Notes: a model not told the origin generated them from the letters alone. 38,404 nucleotides of DNA from Candidatus Uhrbacteria bacterium RIFOXYB12_FULL_58_10 (GCA_943357025.1 CALRGA010000003.1:1-38404), one strand, 5' to 3'; positions 1 through 38,404 are shown, counted from the stretch's first letter. Translations and numbers: made by a program.

Positions 1-43
1 ATTTGATGTGTCGGTCCGCCGGCATGTAGGGATAGTCGGGCAT
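1..43 (-). CDS. 5' end of a gene running off the window (MPDYPYMPADRHIK...); possibly a cytidine/dCMP-deaminase-family protein
   Basis: ATG at 43, 9 nt after the upstream TAA at 53-55, in the same - strand run as thyA-like/folA. Only 14 codons are visible; the deaminase idea rests on my recollection of YPYxPxxRxIxY N-termini in CPR deaminases and on context. Confidence 0.4.
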   Translation of the reverse strand, partial: MPDYPYMPADRHIK

Positions 44-52
44 AGGAAGAAA

Positions 53-508
53 TTATTTTTCTGTCACTTCCCCCTCGTGCTCGGCGTTCCATTGGTTGAC
101 GGATCGCTGGAGGACGTCGACGGCATGGGAGTCGAGGACGTGTGCCGGGCGTAGCTTTGACGGGTTGTTTGTCGCGTGATGGATCTTTGTCACGTGAAAA
201 AAACCGTTATCGTTCCATTTGTCGAACGCCACGCGGAGGATGATCGGCACGTCGATTCCTTTCCGGCCCGACGAAAGTCCGTTTCCGAACGCGACGATCT
301 GACCGGTCATCCGGTCCACCAGCGCGTTCGCCCCGGCCGCCGGATACTTCTTTCCCGCGACGGCCACCTCCCCCGCGTTCCCGCCGATCGATTCCGACAC
401 CAGCAGCCCCATCATCTCCCCGTTCATCTTCCCGACGTTCTCCGCGACGATCCGCGCCTTCTCGGATTCCGCGTCGATACCTGCCATGGCGTCGAATGAT
501 TCGGACAT
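53..508 (-). CDS. hypothetical protein (~151 aa)
   Basis: ORF 53..526; ATG at 508 lies 4 nt after the DHFR stop; no recognised motif. Confidence 0.7.
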   Translation of the reverse strand: MSESFDAMAGIDAESEKARIVAENVGKMNGEMMGLLVSESIGGNAGEVAVAGKKYPAAGANALVDRMTGQIVAFGNGLSSGRKGIDVPIILRVAFDKWNDNGFFHVTKIHHATNNPSKLRPAHVLDSHAVDVLQRSVNQWNAEHEGEVTEK

Positions 509-512
509 ATCG

Positions 513-1025
513 TTATTTCCGTTCAAAACAAAGCAGGACCCCGCCCCCGAGCGGCCTCGACTCGACCAGCTTCAGATCGATCCTCCCGAATCCATCCCCG
601 AGCGGCACGCCGGCTCCGAACAGGACGGGCTCGACGGTCAAAAACAGCTCGTCGACGAGGCCGGCCGCGAGGAATTGCGAGTAGACCGTCGCACCGCCGC
701 AAACCGCGAGGCCCGCGAGCCCCTTCGCCGAAAGTCGCGCGACCAGCTCGGCCGGCGTCTCCCGCGTCCACTCGACCCCGTCGCGCCCCTCGAATTTTTC
801 CGTCTCCGACCCGCCCGTCGACGACATCACGATCGTCCGGCGATCCTTCAGCGGCCGCCCGATCGTCTCGAACGTCTTCCGTCCCATCACGACCGCGCCG
901 ACCTCCTTCGTCTTCTCGACGAAAAACCTCGTGTCTTCCTTGCTCGTCCAGTCGAGCGACAGATGATTCGACGACTGCGCGATCTTTCCGTCCGCGGAAA
1001 TGGCGGCGATGAGGGTTATTTTCAT
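513..1025 (-). CDS. folA: dihydrofolate reductase (DHFR/RibD-C fold)
   Basis: MKITLIAAISADGKIA, DWTSKED, VMGRKTFETIGRPL, CGGATVY, VDELFLTVEP; ATGA overlap with the ThyA-like stop. Confidence 0.88.
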   Translation of the reverse strand: MKITLIAAISADGKIAQSSNHLSLDWTSKEDTRFFVEKTKEVGAVVMGRKTFETIGRPLKDRRTIVMSSTGGSETEKFEGRDGVEWTRETPAELVARLSAKGLAGLAVCGGATVYSQFLAAGLVDELFLTVEPVLFGAGVPLGDGFGRIDLKLVESRPLGGGVLLCFERK

Positions 1026-1855
1026 ACGGCGATTTGTACTTTCATCATCGGCGCTCCCGGCGAATACTGCGACTGGAACATCTCGACGAGCTCCGAGACG
1101 AGCGAGGCATCGGCGTCGAGGGCGCGTTGGAACGAGCGGGCCGGAAGGCGACAGAGGATCTCGGGATGCGCGACGGATTCGCGGGAAAGGATGTCCTCGA
1201 CGGCTTGGAACTGGTTCTCGTAGATGTGAGCGTGGGAGATGGAGATCGTGAGCTTGCCGACGGCCACGTCGAGCTCCTGGGCGAGCATAGCCTGGAGGAG
1301 GGCGAAGTCGGCGGTGTCGTTGGGGTTGCCGAGGACCATGTCGTTCGAGCGCATGATCATGTGGAGGTTGAGCTTTCCGCCGATGATGTTCGCCGTCCAG
1401 GTGAACGGGCACGGGACGTTTTTCTTTTTGGGCGCGCGCAGGCCGTCGCTGGACGGGTCCCACATCATGACGACGCCCTGCCGGCTGCTCGGCTCCTCGC
1501 GAAGGTGCTCGACGAGGTCGAGGAGCTGGTCGCGGCCGAAGTGGTGGCGCCAGCGGTAGCCGTAGGCGGTCTCGATGGTGCCGTCGTCCTCAAGGAAGCT
1601 GTCCCAGCCCTTGGTGAACTGCTGGAGGAATCCCGCGTGCTTGTGGCCGGCGATGAACCACACCGTCTCGGCGCAGAAGAACTTGGGGAACATCTTGCGG
1701 ACGGTGAGAAGCGGAAACCCCCTGGACGGCTCGATCTCGTAGGTGACCCCCGGGACGGCCCGCGTCGAAATTCCCGTCCGCTCGCTTTGGACGGTTTCGC
1801 CCTCCCGGTAGATGCGGCCGACGGTGTCGAGATAGAGGCGGTCAAAGGTGGTCAT
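1022..1855 (-). CDS. thyA: thymidylate synthase-fold enzyme, probable dCMP methylase (Asp at the Asn177 position)
   Basis: RTG, FPLLT, YGYRWR, DQL, catalytic PC (C149), RSND (R169), HIY; motif LGNPND rather than LGxPFN. Confidence 0.9.
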   Translation of the reverse strand: MTTFDRLYLDTVGRIYREGETVQSERTGISTRAVPGVTYEIEPSRGFPLLTVRKMFPKFFCAETVWFIAGHKHAGFLQQFTKGWDSFLEDDGTIETAYGYRWRHHFGRDQLLDLVEHLREEPSSRQGVVMMWDPSSDGLRAPKKKNVPCPFTWTANIIGGKLNLHMIMRSNDMVLGNPNDTADFALLQAMLAQELDVAVGKLTISISHAHIYENQFQAVEDILSRESVAHPEILCRLPARSFQRALDADASLVSELVEMFQSQYSPGAPMMKVQIAV

Positions 1856-1864
1856 ATCGCCCCC

Positions 1865-1915
1865 ATCCTACCAGACAAACCCCCTGTTTCCAACCGGGCC
1901 GATCTGGGCTAAGAT
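1865..1915. promoter_or_regulatory. back-to-back sigma70 promoters for thyA-like (-) and dut (+) with overlapping -35 boxes
   Basis: - strand TTGGAA(1893-1888)-17-TAGGAT(1870-1865, preceded by TG); + strand TTTCCA(1887-1892)-17-TAAGAT(1910-1915); each -10 is 9 nt from its ATG. Confidence 0.55.
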
Positions 1916-1924
1916 ACGTCCGTT

Positions 1925-2356
1925 ATGGACATCTCTGTGGATATCAAGAGGCTTGGCCCGGACGTGCCGGTCCCCGAGTACAAGACGATCGGCGCGATCG
2001 CGTTCGACATCGCGGTTTCCGAGGAAAAGACCATCCAGCCGGGCGAGACGGCATTTTTGTCGACGGGCCTGGTCGTCTGCACCCCGCCCGGGTACGGACT
2101 GATCCTCGCGGGACGATCCTCGAACGCCAAGAAACAGATTACGCTCGCGAACGGAATCGCGGTCATCGACCAGGATTACTGCGGGCCGGAAGACCAGCTG
2201 CTGCTTTCCGTCCGTAACGAGGGGTCGGCCGCCTATACGGTCGAGCGAGGCGAACGAATCGCGCAGGGACTCTTCGTCCCGATCGTCCGCGCGACGTTTC
2301 AGGACGTGGAGACTTTGTCCGCTCCCAGCCGCGGCGGATATGGAACGACCGGATAA
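1925..2356 (+). CDS. dut: trimeric dUTP diphosphatase
   Basis: All five motifs present: AFDI, GRSS, VIDQDYCG, ERIAQ, RGGYGTTG. Confidence 0.92.
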   Translation: MDISVDIKRLGPDVPVPEYKTIGAIAFDIAVSEEKTIQPGETAFLSTGLVVCTPPGYGLILAGRSSNAKKQITLANGIAVIDQDYCGPEDQLLLSVRNEGSAAYTVERGERIAQGLFVPIVRATFQDVETLSAPSRGGYGTTG

Positions 2357-2358
2357 TC

Positions 2359-2367
2359 TGGTATACT
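2359..2367 (+). promoter_or_regulatory. extended -10 promoter for tmk
   Basis: TGgTATACT right after the dut stop. Confidence 0.55.
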
Positions 2368-2371
2368 GAAG

Positions 2372-2449
2372 AGGTCAAAAGTCAAAGGTAAAAGGTAAAA
2401 AGTTAGGAAAATTCCAACCATTTGACCTTTGACACTTGACCTTTGACCT
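2372..2449. repeat. inverted repeat built from 7-nt units (GGTCAAA-like / TTTGACC-like)
   Basis: Left arm 2372-2400 AGGTCAAAAGTCAAAGGTAAAAGGTAAAA; right arm 2421-2449 TTTGACCTTTGACACTTGACCTTTGACCT; about 5 mismatches over 29 nt, 20-nt loop. Confidence 0.85.
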
Positions 2450-2453
2450 ACGT

Positions 2454-3164
2454 ATGCCGTCTCCTGGACGCTTCATCATGATCGACGGCATCGCGGGGAG
2501 CGGGAAATCGACCCTGCTTCGTGCCGCGGAAACGTGGGCCAGGGAGCGCGGACAGAAGGTGTTTGACATGCGGGAGTGGACCAAGTCGCACGCGGATCCG
2601 CCGACGTTCGACGAGGTGCGCGACTACGACGTGTTCTTCACCTACGAGCCGACGCGGCAGTGGGTGGGCGCCGCGATCCGCTTCGAGCTTTCCCGGACGG
2701 ACGTTCCGTACAACGGCGAGTCGCTCGCGCACGCGTTCGCGCTCGACCGGGAAATCATGTACAGGCGGCTCATCATTCCGGCGCTCGCGGCCGGCAAGAC
2801 GGTTTTCCAAGACCGCGGCGTGTGTACCTCCATCGTCTACCAGCCCATCATGCCCGGCGGCATCTCGCTCCTGCGCCTGCGCAAGCTGCCGGGAAACGCC
2901 CTGGCGCTCAGGCATCCGCCCACGGCGCTCATCATCACCGACCTCGACCCGGCCGTCGCGGCCGAACGCGTCAAGAAACGCGACGAAGAATCGAAAGGGG
3001 TGTTCGCGGACCTCGCGTTCCTCCGCCGCGTCACCAAGCGGTTCCGCTCCCGATGGTTCTCCTACCTCTTTCATCGCCTGGGCACCTCGGTCCACGCGTT
3101 CGACACCGACGTCCCGATGGACGAAATGGTCGCAAAGGCAAAAAAATTAATCGAATCGCTATGA
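2454..3164 (+). CDS. tmk: thymidylate (dTMP) kinase
   Basis: P-loop DGIAGSGKST, TYEPT, FALDR, QDRGVCTSIVYQ; next to dut/thyA. Confidence 0.88.
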   Translation: MPSPGRFIMIDGIAGSGKSTLLRAAETWARERGQKVFDMREWTKSHADPPTFDEVRDYDVFFTYEPTRQWVGAAIRFELSRTDVPYNGESLAHAFALDREIMYRRLIIPALAAGKTVFQDRGVCTSIVYQPIMPGGISLLRLRKLPGNALALRHPPTALIITDLDPAVAAERVKKRDEESKGVFADLAFLRRVTKRFRSRWFSYLFHRLGTSVHAFDTDVPMDEMVAKAKKLIESL

Positions 3165-4030
3165 AGCTCATTACCATCGGAGAACTCATCGACCGCTCGT
3201 GGGAGCACTACCACGCGGAATTCGCCAGCCTGATGGCCGTGTCCGGATGGATCCTCGTCATTGCCGCGTTCAACGTGGCGACCCTCGCGCTGTACCCGTC
3301 GGCCTCGAGGCTGATGACCGCGAACGCGACGCTCACGGGACCGGAGGCGGCCGGCGTTGCCATGTACGCGTTCTCGAACTGGATCCTCGGACCCCTGCTC
3401 GGCCTCGCGATCTTCGTCGGGCTCATCCGGCTCGTCCGCGGCCAGCTTTCCGGCAAGAAGACCTCCATGCGCGCCATCGTCGCGGAAACGAGGAAGTACT
3501 TCCTCCCCACCCTGGCCGTCACCGCCATGATCTTCGGGGTCCTCATCGCCACCGTGCTCATCGGATTCCTCCCCTCGGCCGTCCTCTCGCTCCTCGCGAC
3601 CTACACCAAGCTTGGGTTCCTGACCGTGATCGCCACGATCGCGCTCATCGTCGGGCTGCTTGTCTCGCTGGTTCTCGGCGTCCGCTGGTCCGTGCATTAT
3701 TACTTCGCCCCGTTCGCCCTCCTGGTCGACGACGTGCGCGGAAAGGCGTCCATGACCGCGGCGCGCAAGCTTGTCGAGGGACGGTTCTGGGGCGTCCTCA
3801 TCCGGCTCGCCATCCCAAAGATCGTGTTCGTCCTCGTCGGAGTCCTGCTCATGGCGCTCCTGCAGTTCATCTATTCCGTCGTGAGCAACGCGTTCTCCGG
3901 ACTCAGCCTCGACGTCCAGCTGCGCATCGGCACGGTGTTCGGATCCGTGCTTTCCACGGTCGTGGCCGCGCTCCTCAACCCGCTCATCGTCTCGTCCGAT
4001 TTGATGCTTTATCAGTCGCTCAAGCGCTAA
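3161..4030 (+). CDS. polytopic membrane protein (~6 TM)
   Basis: Real start MKLITIGELIDRSW at 3161 (ATGA overlap with tmk); hydrophobic helices; YFAPFALLVDDVRGKASMTAARKLVEGRFW. Confidence 0.8.
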   Translation: MKLITIGELIDRSWEHYHAEFASLMAVSGWILVIAAFNVATLALYPSASRLMTANATLTGPEAAGVAMYAFSNWILGPLLGLAIFVGLIRLVRGQLSGKKTSMRAIVAETRKYFLPTLAVTAMIFGVLIATVLIGFLPSAVLSLLATYTKLGFLTVIATIALIVGLLVSLVLGVRWSVHYYFAPFALLVDDVRGKASMTAARKLVEGRFWGVLIRLAIPKIVFVLVGVLLMALLQFIYSVVSNAFSGLSLDVQLRIGTVFGSVLSTVVAALLNPLIVSSDLMLYQSLKR

Positions 4031-4031
4031 T

Positions 4032-4745
4032 ATGACTTCCGTTCCCGACATTCTGCGCGCGTCCGTCCTTTTGTACCGAGCCCACGCGAAGCTGTTTGTC
4101 GGGTACGCCTCGTGGCTGCTGCTCTCCTACGCGGCAATCGTCCTTGCGACGCTCATTCCGAGCGAGAACTATCGATTGGGGATCGGCATCGCGCTCGATC
4201 TCGTAGACGGCGTGCTGTGGCTTTGGATCAGCGTCGTCACGACGGTCCTGGCGGTCCAGCTTCTCGACAAGAAGGAACCGGATCCAAACGCGCTTCCCTG
4301 GCTTTCGCTGTCCGTGCTCGGATCCTTCGTTTGGATCAGCCTCCTACAGGCGCTCACGATCGCCGGAGGAATCCTGATGTTCATCATCCCGGGCCTTATA
4401 TTCCTCGTCTGGTTCGGCTTTGCGACGCAGGCGCTACTGCTGGACGGAAAAAAGGGATTGGACGCGCTGTCTGCCAGCCGAGACCTCGCCAAGGGACGCT
4501 TTTGGACAGCCGCGCTTTACCAACTCGGAGGCCCCATTGTCTGCGGCGCCGCCTACCTAACCGCCCTCGCCGCGCTCTACCTCCTCGTTTCCTATCTTAC
4601 CAAAACCCCGGTTGATATCATCTTCGGCGAGAACCCGCCGCTCTGGGCCGGCATGCTAGAAACCGTCGGCAACATCTTCCTTCTCCCGCTGCTGAGCATC
4701 TACGGCGTGCTGGCGTACAGGGAAATGAAAAAAGAGAGAACTTAA
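4032..4745 (+). CDS. polytopic membrane protein, paralogue of the preceding gene
   Basis: Hydrophobic helices; FGFATQALLLDGKKGLDALSASRDLAKGRFW matches the neighbour's motif. Confidence 0.8.
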   Translation: MTSVPDILRASVLLYRAHAKLFVGYASWLLLSYAAIVLATLIPSENYRLGIGIALDLVDGVLWLWISVVTTVLAVQLLDKKEPDPNALPWLSLSVLGSFVWISLLQALTIAGGILMFIIPGLIFLVWFGFATQALLLDGKKGLDALSASRDLAKGRFWTAALYQLGGPIVCGAAYLTALAALYLLVSYLTKTPVDIIFGENPPLWAGMLETVGNIFLLPLLSIYGVLAYREMKKERT

Positions 4746-4747
4746 AT

Positions 4748-6220
4748 ATGCTCCAACCCGTCATCGGCCTCGAAATCCACCTCCAGCTCAAGACGAAGAC
4801 GAAGATGTTCTGCGCGTGCTCGGCCCACGAGGCCGCGGCGCCGAACGCCAACGTCTGCGCGATTTGCACCGGCCAGCCCGGCACCCTGCCCGTTCCGAAC
4901 GAGCAGGCGGTTCGGCTCGGGATCCGCATGGGCCTCGCGCTCAACTGCGCCATCGCGCCGCGCTCGAAGTTCGACCGCAAGCATTATTTTTATCCCGACC
5001 TTCCGAAGGCATATCAGATCTCACAGTACGACCTGCCGATCGCCGAGAAGGGATTCGTCATGGTCGGATCGCATCGGATCGGAATCACGCGCGCGCACCT
5101 CGAGGAGGACGCGGCCAAGAACCTCCATGGCGCGGACGGAAAGACGTACGTCGATTTCAACCGCGCGGGGACGCCGCTCATCGAGATGGTGACGGACCCG
5201 GACTTCGCGTCACCCGAGGAGGCGAAGTTTTTTCTGCAGGACCTGCGTCTGATGGCACGCTACCTCGGGGTTTCGGACGCGGACATGGAGAAGGGCCAGA
5301 TGCGCTGCGACGCGAACGTCTCGCTGCGGGAGGTCGACGACGCCGGAAACATCGTCGGGCCGAAGTTCCACCCGAAGACCGAGATAAAGAACATCAACTC
5401 GTTCCGCAACGTCGAGCGCGCGCTCCAGTTCGAGCTCAAGCGCCAGACGGACCTGTGGAACGCCGGATCGCCTCCTTCCGTCACCACGACGCGCGGATGG
5501 GACGACGCGACGCAGGGAACGAAGGAACAGCGCGTAAAGGAGGCCGAGGGCGACTATCGCTATTTTCCCGAGCCGGACATCCCGGTGCTCGATCTGGCCG
5601 CGATGGCGGAGGAGGAACGCCGCCGCATGCCGGAGCTGCCGGCGGCCCGGCGAGCGCGATTCGTCGAGGAGTACGGACTGAAGACGGACGACGCCCGGCA
5701 AATCTGCGAGGATCCCGCGCTGTCGGAGTTCACGGAGAATGTGTTCTCGGAGTTGGGCGGATGGCTGGCGACGAATAAGGAAAAAGTCGAGAAATCCAAG
5801 CTTGCGAACCTGGTCGCCGGGTGGCTCTTGTCCAAACTCGGCGGACTGCTCACTGAAAAGAACGTCGATGCGCGCTCGATGAAGATCGACGCGGAGAACT
5901 TCGCCGAGTTCATTTCCCTGCTCGCGTCGAACAAGCTCTCGTCGACGGCCGGGATGACCGTCCTGACCGAGATGCTCGAGACTGGCGCGGACCCGTCGGA
6001 CGTGATGGAGGAAAAGCATCTGGGAAACGTCTCGGACGCGTCCGTCATCGGCGAGATCGTCGAGCGCGTGATCGCGAACAATCCTGAGATCGTCGAGCGG
6101 TACAAGGCAGGAAAGAAGGAGCTCATCCAGGTGCTCGTCGGCCAGGTGATGCGGGAGACGGAAGGTGCCGTCGACGCGAAGATCGCGCGCGGCACGCTGC
6201 TGGCAAAGCTTGAGTCGTAA
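4748..6220 (+). CDS. gatB: Asp/Glu-tRNA amidotransferase subunit B
   Basis: VIGLEIHLQL, FDRKHYFYPDLPKAYQISQ, HLEEDAAK, DFNRAGTPLIE, MRCDANVS, EIKNINS, YRYFPEPD. Confidence 0.97.
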   Translation: MLQPVIGLEIHLQLKTKTKMFCACSAHEAAAPNANVCAICTGQPGTLPVPNEQAVRLGIRMGLALNCAIAPRSKFDRKHYFYPDLPKAYQISQYDLPIAEKGFVMVGSHRIGITRAHLEEDAAKNLHGADGKTYVDFNRAGTPLIEMVTDPDFASPEEAKFFLQDLRLMARYLGVSDADMEKGQMRCDANVSLREVDDAGNIVGPKFHPKTEIKNINSFRNVERALQFELKRQTDLWNAGSPPSVTTTRGWDDATQGTKEQRVKEAEGDYRYFPEPDIPVLDLAAMAEEERRRMPELPAARRARFVEEYGLKTDDARQICEDPALSEFTENVFSELGGWLATNKEKVEKSKLANLVAGWLLSKLGGLLTEKNVDARSMKIDAENFAEFISLLASNKLSSTAGMTVLTEMLETGADPSDVMEEKHLGNVSDASVIGEIVERVIANNPEIVERYKAGKKELIQVLVGQVMRETEGAVDAKIARGTLLAKLES

Positions 6221-6230
6221 TGGAAATCCT

Positions 6231-6584
6231 ATGGAACGAGCATTCAAAAAGACGATGGAAGCCGGGCCGATCCTGGACCCCGTCCTCGTCGATACGCTGA
6301 ATCAAATCGAGGCGACAAGGCTGGAATTGAACGACCGCGCCGAAACCCTTTCCGACCGGCACGAACGCCTCGAGGAGAACCTGGACGCGCTCCGGACGAT
6401 GATTGACTCCGCGGCACGATCCGGCGATCCCGAGCGGCTCAAGACCCTCGAGGCCGCGGCGCAGGCCGTCCTGTCGCGGATGAATTTCTTGCGCGATACG
6501 ATGCGAACCGTCCTCGACGAGATCGACGCGACCGACGATCATATCGACAGCCTCTTGCAGCTTCCCGTGCCGATCAACGAGTAA
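6231..6584 (+). CDS. hypothetical coiled-coil protein (~117 aa)
   Basis: ATG 10 nt after the gatB stop; heptad-rich helical sequence; fills the gap to miaA. Confidence 0.65.
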   Translation: MERAFKKTMEAGPILDPVLVDTLNQIEATRLELNDRAETLSDRHERLEENLDALRTMIDSAARSGDPERLKTLEAAAQAVLSRMNFLRDTMRTVLDEIDATDDHIDSLLQLPVPINE

Positions 6585-7527
6585 CCCACGCGCCGGCGAT
6601 TTCTAACGCCTCTTCCGACCGTTCTATCCACCTCACGCGGTCGTCGCGCCGAAACCAGGTCATCTGTCGCTTCGCATAGGCACGGGTGGCCTTTTTGGTT
6701 TCCTCCACTGCGTCGGCAATCGGACGCGAGCCGTCCAGAAACGCGCAAACCTGACGGTAGCCGATCCCCGTCATCGCCTCGTTGTCGCACCCGTATTTGT
6801 CCCGCAGCCGACGGACCTCGTTGACGAGCCCCGTGGCGACCATCGCCTCGACGCGGTCGTTGATGCGCGCGCTCAGGACGTCGCGGTCGACGAGGATCCC
6901 GATCTCGAGGAGGTCGTACTTCGACGTCCCGCGTTTCAGCTGCGACGAGAACGGCCTTCCCGTCGCGATCGTCACCTCGAGCGCGCGGACCACGCGGCGC
7001 TTGTTCTGGCGGTCGATGAGCTCGGCGCCGTCGGGGTCGAGGCGCTTGTACTCGGCGAACAGGTCGTCGAGATGCCGCGCCTCGAGTTTGTCGCGCAATT
7101 CGTCGTTGCGCGCCGTCTCGGTCAGGTTGAGATCGTCGACCACCGCGCGAACCCACAGTCCGGTCCCACCGACCAAGATCGGCAGCTTCCCTCGCTTGGA
7201 AATCTCGACGATCTTTTCCTCCGCGTATTTCTTAAAGTCCGCGACCGAATACTCCGCGTCCGGATCGACCAGATCGATTCCCCAGTGCGGGACCCCTTCG
7301 ACGACCAAATGGTGCTCGCTCGCGAAAAGCGTGCTAATTTTTTCCTTCGACCCCTCGACCCTTCGAACCTTATCTCCCTCCACCTTCCCCGTCCCAATAT
7401 CCATCCCCCGGTACACCTGCCTTGAGTCAACCGAAACGACCTCGCCGTCAAACCGTTTGGCGAGGTCGATTCCAAGTTGCGTCTTTCCGGACGCCGTGGG
7501 TCCGACAATGACGAGAAGCTTGCGCAT
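6574..7527 (-). CDS. miaA: tRNA dimethylallyltransferase
   Basis: VGPTASGKT, DSRQVYRGMDIGTGK, LVGGTGLW, RVVRALEV, IGYRQ, YAKRQMTWF. Confidence 0.96.
   Translation of the reverse strand: MRKLLVIVGPTASGKTQLGIDLAKRFDGEVVSVDSRQVYRGMDIGTGKVEGDKVRRVEGSKEKISTLFASEHHLVVEGVPHWGIDLVDPDAEYSVADFKKYAEEKIVEISKRGKLPILVGGTGLWVRAVVDDLNLTETARNDELRDKLEARHLDDLFAEYKRLDPDGAELIDRQNKRRVVRALEVTIATGRPFSSQLKRGTSKYDLLEIGILVDRDVLSARINDRVEAMVATGLVNEVRRLRDKYGCDNEAMTGIGYRQVCAFLDGSRPIADAVEETKKATRAYAKRQMTWFRRDDRVRWIERSEEALEIAGAWVTR
7344..7383. repeat. degenerate 8-nt tandem repeat in frame within miaA
   Basis: CCTTCGAC CCCTCGAC CCTTCGAA CCTTATCT CCCTCCAC, encoding VEGDKVRRVEGSK between GTGK and VPHW. Confidence 0.6.
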
Positions 7528-7546
7528 AGGATCGTTGGAAAAACGC

Positions 7547-8935
7547 TTAGACAATCTCCCCGTCGAGAATCCACTTCTCTGCCTTTGTCACGCGAACGTT
7601 CACGGTCTGCCCCAGAAGCTCCTTCCCTCCCGCGAACCGCACCAGCTTCATCTCGCGAGAGTTTCCCAGGCACGTCCCCGGCATTGCCGCCAACCGATCG
7701 AGGATATTCCCCGGCAACGACAGCATCTCGTCGGTCGCGACCGGGACCTCGTGGCGCTCGACGAGGACGGAGACGATTTTTCCGACGTACGCCTGGTTCT
7801 TCTCGAACACGATGCGCTCCTGGATGTCCTGGAGGTGCTTCCAGCGCCACTTCTTCTCGTCGATGGAAACGTCGTCCTTGAAGGCGCGCCAGGCGGCCGT
7901 TCCCGACCGCGTCGAATACCGGGCCGTGTACGAGATGTCGAAGCGGACCTGCTCGTACAGCTCGGCGGTCTTCAGATACTGCTCGCGCGACTCGCCGCAG
8001 AACCCGACGATGATGTCCGTTCCGATCGCAAGGTCCGGGATCTTTTCGCGAAGGCGGCGCACGACGTCGAGGAACTGGGCGGACGTGTACCGACGGTTCA
8101 TGCGCTTGAGCACCGCGTCGTCGCCGGCCTGGACCGGGAGGTGGATGTAGTTGAGGTGCGCGGGGAGCGTCATCGCGTCGATGGCCTCGTCGCTCATGTG
8201 GAGCGGGTGCGGCGCGGTGTAATGGAGGCGCGAGATGCCCGCGACCTGGTTGACCTCCCAGAGCAGCGCGGCGAAGTGGTCCTTGTACGGATTCGCCGTC
8301 GAGAACGACTCCGGGTCCGGCGCGCGGAACGAGTTGACGGTCTGTCCGAGCAGCGTGACTTCCACGCAGCCGTGGTCGGCGAGGTCGCGGACCTCCGTGA
8401 GGATGTCGGCGACCATGCGGTTCTTCTCGAGGCCCCGGGCGAACGGCACGACGCAGTACGTGCAGAACTTGTTGCAGCCGGTCTGGATGGTCACGAACCC
8501 CTGGCGGAACGTCCGGCGCTCGGGGATAATCTTAAGATAGTCCTCGCCGATGTCGGCCCCGTTCACGAGCTCGGGACGCAGCTCGGAAATCCATCGCGGG
8601 AGCTGGACCACGTCGGTGATGGGAAAGTAAAGGTCGGCGGTGGGCATCTTCTTGCGGATGGCCCCGTCGCGGTCGCGGCCCGGCAGGCAGCCGGTGATCC
8701 CGACGATCAGGTTCGGGCGCGTCAGCTTGAGCTTGTCGAACTCGCGCAAAAATCCGAACACCCGGTCCTCGGCGCTCTGTCGAACGGAGCAGGTGTTCAC
8801 GAGGATGAGGTCGGCCTCCTCCTTGCGTTCCGTGGAAACGAAACCGACTCCGGAGAGGATGGCGTCCATCCGCTCGGAGTCGTTCTTGTTCATCTGGCAG
8901 CCGAGGGTAATGAGGTGGTATTTTGGCGCGTCCAT
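7547..8935 (-). CDS. miaB: tRNA-2-methylthio-N6-dimethylallyladenosine synthase (radical SAM methylthiotransferase)
   Basis: TLGCQMNKNDSE, NTCSVRQSAE, GCNKFCTYCVVP, HLPVQAG, TDIIVGFCGE, C-terminal TRAM; adjacent to miaA. Confidence 0.95.
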   Translation of the reverse strand: MDAPKYHLITLGCQMNKNDSERMDAILSGVGFVSTERKEEADLILVNTCSVRQSAEDRVFGFLREFDKLKLTRPNLIVGITGCLPGRDRDGAIRKKMPTADLYFPITDVVQLPRWISELRPELVNGADIGEDYLKIIPERRTFRQGFVTIQTGCNKFCTYCVVPFARGLEKNRMVADILTEVRDLADHGCVEVTLLGQTVNSFRAPDPESFSTANPYKDHFAALLWEVNQVAGISRLHYTAPHPLHMSDEAIDAMTLPAHLNYIHLPVQAGDDAVLKRMNRRYTSAQFLDVVRRLREKIPDLAIGTDIIVGFCGESREQYLKTAELYEQVRFDISYTARYSTRSGTAAWRAFKDDVSIDEKKWRWKHLQDIQERIVFEKNQAYVGKIVSVLVERHEVPVATDEMLSLPGNILDRLAAMPGTCLGNSREMKLVRFAGGKELLGQTVNVRVTKAEKWILDGEIV

Positions 8936-8957
8936 AACGGACGGAACCGTATCAGAT

Positions 8958-9839
8958 TTATCGCGGGCCGGCAACCGACGCCGACTTGCGCGCCTCGTAC
9001 GCCTCGCGCCTGGAAAGCGTCGCGATCTTGGCATCCAAATCCATCTTCTTGAACGGATTGCTGAAAAAACCCATCTTGGCCCGCTCGCTACGAAGCTCGA
9101 CAAGTTCCACGCGCCACGGCTCGTACTGGATGGCGTCCTTCGGAAGGTCTTCGAGAACGGACTGTCGCGCCGTCACGGCATGGCGCGCGGCGGCCGTCTC
9201 CTGCTGCTTTCGTATCGCTTCCCGGCGGAGAATTCTCCAGCCGTCCGGGCCGGTTGCCAGCCGCGGAACCGCCGCGAGCTGCTCGCGGACGATACGCGCG
9301 TCGTCGATGGCACTCCGGAGCACCTCCTCGTCCCCTTCCGCCGCGGATGCCAGGCGCTCGGCGCTCTCGTACCGGGCCACCAGGTTCCTCGCGTATCCCA
9401 CGCGGTCCGAGAATCGCGCCGCGTCTTCCCGAACCCGCGCCTCGGCGAGCTTCGGAATCAGCGCGTTCATTTCCCACCGAACCTTCTGAAGGATGGCGCG
9501 ATCCTTGATCATCGCGATCCCCAGGTCCTCCATTTCCTTGCACTGCGCCGAACGCAGGGAGAACTCCTCGCACAGCTGCTTCCAATAGGCCTCCGCGGAT
9601 CGCCCCATGGCAATCTCCCGAACGACGACAACCTCCTGCGCCCGCTGCTGCGAACGCGTCTCGCGCTCCGCCGCGGACTCACGGTACGCCGGTCGAGCGT
9701 CGGGCCAGATGGCAGGCTCGACCACGTCGACTCCTCCGCGCGCAACGACCTCCGTCTCTTTCTTCGACGGAAGGTCGAGCAGTTTTCCCGTGCGCGGCGG
9801 ACGCCCTGGCTGTTCTCCGTAAAATATTTCTCCATGCAT
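8958..9839 (-). CDS. hypothetical helical/coiled-coil protein (293 aa)
   Basis: Non-overlapping ORF with E/R/A-rich helices; TGgTATACT (9857-9849) 9 nt upstream of the ATG. Confidence 0.7.
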   Translation of the reverse strand: MHGEIFYGEQPGRPPRTGKLLDLPSKKETEVVARGGVDVVEPAIWPDARPAYRESAAERETRSQQRAQEVVVVREIAMGRSAEAYWKQLCEEFSLRSAQCKEMEDLGIAMIKDRAILQKVRWEMNALIPKLAEARVREDAARFSDRVGYARNLVARYESAERLASAAEGDEEVLRSAIDDARIVREQLAAVPRLATGPDGWRILRREAIRKQQETAAARHAVTARQSVLEDLPKDAIQYEPWRVELVELRSERAKMGFFSNPFKKMDLDAKIATLSRREAYEARKSASVAGPR

Positions 9840-9896
9840 ATCGCATTCAGTATACCATAACGACGCGAAGAACGAAAAAAAATACAGTCGCGATCC

Positions 9897-10397
9897 TTAC
9901 GGACGGGACTGTCGAGCAAAGCCTTGCGTGGCGAGCGCCGCGTCCGTCGATCCCGGGTTCGCGCGCATCAGGCACGAGACGTACAGGGCGCGGTAGTAGG
10001 CGCGGCGCGTTGAGGTGAGGGCCATTCCGCGGGATCGGTACGTCGCTTCGACGTGCGCGGTAAAGCGGTCGAGGCGGCCGGCGACCCATCGGCTTCGAAC
10101 GCGCAGGCCGGCGGCGGATCCGGAACCGACGCGGTCAAGCTGGTCCGTCACGAACCGCTCGTTGTAACTCGGATGCGCCATCGACCGGGCGGCCACGTCG
10201 CGCCGAATCTCCCGGCACGCCTCGTCGTTCCAGCGGCCGAGGTCGCCGAGACGTTCGAGAAGGAGCGGAACGTCGGGCCGCGAAACCGCGCCGCAGAGCC
10301 CGTCCCGGAGCAGGCGCTCGATGGGATACGGCTCGCGGCATGGGAGGAGCAAGGCGTCGTTCGGCGAAGGAACGACGATGGAAAGATGCGGACTCAC
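9897..10397 (-). CDS. hypothetical protein (166 aa)
   Basis: GTG start overlaps the upstream TGA (GTGA coupling). Confidence 0.55.
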   Translation of the reverse strand: MSPHLSIVVPSPNDALLLPCREPYPIERLLRDGLCGAVSRPDVPLLLERLGDLGRWNDEACREIRRDVAARSMAHPSYNERFVTDQLDRVGSGSAAGLRVRSRWVAGRLDRFTAHVEATYRSRGMALTSTRRAYYRALYVSCLMRANPGSTDAALATQGFARQSRP

Positions 10398-10897
10398 GGT
10401 GCTTTCCCCGTCGAGAACACGCGCAACTTTCGGAAGGACGGAGCCGCCGCCGCGTTTTCCTTGGCGGCCACGTCGTAGAGCCGAAGAAAGACGGCCGTGA
10501 GCGTGGCGACCCTATCCGGTCCGGGAGGCCGCATTTTATCTCCCGCAAAGAAGCTGTCCAGCTCCTCCTCGAAGGAGGACGTCACCTCCCGCATAAAGCC
10601 GGAGAACGGACCGGAGAGACTTGCCTCGACGTATGCGCGAGCCGTCGCGGCGTCGCGAGAAAACGTCATGATGTCTTCGCGAGCCCCTTCCAACCCCTTC
10701 TTCGTCCACGCCGACCGTGGCGGAAGGCAGATGGCGACGTAGCTGAGTTCCCTGCGGTCGAATTCCGCCGGGCCCGTTTTGGGAAAGATGAGCGAGTAGC
10801 GAAAGTCCTGGAACGGACCCGGCGTAATCGCGTCGTGCCCGTAATCCGAGGAATCGTACGTGTCCCGCATGGGCGTTCCATTTTTTTTCTGATTCAT
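10394..10897 (-). CDS. hypothetical protein (~167 aa)
   Basis: ATG at 10897 preceded by GGAGGAGG 8 nt upstream. Confidence 0.6.
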   Translation of the reverse strand: MNQKKNGTPMRDTYDSSDYGHDAITPGPFQDFRYSLIFPKTGPAEFDRRELSYVAICLPPRSAWTKKGLEGAREDIMTFSRDAATARAYVEASLSGPFSGFMREVTSSFEEELDSFFAGDKMRPPGPDRVATLTAVFLRLYDVAAKENAAAAPSFRKLRVFSTGKAP

Positions 10898-10945
10898 TTC
10901 TGCGTCCTCCTCCCATGGCAAGTATATGCCAGCTGGGAGATATGC

Positions 10946-10997
10946 ACACTAGAGTACCGCGCGCGGTTTGTCAATCCCTCGGCCAAAATGGTATCAT
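10946..10997. promoter_or_regulatory. divergent promoters sharing a TTGTCAA -35 region
   Basis: + strand TTGTCA(10968-10973)-18-TATCAT(10992-10997, preceded by TG); - strand TTGACA(10974-10969)-17-TAGTGT(10951-10946). Confidence 0.5.
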
Positions 10998-11036
10998 GGT
11001 GACATTCACATCCGCGCACGGATTAATTATAACGAT

Positions 11037-12278
11037 ATGCGAGGAGAGGGACAAGCGAGATACGTCATCGACGCGAAGACAGGAAAAGGAACGACCGTTG
11101 AGAGGGGAGTTCCTGCCACAAAGAGCAAGGAGGTCATTCCGCGCGAAAAAAATATCGCGAAGAAATACATCGAGGCGCGCGATATGCAGGAGACCGGGGC
11201 AAAGGCGGACGCGTTCGTGTCCAAGATGAACCCCGACCAGACGCTCGCGCTCCGCAGTTATATGGACGGACTGGATGCCACCGATTCCAGCCATGCCGCC
11301 ATGGTGGCCGCGGTACGCGAAGGCAAGAAGGCGTTAGCCGCTGGCGAAATGAATACGAAGGGCCTTGATGCCACGCTCGACTGGAAAGACGCGATGAATA
11401 AACTTCGGGCGCTTGAGAGCGACGCGAAGAGCAGCGGCATCAACATCGCCGCATACGACCTTGGTCGCCGGAAAAGTCGCGACGCTCTCCGAACGCAGCT
11501 CGTTGGCTCGCGCAGCCTCGGCCGGGAGGAAACGTCGGTTAAAACCGAGGCTCTCAAAAATGCCGAGACGGTCGGGTACGCGGAACCTCGCCCGCTTGCC
11601 CGCGTGAACCGCGGACCGGACTGGAGGGTGATTCGCAATACGGTCGTGGACATGCGTCCGGTGGACCAGCGACCCGAGGACGGGCCGGCAAAAGTTGTTC
11701 CGGCACCCCAGCCGAAGAGCGCGTGGGGACGCGCCAAGAGCTGGATGTCGGGAACGCCGGTCGGCAAGGCGGCCAGGTGGCTCGGCGTCGGAATAATCGG
11801 CGTCCTTGGCATGAGCGTGCTCGGCCCGCGTCAGGACGTCGAGGATCGCCCGCAGGCAGAACAGTCGGCCATGATGGCTCCCGTCCAGGAAGTCCTTCCC
11901 GCGGCCAACGTGTCCGTCGACGACGAGAACCTCCTGATCAACGCCGCCGAGGACGTCGAAGAAATGTCCGGCGATTCCGCAGCGACGAAAGAGACAAAGG
12001 CCGCCGTGCGCGAATTCAGAAAGAGCGGCGACCCGCGAAACCTCGAGGACGCGCTGAAGATCCTCGAACCATTCGATGGAAAGGACGCGTACTTGCGACG
12101 ACGGGCCGAGGCAAGCAAGGCCGACCTTCAGGCCCGCCTGGCCGACCTCGCGTTCATTCGATCGGCAATAAATTCCCGGAGTTCAACCGTTGAAATGTCG
12201 AAGCGCCTCGATGTGAAGAAGAAGATCGAGGATCTAAAGTCTCGCATAGATCTGATGAAGGCAATCAAGGACATCTAA
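11037..12278 (+). CDS. hypothetical single-pass membrane protein (~413 aa)
   Basis: ATG at 11037 after an AT-rich leader; central TM WLGVGIIGVLGMSVLG; C-terminal coiled coil. Confidence 0.7.
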   Translation: MRGEGQARYVIDAKTGKGTTVERGVPATKSKEVIPREKNIAKKYIEARDMQETGAKADAFVSKMNPDQTLALRSYMDGLDATDSSHAAMVAAVREGKKALAAGEMNTKGLDATLDWKDAMNKLRALESDAKSSGINIAAYDLGRRKSRDALRTQLVGSRSLGREETSVKTEALKNAETVGYAEPRPLARVNRGPDWRVIRNTVVDMRPVDQRPEDGPAKVVPAPQPKSAWGRAKSWMSGTPVGKAARWLGVGIIGVLGMSVLGPRQDVEDRPQAEQSAMMAPVQEVLPAANVSVDDENLLINAAEDVEEMSGDSAATKETKAAVREFRKSGDPRNLEDALKILEPFDGKDAYLRRRAEASKADLQARLADLAFIRSAINSRSSTVEMSKRLDVKKKIEDLKSRIDLMKAIKDI

Positions 12279-12289
12279 TCCGCCTACCG

Positions 12290-12317
12290 AAAACGCCTCG
12301 CACTAGCGAGGCGTTTT
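12290..12317. terminator. bidirectional intrinsic terminator
   Basis: AAAACGCCTCGC-ACTA-GCGAGGCGTTTT between convergent genes, overlapping the thrS stop. Confidence 0.8.
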
Positions 12318-14045
12318 TGCTGCGTTCAATGCCGTGACAATGAGATCGGCCTGCGGGACCATCAGGTCTTCCGTGGCGCCGAACACGTTGATCTTGAAAT
12401 CCCCTCCCTCGGCTTCCTTGGCGCCGAAGACGATCGTCCACGGAACCTTCATCATGGCCGACGCGCGGATTTTCTTTCCGACCTTCTCGTCGCTCACGTC
12501 GAGCTCGACGCGGAGGCCCGCCGCCGACAGCTTTTCCTTCAGCTCCGTCGCGGCCGGGACGAACGCGTCCGAGACGGTCGCGATGCGAATCTGGTACGGG
12601 GCGAGCCACATGGGGAACGCGCCGCCGAGGTGCTCGATGAGGATCCCGAGGAACCGCTCGACCGAACCCAGGATGGCGCGGTGGATGACCACCGGGCGCT
12701 TCTTGTCGTTGTCCGGGGCGACGTACTCGAGGTCGAACCGCTCCGGGAGGTTCATGTCGAGCTGGATGGTGGACAGCTGCCACTCGCGGCCGATGCAGTC
12801 CTTGGCCATGAAGTCGAGCTTCGGCCCGTAGAACGCCGCCTCGCCCACGCCGATCTTGTGCGTCCATCCGCGCTTCTCGATGAGACGCGACAGCGCCGAC
12901 TCGCTCTCGGCCCAGATGGCCGGGTCGCCGATGTACTTTTCCTTGTTCTCCGGGTCGTGTGTCGAGATGCGCACCCAGAAATCGGTGAACGTGAACGCGC
13001 GGTACGCCTCGTCGATCATGTCGAGCATCAGGTTGATCTCGCCCTCGATCTGGTCCGGCATGGCGAACACGTGGCAGTCGTCCTGGGTGAGGCCGCGCAC
13101 GCGCGTGAGGCCGGACAGTTCCCCGCTCTTCTCGTAACGATAGTTCGTGGTCGTGCAGGTCCAGCGCATCGGCAGCTCGCGGTACGAGTGCGGGTTCTGC
13201 TTGTAGAGCATCATGAAGTGCGGGCAGTTCATCGGCTTCAGGTAGTACGCGTCCTCGTCCTTGAGCTGCATGGGAGGATACATCGCGTCGTACTTCTGCA
13301 GGTGGCCGGAAATCTCGTACAGCCGGCCCTTGGTGATGTGCGGAATCCAGATGGGGACGTAGCCGCGGGCCTCCTGGCGCTCGATGATGAAGTTCTCGAC
13401 GAGGCGTCGCAGCACGGCGCCGCGCGGATAGAACAGCGGAAGCCCGCCGCCGATCTCGTCGATGACCGTGAACAGCTCGAGCTCCTTCCCGAGCTTGCGG
13501 TGGTCGCGCTTCTTCGCCTCCTCCATCATGGCGAGGTACGCGACAAGCTCGTCCTTCGTCTCGAACGCGAGGCCGTAGATGCGTGTGAGCTGGTCGTTCT
13601 TCTCGCTCCCGCGCCAGTACGCGCCGGCGATCACGTCGAGCTTGAACGACTCGGGGTCCACGTTCGCGAGCGAGTCGGCGTGTCCTCCGCGGCACAGGTC
13701 GACGTACGTTCCGGACCGGTACAGCGTCAGCGTCTGCCCTTCCGTCGAGAACTCGTTGATGAGCTCGGTCTTGTACTTGTTATCCGCGAAGGTCGCCCGC
13801 GCCTCGTCTGCCGAGACCTCGGAGCGGTCGAACGACGTGAACGTCGGGAGCAGCTCGCGCATCTTCGCCTCGATCTTCGGAAGATCTTCCTGCGAGATCG
13901 GCGCGGAGAACTTGAAATCATAATAGAATCCGTCGTCGACGGCCGGGCCGATCGTGCGCTTGGAGTCGGGGTACAGGTCGAGAACCGCCGCGGCAAGCAG
14001 GTGGGCGAGGGAATGGCGGAGCGAGGATAGGTCGGAAGGAGACAT
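12303..14045 (-). CDS. thrS: threonine--tRNA ligase (lacks N-terminal TGS domain)
   Basis: LRHSLAHLL, DLCRGGH, RDHRKLG, LKPMNCP, YRYEKSG, AAFYGPKLD, IHRAILGSVERF. Confidence 0.97.
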   Translation of the reverse strand: MSPSDLSSLRHSLAHLLAAAVLDLYPDSKRTIGPAVDDGFYYDFKFSAPISQEDLPKIEAKMRELLPTFTSFDRSEVSADEARATFADNKYKTELINEFSTEGQTLTLYRSGTYVDLCRGGHADSLANVDPESFKLDVIAGAYWRGSEKNDQLTRIYGLAFETKDELVAYLAMMEEAKKRDHRKLGKELELFTVIDEIGGGLPLFYPRGAVLRRLVENFIIERQEARGYVPIWIPHITKGRLYEISGHLQKYDAMYPPMQLKDEDAYYLKPMNCPHFMMLYKQNPHSYRELPMRWTCTTTNYRYEKSGELSGLTRVRGLTQDDCHVFAMPDQIEGEINLMLDMIDEAYRAFTFTDFWVRISTHDPENKEKYIGDPAIWAESESALSRLIEKRGWTHKIGVGEAAFYGPKLDFMAKDCIGREWQLSTIQLDMNLPERFDLEYVAPDNDKKRPVVIHRAILGSVERFLGILIEHLGGAFPMWLAPYQIRIATVSDAFVPAATELKEKLSAAGLRVELDVSDEKVGKKIRASAMMKVPWTIVFGAKEAEGGDFKINVFGATEDLMVPQADLIVTALNAAKTPR

Positions 14046-14090
14046 AGGACGAATTGGACAAATGTGACCGATAACCTACGAACTCTAGCA
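14046..14090 (-). promoter_or_regulatory. thrS extended -10 promoter and leader holding three 9-nt repeats
   Basis: TGcTAGAGT (14090-14082); + strand AGGACGAAT TGGACAAAT GTGACCGAT (14046-14072) abuts the ATG. Confidence 0.5.
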
Positions 14091-14099
14091 CAATACAAA

Positions 14100-14121
14100 G
14101 AACGGCCACAAGCGGCCGTTC
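14100..14121 (-). terminator. intrinsic terminator after the 14122 gene
   Basis: GAACGGCC-6nt-GGCCGTTC stem followed on the - strand by TTTGTATT. Confidence 0.6.
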
Positions 14122-15291
14122 CTAGTCCTCGATCTGGACGTAAATGTGATCCTTCAGCCGCGGGACGCGCTTCATCCAGAACGGGGTGAAGTCGACCGTG
14201 ACGGCATCCGCGATCTGTTCCTTGGCGAGAAGCGCCGTGATTTCCTCGGCGGACATTCCGGCGAATCGTCCCGGCTCGAGCGAGCGGCTCGCGGTCGACG
14301 GGGCAATGATCCCGTCGAGATACACGTGAACGCTCGCCGTTCCCGATGCGGCGGTAGCGATCTTGTCGACCGACGCCTGGAGCGCCGAACCGTTCAGGCT
14401 CACGAAGTCCGTGCCGTGAAGGATCTGCTCGTACAGCTTGCGCTTGGCGATGACGAGCAGCGCGTCGCGGTCGTAGAACACGCCCGTCGCGTCCACCGAC
14501 ATCGTCAGGCCGAACCCCGCGGCCTCGGCTCCCGCCTGCGTATCGCTCTTCAGCTCGCCGACCGCAAAGGAATACGCCTCGCCAGCAAGACCGTCGCCTG
14601 CCTTCGCCTTCAGCGCGGCCCTGGCCTCCTCCTCGAGCGTCCCGCGCAGCTCAAGCGCCGCGCGGTCGAGATCCTCCTGCGTGATGATCGAGACTTTTCT
14701 GACCCCGCCATCGAACGCCTTCGCGTTCTCGGCGGTGATCTGCTTTTGCAGGGATTCGGAGAGGCCCGGGATCGAGAACGTTGTGGGCGCGACGTTGCCG
14801 GCTGCGCCCGCGACGTCGGCGTAGACGGTCGCCTCGACGGACCCGTTCGCCGGGACGGTCACGCCCTTGTCGAGGCGAAACAGGATGCCGGACGCGGACA
14901 GGAACCGCGTGGTGGCGATGAGCGGCTGTATGCGCGTCGACAGGTTTCGGACGACGACCGTGCCGCCGGCCTTCTCGTCGACCGTCTTTCCCGAGTTCAT
15001 GGGAACGAACGCCGCGGTCTTCTTCACGGTCGCGGTCACGATCGACCCGCGCACCTCGCTGTCCTTCGTTGGCGTCTTCGCCACGTCGGCAATAAACTCC
15101 GTCTTGACCGTGGTCCTGATCGGCGTCACGTGGATCGTCGCCGAGACCGTCGACACGTAGAGCACGGCCGCGAGCATCATCGCCACCGCCACGACAAAAC
15201 CGACCGCGATGCGGCGGTAGAGTTTCAGCGACGGAGCGGCCGGAGCCGCTGCCTTCGCGTTTGCCTTCGTTTTTTTGACGGCTGGGGACAT
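14122..15291 (-). CDS. N-terminally anchored beta-rich protein, baseplate-J/gp47-like type seen in CPR genomes
   Basis: Basic N-terminus, one TM (IAVGFVVAVAMMLAAVLYV), then AGGTVVVRN, LIATTRF, VYADVAGAAGNV, FSIPGL, FDGG; TGaTATACT 12 nt upstream. Confidence 0.65.
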   Translation of the reverse strand: MSPAVKKTKANAKAAAPAAPSLKLYRRIAVGFVVAVAMMLAAVLYVSTVSATIHVTPIRTTVKTEFIADVAKTPTKDSEVRGSIVTATVKKTAAFVPMNSGKTVDEKAGGTVVVRNLSTRIQPLIATTRFLSASGILFRLDKGVTVPANGSVEATVYADVAGAAGNVAPTTFSIPGLSESLQKQITAENAKAFDGGVRKVSIITQEDLDRAALELRGTLEEEARAALKAKAGDGLAGEAYSFAVGELKSDTQAGAEAAGFGLTMSVDATGVFYDRDALLVIAKRKLYEQILHGTDFVSLNGSALQASVDKIATAASGTASVHVYLDGIIAPSTASRSLEPGRFAGMSAEEITALLAKEQIADAVTVDFTPFWMKRVPRLKDHIYVQIED

Positions 15292-15338
15292 TGGATCCAC
15301 ACAAGTATATCAGAAACCGACGAAAAGAAAAATGCCCG

Positions 15339-15737
15339 TCATGACATGACGAGCAGCACGACGAGAATTGCGCGAAGCCGCTGATAGCGATCCCCCATGT
15401 CCGGAAGATGCAGCACGGCGCGGCGTCTGAGGAGGGACAGCGGCCTCGAAACCCAGGATCGGACGGCGACGGCCGGAAGGCAAGATTCCACGAAGTCCGG
15501 AATTTCCGTGGATGGCATGGCGTCCAAGCGCGCGATTGCTTCCCGCAGTTCGGGGTATGGCATCAGACGAGCGCGTTCCTCGAGGGCCGTCATGCGGCAC
15601 AGAAGGCCGGCTTCGGCGGGAGTCAGCAGGCCGTCAACGCGCAGGCGGGCAAACGGACCGTCGTTTTCGCTTGGCGGCGGATCATCGTGGATCAAATCGG
15701 GCGTCGCGCCCGCGAAGCGCGGAAGGATGCGCAACAT
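15339..15737 (-). CDS. hypothetical protein (~132 aa)
   Basis: ATG at 15737 with GGAGG upstream; fills the gap between co-oriented genes. Confidence 0.5.
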   Translation of the reverse strand: MLRILPRFAGATPDLIHDDPPPSENDGPFARLRVDGLLTPAEAGLLCRMTALEERARLMPYPELREAIARLDAMPSTEIPDFVESCLPAVAVRSWVSRPLSLLRRRAVLHLPDMGDRYQRLRAILVVLLVMS

Positions 15738-15794
15738 GGGACCTCCTCGGGAGAAACCGTGCCACAAAACCGACCGCGCGTCAAGGAACGCGCC

Positions 15795-17963
15795 TTATTC
15801 CGCGAGCCTCCTGCGCAATGCGATGATCGCCTGCTTTTCCTCATTGGCCTGTCTCAGCCGCGACGCGAGATCGGCAACCTTTCGCTCCCGCGCGATTCCA
15901 AACCTCTGCGCGCGCATAAGTTTCTCTTCCAGTTGGCGGATCCGGACGTGCGATTCGATCAGCTCGTCTCGAACGGAACGAACGTCTCGGTCCTTGTCGC
16001 GCGCCGCGCGAATTTCGTCGTTCACGAACGCCTCTATTTCCCCGAGCAGGTTGATCGGGGACGCCTCGGACACGGCCCAGGAACGCAGGCGCACCTCCCC
16101 TCCCCGCTCCGCAAATACAGACTTCTTGGAATGGTCGATGAGCGACTCCACCTGCTGGCGTCGCGCCGGATCCTGGTACGACGAATCGCGCATCTCGTTG
16201 ATGAGCAGCATCAGCCGGTTCACGGACTTTGACTCCTCGAGGGAGACGTCCGCGGCCGCGGTCAGGATCTCCGCCTTCCGGTTTGCCACCTCGGACGGGT
16301 TTGAGAGAACGTCGGATGAAACGGCTCCGGCGCGAACCATGTCGTCCCATACCGCGTCGACGAGCGGGCGGTCCGCGTATCCGTAATTGAACACCAGCTT
16401 GGTCGGCGCGTACTCGCGCCTGGATAGGGGCCCGGACGGGATGCGGCCCGCGTCGTGCCGCGACCGCGCGATCGCGCGAATGACCGCGCGCGCCGCCTCC
16501 GCGTCCCCGTCGATCGCGATCGTGAACTCGTCGCCGCCATAGCGGTACACCTCGCCGCGAACCCCCGCGACCCCGAGCGCCTTCTCCATGGCGTCCGCCG
16601 CGGTACGCAGCGCCGCGTCGCCAACGTCGACCCCTCCCTTCTGGTCGAAGTATTTTAAAAATCCCATGTCCACGAACACGACGGAAAGATTCTCGCCCTT
16701 TTGAATGCGCGCCTCGAGCCGCTCATAATATTCTCCGCGCTCCAACAGGCCCGTTCCCGCGTCGCGGCGGGCGCGCTCAATCTCCCAATCCAGGCGGGCA
16801 ACCTCCGCGCCCCTTTCGGAACCGCCTTTCCGCGCGGACTCGTAAGCCAAGCGCGCGTTCTCGAGCGCGCGCTGCCCGATCGTCAGCGTCGGGACGTCCG
16901 CGAGACGGACGTCCGCGGAAGAAACGGACCGGACGCCTGGTTCCGCGGAGTTAAGCTCGCGCATCTCCGCCCGTCGCGCCTCCACGCGCGTCGCGACGAT
17001 GTCACGAACGATCCCGTCGAACGAGCGATCTCCTACGAAACGCCTGCGCGCCCGTTCGAATGCGACGCGTTCCACGGTCGCGCGAAAGTTCTCGGGACCC
17101 GCGGACGCAAGCAGGGACCGAAACGCGTCGACGCTCGACAGCTCGGTCTCCGCGAACGACTTCTTCATGTAGTTCTCAAAAAACGCCTCTGCGTCCGGGT
17201 CGTCGAGCTTCGCGGCCACGCGTTCCGCGCGCGTCACGAGCTTCTCGTTCTCCAGGGACCAGTCCGCAAGACGCCGTACCGCCCCCACGAGCTCGCGAGA
17301 CAGGTCGTCCGCGTCGAATTCCATCCCGAGCCCGGCCTCCTCGGCCCGAACGATGGAAAGCGCCTCGGACAGATCCACGCGCACAGACGTCAGCGGCGCC
17401 CCCTCGCGCACGCCCGAAACCATTGGACGCGAGGACTCGATCCGGAGCCGGATCTCGTCGGCCTTGGATTCCGAGACGTCGTCGAACGACACGACGTACT
17501 CGTTTCCGCTGTATCGAAACACCTTGTACGACGGCGCGTCCTTCCCTCCCGCTTCCCGGATCGCGCGTTCGATCGTCCGCACGGTCTCGCGGAGCGCGGC
17601 GTCTCCCGCCTCGTGCCCGCCGCCCTCCTTGTTGAAACGGTCGAGCTCGCCCATGTTCACGAACAGAAGGCGCCTGTCCGCCGCCTGCTCGGCGGAAATA
17701 CCCTTTGCGGCGAGCGCGGCCGTCTCGCGTCCGAATTTCTTGAACTTGAACGCCCCTGCCGCGTCGTGCTCGGAACGGAACAAGCGCAATTTCTTTTCCG
17801 CGATCCAAAACGCGTCCCGGAGCGCCGTATCGTCGGAGCGTTCCGAAAAGGCCTGCCGCGTCGTCCGCAGCTCGTCGCGAAGGCGCACGAACTCGTCCGC
17901 GCCGGATACGCCGAATCGTTTGTCTTCCCCCATTTTCGCGGCGGATGATTCCCCTGTGGTCAT
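15795..17963 (-). CDS. tandem GGDEF-domain protein (degenerate SGNEY domain plus GGDEF domain)
   Basis: Domain 1 LFVNMGELDRFNKEGGGHEAGDAAL...FRYSGNEY; domain 2 DAGTGLLER...VFVDMGFLKYFDQKGGVDVGDAAL...YRYGGDEF; C-terminal coiled coil. Confidence 0.85.
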   Translation of the reverse strand: MTTGESSAAKMGEDKRFGVSGADEFVRLRDELRTTRQAFSERSDDTALRDAFWIAEKKLRLFRSEHDAAGAFKFKKFGRETAALAAKGISAEQAADRRLLFVNMGELDRFNKEGGGHEAGDAALRETVRTIERAIREAGGKDAPSYKVFRYSGNEYVVSFDDVSESKADEIRLRIESSRPMVSGVREGAPLTSVRVDLSEALSIVRAEEAGLGMEFDADDLSRELVGAVRRLADWSLENEKLVTRAERVAAKLDDPDAEAFFENYMKKSFAETELSSVDAFRSLLASAGPENFRATVERVAFERARRRFVGDRSFDGIVRDIVATRVEARRAEMRELNSAEPGVRSVSSADVRLADVPTLTIGQRALENARLAYESARKGGSERGAEVARLDWEIERARRDAGTGLLERGEYYERLEARIQKGENLSVVFVDMGFLKYFDQKGGVDVGDAALRTAADAMEKALGVAGVRGEVYRYGGDEFTIAIDGDAEAARAVIRAIARSRHDAGRIPSGPLSRREYAPTKLVFNYGYADRPLVDAVWDDMVRAGAVSSDVLSNPSEVANRKAEILTAAADVSLEESKSVNRLMLLINEMRDSSYQDPARRQQVESLIDHSKKSVFAERGGEVRLRSWAVSEASPINLLGEIEAFVNDEIRAARDKDRDVRSVRDELIESHVRIRQLEEKLMRAQRFGIARERKVADLASRLRQANEEKQAIIALRRRLAE

Positions 17964-17969
17964 AGGACC

Positions 17970-20900
17970 CTATTCTACCACGACGTTCTGCCTCCCCACG
18001 ATCCCCGCGATCTCGTCGATCACCTGGGTCGTGGCGATAATCGAGTACTCCGTCTCGATCTTGCGCGTCTGCCCGCCCGACTCCACGAGCAGGCACACGC
18101 GTCTCGGCCCGGGATTCGCGCGAAGGATTCCGCGCAGCCGCTCGACCATATCGTGCTCGGGCCGCCCGCGGAGGGCGATAGAGAGCGACGGAGTGGCGGA
18201 GTGATTGAGTGGCGGAGTGGCGAGAGACGTTTCCTTCTTAAACTTCGCCCGCTGCTCCTCGTCGATCCATCCGCCCGACCTCATCAGCTCCGCGAGTCCG
18301 GCGGCCTCGCTGTCCGAAACGAGCACGAGGCTGTTCGCGATGAGCGCGACCTCCTCTCCATTCGTCTTATCCGCCCCATCCGTCCCGTCGTCCGGCCCCG
18401 CCGACCTATCCGTCTTTCTCCGAGATATTTTCGCCGACACGACCATGATCGTGTCCGGCAGCAGAGAATCCTTGAACTGCGCGAACGTCCTCGGGAACAC
18501 GAGCAGCTCCGTCTTTCCCGTGAGGTCCTCGAACCCGACGAACGCCATGGCGTCGCCCTTCTTCGTGACGATTTCCTTCACCGTCGTGATGATCCCGCCC
18601 ACGCGGACGAACTCCGCGTCGGGCTTCGTGATCGCGACCGCGACGGAGAGGACGGTGTCGCCGAGCTGCTTCGCCACGTCCTCGTAGGGATGCGCCGACA
18701 CGAAGAGGCCGAGCAGCTCCTTTTCCCACTGCAGCACGTCGCGCTTGGCGGCCGGCGGGACGACGCGGAGCGTGATCCCGGAGGTCGCCACGGACGGCGC
18801 GGAGTCGAACAGGCTTCCCTGGTTCGTCGTCAGCTGTTTCTGCGCGTCCTTGTTGAACAGCAGGATCCGGTCCATGTTCTCCAAAAGCTGATTGCGGTCT
18901 CCGAACCGGTCGAGCGCGCCGACTTTGACGAGCGCCTCGATGGACTTCTTGTTGAACGCCCGGTGGTGCACGCGCCGCGCGAAGTCGGCAAGGTCGAGGA
19001 ACGGGCCCCCTCGGCCCTGAGCGGAGTCGAAGGGTTTCTCGCGCTCGGCGATGATCGACTCGATCACCTCCTCGCCCAGGTTCTTGATCGCGATCAGCCC
19101 GAAGCGGATCGTCTTGTCGTCGATGTACGTGAAGGTCAGCCGAGACTCGTTGATGTCCGGTGAAAGCACGTCGATTCCCATCCGCCGGCACTCCGTCACG
19201 GCCTCCGCGACCTTCTCGATGTCCGAGGACTCCGCCGTCATGATCGACGTCATGTACTCCGCCGGAAAGTTCGCCTTCATGTACGCCGTGTCGTACGCGA
19301 TCATGCCGTAGCTCGCGGCATGCGCCTTGTTGAACCCGTACGCCGCGAACGGCTCGATGAGCTTCCAGATGTCCTGGGCCTTCGCCATCGTCATCCCGTG
19401 CTCGACGAAACCGCTCAGCAGCTTCTCCTTCTGCTTCTGCATCTCCTCCGGAATCTTCTTTCCCATCGCCTTGCGCAGCTTGTCCGCGTCGAGCCAGGAG
19501 TAGCCGGCCAGGTGGATGGCGATGAGCATCACGTCGTCCTGGTACACGATGACGCCGTACGACTGGTCGAGGATATCCTTCATCCGCGGGTCCATGAACT
19601 TCACGAGGCTCGGGTTGTGCTTGCGGCGGATGTACTCGGGGATCGACTCGATCGGGCCCGGGCGGTAGAGCGCGACCATGGCCATGATGTCCTCGACGCG
19701 CTCGGGGCGGAGGTCCATCAGGTACTTGGTCATCCCGTCGCCGTTGAGCTGGAACGTTCCCATCGTCTTGCCGGCCGCGAGCAGCTCGAACGTCTTCGCG
19801 TCGTCGACCGGGATCTTTTCGAGGACCACGTCCGCGTTCTTCGTCTGCTTCACGAGCCTGATCGCGTCACCCAGAATCGAAAGATTTCGAATCCCAAGGA
19901 AGTCCATCTTCACGAGACCCGCCGACTCGACGGCGTGCATCTCGTACTGCGTGATGGTCTTTCCCTCGCGGGTGTCGATCTGCAGCGGGGTGAAGTCCGT
20001 GAGCGCGGTGGGCGAGATGACCACGCCGGCGGCGTGGATGGAGACGTGGCGCGCGCATCCCTCGACCTGGCGGGCGAGGTCGACGAGGCGGTGGACCTCC
20101 GCGTTCACGTCGTACAGCTTCTTCAGCTCCGGCGCCTCGGCGAGCGCGATCTCGAGCGTCATCGGGAACCCCTGGCTCCCCATCGGGACCATCTTCGAGA
20201 TCTTGTCGACGAACTGATATTCATACCCGAGGACACGACCGACGTCGCGGATCGATCCGCGCGCCGCCATCGTCCCGAACGTGCAGATCTGCGCCACCTT
20301 GTCGGCGCCGTACTTTTCGGTGACGTACGCGAGCATCTCGTCGCGCCGGTTGTCGGCGAAGTCGGCATCGACGTCGGGAGCGGACGGCCGCTCGGGGTTG
20401 AGGAAGCGCTCGAACGGGAGCTTGTAAGTGAGCGGGTTGACCGTCGAGATCCCGATCGAGAACCCCACGAGCGACCCTGCGGCCGATCCGCGCGTCGTCG
20501 TGACGATCCCGTTGCGCCGCGCCCACTCGATGTAGTCGGACACGATCAAAAAGTACGGGCAGAACCCCTTCTGCTCGATGATCGCCAGCTCGTAATCGAG
20601 GCGCTTGGTCATCACCTCGGTGAGCGTCCCGCCGACCTTCTCGGGAAGCTCGGCGTACGCGCGGGCCGTGAGCACGTCGAGAAACGTCTTCCCTTCCGGA
20701 ATCTTGAACTCCGGAAAATTCCATTTGCCAAGCTCGAGCTCGACGGTACAGCGGTCCGCGATCTTGCGCGTGTTCTCGATCGCCTCGGGCACGTCCTTGA
20801 ACCGCTCGGCCATGTACTCGCCCGAAACGAGCGACGCGTCGAAGTCGTACTGCTGCTGGCGCTCGTACGCTTCCAATGTCCTTTGTCCCTTGATGCAGTT

Positions 20901-21569
20901 GAGGACTTTCCATGCCTCGACGTCGCCGGGCTTGAGGTAGTAGACGTTCTTCGTCGCGACGACCGGCACGCCCATCTCCTTCCCAAGCTCGACCAGCGTC
21001 GCGTTGATCGCCTCCTGCTCCGCGATCTCCGGACGGTCGACGAGCTCGAGGAAGAAATTCCCGTCGCCGAAGATCTCGACGTACTCGCGAATCAGCATCT
21101 TGGCGCGCTCCCTGTTTTGCGAGTTGATCGCGTTCTCGATTTCTCCCGCATGGCCTCCGGACAGCGCGATGATCCCCTTCCCAAGCGAACGCAAAACTTC
21201 CTTGTCGATGCGCGGCTTGTAATAGAACCCCTCGAGAAACCCGATCGACGCGATCTTCAGCATGTTCTGGTACCCCTCCCGCGTCTCGGCCAAGAGGACA
21301 ATCCGATAGTTCTTCGTGTCGATCTTCGCCCGCTTCTCGAGCCGCCCCTCGATCCCAAGGTACGCGTCCATCCCAAAGATCGGCTTCACCCCCGCGTCCT
21401 TCGCCTTCTGGTAGAACTCAATCAGCCCGTACATCGCCCCGTTGTCGGTTATCGCCACCGCGTCCATCCCATGCTTGAGGATGTGCTTCAAAATCTCCTT
21501 GGGCTTCGGCAAAGCCTCAAGAAGCGAATAATGGCTGTGGACATGCAGGTGGACGAAGGGGCTGGGCAT
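17970..21569 (-). CDS. dnaE: DNA polymerase III alpha subunit
   Basis: FVHLHVHSHYSLL (PHP), RGSAAGSLV, FERFLNPER, PDVDADF, KMDFLG, FNKAHAASY, OB fold. Confidence 0.98.
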   Translation of the reverse strand: MPSPFVHLHVHSHYSLLEALPKPKEILKHILKHGMDAVAITDNGAMYGLIEFYQKAKDAGVKPIFGMDAYLGIEGRLEKRAKIDTKNYRIVLLAETREGYQNMLKIASIGFLEGFYYKPRIDKEVLRSLGKGIIALSGGHAGEIENAINSQNRERAKMLIREYVEIFGDGNFFLELVDRPEIAEQEAINATLVELGKEMGVPVVATKNVYYLKPGDVEAWKVLNCIKGQRTLEAYERQQQYDFDASLVSGEYMAERFKDVPEAIENTRKIADRCTVELELGKWNFPEFKIPEGKTFLDVLTARAYAELPEKVGGTLTEVMTKRLDYELAIIEQKGFCPYFLIVSDYIEWARRNGIVTTTRGSAAGSLVGFSIGISTVNPLTYKLPFERFLNPERPSAPDVDADFADNRRDEMLAYVTEKYGADKVAQICTFGTMAARGSIRDVGRVLGYEYQFVDKISKMVPMGSQGFPMTLEIALAEAPELKKLYDVNAEVHRLVDLARQVEGCARHVSIHAAGVVISPTALTDFTPLQIDTREGKTITQYEMHAVESAGLVKMDFLGIRNLSILGDAIRLVKQTKNADVVLEKIPVDDAKTFELLAAGKTMGTFQLNGDGMTKYLMDLRPERVEDIMAMVALYRPGPIESIPEYIRRKHNPSLVKFMDPRMKDILDQSYGVIVYQDDVMLIAIHLAGYSWLDADKLRKAMGKKIPEEMQKQKEKLLSGFVEHGMTMAKAQDIWKLIEPFAAYGFNKAHAASYGMIAYDTAYMKANFPAEYMTSIMTAESSDIEKVAEAVTECRRMGIDVLSPDINESRLTFTYIDDKTIRFGLIAIKNLGEEVIESIIAEREKPFDSAQGRGGPFLDLADFARRVHHRAFNKKSIEALVKVGALDRFGDRNQLLENMDRILLFNKDAQKQLTTNQGSLFDSAPSVATSGITLRVVPPAAKRDVLQWEKELLGLFVSAHPYEDVAKQLGDTVLSVAVAITKPDAEFVRVGGIITTVKEIVTKKGDAMAFVGFEDLTGKTELLVFPRTFAQFKDSLLPDTIMVVSAKISRRKTDRSAGPDDGTDGADKTNGEEVALIANSLVLVSDSEAAGLAELMRSGGWIDEEQRAKFKKETSLATPPLNHSATPSLSIALRGRPEHDMVERLRGILRANPGPRRVCLLVESGGQTRKIETEYSIIATTQVIDEIAGIVGRQNVVVE
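18183..18222. repeat. 8-nt tandem repeat in frame in the dnaE C-terminal linker
   Basis: GAGCGACG GAGTGGCG GAGTGATT GAGTGGCG GAGTGGCG, encoding ATPPLNHSATPS. Confidence 0.75.
18360..18416. repeat. degenerate 9-nt repeat in frame in a dnaE OB-fold loop
   Basis: ATTCGTCTT ATCCGCCCC ATCCGTCCC ... ATCCGTCTT, encoding KTDRSAGPDDGTDGADKTN. Confidence 0.55.
19015..19034. repeat. REP-like 20-bp palindromic unit inserted in frame in dnaE
   Basis: CCCTGAGCGGAGTCGAAGGG (terminal CCCT/AGGG); adds PFDSAQGR into the usual ER.xGGPF motif. Confidence 0.7.
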
Positions 21570-21704
21570 ATTCAGCCACGAGCTTACCATTGTCGCGATC
21601 AAGATCAAAGGACGTCGGGGCGCGCTGACCCGATCTATCTAATATTTCTCATTTTCCTTAAAATACAAGGCGAACGAATGCCTATGAAGCCAAAGGGGAA
21701 TGAC

Positions 21705-23036
21705 ATGGAGACTCCGCGGGAACGCCCACCGGCCGCAACCGTGGAAACGGGCAAGCCGCCCGTCGAGAATCTGCCAAAGTCTCCGCCGTCCGCGGCGGAA
21801 CGACTTCTTGCCGTTTCAAAAAGACGGGAGTACGCGACGGGACAGTCGAAACTCGTGCGCAAGGCAATCGAGGGCGATTTGAATCTGTACGAAATGCATC
21901 GAAAAAAATACGGCCTTCCTCCGGATATACGCCCCACTCCCGCAAGCCTGGCAAACCAGGAACGCGCGGCGTCGCTCGACGGGCAAGCCGCAGAAACGAC
22001 TCGGAAGGAGCGCGGTCTGCGCCGTCTCAACTCTGCGATCGATTCCATAAAGCCAATGAACGACCCGACCGTCATCGAGAAGCACAATCGGCTTTTTCCA
22101 GATCCCAAGGATAATCCAGCCGCTCCGCAGTATTTGGTTATCGATCGACCGAAGGGAACCATTTTTGGCGTCAGCCACGGGAAGAATCCCGAAGGCTCTA
22201 CGATCCAGAAGCTGTACGAGACGATCCCATCGGTTGCCGAAATGCCCGCCAACCTCGTCTTCATGGTCGAGGGCGAGCACAGCGGAATCAACCGCGAAGA
22301 AGCGCTAAAGCGGGTCGAAAAAATGACAAGCCGCGACGAGGCCGTCAAAAAATACGGCGAAAGCGGCGCGGCGTTTTGGGCCGTGAAGGAGGCGAACGAC
22401 GCGGGAAAAACAGTTGAGATTAATTCGCCGGAGGCTCCGAACGCATGGATCATCGACCGGGTATCCAACAAGAACGCGGAGGACATCGCGCTATACCTGA
22501 CGCTCCGACAGTTTACGTCGGACATCGGGCAGGCCAAGGACGGACCGACCGCGGAAGAACGGCTAGAGAAGTTCGTCAGGACGTTCGTCCATGTCCAGCG
22601 CACGACGGGCGTGGACTGGATGAAAAACGCGTCGGTCGACGAATATACAAATGTGAAAGACAATCCGGTTGCGCTTAATTCTTGGCTGAAGAAAAAGGCC
22701 AGCGAGTTTCTCGAAGGAATGAACGCGCGGCTCATGTCAGAGGGACTCGTTGACAAACAGATCGTCCCGGACGTCGACGCACTCATTAACGTCGACCTAG
22801 AGCGCATTTCAATGAGAGACATCAACGAGCTGCACTCCCCAATGGACACGGGAAAACGCGATTCGATCATCAACAAAATCTCGACCGAATGGAACGGCGC
22901 GCGCGACCGGTTCCTCGTCGAGCAGATCGCCAAGGCGGTCGACGATGGCAAGAAGCCGTTTGTGATCTTCGGCGGGGCGCACGTGGCAAGCATTGAGAAG
23001 GCGGTTGACACGCTGCTGAAGGGGGATGACGAGTAG
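21705..23036 (+). CDS. hypothetical protein with a C-terminal TraB/GumN/TIKI (EreA/ChaN)-like domain
   Basis: 3' part of ORF 19320..23036 (alternative ATGs 21678, 21684); motifs FGVSHG, FMVEG, ARDRFLVEQI, FVIFGGAHV. Confidence 0.65.
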   Translation: METPRERPPAATVETGKPPVENLPKSPPSAAERLLAVSKRREYATGQSKLVRKAIEGDLNLYEMHRKKYGLPPDIRPTPASLANQERAASLDGQAAETTRKERGLRRLNSAIDSIKPMNDPTVIEKHNRLFPDPKDNPAAPQYLVIDRPKGTIFGVSHGKNPEGSTIQKLYETIPSVAEMPANLVFMVEGEHSGINREEALKRVEKMTSRDEAVKKYGESGAAFWAVKEANDAGKTVEINSPEAPNAWIIDRVSNKNAEDIALYLTLRQFTSDIGQAKDGPTAEERLEKFVRTFVHVQRTTGVDWMKNASVDEYTNVKDNPVALNSWLKKKASEFLEGMNARLMSEGLVDKQIVPDVDALINVDLERISMRDINELHSPMDTGKRDSIINKISTEWNGARDRFLVEQIAKAVDDGKKPFVIFGGAHVASIEKAVDTLLKGDDE

Positions 23037-23069
23037 AAACAACCAAAAAAGTACGATATACTGTCCGAT

Positions 23070-23261
23070 ATGGAACGAACACCCGAGGAAATTGTCGCGG
23101 AAACGATACGGATATCGAAGGAATACGATCAAAAGATGGCGGAGTTGGACCGGCAGCGGAAGGAGGTTATAGCCACGACCGTCCATGCGGCGGAACAGAG
23201 AGGGGTTTCGAAGGTGCGGGCGTTTATCCTCGGCCTATTCAATCGTAAGCAAGACGTATGA
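23070..23261 (+). CDS. small helical protein (63 aa), paralogue of 25293..25469
   Basis: TATACT 7 nt upstream of the ATG; ATGA overlap with the next gene. Confidence 0.7.
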   Translation: MERTPEEIVAETIRISKEYDQKMAELDRQRKEVIATTVHAAEQRGVSKVRAFILGLFNRKQDV

Positions 23262-23728
23262 GCGATATCGAGAACGTCGAGGCGCGCGCGGCGGCACCCG
23301 CCGAAACGCAGAAACCCACCGTGGAAAACAAGGAAGGACAGGTTCCCAACCCGGACAAGCTGGCAGACATCGACGAGCCAAAGTCCGTCGATCAGTTCGG
23401 GCAGTATTACAGGGATCTTCTCAATGGAACGGATCACTCGCTGGAGCGACAAAAGGAAGCGGCCCAAAAAGTGAACGAGCTGGCATTAAAACACGCGGAC
23501 AGGCAGGCGATCCAGTCGAAGATGTTCATAAAGAACTCAACGGAAACGGTCTACATGGCCCTTGGGAGGATCGGCGACGAGCTCAACGCGGGAGCGGACG
23601 CCGAGACGAAGCTCGGGGAGATCCAGGCCGTCATGGACAGCCTGTTGGCCGAGCAGCGCGAAAAGCTGAACGCCTTGAAGGTAGACGCCCCGGAGGCTGC
23701 CGACGAGGAAACCGAACAGGCCGCGTAA
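23258..23728 (+). CDS. hypothetical acidic helical protein (156 aa)
   Basis: Coupled start, high-GC3 codon usage. Confidence 0.7.
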   Translation: MSDIENVEARAAAPAETQKPTVENKEGQVPNPDKLADIDEPKSVDQFGQYYRDLLNGTDHSLERQKEAAQKVNELALKHADRQAIQSKMFIKNSTETVYMALGRIGDELNAGADAETKLGEIQAVMDSLLAEQREKLNALKVDAPEAADEETEQAA

Positions 23729-23749
23729 CTATTCTCATAACCCGAACGT

Positions 23750-24334
23750 ATGAACGCACGAAAACCCGAGGGATTTCAGCCAAGCATGGAAGTGCCGGAA
23801 CCGCCGCAAACGAAGGAGGATAGCGACGCGCGGGGGGTTTATAATGATTTCATGAAGGCTGGAGACAAAATCAATGACGCGGCGGCGAGGATGGAAGCCC
23901 AGCGCGCGCAGTACGACGCGATCCAGGCGAAGATGAACGCGCCGAAGGTCGTGAAGAGCGCCTGGCAGCGCGGGATGGACGCGATCGGCGCAAAGATGGC
24001 CGAGCTGAAGAAAAAGACGATGGAGGCCGTCACGGGCGTGAAGCAGGACGCGTTCGAGGAGATGATGACGAATCCCGCGTTTGACGTCCCGAAGAAATTT
24101 GATGACGCTGACAACGATTTCTTCGCGAAGGGCGACCGGATGAATTCCGAGGCCGCTGAGCGCGCGCAGTACGACTCGATGCAAAAGAAGATCAAGGCGC
24201 AGGAGAATCGCAACACGAAGCCGGCGAGCGAACTGACGGGCGATTTCAAGGAGATGATGGACAGCCCGGATTGGCAGATCAAGCCGGCCGCGGAAACGGC
24301 CGAGGAATCCAAGGACGACAAGGCCGCCGCCTAA
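23750..24334 (+). CDS. hypothetical hydrophilic protein with an internal repeat (194 aa)
   Basis: DFMKAGDKIN...RAQYDAIQAKMNA and DFFAKGDRMN...RAQYDSMQKKIKA. Confidence 0.72.
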   Translation: MNARKPEGFQPSMEVPEPPQTKEDSDARGVYNDFMKAGDKINDAAARMEAQRAQYDAIQAKMNAPKVVKSAWQRGMDAIGAKMAELKKKTMEAVTGVKQDAFEEMMTNPAFDVPKKFDDADNDFFAKGDRMNSEAAERAQYDSMQKKIKAQENRNTKPASELTGDFKEMMDSPDWQIKPAAETAEESKDDKAAA

Positions 24335-24343
24335 CCGCCGACT

Positions 24344-25282
24344 ATGCCTACGGACCCGCGCGTCGCAGAGCTCCCTGGATTCGTCCTGCTTCGGGACAAA
24401 CTCCCTCGATTCCATGACGAAGTCGCGCGGCTTGTCGCGTCGAGCTCGTTCGGGCTGCGCCCGAACGGGCCGGCGCTCGACCAGATGGCCGAGTTTATTG
24501 AGCCGGCCGAGCTTGAGGTTTTCGCCGGGGCGATCGACCTGTTCTACGAGAAGCACGCCTGGCCGAGGACGACGCTCATTTCCCTTCTTCAGAACTCACG
24601 GCTGTCGCGCGCCGCTCTGATCGACGGCGACCGATTCCCGACGGCCTACCGCAACGTCGTCGAGCAGCTCGACGAGCTTTTGCAATTCAAGCACCTCTGG
24701 ACCGCGCACGGTTCCGTCTCCGACCTGGTCGCGACGATTGTCAACCAGCCCGCGTTCGCTCGGCTCGACGGCGCCTCGCTTGGCAAGCTCGTCTACGCGC
24801 TCAAGAACCAGGCCGACCAGGAATCACTCGCCGCGGCCGAGTTCTCCGTGCTCCTCGCCGTCGACTGGGTGCGAAACGCCGTGCCATCGACCACGCTCGC
24901 CGACCTCGTGGCGCAGCGAATGGTCGAGCCCGCCGTCGCGGCCGAACTTCTCAAGAAGGTCGCCGAAACGGACAAATATCCCTTCTTTCAAATCGACCTC
25001 CTCGCCCACGTCCTCGAGTCCGTCGACGAGCCCGCGTTCCGCTCCTATCTCCTCGGCCCGCGGACCGGGACGCTTTCGACGACGTCCCTCGACAAGCTGC
25101 TCCTCCGCCTCGCCCAGTCGAACCCGAACGGATTCGCGAAACTGTTCCTCCGCGGCCGATCGACGTTCAAAAAGAAATTCCAGCCGGCCGGAATGTTTAC
25201 GAGCGAGAAGGAAATCTACCGACTCTGCTGGGGCAAGGTCGGCCTCTGGGACAAGCTGATGGCAACCTTTTTTCCCGGCTAA
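24344..25282 (+). CDS. hypothetical alpha-helical protein (312 aa)
   Basis: Tight spacing with neighbours; Leu/Ala-rich helices; no recognised motif. Confidence 0.72.
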   Translation: MPTDPRVAELPGFVLLRDKLPRFHDEVARLVASSSFGLRPNGPALDQMAEFIEPAELEVFAGAIDLFYEKHAWPRTTLISLLQNSRLSRAALIDGDRFPTAYRNVVEQLDELLQFKHLWTAHGSVSDLVATIVNQPAFARLDGASLGKLVYALKNQADQESLAAAEFSVLLAVDWVRNAVPSTTLADLVAQRMVEPAVAAELLKKVAETDKYPFFQIDLLAHVLESVDEPAFRSYLLGPRTGTLSTTSLDKLLLRLAQSNPNGFAKLFLRGRSTFKKKFQPAGMFTSEKEIYRLCWGKVGLWDKLMATFFPG

Positions 25283-25292
25283 CCAATTCCCT

Positions 25293-25469
25293 ATGCCAAA
25301 GACACCCGAGGAGATCGCGGAGGAACTCAAGGCAATCATGGACGAGTTCGAGGCGGGCGTGAAGGCGCTCGAGAAGGAGCGCAAAGAGCTGCTCGACTCG
25401 ACCGTGAAGGAAGCCGAGGCCGAGATGATCAAGAAGCTGCGCGCGGATATTGACGCGCGATTCGCATAA
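25293..25469 (+). CDS. small helical protein (58 aa), missing from the ORF track
   Basis: Hand translation MPKTPEEIAEELKAIMDEFEAGVKALEKERKELLDSTVKEAEAEMIKKLRADIDARFA*; aligns with 23070..23261. Confidence 0.78.
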   Translation: MPKTPEEIAEELKAIMDEFEAGVKALEKERKELLDSTVKEAEAEMIKKLRADIDARFA

Positions 25470-25584
25470 AAAAACTGCGCGATTACGAGGCGGGGGGAGA
25501 TGCTGATCTGGGACAGGAGCATGTCGCCCCGAGGTTCATGACGTCGTTCGAAGGAACGCCGGGAGGAACGCCTTCCCGTCGAGC

Positions 25585-25612
25585 AAAAACCGACTCGGGC
25601 GAGTCGGTTTTT
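25585..25612. terminator. bidirectional intrinsic terminator
   Basis: AAAAACCGACTC-GGGC-GAGTCGGTTTTT between convergent units. Confidence 0.85.
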
Positions 25613-25638
25613 GGTATTGAATTGAGGCGATCCGTCAA

Positions 25639-25917
25639 CTAATCCTTCCGGTCGCGCCGCTTGTCGACGGCGAATTCGATCAGCTTCTTCGCCCCCTCGA
25701 ACAGCAGGCTCGCCGGGGCGGTCATGGAGTCGAACCGGCTCCGGATCCCCGTGATCGCGTGCTCGATCCTCTCGATCCGCTCCCGCGCCTCGTCGACGGC
25801 CGAGTTCACGTTGCGCAGGATCTGGGCCGCCTGCCAGATGAACCAGAACAGCGCGGCGGTGAGCCACAGGACGCAGAACGACAGGACAAGATAGAGGATT
25901 TCGCTTGGGGAGAACAT
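25639..25917 (-). CDS. small TM plus coiled-coil protein (DUF948/YoxC-like architecture)
   Basis: N-terminal TM ILYLVLSFCVLWLTAALFWFIW followed by an amphipathic helix. Confidence 0.7.
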   Translation of the reverse strand: MFSPSEILYLVLSFCVLWLTAALFWFIWQAAQILRNVNSAVDEARERIERIEHAITGIRSRFDSMTAPASLLFEGAKKLIEFAVDKRRDRKD

Positions 25918-25933
25918 AGGGGGTTGGTGTTTA

Positions 25934-27682
25934 TTAGTCTCCCGGCGTATTCGGCGGTTCTTCGATAACGGTGGAACTGCCGCTCGTAACGGACCCGCCG
26001 CTCGTCGACGTCGAGGATCCGGAGCACGGGTTCGTCAGGATCGTCTGGGCGGTGGACACGTTATTATTCTCGTTTGTCTCGACGATCTTTCCCAGCGGAT
26101 CGACCGTGGCGACGTCGGAGATCATCTTCGTGGTGTCGCACGCGAGGCCCGTCACGCCGATCGATCCCATGACCGTGATCGTGGCGCTCGACCCGGCGGA
26201 AATGATCCCGTCCTTGCACGTGACCGTCCTCGACGAGAGCGTACAGACGAATCCGTTTGTTCCCGTGGCGGAAATATACGCGAACGGGTCGGTGAACACG
26301 TCGGTAACGACCACGCTTGTGGCGGCAACCGTCCCGATGTTGCTCACCGCGATCACATAGGTCACGACATCGCCCTGCCTGGCCGTTGGCACGAGCGCCG
26401 TTTTCTTGACGGTCAGGTCGATCCCTTCGGTCGCTTTTGACGAGTTCGTCGTCCCGGTCCCGCTGGTCGTTCCCTGGTCGGTCGTACCCGTCGCCAAGAT
26501 CTTCTCCGAGCAGTTGTCCGTTTCGCTGGACTCGGCAATCACTCCGAGCGCGTCCGTACAGATCTTCACGGACGTCGTCGTCGCGAGGTCGACAACCTTC
26601 GGCGAAATAACCCACGATCCTCCGGACTTCATGAAACTGACGTTCGCGAGATTCGCGGTGGAATAGGACATGATCCTCGTTCCGTTGACGTACACGAAGA
26701 CGTAGAAGGGAGCTGTCACGTCCATGGCCCCCGTGTTCTTGAGCGTCGCGCTCACGAGGCCGTTCGCGGCGACGGCGATGTCGGTTGCCGTCAGGTTCGG
26801 AAGCGCCAATACGAGACTCTTCTCCGAGCAGTTGTCCGTTTCGTCCGACTCGGCAATCACTCCGAGCGCGTCCGCACAGATCTTCACGGACGTCGTCGTC
26901 GCGAGGTCGACCATCTTTGTCGAGATCGGGGACGACCCGCCGGACCTCAGAAACGCGACGTCCGCGAGGGTGGTGGTGGAGTATGTCATGCTGCTCGCGC
27001 CGTTGACATGCAGCGAGACGTTTGACGGGATGCTCACGTCCACGTTTCCCGTGTTCTTGAGCGTCGCGCTCACGAGGCCGTTCGCGGCGACGGCGATGTC
27101 GGTCGCCGTCAGGTTCGGAAGCACCACGGCGGGGCATGTCCCCGTGACCGTCATCGACAGCGTCGCGACGTTGTCATTCTCGTCCTTCTCCTCGATCGCA
27201 TTGGCCGGATCGACCGAGAAGATGGACGATGCCGACGCGGTCGTTCCGCACTTGTCGGCGTTCTTCGCGAGCTTCGTAACGATTGTGATGGTCGCCGACG
27301 TTCCCGGGGCAATCGTGCCTCCTGTGCAGGCCACGGAGCTCGACGTCGCGGCGGATGCCGAGCAGGTGATACCGGAGGTAGCCTTGGCGGAAACGAAGGA
27401 GAGCTTGTCGGCGGCAAGGCGCTGCAGGACGGTCACGTTCGTCGCCTTCGACGTTCCGGTGTTCGCGATGGTCATGACGTAGGTGAGAAGATCGCCCTCG
27501 ACCTCGATGGACTGCTTGTCGGCAACGACGGACGACTTCAGGTTCACGTATCCGCCCGTGCTGATCCCCGGAAGAAGACCGGCGGCCATGCCGAGAAGCC
27601 CGAGCCCTGCCACGGCCACGACGGCAGCGGCGACGACGGATGAGGTTGCGACTTTGGTGGCTGTTTGCGGAGGAAAAGACAT
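25934..27682 (-). CDS. surface/secreted Ig-like protein: DUF11-like, two CARDB-like repeats, DUF11-like
   Basis: N-terminal hydrophobic segment; GDLLTYVMTIANTG, DPANAIEEKDENDN, two LPNLTATDI...IAESxETDNC units, GDVVTYVIAVSNIG, VETNENNN; Thr/Ser-rich linkers. Confidence 0.8.
   Translation of the reverse strand: MSFPPQTATKVATSSVVAAAVVAVAGLGLLGMAAGLLPGISTGGYVNLKSSVVADKQSIEVEGDLLTYVMTIANTGTSKATNVTVLQRLAADKLSFVSAKATSGITCSASAATSSSVACTGGTIAPGTSATITIVTKLAKNADKCGTTASASSIFSVDPANAIEEKDENDNVATLSMTVTGTCPAVVLPNLTATDIAVAANGLVSATLKNTGNVDVSIPSNVSLHVNGASSMTYSTTTLADVAFLRSGGSSPISTKMVDLATTTSVKICADALGVIAESDETDNCSEKSLVLALPNLTATDIAVAANGLVSATLKNTGAMDVTAPFYVFVYVNGTRIMSYSTANLANVSFMKSGGSWVISPKVVDLATTTSVKICTDALGVIAESSETDNCSEKILATGTTDQGTTSGTGTTNSSKATEGIDLTVKKTALVPTARQGDVVTYVIAVSNIGTVAATSVVVTDVFTDPFAYISATGTNGFVCTLSSRTVTCKDGIISAGSSATITVMGSIGVTGLACDTTKMISDVATVDPLGKIVETNENNNVSTAQTILTNPCSGSSTSTSGGSVTSGSSTVIEEPPNTPGD
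26500..27122. repeat. 318-nt direct repeat (two CARDB-like units)
   Basis: Units at about 26500-26804 and 26818-27122; ends almost identical, middles divergent. Confidence 0.9.
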
Positions 27683-27713
27683 ATGGACGAATTTGGATTT
27701 AGACGATTGAACA

Positions 27714-28856
27714 TTAGAGGGAACGCTGGCCGCCGGACTTCCATTCTTCCACGACGGCCTCGATTTCCTTCTTGGTCACCTGGGGCGTGCCGTCCCTCAT
27801 GGCAATCCCGCCGCCCTCCATCAGCTCGCGGACGTGGGTCTCCAGCGCCCGCTCGGCCTTCTCGATGCCGATGTCCGACGGGAATTCCTTCTTCAGCGCC
27901 GCGAGATGGGCCAATTCTTCCCGCAGCTTCGCCGCCTCGGATTCCGACCGCCGCCGCGCCGCCTCGTTCAGAACGCCGAGCGCCACCTTGTGGCCGAGCG
28001 CCGCCTCGATGGACACGGTCGCCGCGGCCTCGTCGATGAGGTCGATCGCCTTGTCGGGGAGGAACCGGCCGATGATGTGCTTGATGGAAAGGTCCACGGC
28101 CGCCACGAGCGATGCGTCCGTGATCTGCACCTTGTGATGCTTCTCGTAGACCGGACGGACGGCCCGCAGGATCTCGAGCACCGCCTCGCGCGACGGCTCG
28201 CCGACCACGACCGGCTGGAACCGGCGGTTCAGCGCGTCGTCCGGCTCGATGAGCAGCTTGTACTCGCGGAACGTCGTCGCGCCGATGGCCGCCACCTCGC
28301 CCCGCGACAATGCCGGTTTCAGAATGTCGGAAACGTTCATCGCCCCCTCGGCGCCGCTCGCCTGCTCGAGCATGTGCACCTCGTCGATGAACAGGATCAC
28401 CGTGCGGTTCGCGGCCGCGAGCTCGTCCGTCAGATGCTTCATGCGCTGTTCGAACTCGCCGCGGTACTTCGTGCCGGAGATCATCCCGGGCAGGTCGAGC
28501 GCAAGGAGCCGCTTGTTCTTGAGGACCTCCGGGACGGAACCGTTCGCGATGCGGCGCGCGAGGCCCTCCACGATCGCGGTCTTTCCCACGCCAGGCTCGC
28601 CGAGCAGCAGCGGATTGTTCTTCGACCGTCGAGCCAGGATGTGGATAACTCGCTCAATCTCGTCGTCGCGGCCCACGACCGGATCCACCTTCCCTTCCCT
28701 CGCGCGCTGCGTCAGGTCGCTCGTGTACTTTTGCAGGATGTCGCCCCCGCCGCCCGAGGACGATCCTCCTCCGCGGTGTTTCTGATACAAATACGCGCAA
28801 CCTCCGATGAATATGACGAGCAGGACGACGAACGCGGAGCCATTGGGAATTTCCAT
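27714..28856 (-). CDS. membrane-anchored Clp/Hsp100-family ATPase with NBD1 only (~380 aa)
   Basis: MEIPNG-TM([17 protein letters not shown])-Gly/Ser linker, then [62 protein letters not shown]; stops before NBD2. Confidence 0.88.
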
Positions 28857-28873
28857 AATGATCGACAAACGAA

Positions 28874-28903
28874 AATGCGGGCGCTTATGCCCGCATTGTA
28901 GCA
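28874..28903 (-). terminator. pheT terminator hairpin overlapped by an extended -10 for the Clp-like gene
   Basis: AATGCGGGC-6nt-GCCCGCATT (28874-28897) followed by a T-tract on the - strand; TGcTACAAT at 28903-28895. Confidence 0.55.
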
Positions 28904-31338
28904 TCGAATCGCGTCGATAGCACGGCGACGATCGCCGCGACCTCGCGCTCGGCCTCTTCCGACGAGAGCGTTCGGTCCGTGGAGGAAAACGAGAGGTGAA
29001 TCGCGACGGATTTTTTTCCGTCCTCGACGCCTTTTCCGCGATAGACGTCGAACAGCTCGACCGAAGCGAGAAGCTTCGACTCGCCGCGCATCGCCGCCTC
29101 GATGTCGGCATACGCGACGCGGTCGGAAACGACGAAGGCGAGGTCGCGGGTCGCGGAGGGAAACTGGGGGACAGGCGCGAAGGCCGCGAGGCGCGCAGGC
29201 CGAAGAGACAGCTCGGAGAGATTAAGCTCGGCGATGGCGACGCGGCGGTCGATGCCGAGCGACTGGGAGGCTTCGGGCAGGGATTCCGCGACGATGCCGA
29301 ACTTCTTGCCGTTGACCAGGATGTCCGCGGATCGTCCCGGGTGCATCCAGGATCCCGGGTTCGTGATCGGGCCGAACGAAACATCGAGACCGGCCGAGGA
29401 CAGCAGGACGCGGACGTTCTCGCGGACGGTCGCGAACGGCTTTTCGTCGCCCGCGGCCGAATGCGCCACGGCAAGATGATACGGCTGCTGGTCAAATTGT
29501 CCCGACCCTTCGAATGCCTCAGGGTCTGCGGCTGATGCCTTGAGAAACACGCGGTCGATCTCGAAAATGGAGACGGTCGCGGCGGCGCGGTGGTTGTCCG
29601 CGACGGTCTCGAGAAGATTCGGGAGAAGGGACTGCGCGAGATACGGCCGATCAGCAGCCAGCGGGTTGGCGAGCTTCACGTGGTCGTTTGCGACGAGTCC
29701 AAGCTTGGCCAGCGTCTCCGGGCTGACGTAGGCGTAGCGGTAAACCTCGGTCGCGCCGAGTCCGACGGACAGGGCCTTTCGCATCGCGCGGGCGAAGAGC
29801 CGAACCGGGTCCTGCGGCGGAGGGACGATCGAGAACGTCGGGAGCGTCGACGGGATGCGGTCGTAGCCGTAGATGCGCGCGACCTCCTCGATGATATCCT
29901 CCTTGATGGAAACGTCCTTCGTGGCGCGCCAGGATGGGACGGTGATCGAGAGCGGCGCATTGGGGTCAGGTCTTGAATATTGAATTTTGAAGCCGAGGCG
30001 GCCGAGGATATCGACGATATCGTCCGACGAGATCTCGACGCCGAGAAGAGCGCTGACCTGGGCTGGGGATAACTCGACGACGACGGGCTTCGGGGGGGTT
30101 GGGTACTCGTCGACGACGTTCGAGGCGACGCGGGCGGTCGGGCAGAGCTCGACGAGGAGCGCGACGGCGCGGTCGAGCGCGGCGGCGCACTGGGCCGGGT
30201 CGAGGGATTTTTCAAAGCGGGCGGAAGATTCCGAGCGCAAGGCGAGCTTCGTAGACGTCTTCCGGACGGACACGGGCGAGAAGTTCGCGGACTCGAAGAC
30301 GACGCGCGTCGTCGCGTTCGTCACCGCGCTCTCCTTCCCTCCCATCACGCCGGCGATGGCAATCGGGTTCTTGCCGTCGGTAATCAGCAGCGCGCCCTCG
30401 TCGACCGCGTACGTCTGGTCGTCGAGGCACGAGACCTTCTCGCCGGCCGTCGCCGAGCGGACGACGATCTTAATCGCGTCTCCGTGGGAAATCCTGTCCG
30501 CGTCGAACGCGTGCATCGGCTGGCCGAGCTCGAGCATCACGAAGTTGGTGACGTCGACCACGTTGTTGATCGACCGCACGCCGCACGACGACAGCCTGGC
30601 GCGAAGCCAGGCGGGAGACGGCGCGACGACGATTCCGTCGACGGCGACGGCGCGGTAGCGCGGGCAAAGGGTCGGGTCGGAGATCGAGACGTTCAACGCG
30701 ATCGTCGATCCGGCCTCCGTCGACGCGGGTTCCTTTTTGTCGAGCGCGACGCGGTACAGCGCCGCAATCTCCCGCGCCATGCCGTAGTGTCCCATCAGGT
30801 CGGGGCGGTTCGTCAGCGACTTGTGCTCGATCTCGAACGTCACGTCGTCGCGGCCGAGCGTCTTGGCAAGCGGAGTTCCCGGCGGGAAATCGCAGGACGA
30901 GAGATCCATGATCTCGTGCTCCCCCTCGCCGCTCTTCTCGATCCCGATTTCGCTTCCCGCGCAGATCATCCCCTCGCTCTTCTCGCCGCGAATCTTCGTG
31001 TTCGAAAGCTCGACGAGGTCGCCCTCGCCGTGCCACTTTACCTTCGATCCCGCAAGCGCCACGGCAACCTTCATCCCCTGCGCCACGTTCGTCCCGCCGC
31101 ACACGATCTGAACCATCCGGTCGCCCACGTCGACGGAACAGATCTTCAAACGGTCCGCGTTCGGATGCACGGAGCATGCGACAACGAGTCCGACGACCAT
31201 CTTGTCCATGGCCGCGGCCTGGTCCGTCACCTTTTCAACCTCGACGGTCGAAAGCGTCAGCTTGGCGGCAAGGTCAAGATCGGAAACGCCGCTCGGCAGC
31301 TTCACGAATTCCGACAACCATTTTTTTGAGATCAACAT
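28885..31338 (-). CDS. pheT: phenylalanine--tRNA ligase beta subunit
   Basis: [67 protein letters not shown]. Confidence 0.97.
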
Positions 31339-31339
31339 A

Positions 31340-32371
31340 CTAGAACTGTTTCAAGAACCTCAGGTCGCCGCCTTCCAGATGCCGGATATCGTCGATCCCG
31401 TATTTCAGCATCACGAGCCGCGTCAATCCGAATCCAAACGCAAAGCCGGAATAGACGTCCGGGTCGACGCCGCCCTCGCGCAGCACGTTCGGGTGGATCA
31501 TCCCCGCGCCGAACACTTCGAGCCAGCCGGATTTCTTGCACAGGCGGCAGCCGGCCCCCTTGCACAGGAAGCAGGTGACCTCGCCGTTCACGCCGGGCTC
31601 CACGAACGGGTAGAACTTCGGGCGGAGGCGGATCTGCGTTTCCGAGCCGTAAAGATGCTTCGCGACGGTCTCGAGCACGCCTTTCATGTGGCCGAGCGTG
31701 ATCCCCTTGTCGATGACGACTCCCTCGAGCTGATGGAACGTGTGCTCGTGGCGGACGTCGGTGGCCTCGTTGCGGAAGCAGCGGCCCGGGACGATCGCGC
31801 GCAGCGGGACGCCGTACTTCTGCATCGACCGGATCTGCACCGGCGACGTGTGGGTGCGCATCACCATGTCGGGATGGCCCTCGATATAAAACGTGTCCTG
31901 CATGTCGCGTGCCGGATGCGTCGCCGGAATATTCAGCGCGGTAAAGTTGTAATACTCGCTCTCGAGCTCCGGGCCGTCCGCGACGATGAATCCCATCGAC
32001 GAAAAAAGATCCTCGAGGTCCTCGCGAACCTGCGTGACCGGATGCAAATTCCCCATTCCGGACCTGACCCCGATCGTTGGCTCCGTGACGTCGATCCATT
32101 CGCGGCCCAGCCTCTCGGACCTCGCGGCGCTCTCGACCCGTCCGGCCACCGTCGCGAAAGCTCCCTCGATCGCCGCCTTGATCTCGTTCGCCGCCGCGCC
32201 GGCCGCCTTGCGATCCTCGTCGCCAAGCGTGGCCATTGCCTTCATCAGCTCCGCCATCTTCCCTTTGCGCCCAAGAATCTCGACGCGCAAGCGTTCGAGG
32301 GAATCGTTGTCCGTAACGCCTTGGAGAGACTCCAGGGCGAATTGCTTAAGTTGATCAAGCTGTTCTTTCAT
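31340..32371 (-). CDS. pheS: phenylalanine--tRNA ligase alpha subunit
   Basis: HPARDMQDTFY, RTHTSPVQ, FHQLEG, YPFVEPG, CxxC...CxxC insert, GFAFGFGLTR. Confidence 0.98.
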   Translation of the reverse strand: MKEQLDQLKQFALESLQGVTDNDSLERLRVEILGRKGKMAELMKAMATLGDEDRKAAGAAANEIKAAIEGAFATVAGRVESAARSERLGREWIDVTEPTIGVRSGMGNLHPVTQVREDLEDLFSSMGFIVADGPELESEYYNFTALNIPATHPARDMQDTFYIEGHPDMVMRTHTSPVQIRSMQKYGVPLRAIVPGRCFRNEATDVRHEHTFHQLEGVVIDKGITLGHMKGVLETVAKHLYGSETQIRLRPKFYPFVEPGVNGEVTCFLCKGAGCRLCKKSGWLEVFGAGMIHPNVLREGGVDPDVYSGFAFGFGLTRLVMLKYGIDDIRHLEGGDLRFLKQF

Positions 32372-32374
32372 AAT

Positions 32375-32410
32375 CCTTAAGCCTTACGCCTTTCAGCCTT
32401 AAGCCCCTAC
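32375..32410. repeat. 7-nt tandem repeat filling the rseP-pheS junction
   Basis: CCTTAAG CCTTACG CCTTTCAG CCTTAAG CCCCTAC; includes the rseP stop. Confidence 0.65.
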
Positions 32411-33517
32411 GAGCGACTTAACCGCGCCCCACATCTGGCCGCCGAACTTTACGAAGTCGCGGTACGTCACCAGAATCACGAGAACCATGAGAAGCGCGAA
32501 TCCGGTGTTGTGCACGACCGCCTCGACGCGGTGGTTCACCGCCTTTCGGCGGATGACCTCGATGAACAGGAACAGGATGCGGCCGCCGTCGAGCGCCGGG
32601 AACGGGAGGACGTTGACCACGGCGAGGTTCACGGAAAGGAGCGCCGCGAACTGGAGAACGTACACGGCGCCCATGTCCGCCACCTGGCCGGTCATCACCG
32701 CGATGCCCACCGGGCCCGAGAGGTCGACGCTCACGGACTGGCTGACGACGAGATTTTTGATCAGGTCGACGAACGAGCGCGCGACCTCGGCGGTGTACGA
32801 CCAGGCCGACGCGACGCCGTGCACGGCCGCGAGGTGGACGGGAAACGACACGAGACCCGTGTTCACGAGGCCCACGCCGAACCCGTGCACGCCGACGCTC
32901 TCGATGTCGGCCGAAGCAATGCGCGAGCTTACGAATTCACCGTCTTCCTTTTTGATAACGACGTCGATTCCCGCGTCGCCGTTCGTCGCGATATAGTCTC
33001 GCGCGTCCTTCGCCGATTCGAACGTCCTCGCGTCGAGCGACACGATCTCGTCGCCCGCGACGATCTTCGCCGCCGATGCCGGCGAGTCGCTCGCGACGGT
33101 CATCGCCAGCATCCTTTGGTCGGACACCACCGCGCCGTTCGGAAGGTCCTCGTCGAGCGCCGTCGGAAGGCCGACCACGAACCCGGCCGTCAGAAGGACG
33201 GCGGCAAGGACGAAGTTCATCGTCACGCCCGCGATCAGGACGAGAAACCGCTTCCACGCCGGCTTCGACGCGAAACTGTCCGTCTCGTGCCGCGAATCGC
33301 CCGATTCCCCCTTGATCCTCACGAACCCGCCGAGAGGAATCCAGTTGATCGAATACTCGGTTCCACCTCGCCGGATCGAAAACGCCCGGGGCGGAAACCC
33401 GAACCCGAACTCCTCCACCTTCATCCCCGACTTCTTCGCGACGATAAAGTGCCCGAATTCATGGACGAAGACGAGAACGGACAGGATGACGACAAACAGA
33501 ATGATGGATGTGAACAT
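32399..33517 (-). CDS. rseP: RIP/site-2 metalloprotease RseP (M50B, PDZ)
   Basis: HEFGH, GFGFPP, IPLGGFV, AGVTMN, GPVGI, NVLPFPALDGGR. Confidence 0.95.
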   Translation of the reverse strand: MFTSIILFVVILSVLVFVHEFGHFIVAKKSGMKVEEFGFGFPPRAFSIRRGGTEYSINWIPLGGFVRIKGESGDSRHETDSFASKPAWKRFLVLIAGVTMNFVLAAVLLTAGFVVGLPTALDEDLPNGAVVSDQRMLAMTVASDSPASAAKIVAGDEIVSLDARTFESAKDARDYIATNGDAGIDVVIKKEDGEFVSSRIASADIESVGVHGFGVGLVNTGLVSFPVHLAAVHGVASAWSYTAEVARSFVDLIKNLVVSQSVSVDLSGPVGIAVMTGQVADMGAVYVLQFAALLSVNLAVVNVLPFPALDGGRILFLFIEVIRRKAVNHRVEAVVHNTGFALLMVLVILVTYRDFVKFGGQMWGAVKSLVGA

Positions 33518-33525
33518 GTGGCCAC

Positions 33526-33554
33526 ATGATAGCGGGTTCGGTGGGTTGGGGCAA
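33526..33554 (-). promoter_or_regulatory. sigma70 promoter for rseP-pheS-pheT
   Basis: TTGCCC(33554-33549)-17-TATCAT(33531-33526), 8 nt from the ATG. Confidence 0.5.
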
Positions 33555-33566
33555 GAAAAAAGATCC

Positions 33567-33953
33567 TCACGCGAGGATCCTCTCCGCCACCGCCTTCAGC
33601 TTCTCATGGTCCACCTCCTTTGCCGCGCCGCGCGGGTCGAGCTGGCCGACGCCGTCGATCGGGACGAGATGGACGTGGACGTGGTCGACGGAGAACCCCT
33701 CGACCCCGACGCCGACGCGCGGAACGCACATCGCCGCCTTCAGCGCGGTCGCGACCGTCTTTGCCGCGCGCATCAGGTCTCCGTATGCCGCGTCGTCGAG
33801 ATCGAATAGGTACGGGGCGTGCTTTTTTGGAATGACGAGAACGTGTCCCTCGCGGATCGGATGGACGTCGAGAAACGCAAGGTGGCTCTCGTCCTCCCAA
33901 ACCTCGTGGCACGGAATCTCGCCGGCGATGATCTTGCAGAAGAGGCAGTCCAT
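33567..33953 (-). CDS. HIT-family nucleotide hydrolase
   Basis: DCLFCKII, AFLDVHPIREGHVLVIPKKH, HVHVHLVP. Confidence 0.93.
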   Translation of the reverse strand: MDCLFCKIIAGEIPCHEVWEDESHLAFLDVHPIREGHVLVIPKKHAPYLFDLDDAAYGDLMRAAKTVATALKAAMCVPRVGVGVEGFSVDHVHVHLVPIDGVGQLDPRGAAKEVDHEKLKAVAERILA

Positions 33954-33954
33954 A

Positions 33955-35160
33955 TTAGTTGGTGACGCGCGCGAAATGCCGCGGCCCCTTCTGCACCGTC
34001 GACCCGGCCGAAACCATCGCGCCGATGTCCTTTACGGGCTCGCCGTTCACCTTCGCGCCTCCCTGCTCGATGACGCGCTTGGCCTCGCCGTTCGACGTGA
34101 CGAACCCGGCGAGCACGAGGACGTCGATGAGCCTTGCCTCCGCGCCATCGATGACGACCGGGACCATCTGCTCCTCGGTCGGCCCCTTTTTGTCGCGGAA
34201 GAGCGCGTCGAACGCGTCACGTGCGACATCCGCGGCGTCCGCCCCATGAAATCCCATGGCAATTTCCCAGCCGAGACGCGCCTTCACGTCGCGAGGATTC
34301 GCCTCGTCGCGAATGAGCGACTTTGATATCTGAGCGATCTCGCTCGACGAAACGTCCGTGAGCAGCGTGAAGTAATTCACGATCAGCGAGTCCGGAACGG
34401 ACATCGTCTTCGCGAACATATCCTCGGCCGAATCCTGCACGGAGATCGCGTTTTCGAAGCTCTTGGACATTTTGCGCTCGCCATCCGTTCCAATCAGAAG
34501 CGGCACGGTCATGATGTCCTGTTCCGGCATGTCGAACTTGCGCTGAATGCGGCGGCCCATAAGCAGATTAAGCTTCTGGTCGTGTCCCCCGAGCTCAACG
34601 TCAGCCTTCACCATAACCGAATCGTAGCCCTGCATGATCGGGTAAGCGAGCTCGATCGCGGACAGCGGATGTTCCGGGTCGTTGACGCGGTTCTGAAAGT
34701 CCTCGCGCTGAAGAATCTGCTGAACGGTCACGAGCGACGTAAGCGCCAGGAACTGGGCGGCCTGCATCGGATGGAACCACTCGCCGTTGTGATGGACCTC
34801 AAGTTTCTCAAGGTCGAGAATGCTTCCCGCCTGCGCGAGATACGACCGCTTGTTTTCCTCGATCGCCTCCTTCGTCAGCATATTCCGCGTTTCGCTTCGT
34901 CCGGTCGGATCGCCAATGAGGGCGGTCGCGTCGCCGATGATAAGCACGGCCTGGTGGCTGGCATCCTGAAACTGACGGAGCTTCCGCAGCGGAACCGTGT
35001 GTCCGAGATGCATGTTCGGGGACGTCGGGTCGATCCCGAACTTAATGCGCAATACGTCGCCGCTCTTCAGCCGCTCTTCCAAATGCTCGCTGACGATGAC
35101 TTCCTGAACCCCGCGGTGAAGAAGGTCGTCGACGGTCTGCTGCGATATATTCACGCTCAT
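33955..35160 (-). CDS. tyrS: tyrosine--tRNA ligase
   Basis: C-terminal part of the 1337-aa ORF; real start MSVNISQQ at 35160; GIDPT, HLGH, YPIMQGYD, GGHDQ, KMSKS, S4 domain. Confidence 0.96.
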   Translation of the reverse strand: MSVNISQQTVDDLLHRGVQEVIVSEHLEERLKSGDVLRIKFGIDPTSPNMHLGHTVPLRKLRQFQDASHQAVLIIGDATALIGDPTGRSETRNMLTKEAIEENKRSYLAQAGSILDLEKLEVHHNGEWFHPMQAAQFLALTSLVTVQQILQREDFQNRVNDPEHPLSAIELAYPIMQGYDSVMVKADVELGGHDQKLNLLMGRRIQRKFDMPEQDIMTVPLLIGTDGERKMSKSFENAISVQDSAEDMFAKTMSVPDSLIVNYFTLLTDVSSSEIAQISKSLIRDEANPRDVKARLGWEIAMGFHGADAADVARDAFDALFRDKKGPTEEQMVPVVIDGAEARLIDVLVLAGFVTSNGEAKRVIEQGGAKVNGEPVKDIGAMVSAGSTVQKGPRHFARVTN

Positions 35161-36497
35161 ACGGATGTCATGAACGCGACGAGCTCGTCGCGCTTTTCTT
35201 TCATTAGGCCTTCCGACGTCGCCTCCACGATGAGGCGCAGGAGCGGCTCGTTGTTGCTCGGGCGGACGATGAACCACCAGTCGCGGCCGAACTCGCAGCG
35301 AATGCCGTCGAGACGGTTGACCTCGCTCGCGAGCGGGGCGTAATGCGCCTCGATCCTTGCCATCATGCCGGCCTTGTCGTGCACCTCGAGGTTCACCTCC
35401 CCGCTGTTGGCGTAGCGGCGCAACGGGCGCACGAAGTCCGCGAACGTGCCGCCGGTGCGCTTCCACAGCGCGAGCACCCGGACCGCGGCGTAGTCGACCG
35501 ATTCCAAATAATCCGTTTCCTCGAAAAAGAAATGGCTCGACACCTCGCCGCCGAGCGCGGCCTTGTGCGCGTGCATGGCCTTGATGACGAACGTGCGGCC
35601 GACCGGGTTCACGACGCACTCGCCGCCCGCGGCCTTCACCGCGTCCGTGGTCGCCCAGCTCATGTTCGGCGCGACGATCACCTTGCCGCCGGGCCGCGTC
35701 GCAAGCACCTCCTCCGCCAGCAGCGCGAGCGTCTGATCGCCGCGCACGGTCTGCCCCTCGTTGTCCACGAACGCCACGCGGTCCGCGTCGCCGTCGAGCG
35801 CGATGCCCACGTCCGCGCCCTCGCGCCAAATCGCCGCCTTCAGATCGGCAAGCGTCTCGTCCTTGGCCGGGTTGGCCTCGTGGTTCGGAAAGCGCGCGTC
35901 CGGTTCCGCGTACAGTTCGACGACGGTGACGCCGAGGCGCTCTAGCAGCGGACGCATGCTGATCGCGCCCATCCCGTTGCCATAGTCGACGACTGCCTTC
36001 ACGCCCGCGAACGCGCCGGGCTCGGTTCCCTTCATGCACGTGTTCAGGTAGCTCGGAAGGATGTCGATCTCCCTGCGCGCGCCGCGCTCGGCCGCCGGTT
36101 CGTACGTGACGTCGCAGATCGGCTCCTTCATTTCGACTCCGGAAAGCGGATATCCGTTGTCCTTGGCCATCTTGATCCCGTTGTATTCCGGCGGATTGTG
36201 CGACGCTGTCACCATCAGCCCGCCGCCGCTGTCCAGGCGTCCGGCGATCGCGTAGTTGTACATGGAGGTGGTGCACATCCCGATGGACGTGACGTTCGCT
36301 CCCATGGAGAGGATTCCGTCGATCGCCGCCTCCTGGAGCTCGAGGCTCGTGGAACGCATGTCGCGGCCGACCACGATGTTTTTTCCGCCGGTTTTTACCA
36401 CGACGGCCTTCCCTGCCTGGCGTGCAAGTTCGGGCGTAATCTCCTCCAGCAGCCCTCGGATGTCGTTCGCGCGGAAAATTGATTGGGAAAATGGCAT
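35157..36497 (-). CDS. phosphomannomutase/phosphoglucomutase
   Basis: IFRANDIRG, TASHNP, DGDADR, GGEVSSH, RPSNNEPLLR; ATG at 36497. Confidence 0.94.
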   Translation of the reverse strand: MPFSQSIFRANDIRGLLEEITPELARQAGKAVVVKTGGKNIVVGRDMRSTSLELQEAAIDGILSMGANVTSIGMCTTSMYNYAIAGRLDSGGGLMVTASHNPPEYNGIKMAKDNGYPLSGVEMKEPICDVTYEPAAERGARREIDILPSYLNTCMKGTEPGAFAGVKAVVDYGNGMGAISMRPLLERLGVTVVELYAEPDARFPNHEANPAKDETLADLKAAIWREGADVGIALDGDADRVAFVDNEGQTVRGDQTLALLAEEVLATRPGGKVIVAPNMSWATTDAVKAAGGECVVNPVGRTFVIKAMHAHKAALGGEVSSHFFFEETDYLESVDYAAVRVLALWKRTGGTFADFVRPLRRYANSGEVNLEVHDKAGMMARIEAHYAPLASEVNRLDGIRCEFGRDWWFIVRPSNNEPLLRLIVEATSEGLMKEKRDELVAFMTSV

Positions 36498-36515
36498 AAT
36501 ACAGGGGAATTTTGA

Positions 36516-36574
36516 TTGACGAACCGGTTCGGATTCCGTAGAATGCATTGTATAAAACATTGATGTTTTCGTCA
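36516..36574. promoter_or_regulatory. overlapping promoters for lemA (+) and the phosphomutase (-), with palindromes
   Basis: + TTGACG(36516-36521)-17-TAGAAT(36539-36544); - GTGACG-17-TACAAT; palindromes GAACCGGTTC and AAAACAT-TG-ATGTTTT. Confidence 0.55.
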
Positions 36575-36576
36575 CT

Positions 36577-37131
36577 ATGTCCCCACTCTTGCTCATCGTT
36601 CTCGGCCTGTTGGTCCTCGGCGGCGGATGGCTCGTCCTGACGTACAACTCGCTGGTGCAGACACGCAACCGCGCCGACGAGGCGTGGTCCGACATCGAGG
36701 TGCAGATGAAGCGCCGCTACGACCTCATCCCGAACCTCGTCGAGGCGGTGAAGGGATACGCCAAACACGAGGAGGGCGTGTTCACGAAGGTGACCGAGGC
36801 GCGATCGGCGGCAATGGGCGCGACGACGCCGGCCCAGCACGCGGCGGCCGAGAACATGCTGTCCTCGACGCTCAAGTCGATGTTCGCCGTGGCCGAGGCG
36901 TATCCGGCGCTCCGAGCCGCCGAAAGCTTCATGCACCTGCAGACCGAGCTCTCCGACGCGGAGGATAAGATCCAGGCCGCGCGCCGCTTCTTCAACGGCA
37001 ACGTCCGCGACCTCAACACCAAGATCCAGAGCTTCCCCACGAATCTCATCGCCGGCGCGTTCGGCTTCATCAAGCGCGAGTTCTTCGACGCGCCGGACGT
37101 CGTCAACGAGCCGGTAAAAGTTAGCTTCTAG
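36577..37131 (+). CDS. lemA: LemA family protein
   Basis: TM, YNSLV, AWSDIEVQMKRRYDLIPNLVEAVKGYAKHE, EAYPAL, ARRFFN, FPTNLIA. Confidence 0.95.
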   Translation: MSPLLLIVLGLLVLGGGWLVLTYNSLVQTRNRADEAWSDIEVQMKRRYDLIPNLVEAVKGYAKHEEGVFTKVTEARSAAMGATTPAQHAAAENMLSSTLKSMFAVAEAYPALRAAESFMHLQTELSDAEDKIQAARRFFNGNVRDLNTKIQSFPTNLIAGAFGFIKREFFDAPDVVNEPVKVSF

Positions 37132-37134
37132 CGC

Positions 37135-38016
37135 ATGTACTCCGAGATTTCCGCGAACAAGCGAAAGACGTGGTTCCTGGTCGTGATCTTCACGGTCGTG
37201 ATTGTGGCGCTCGGATACGTCTTCGGAGAGATGAACGGCGACCCGTACGGCGGAATCATCATGGCGTCCGTATTCGCGACGGTCATGAGCATGACCGGAT
37301 ATTTCCAGGGCGACGCCATCGCGCTCGCGTCCGCGGGAGCGAAAAGAATCGAGAAGAAGGACAGCCCGCTCGTGTGGAACATCGTCGAGAACCTGTCGAT
37401 CACCGCGGGGCTTCCGATGCCCGCGGTGTATCTCATCGACGACCCGTCGGCGAACGCGTTCGCGACCGGTCGCGACCCGAAGCACGCGTCCGTGGCCGTC
37501 ACGACCGGGCTCGTGGGCATCATGACGAAGCAGGAACTCGAGGCGGTGATCGCCCACGAGATGTCGCACGTGAAAAACTACGACGTCCGCGTGATGACCA
37601 TCGTGGTCGTGCTCGTCGGGATCGTCCTCCTCCTGTCCGACTGGATGCTGCGCGGGATGTTCCACCGCCGCGGCAACGACAACGGCGGCGCGGGGATCAT
37701 GCTTGTGATCGGCATCGCGCTCGCGATTCTGTCGCCCATCTTCGCCCAGCTCATCAAGATGGCCGTCTCGCGCCAGCGCGAATACCTCGCCGACGCCTCG
37801 GCCGCGCTGCTCACCCGCTATCCCGACGCCCTCGCCTCCGCGCTCCAAAAGATCGCGGACGCGGACCTCCCGCTTCGCAAGGCAAACCACGCGACGGCGC
37901 ACCTCTTCCTCGCGAATCCGTTCGACCCGCACGTCACGAAGAAGTTCGAACAGCTGTTTTCCACACACCCGCCGATCGAGGAACGCATCGCGCGGCTTAA
38001 GAAAATGGGGGCGTAA
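37135..38016 (+). CDS. htpX: M48 zinc metalloprotease HtpX
   Basis: NAFATG, AHEMSH, SRQREYLAD, LFSTHPPIEERI; follows lemA. Confidence 0.93.
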   Translation: MYSEISANKRKTWFLVVIFTVVIVALGYVFGEMNGDPYGGIIMASVFATVMSMTGYFQGDAIALASAGAKRIEKKDSPLVWNIVENLSITAGLPMPAVYLIDDPSANAFATGRDPKHASVAVTTGLVGIMTKQELEAVIAHEMSHVKNYDVRVMTIVVVLVGIVLLLSDWMLRGMFHRRGNDNGGAGIMLVIGIALAILSPIFAQLIKMAVSRQREYLADASAALLTRYPDALASALQKIADADLPLRKANHATAHLFLANPFDPHVTKKFEQLFSTHPPIEERIARLKKMGA

Positions 38017-38021
38017 GCGCT

Positions 38022-38404
38022 ATGTCACACGACATCATCGACAAGTTTTCCACCCATCTCAAGAACGTCCTCGCCCGGGCGCTCGTTTACGTCGTCGAGA
38101 ACGGGCGCGCGCTCGTGGAGCCCGAGCATCTGCTCTGGGCGCTCGCGACCGAGAAGGGCTCGGTCGGGGCCGAGATCATTTTGAAGGCGGAGGTGAAGGC
38201 AAACCGGCTGCACGACCTCGTCGACTCGCGCGACGACTTCGGGGCTTCCCCGACCACCGTCGGCGCGCCGTTCCTGTCCGCCGACGCCAAGCGCGCTGTG
38301 GAAAAAGCAGTGCTGACCGCGAACGCGTACGAGCACCGGTTCGTGGGAACCGAGCATCTTTTGTCAGGGCTTCTCCAGGTTTCCGACAAGGACATCGAGG
38401 CTTT
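38022..38404 (+). CDS. clpC: ClpC/ClpA-type ATPase, N-terminal Clp_N repeats (partial, runs off the window)
   Basis: Hand translation MSHDIIDKFSTHLKNVL...VEPEHLLWAL...LSADAKRAVEKA...HRFVGTEHLLSGLL: two Clp_N repeats. Confidence 0.75.
   Translation, partial: MSHDIIDKFSTHLKNVLARALVYVVENGRALVEPEHLLWALATEKGSVGAEIILKAEVKANRLHDLVDSRDDFGASPTTVGAPFLSADAKRAVEKAVLTANAYEHRFVGTEHLLSGLLQVSDKDIEA

What the first reader, a model, noticed from the sequence alone, without database searches (positions are those of the whole stretch)
1..3164. ThyA homologue with the cytosine-specific Asp, coupled to DHFR: candidate dUMP-bypassing thymidylate (or 5-methyl-dC) pathway
Seen: the enzyme aligns to E. coli ThyA at a constant +3 offset (C149/C146, R169/R166, D172/D169), but position 180 (codon 1318-1316) is Asp instead of Asn177. 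PCH becomes PCP and the motif reads RSNDMVLGNPND. Established: Asn177 selects dUMP; Asp at this site is the hallmark of dCMP-acting members (T4 dCMP hydroxymethylase Asp179, RSND..G..ND), and N177D shifts ThyA towards dCMP. Hydroxymethylases do not oxidise folate, so translational coupling to DHFR favours methylation. Inference: dCMP -> 5-methyl-dCMP -> deamination -> dTMP -> Tmk, with Dut removing dUTP. Alternatively 5m-dCTP is made for DNA modification. I recall a route like this being proposed for Parcubacteria, so novelty needs a literature check.
Basis: partly seen in the sequence, partly recalled or inferred. Interest (0 to 1): 0.85.

Follow-up and report, generated by a model that had tools for sequence, protein, structure and literature searches.

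The report
Thymidylate made by methylating dCMP first
This tiny bacterium's only thymidylate-synthase gene carries the cytosine-selecting residue and sits in a conserved gene set with a folate reductase, an unusual deaminase and a disabled dCTP deaminase, which suggests it makes the DNA letter T by methylating C first and deaminating afterwards, a route so far described only in a few phages.

Summary
The ThyA homologue (1022-1855, minus strand) has Asp180 at the E. coli Asn177 site and Pro150 at the His147 site. Its stop codon overlaps the start of a DHFR-like gene (ATGA). It is the only PF00303 gene in a 96%-complete 0.89-Mb Patescibacteria (Uhrbacteria-like) genome, which has no ThyX, TK or dNK match.

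New here: the gene belongs to a conserved module of Asp-type TS, DHFR, a divergent dCMP-deaminase-family protein ('HWWCC' type) and a dCTP-deaminase homologue whose catalytic Glu is Pro, next to dut and tmk. The deaminase gene starts inside the window (43..1, minus strand) and continues on contig C7.

In 201 genomes of the class, 12 have the Asp-type TS:
- all 12 have the Glu-less DCD-like gene;
- 8 have the HWWCC deaminase, found in 0 of the other 189;
- 3 have an amidohydrolase-type deaminase fusion in the same slot.

Of 80 deaminase loci from species genomes, 74 have a TS nearby, and all 74 are Asp-type. Two genomes of the same order keep the same cluster with an Asn-type ThyA; one of them also has an ordinary dCMP deaminase. 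The hydroxymethylase signature is not met.

Best reading: dCTP -> dCMP -> 5-methyl-dCMP -> dTMP. This route is known from Xp12-like phages; my searches found no report of it in cells. No biochemistry exists yet.

The parts
1022..1855 (-). Asp-type thymidylate-synthase homologue (277 aa, P0001), a predicted dCMP C5-methyltransferase that forms DHF
   Evidence: PF00303 at E 7.2e-54. Only PF00303 match in the genome. Residues located.
1316..1318 (-). Codon GAC for Asp180, at the site of E. coli Asn177 (the pyrimidine selector)
   Evidence: Asp in 120 of 120 close homologues and in 74 of 74 TS genes next to the HWWCC deaminase.
1406..1408 (-). Codon CCG for Pro150, at the site of E. coli His147
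   Evidence: Pro in 120 of 120 close homologues. Positions 147 and 177 are the two top discriminating positions in eLife 2021.
1418..1420 (-). Codon AAC for Asn146, three residues before the catalytic Cys149. Hydroxymethylases have Asp or Glu here.
   Evidence: ours and Xp12 read NVPCP, T4 gp42 DFMC, SPO1 gp29 DRPC, E. coli LAPCH. Signature taken from PMC6400193.
513..1025 (-). DHFR-like gene (170 aa). Its ATG overlaps the TS stop (ATGA at 1025-1022).
   Evidence: PF01872 at 78.5 bits and PF00186 at 65.1 bits. Overlap read. An orthologue lies beside the Asn-type ThyA in G360 (E 4e-56) and in G528 (140.7 bits).
53..508 (-). ORF3, 151 aa, no family. It lies between DHFR and the deaminase; its ATG is 4 nt after the DHFR stop.
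   Evidence: No Pfam or NCBIfam match. Homologues found only in 2 of 61 related metagenome loci (L193 at 170.7 bits, L226 at 53.5 bits).
1..43 (-). First 14 codons (MPDYPYMPADRHIK) of the HWWCC-type dCMP-deaminase-family gene. The ATG at 43-41 lies 9 nt after the ORF3 stop (55-53). The gene continues, after about 65 missing bases, at the end of contig C7 (G000:C7:28495 downwards).
   Evidence: Translation and comparison with L193, L194, L196 and L197. blastn of L193 on the genome: L193 position 5934 matches C3:8 and position 6000 matches C7:28495. Family alignment A1.
1856..1924 (.). 69-bp divergent intergenic region between the TS operon and dut-tmk
   Evidence: Gene coordinates. The same divergent layout occurs in G360 (L047), G528 (L291) and L193. 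Promoters were not tested.
1925..2356 (+). dut (dUTP diphosphatase, 143 aa)
   Evidence: PF00692 at E 6.4e-18. TIGR00576 at 94.3 bits, below the cut-off of 102.55.
2436..3164 (+). tmk-like dTMP kinase (242 aa from the TTG start)
   Evidence: PF02223 at E 6.4e-20. TIGR00041 at 79.6 bits, below the cut-off of 83.25. An orthologue lies in the Asn-type cluster of G360 (E 8.3e-59).

Best explanation
The window's left end is a thymidylate module in which methylation comes before deamination. Every step below is inferred; none has been assayed.

1. A dCTP-deaminase homologue that has lost its catalytic Glu (on contig C7, 3.3 kb from the deaminase) is proposed to hydrolyse dCTP to dCMP.
2. The Asp180/Pro150 ThyA homologue is proposed to methylate dCMP at C5 with 5,10-methylene-THF, giving 5-methyl-dCMP and dihydrofolate.
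3. The translationally coupled DHFR-like enzyme would regenerate THF, and SHMT elsewhere in the genome would reload it.
4. The HWWCC-type dCMP-deaminase-family protein, encoded at the operon's end, would deaminate the 5-methylcytosine nucleotide to the thymine nucleotide, most likely 5-methyl-dCMP -> dTMP.
5. Tmk would phosphorylate dTMP, and Dut would only keep dUTP out of DNA.

dUMP is not an intermediate. This would be the organism's only de novo route to dTTP.
For: Sole candidate enzyme:
- The own genome (96.3% complete) has 1 PF00303 match (this gene), 0 ThyX, 0 TK and 0 dNK matches. RNR and SHMT are present.
- ThyX was found in 0 of 12 Asp-type genomes.

Substrate:
- Asp at the 177 site and Pro at the 147 site are present in 120 of 120 close homologues.
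- These are the two top discriminating positions in eLife 2021. That paper also cites the N177D and N229D work that converts TS into a dCMP methylase.

Methylation rather than hydroxymethylation:
- Asn, not Asp or Glu, sits at Cys-3. The motif NVPCP is identical to that of the Xp12 enzyme, whereas T4 gp42 and SPO1 gp29 have Asp.
- A ThyA-like C-terminal tail is present. T4 dCH lacks it, and it seals the site for hydride transfer (PMC6400193).
- A DHFR-like gene lies beside the TS in all 11 other Asp-type genomes of the class. Xp12 and Mallos also carry DHFR in the cluster.

Deaminase link:
- Alignment A1 searched over 201 class genomes gives strong hits (E <= 8.2e-26) in 8 genomes, all of them Asp-type. 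The next best hit is 6.3e-16.
- Of the 80 best of 409 deaminase loci in GTDB species genomes, 74 hold a TS within 6 kb. All 74 have Asp and none has Asn.
- Of 61 metagenome loci, 41 hold a TS, with Asp in 41 of 42 ORFs and one gap.
- The three Asp-type genomes without this deaminase carry, in the same slot, an amidohydrolase-deaminase fused to a deoxyribosyltransferase-like domain. It is found full-length only in those three of 201 genomes.
- P0142 is a natural fusion of a dCMP deaminase domain and an Asp-type TS.

Paired swap:
- G360 and G528 (same order) keep orthologous DHFR, dut and tmk (G528 also the DCD-like gene) around an Asn-type ThyA. G528 has an ordinary dCMP deaminase there.

DCD-like protein:
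- Strong hits occur in 13 of 201 genomes: all 12 Asp-type genomes plus G528.
- Pro replaces the catalytic Glu in all full-length copies, against LEL or LEM in 15 of 17 other class Dcd homologues; 2 read FGL.

Precedent:
- In phages, Asp-type TS made 5mdCMP (5 of 7 tested, plus Xp12), and cis-encoded deaminases supply thymidine nucleotides.
- 5-methyl-dCMP deamination to dTMP is a known activity in human cells.
Against: - No enzyme of this module has been assayed, so all chemistry is inferred from residues and gene context.
- The TS passes NCBI's TIGR03284 thymidylate-synthase cut-off (120.2 against 108.35 bits).
- dut sits in the cluster, and a Dcd-family gene lies nearby. These are the parts of the ordinary dCTP -> dUTP -> dUMP route.
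- G427, a complete single-contig Asp-type genome, has neither cluster deaminase. It has only a Cdd elsewhere and an odd Cys-less TS-like gene in the slot.
- The one characterised phage enzyme, mSCD-B5, acts on 5mdCTP and showed no activity on 5mdCMP. The phosphorylation level at which deamination happens here is therefore open.
- The Patescibacteria Asp-type clade is not inside the Xp12 clade (37% identity). The tree backbone is poorly supported, and the long branch of SPO1 gp29 (a dUMP hydroxymethylase) falls in the same 36-row group.
- The second phosphate-binding Arg (E. coli R127) is Gln or His in this clade, which is unexplained.
- Co-occurrence could partly reflect joint horizontal transfer of one module.
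- 6 of 80 and 20 of 61 deaminase loci show no TS in the flank. The 20 metagenome cases are mostly short contigs.
Confidence: 0.7

Rival explanations
1. The enzyme is still an ordinary dUMP-methylating thymidylate synthase that tolerates Asp and Pro. The deaminase is an ordinary dCMP deaminase that feeds it dUMP.
For: The gene sits in exactly the slot that a canonical ThyA occupies in G360 and G528, with the same DHFR, dut and tmk neighbours. dut is in the cluster. The TS passes TIGR03284. Canonical dCMP deaminases also cluster with Asn-type ThyA, for example in G502, G519, G557 and G472.
Against: There is strict co-variation of Asp/Pro with a special deaminase clade: 8 of 12 against 0 of 189 genomes, and 74 of 74 loci. 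A non-orthologous deaminase fills the same slot in three more genomes. Published mutagenesis cited says Asn to Asp switches preference to dCMP. The nearest characterised relatives with NVPCP...D (Xp12 type) make 5mdCMP. The Dcd homologue has lost its catalytic Glu, so the usual dUTP source is missing.
Confidence: 0.1
2. The module feeds DNA. 5-methyl-dCMP is phosphorylated to 5-methyl-dCTP and replaces some or all genomic cytosine, as in phage Xp12, and the deaminase only siphons off part of the pool for thymidine.
For: The toolkit matches that of Xp12-like phages: a dCMP methylase, DHFR, a deaminase and a putative dCTP-hydrolysing enzyme. The own genome has no Dcm-type C5 DNA methyltransferase match. 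The phage deaminase mSCD-B5 works at the triphosphate level.
Against: The own genome has no cytidylate kinase (PF02224) match, while the control search hit all 14 reference genomes. tmk, dut, DHFR and the DCD-like gene are orthologous to those of sister genomes that use an Asn-type ThyA, so they show no sign of re-tooling for 5mC. tmk in the cluster fits dTMP as the product. No data on the DNA itself were available.
Confidence: 0.08
3. The enzyme is a dCMP (or CMP) hydroxymethylase like T4 gp42 or MilA, making 5-hydroxymethyl-cytosine nucleotides.
For: It has Asp at the 177 site and an RSND motif identical to T4 gp42. Thr96 at Tyr-2 could mimic the Ser/Thr of the hydroxymethylase signature.
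Against: The residue at Cys-3 is Asn in 120 of 120 close homologues, and T4 D145N is inactive. The C-terminal tail is present. Hydroxymethylases release THF and need no DHFR, yet DHFR is translationally coupled here. Tyr-2 varies in the family: T 90, A 20, C 8, S 2 of 120.
Confidence: 0.03

Closest known systems
Xp12-type phage dCMP C5-methyltransferase (5mdCMP synthase) with its cis-encoded deaminase and DHFR (Xanthomonas phages Xp12 and Mallos; Pseudomonas phage PaMx74)
   Same: - Asp at the 177 site, Pro at the 147 site and an identical NVPCP active-site motif.
- The gene cluster holds TS, a dCMP-deaminase-family gene and DHFR.
- The proposed logic, thymidine nucleotides made by deaminating 5-methyl-dC nucleotides, is stated in the NEB preprint.
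- These are the best-scoring phage hits of P0001.
   Different: - Only 37% identity, and a separate clade with RSND..P[HFNAS]D rather than RSSD..LPYD.
- It is chromosomal, in a cellular organism, and is the sole TS.
- The deaminase is a different clade with only weak tblastn hits to phage deaminases: 15 records, best E 3e-7.
- The putative dCTP-hydrolysing partner is a Glu-less Dcd homologue instead of a MazG/PRA-PH or HAD protein.
- There is no evidence that 5mC enters the DNA.
- The second Arg of the RR pair is Gln or His.
Canonical ThyA (EC 2.1.1.45) with FolA
   Same: - Same fold (PF00303).
- Cys146, Glu58, Tyr94, Arg166, Asp169, His207 and Tyr209 equivalents are present, as is the C-terminal tail.
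- Coupled to DHFR.
- Same genomic slot as ThyA in sister genomes.
   Different: Asn177 is Asp, His147 is Pro, Leu143 is Asn and Arg127 is Gln. The partner deaminase differs.
T4 gp42 dCMP hydroxymethylase
   Same: Asp at the selector site, the RSND motif and the catalytic Cys.
   Different: gp42 has Asp at Cys-3 and no C-terminal tail, releases THF and has no DHFR partner. In the tree it is a very long branch far from this clade.
Dcd / bifunctional Dcd:Dut (dCTP deaminase family), for the DCD-like partner
   Same: PF22769 at 93 bits. The best solved relative is M. tuberculosis Dcd:dut, 2qxx.
   Different: The catalytic Glu is replaced by Pro in all full-length copies. It scores below the TIGR02274 cut-off (89.3 against 92.8 bits).

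Membership tests
Canonical ThyA (dUMP methylase) | TS fold with the catalytic Cys146 equivalent | tested here: met
   PF00303 at E 7.2e-54. Cys149 is aligned to Cys146.
Canonical ThyA (dUMP methylase) | Asn177, which selects uracil | tested here: not met
   Asp180; Asp in 120 of 120 close homologues.
Canonical ThyA (dUMP methylase) | His147 next to the catalytic Cys | tested here: not met
   Pro150 in 120 of 120 close homologues. All 13 Asn-type Patescibacteria sequences checked have His.
Canonical ThyA (dUMP methylase) | C-terminal tail that closes over the folate | tested here: met
   The tail ...KVQIAV compares with E. coli ...KAPVAI. Relatives show ...IKG[ML]KIVL. The similarity is read by eye from alignments, not from a structure.
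Xp12-type dCMP C5-methyltransferase | Asp at 177 and Pro at 147 (NVPCP), with no carboxylate at Cys-3 | tested here: met
   ours reads NVPCPF and Xp12 reads NVPCPT.
Xp12-type dCMP C5-methyltransferase | Clustered with DHFR and a dCMP-deaminase-family gene | tested here: met
   Xp12 and Mallos clusters. Own cluster. 74 of 80 and 41 of 61 deaminase loci hold a TS nearby.
Xp12-type dCMP C5-methyltransferase | Placement inside the clade of the characterised enzymes | tested here: not met
   Quick IQ-TREE of 159 rows: Xp12 and Mallos fall in an 87-row group, and the window in a separate 36-row group. The backbone is weakly supported. Identity to Mallos is 37%.
Xp12-type dCMP C5-methyltransferase | Product is 5-methyl-dCMP plus DHF | not testable with these tools
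   Needs an enzyme assay.
T4-type dCMP hydroxymethylase | Asp or Glu three residues before the catalytic Cys | tested here: not met
   Asn146. N in 120 of 120 close homologues. In the 74 deaminase-linked TS: N 69, P 3, L 2, and no D or E. Signature from PMC6400193.
T4-type dCMP hydroxymethylase | Ser or Thr two residues before the catalytic Tyr | tested here: inconclusive
   The own protein has Thr96, but the family varies: T 90, A 20, C 8, S 2 of 120.
T4-type dCMP hydroxymethylase | No C-terminal tail, THF as product, no need for DHFR | tested here: not met
   The tail is present and DHFR is translationally coupled. Product not assayed.
dCMP deaminase family (PF00383), for the gene starting at 43..1 | Zinc motifs H-x-E and C-x-x-C, and a Pfam score above the cut-off | tested here: met
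   HAE and CEPC motifs. PF00383 at 32.2 bits against a cut-off of 25.
dCMP deaminase family (PF00383), for the gene starting at 43..1 | Equivalog ComEB/dCMP deaminase | tested here: not met
   TIGR02571 at 19.9 bits against a cut-off of 219.45. It forms a separate clade with the invariant HWW.C..C motif.
dCTP deaminase (Dcd), for the partner on contig C7 | Catalytic Glu of the ..LEL.N motif | tested here: not met
   Pro in all full-length copies from the 13 genomes with strong hits. 15 of 17 other class Dcd homologues have Glu.

The most novel reading that the evidence does not exclude
These Patescibacteria use the same toolkit as phage Xp12 not only to make thymidine but to build DNA. 5-methyl-dCTP from the nucleotide pool would replace most or all genomic cytosine. 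That would make them the first cellular organisms with pool-derived, genome-wide 5-methylcytosine DNA, for example as a shield against host or phage nucleases.
Probability: 0.07. Interest if true: 0.97.

Novelty: new variant of a known kind. Interest (0 to 1): 0.84.

Why it matters
- If the reading holds, a widespread group of ultra-small bacteria makes thymidylate by a third arrangement, beside ThyA and ThyX: methylate dCMP first, then deaminate. dUMP would not be an intermediate, and this would be the cell's only de novo route.
- It would correct a systematic annotation error. These proteins are named 'thymidylate synthase' in the source names seen.
- It would change metabolic models of CPR bacteria.
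- It would link cellular primary metabolism to the phage DNA-modification toolkit, either as its source or its sink.
- It points to two new families of candidate 5-methylcytosine-selective deaminases. Enzymes of this kind are in use for methylation sequencing (preprint).
- It predicts a new activity, a dCTP diphosphatase, for a Glu-less Dcd homologue.

Tried and rejected
- Hydroxymethylase reading: rejected on the published signature (Asn at Cys-3, tail present) and the DHFR coupling.
- Prophage or mobile island: rejected. The cluster occupies the same chromosomal slot, with orthologous neighbours, as the Asn-type cluster of G360 and G528. gatB lies next to it in the window, in G427 and in G451.
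- Simple presence or absence of PF00383 does not discriminate: 11 of 12 Asp-type against 12 of 18 Asn-type genomes. Several of those matches are RibD, Cdd or TadA-like. Only the clade-specific profile A1 discriminated.
- The N-terminal 190 residues of P0121, the nearest cluster representative, are not a deaminase: hhalign probability 0.1 against A1, and no Pfam match.
- The deaminase has only weak phage relatives: 15 records, best E 3e-7. I could not relate it to the phage 5mC-selective enzymes, and the sequence of mSCD-B5 was not available to me.
- ORF3 has no family and no homologue outside 2 of 61 loci. Function left open.
- The G427 Cys-less TS-like gene was found only in G427 of the 5 genomes searched. 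Left open.
- The tree does not resolve relations between the three big groups (65 of 156 inner branches open). I draw no donor or direction from it.
- One search used a wrongly indexed pattern that read Cys-4 and residue 178. Its tallies are void and were redone.
- I ran no structure prediction, fold search, complex prediction or read mapping. The tools return no residue-level superposition, and the 166-177 stretch aligns without gaps, so a fold would not have changed the residue assignment.
- Not every genome was typed by residue. Of the 92 class genomes with weaker P0001 matches, only 18 were typed, all Asn-type. The mid-scoring and low-scoring PF00303 classes of the phylum scan were not typed.
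- The tally includes the unpublished genome G154. No other claim rests on it.
Supplementary Fig. 1E of the preprint (products of the tested TS homologues) and Fig. S11 of PMC6400193 (signature alignment) were not seen.
- Papers:
  - PMC8670742: passages and section 11.
  - 10.1101/2024.12.05.627091: passages.
  - PMC6400193: passages.
  - PMC12455944, PMC11974145 and PMC9594043: passages.
  - All other papers: search listings only.
- 'Not in print' rests on searches of the held library only.

Full report
**What is there**

The first 3.2 kb of the window hold two divergent transcription units.
- On the minus strand:
  - a ThyA homologue (1855..1022, 277 aa, P0001);
  - a DHFR-like gene (1025..513), whose ATG overlaps the TS stop as ATGA;
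  - a 151-aa ORF with no family (508..53);
  - nine bases later, an ATG at 43 that opens a reading frame running off the window.
- On the plus strand: dut (1925-2356) and a tmk-like gene (2436-3164).

Pfam and NCBIfam confirm the families:
- PF00303 at E 7.2e-54;
- RibD_C at 78.5 bits and DHFR_1 at 65.1 bits;
- dUTPase at E 6.4e-18;
- thymidylate kinase at E 6.4e-20.

The window is contig C3 of a 0.89-Mb, 63-contig genome that is 96.3% complete. Source names of close homologues point to Candidatus Uhrbacteria and Patescibacteria.

Cys149, Pro150, Arg169, Asp172 and Asp180 (codon GAC at 1318-1316) were located. phmmer alignments to solved thymidylate synthases and a MAFFT alignment with E. coli ThyA place Asp180 opposite Asn177 and Pro150 opposite His147. 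There is no gap between the Arg166 and Asn177 equivalents. All 120 close homologues (59-100% identity) have Pro and Asp at these sites. Among the 150 best 50%-cluster representatives, 126 have Asp, 20 Asn and 4 a gap.

Positions 177 and 147 are the two positions that best separate TS homologues of cytosine-modified from unmodified phage contigs (eLife 2021, PMC8670742, section 11). That paper also cites the mutagenesis showing that Asn to Asp turns TS into a dCMP methylase.

**It is the only candidate thymidylate-forming enzyme**

The own genome has one PF00303 match (this gene) and no ThyX, thymidine kinase or deoxynucleoside kinase match. Ribonucleotide reductase and SHMT are present. These absences are 'not found in a 96%-complete genome', not proof of absence.

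**Methylase rather than hydroxymethylase**

The T4 dCH structure paper (PMC6400193, passages) gives a signature for hydroxymethylases:
- a carboxylate three residues before the catalytic Cys (the D145N mutant is dead);
- a Ser or Thr two residues before the catalytic Tyr;
- no C-terminal tail.

It also states that hydroxymethylases release THF, whereas TS releases DHF and needs DHFR.

Here the Cys-3 residue is Asn. The motif NVPCP is identical to that of the Xp12 enzyme, while T4 gp42 reads DFMC and the SPO1 dUMP hydroxymethylase reads DRPC. Asn is present in 120 of 120 close homologues. In the 74 deaminase-linked relatives it is present in 69, and none has Asp or Glu. The protein ends in a ThyA-like tail. 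A DHFR-like gene lies next to the Asp-type TS in all 11 other class genomes that have one; one of these is only a partial hit at a locus edge.

**The missing deaminase**

The genome's only PF00383 match lies at the very end of contig C7 and is cut at its 5' end. It has the HAE and CxxC zinc motifs but scores far below the ComEB equivalog cut-off.

A related metagenome contig (L193, 83-88% nucleotide identity) has the order tmk, dut | TS, DHFR, ORF3, deaminase. blastn maps L193 position 5934 to C3:8 and position 6000 to C7:28495, so C7's end abuts the window's start with about 65 bases missing. Window 43..2 (minus strand) translates to MPDYPYMPADRHIK. This matches the N-terminus of the L193, L194, L196 and L197 deaminases and the family's YPY motif.

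**Co-variation**

In a sample of 201 genomes of the class (the same handles), 12 have an orthologue of P0001 (E <= 1.1e-74, 45-100% identity). The 11 others were typed by residue and all read PCP...RS[NQ]D...D. The next 18 matches typed are all Asn-type; the remaining 74 weaker matches were not typed.

- A profile of the divergent deaminase (A1) gives strong hits (E <= 8.2e-26) in exactly 8 genomes, all Asp-type. The next best hit is 6.3e-16, from ordinary dCMP deaminases. In five of these eight genomes the deaminase lies within 2 kb of the TS.
- The three Asp-type genomes without it (G440, G451, G540) carry a 585-590-aa protein between DHFR and the next module gene. It is an amidohydrolase of the TRZ/ATZ / 5'-deoxyadenosine-deaminase kind fused to a nucleoside-2-deoxyribosyltransferase-like domain. 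Full-length orthologues occur only in those three of 201 genomes (E <= 1.4e-138, next best 6.5e-40).
- The twelfth genome, G427 (one contig), has instead a 340-aa TS-fold paralogue without the catalytic Cys. This is unexplained and counts against a universal deaminase requirement.
- ThyX was found in 0 of the 12.

**Wider sampling**

Back-translated patterns of A1 found 409 loci encoding a relative in the GTDB species genomes. The record titles of the 80 best are nearly all Patescibacteria lineages: Falkow-, Magasanik-, Moran-, Nomura-, Kaiser-, Adler-, Campbell-, Taylor-, Wildermuth-, Uhrbacteria and Paceibacteria. Some TPA assemblies are labelled otherwise.
- Of the 80 loci, 74 have a TS homologue within 6 kb, and all 74 have Asp at the selector site (71 with PCP). 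None is Asn-type.
- Of 61 metagenome loci found with the own deaminase, 41 have a TS in the flank. Asp is present in 41 of 42 ORFs, and the other has a gap there. The 20 loci without a TS are mostly short contigs.
- One representative, P0142, is a natural fusion of a dCMP-deaminase domain to an Asp-type TS.

**A fourth partner**

The own genome has a Dcd-family gene 3.3 kb from the deaminase (C7:23970-24617). It scores just under the dCTP-deaminase equivalog cut-off. Aligned to M. tuberculosis Dcd:dut, its catalytic Glu is Pro.
- Strong hits (E <= 1.0e-29) occur in 13 of 201 genomes: all 12 Asp-type genomes plus G528. The next best hit is 9.0e-15.
- It usually lies inside the module, for example TS, DHFR, DCD-like, deaminase in G570, G582, G434 and G443.
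- All full-length copies have Pro at the Glu site. Among 17 other Dcd homologues of the class, 15 have Glu and 2 read FGL.
- I infer a non-deaminating dCTP diphosphatase that supplies dCMP. This is the least secure step.

**A natural paired swap**

G360 and G528 belong to the same order as the window's genome. G360 has tmk, dut | ThyA, DHFR with orthologous tmk, dut and DHFR (E 8e-59, 2e-41, 4e-56), but an Asn-type ThyA. G528 has the Glu-less DCD-like gene (65% identical), an ordinary dCMP deaminase, DHFR, an Asn-type ThyA, dut and tmk in one cluster.

The difference between the two states is therefore the pair (TS type, deaminase type), with the rest kept. This fits two dCMP-centred routes that differ in the order of methylation and deamination.

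**Comparison with what is known**

The best-scoring phage hits of P0001 are TS homologues of Xp12-like phages (Mallos 37% identity; Mallos is 63.7% identical to Xp12). Their clusters read TS, dCMP deaminase, DHFR.

The NEB preprint (passages) reports three things:
- 5 of 7 tested Asp-type TS homologues, and the Xp12 enzyme, made 5mdCMP;
- their cis-encoded deaminases prefer 5-methyl- or 5-hydroxymethyl-cytosine;

Its one characterised enzyme acts on 5mdCTP, not 5mdCMP.

Deamination of 5-methyl-dCMP to dTMP is also a known human activity (PMC9594043, passage). The chemistry and the logic are therefore known for phages. In my tree the Patescibacteria clade is separate from the Xp12 clade, and the backbone is weak. 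Ten literature searches found no description of this module in a cellular organism. Two CPR papers that mention thyA treat it as an ordinary thymidylate synthase.

**What remains open**

- No step has been assayed.
- The level of phosphorylation at which deamination occurs is unknown. tmk in the cluster and the lack of a cytidylate-kinase match favour the monophosphate.
- Whether any 5-methyl-dCTP reaches DNA is untested. No Dcm-type methyltransferase was found.
- Three features are unexplained: Gln or His in place of the second phosphate-binding Arg, the Cys-less paralogue of G427, and ORF3.

**Verdict**

- It is a new variant of a known (phage) kind, in cells, as the sole thymidylate route.
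- Confidence in the pathway as stated is about 0.7.

Noticed in passing
L293:3366-4388 (-) = G427:C1:22368-23387: In the one complete Asp-type genome without a cluster deaminase, the slot between DHFR and the DCD-like gene holds a 340-aa TS-fold paralogue (PF00303, 29.5 bits). The catalytic Cys is Tyr (PPYQFF).
   Followed up: partly
G000:C7:23970-24617 (+), outside the window: A dCTP-deaminase-family protein with Pro in place of the catalytic Glu. It is present in all 12 Asp-type TS genomes and in G528, mostly inside the TS module. It is a candidate dCTP diphosphatase.
   Followed up: yes
L294:3-1493, L266:2148-3620, L264:2259-3644 (G440, G451, G540): An amidohydrolase (TRZ/ATZ / 5'-deoxyadenosine-deaminase-like) fused to a nucleoside 2-deoxyribosyltransferase-like domain. 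It replaces the HWWCC deaminase in the module of three genomes.
   Followed up: yes
window 1478-1480 (Gln126 of P0001): The second Arg of the phosphate-binding RR pair (E. coli R127) is Gln in 116 of 120 close homologues. In the 74 deaminase-linked TS it is His in 57 and Gln in 12. Xp12 and canonical ThyA keep Arg.
   Followed up: partly
window 53-508 (-): ORF3 (151 aa) sits between DHFR and the deaminase and has no Pfam or NCBIfam match. Homologues were found in only 2 of 61 related metagenome loci.
   Followed up: partly
G000:C7:27880-28150 (C-terminal ~90 residues of the own deaminase): The own deaminase has a Cys-containing C-terminal extension. It is shared with L193-L199 but absent from the G434, G570, G443 and G542 orthologues.
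   Followed up: no
phylum scan, (e.g. G046, G001, G051, G098): A third class of very weak PF00303 matches (E about 1e-8 to 1e-22) occurs in roughly 35 Patescibacteria genomes; in G046 it lies in a 510-aa frame. These were not typed.
   Followed up: no
P0142, P0170, P0144: Natural fusions of Asp-type TS with a dCMP deaminase domain (P0142), a PRA-PH/MazG-like pyrophosphohydrolase (P0170) and an HNH endonuclease domain (P0144).
   Followed up: partly
L291 and L292 (G528:C6 and G528:C22): G528 carries two Asn-type ThyA genes, one in the module and one on another contig with a weak DHFR-like neighbour.
   Followed up: no
window 21600-24400: A stretch with lower G+C (0.566) and strong A-over-T skew (0.30), downstream of dnaE. 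It encodes Lys/Glu-rich ORFs. No tRNA genes were found in the whole window.
   Followed up: no
window 1 / G000:C7:28495: Contigs C7 and C3 are neighbours in the genome, with about 65 bases missing between them. This is shown by collinearity with metagenome contig L193.
   Followed up: yes
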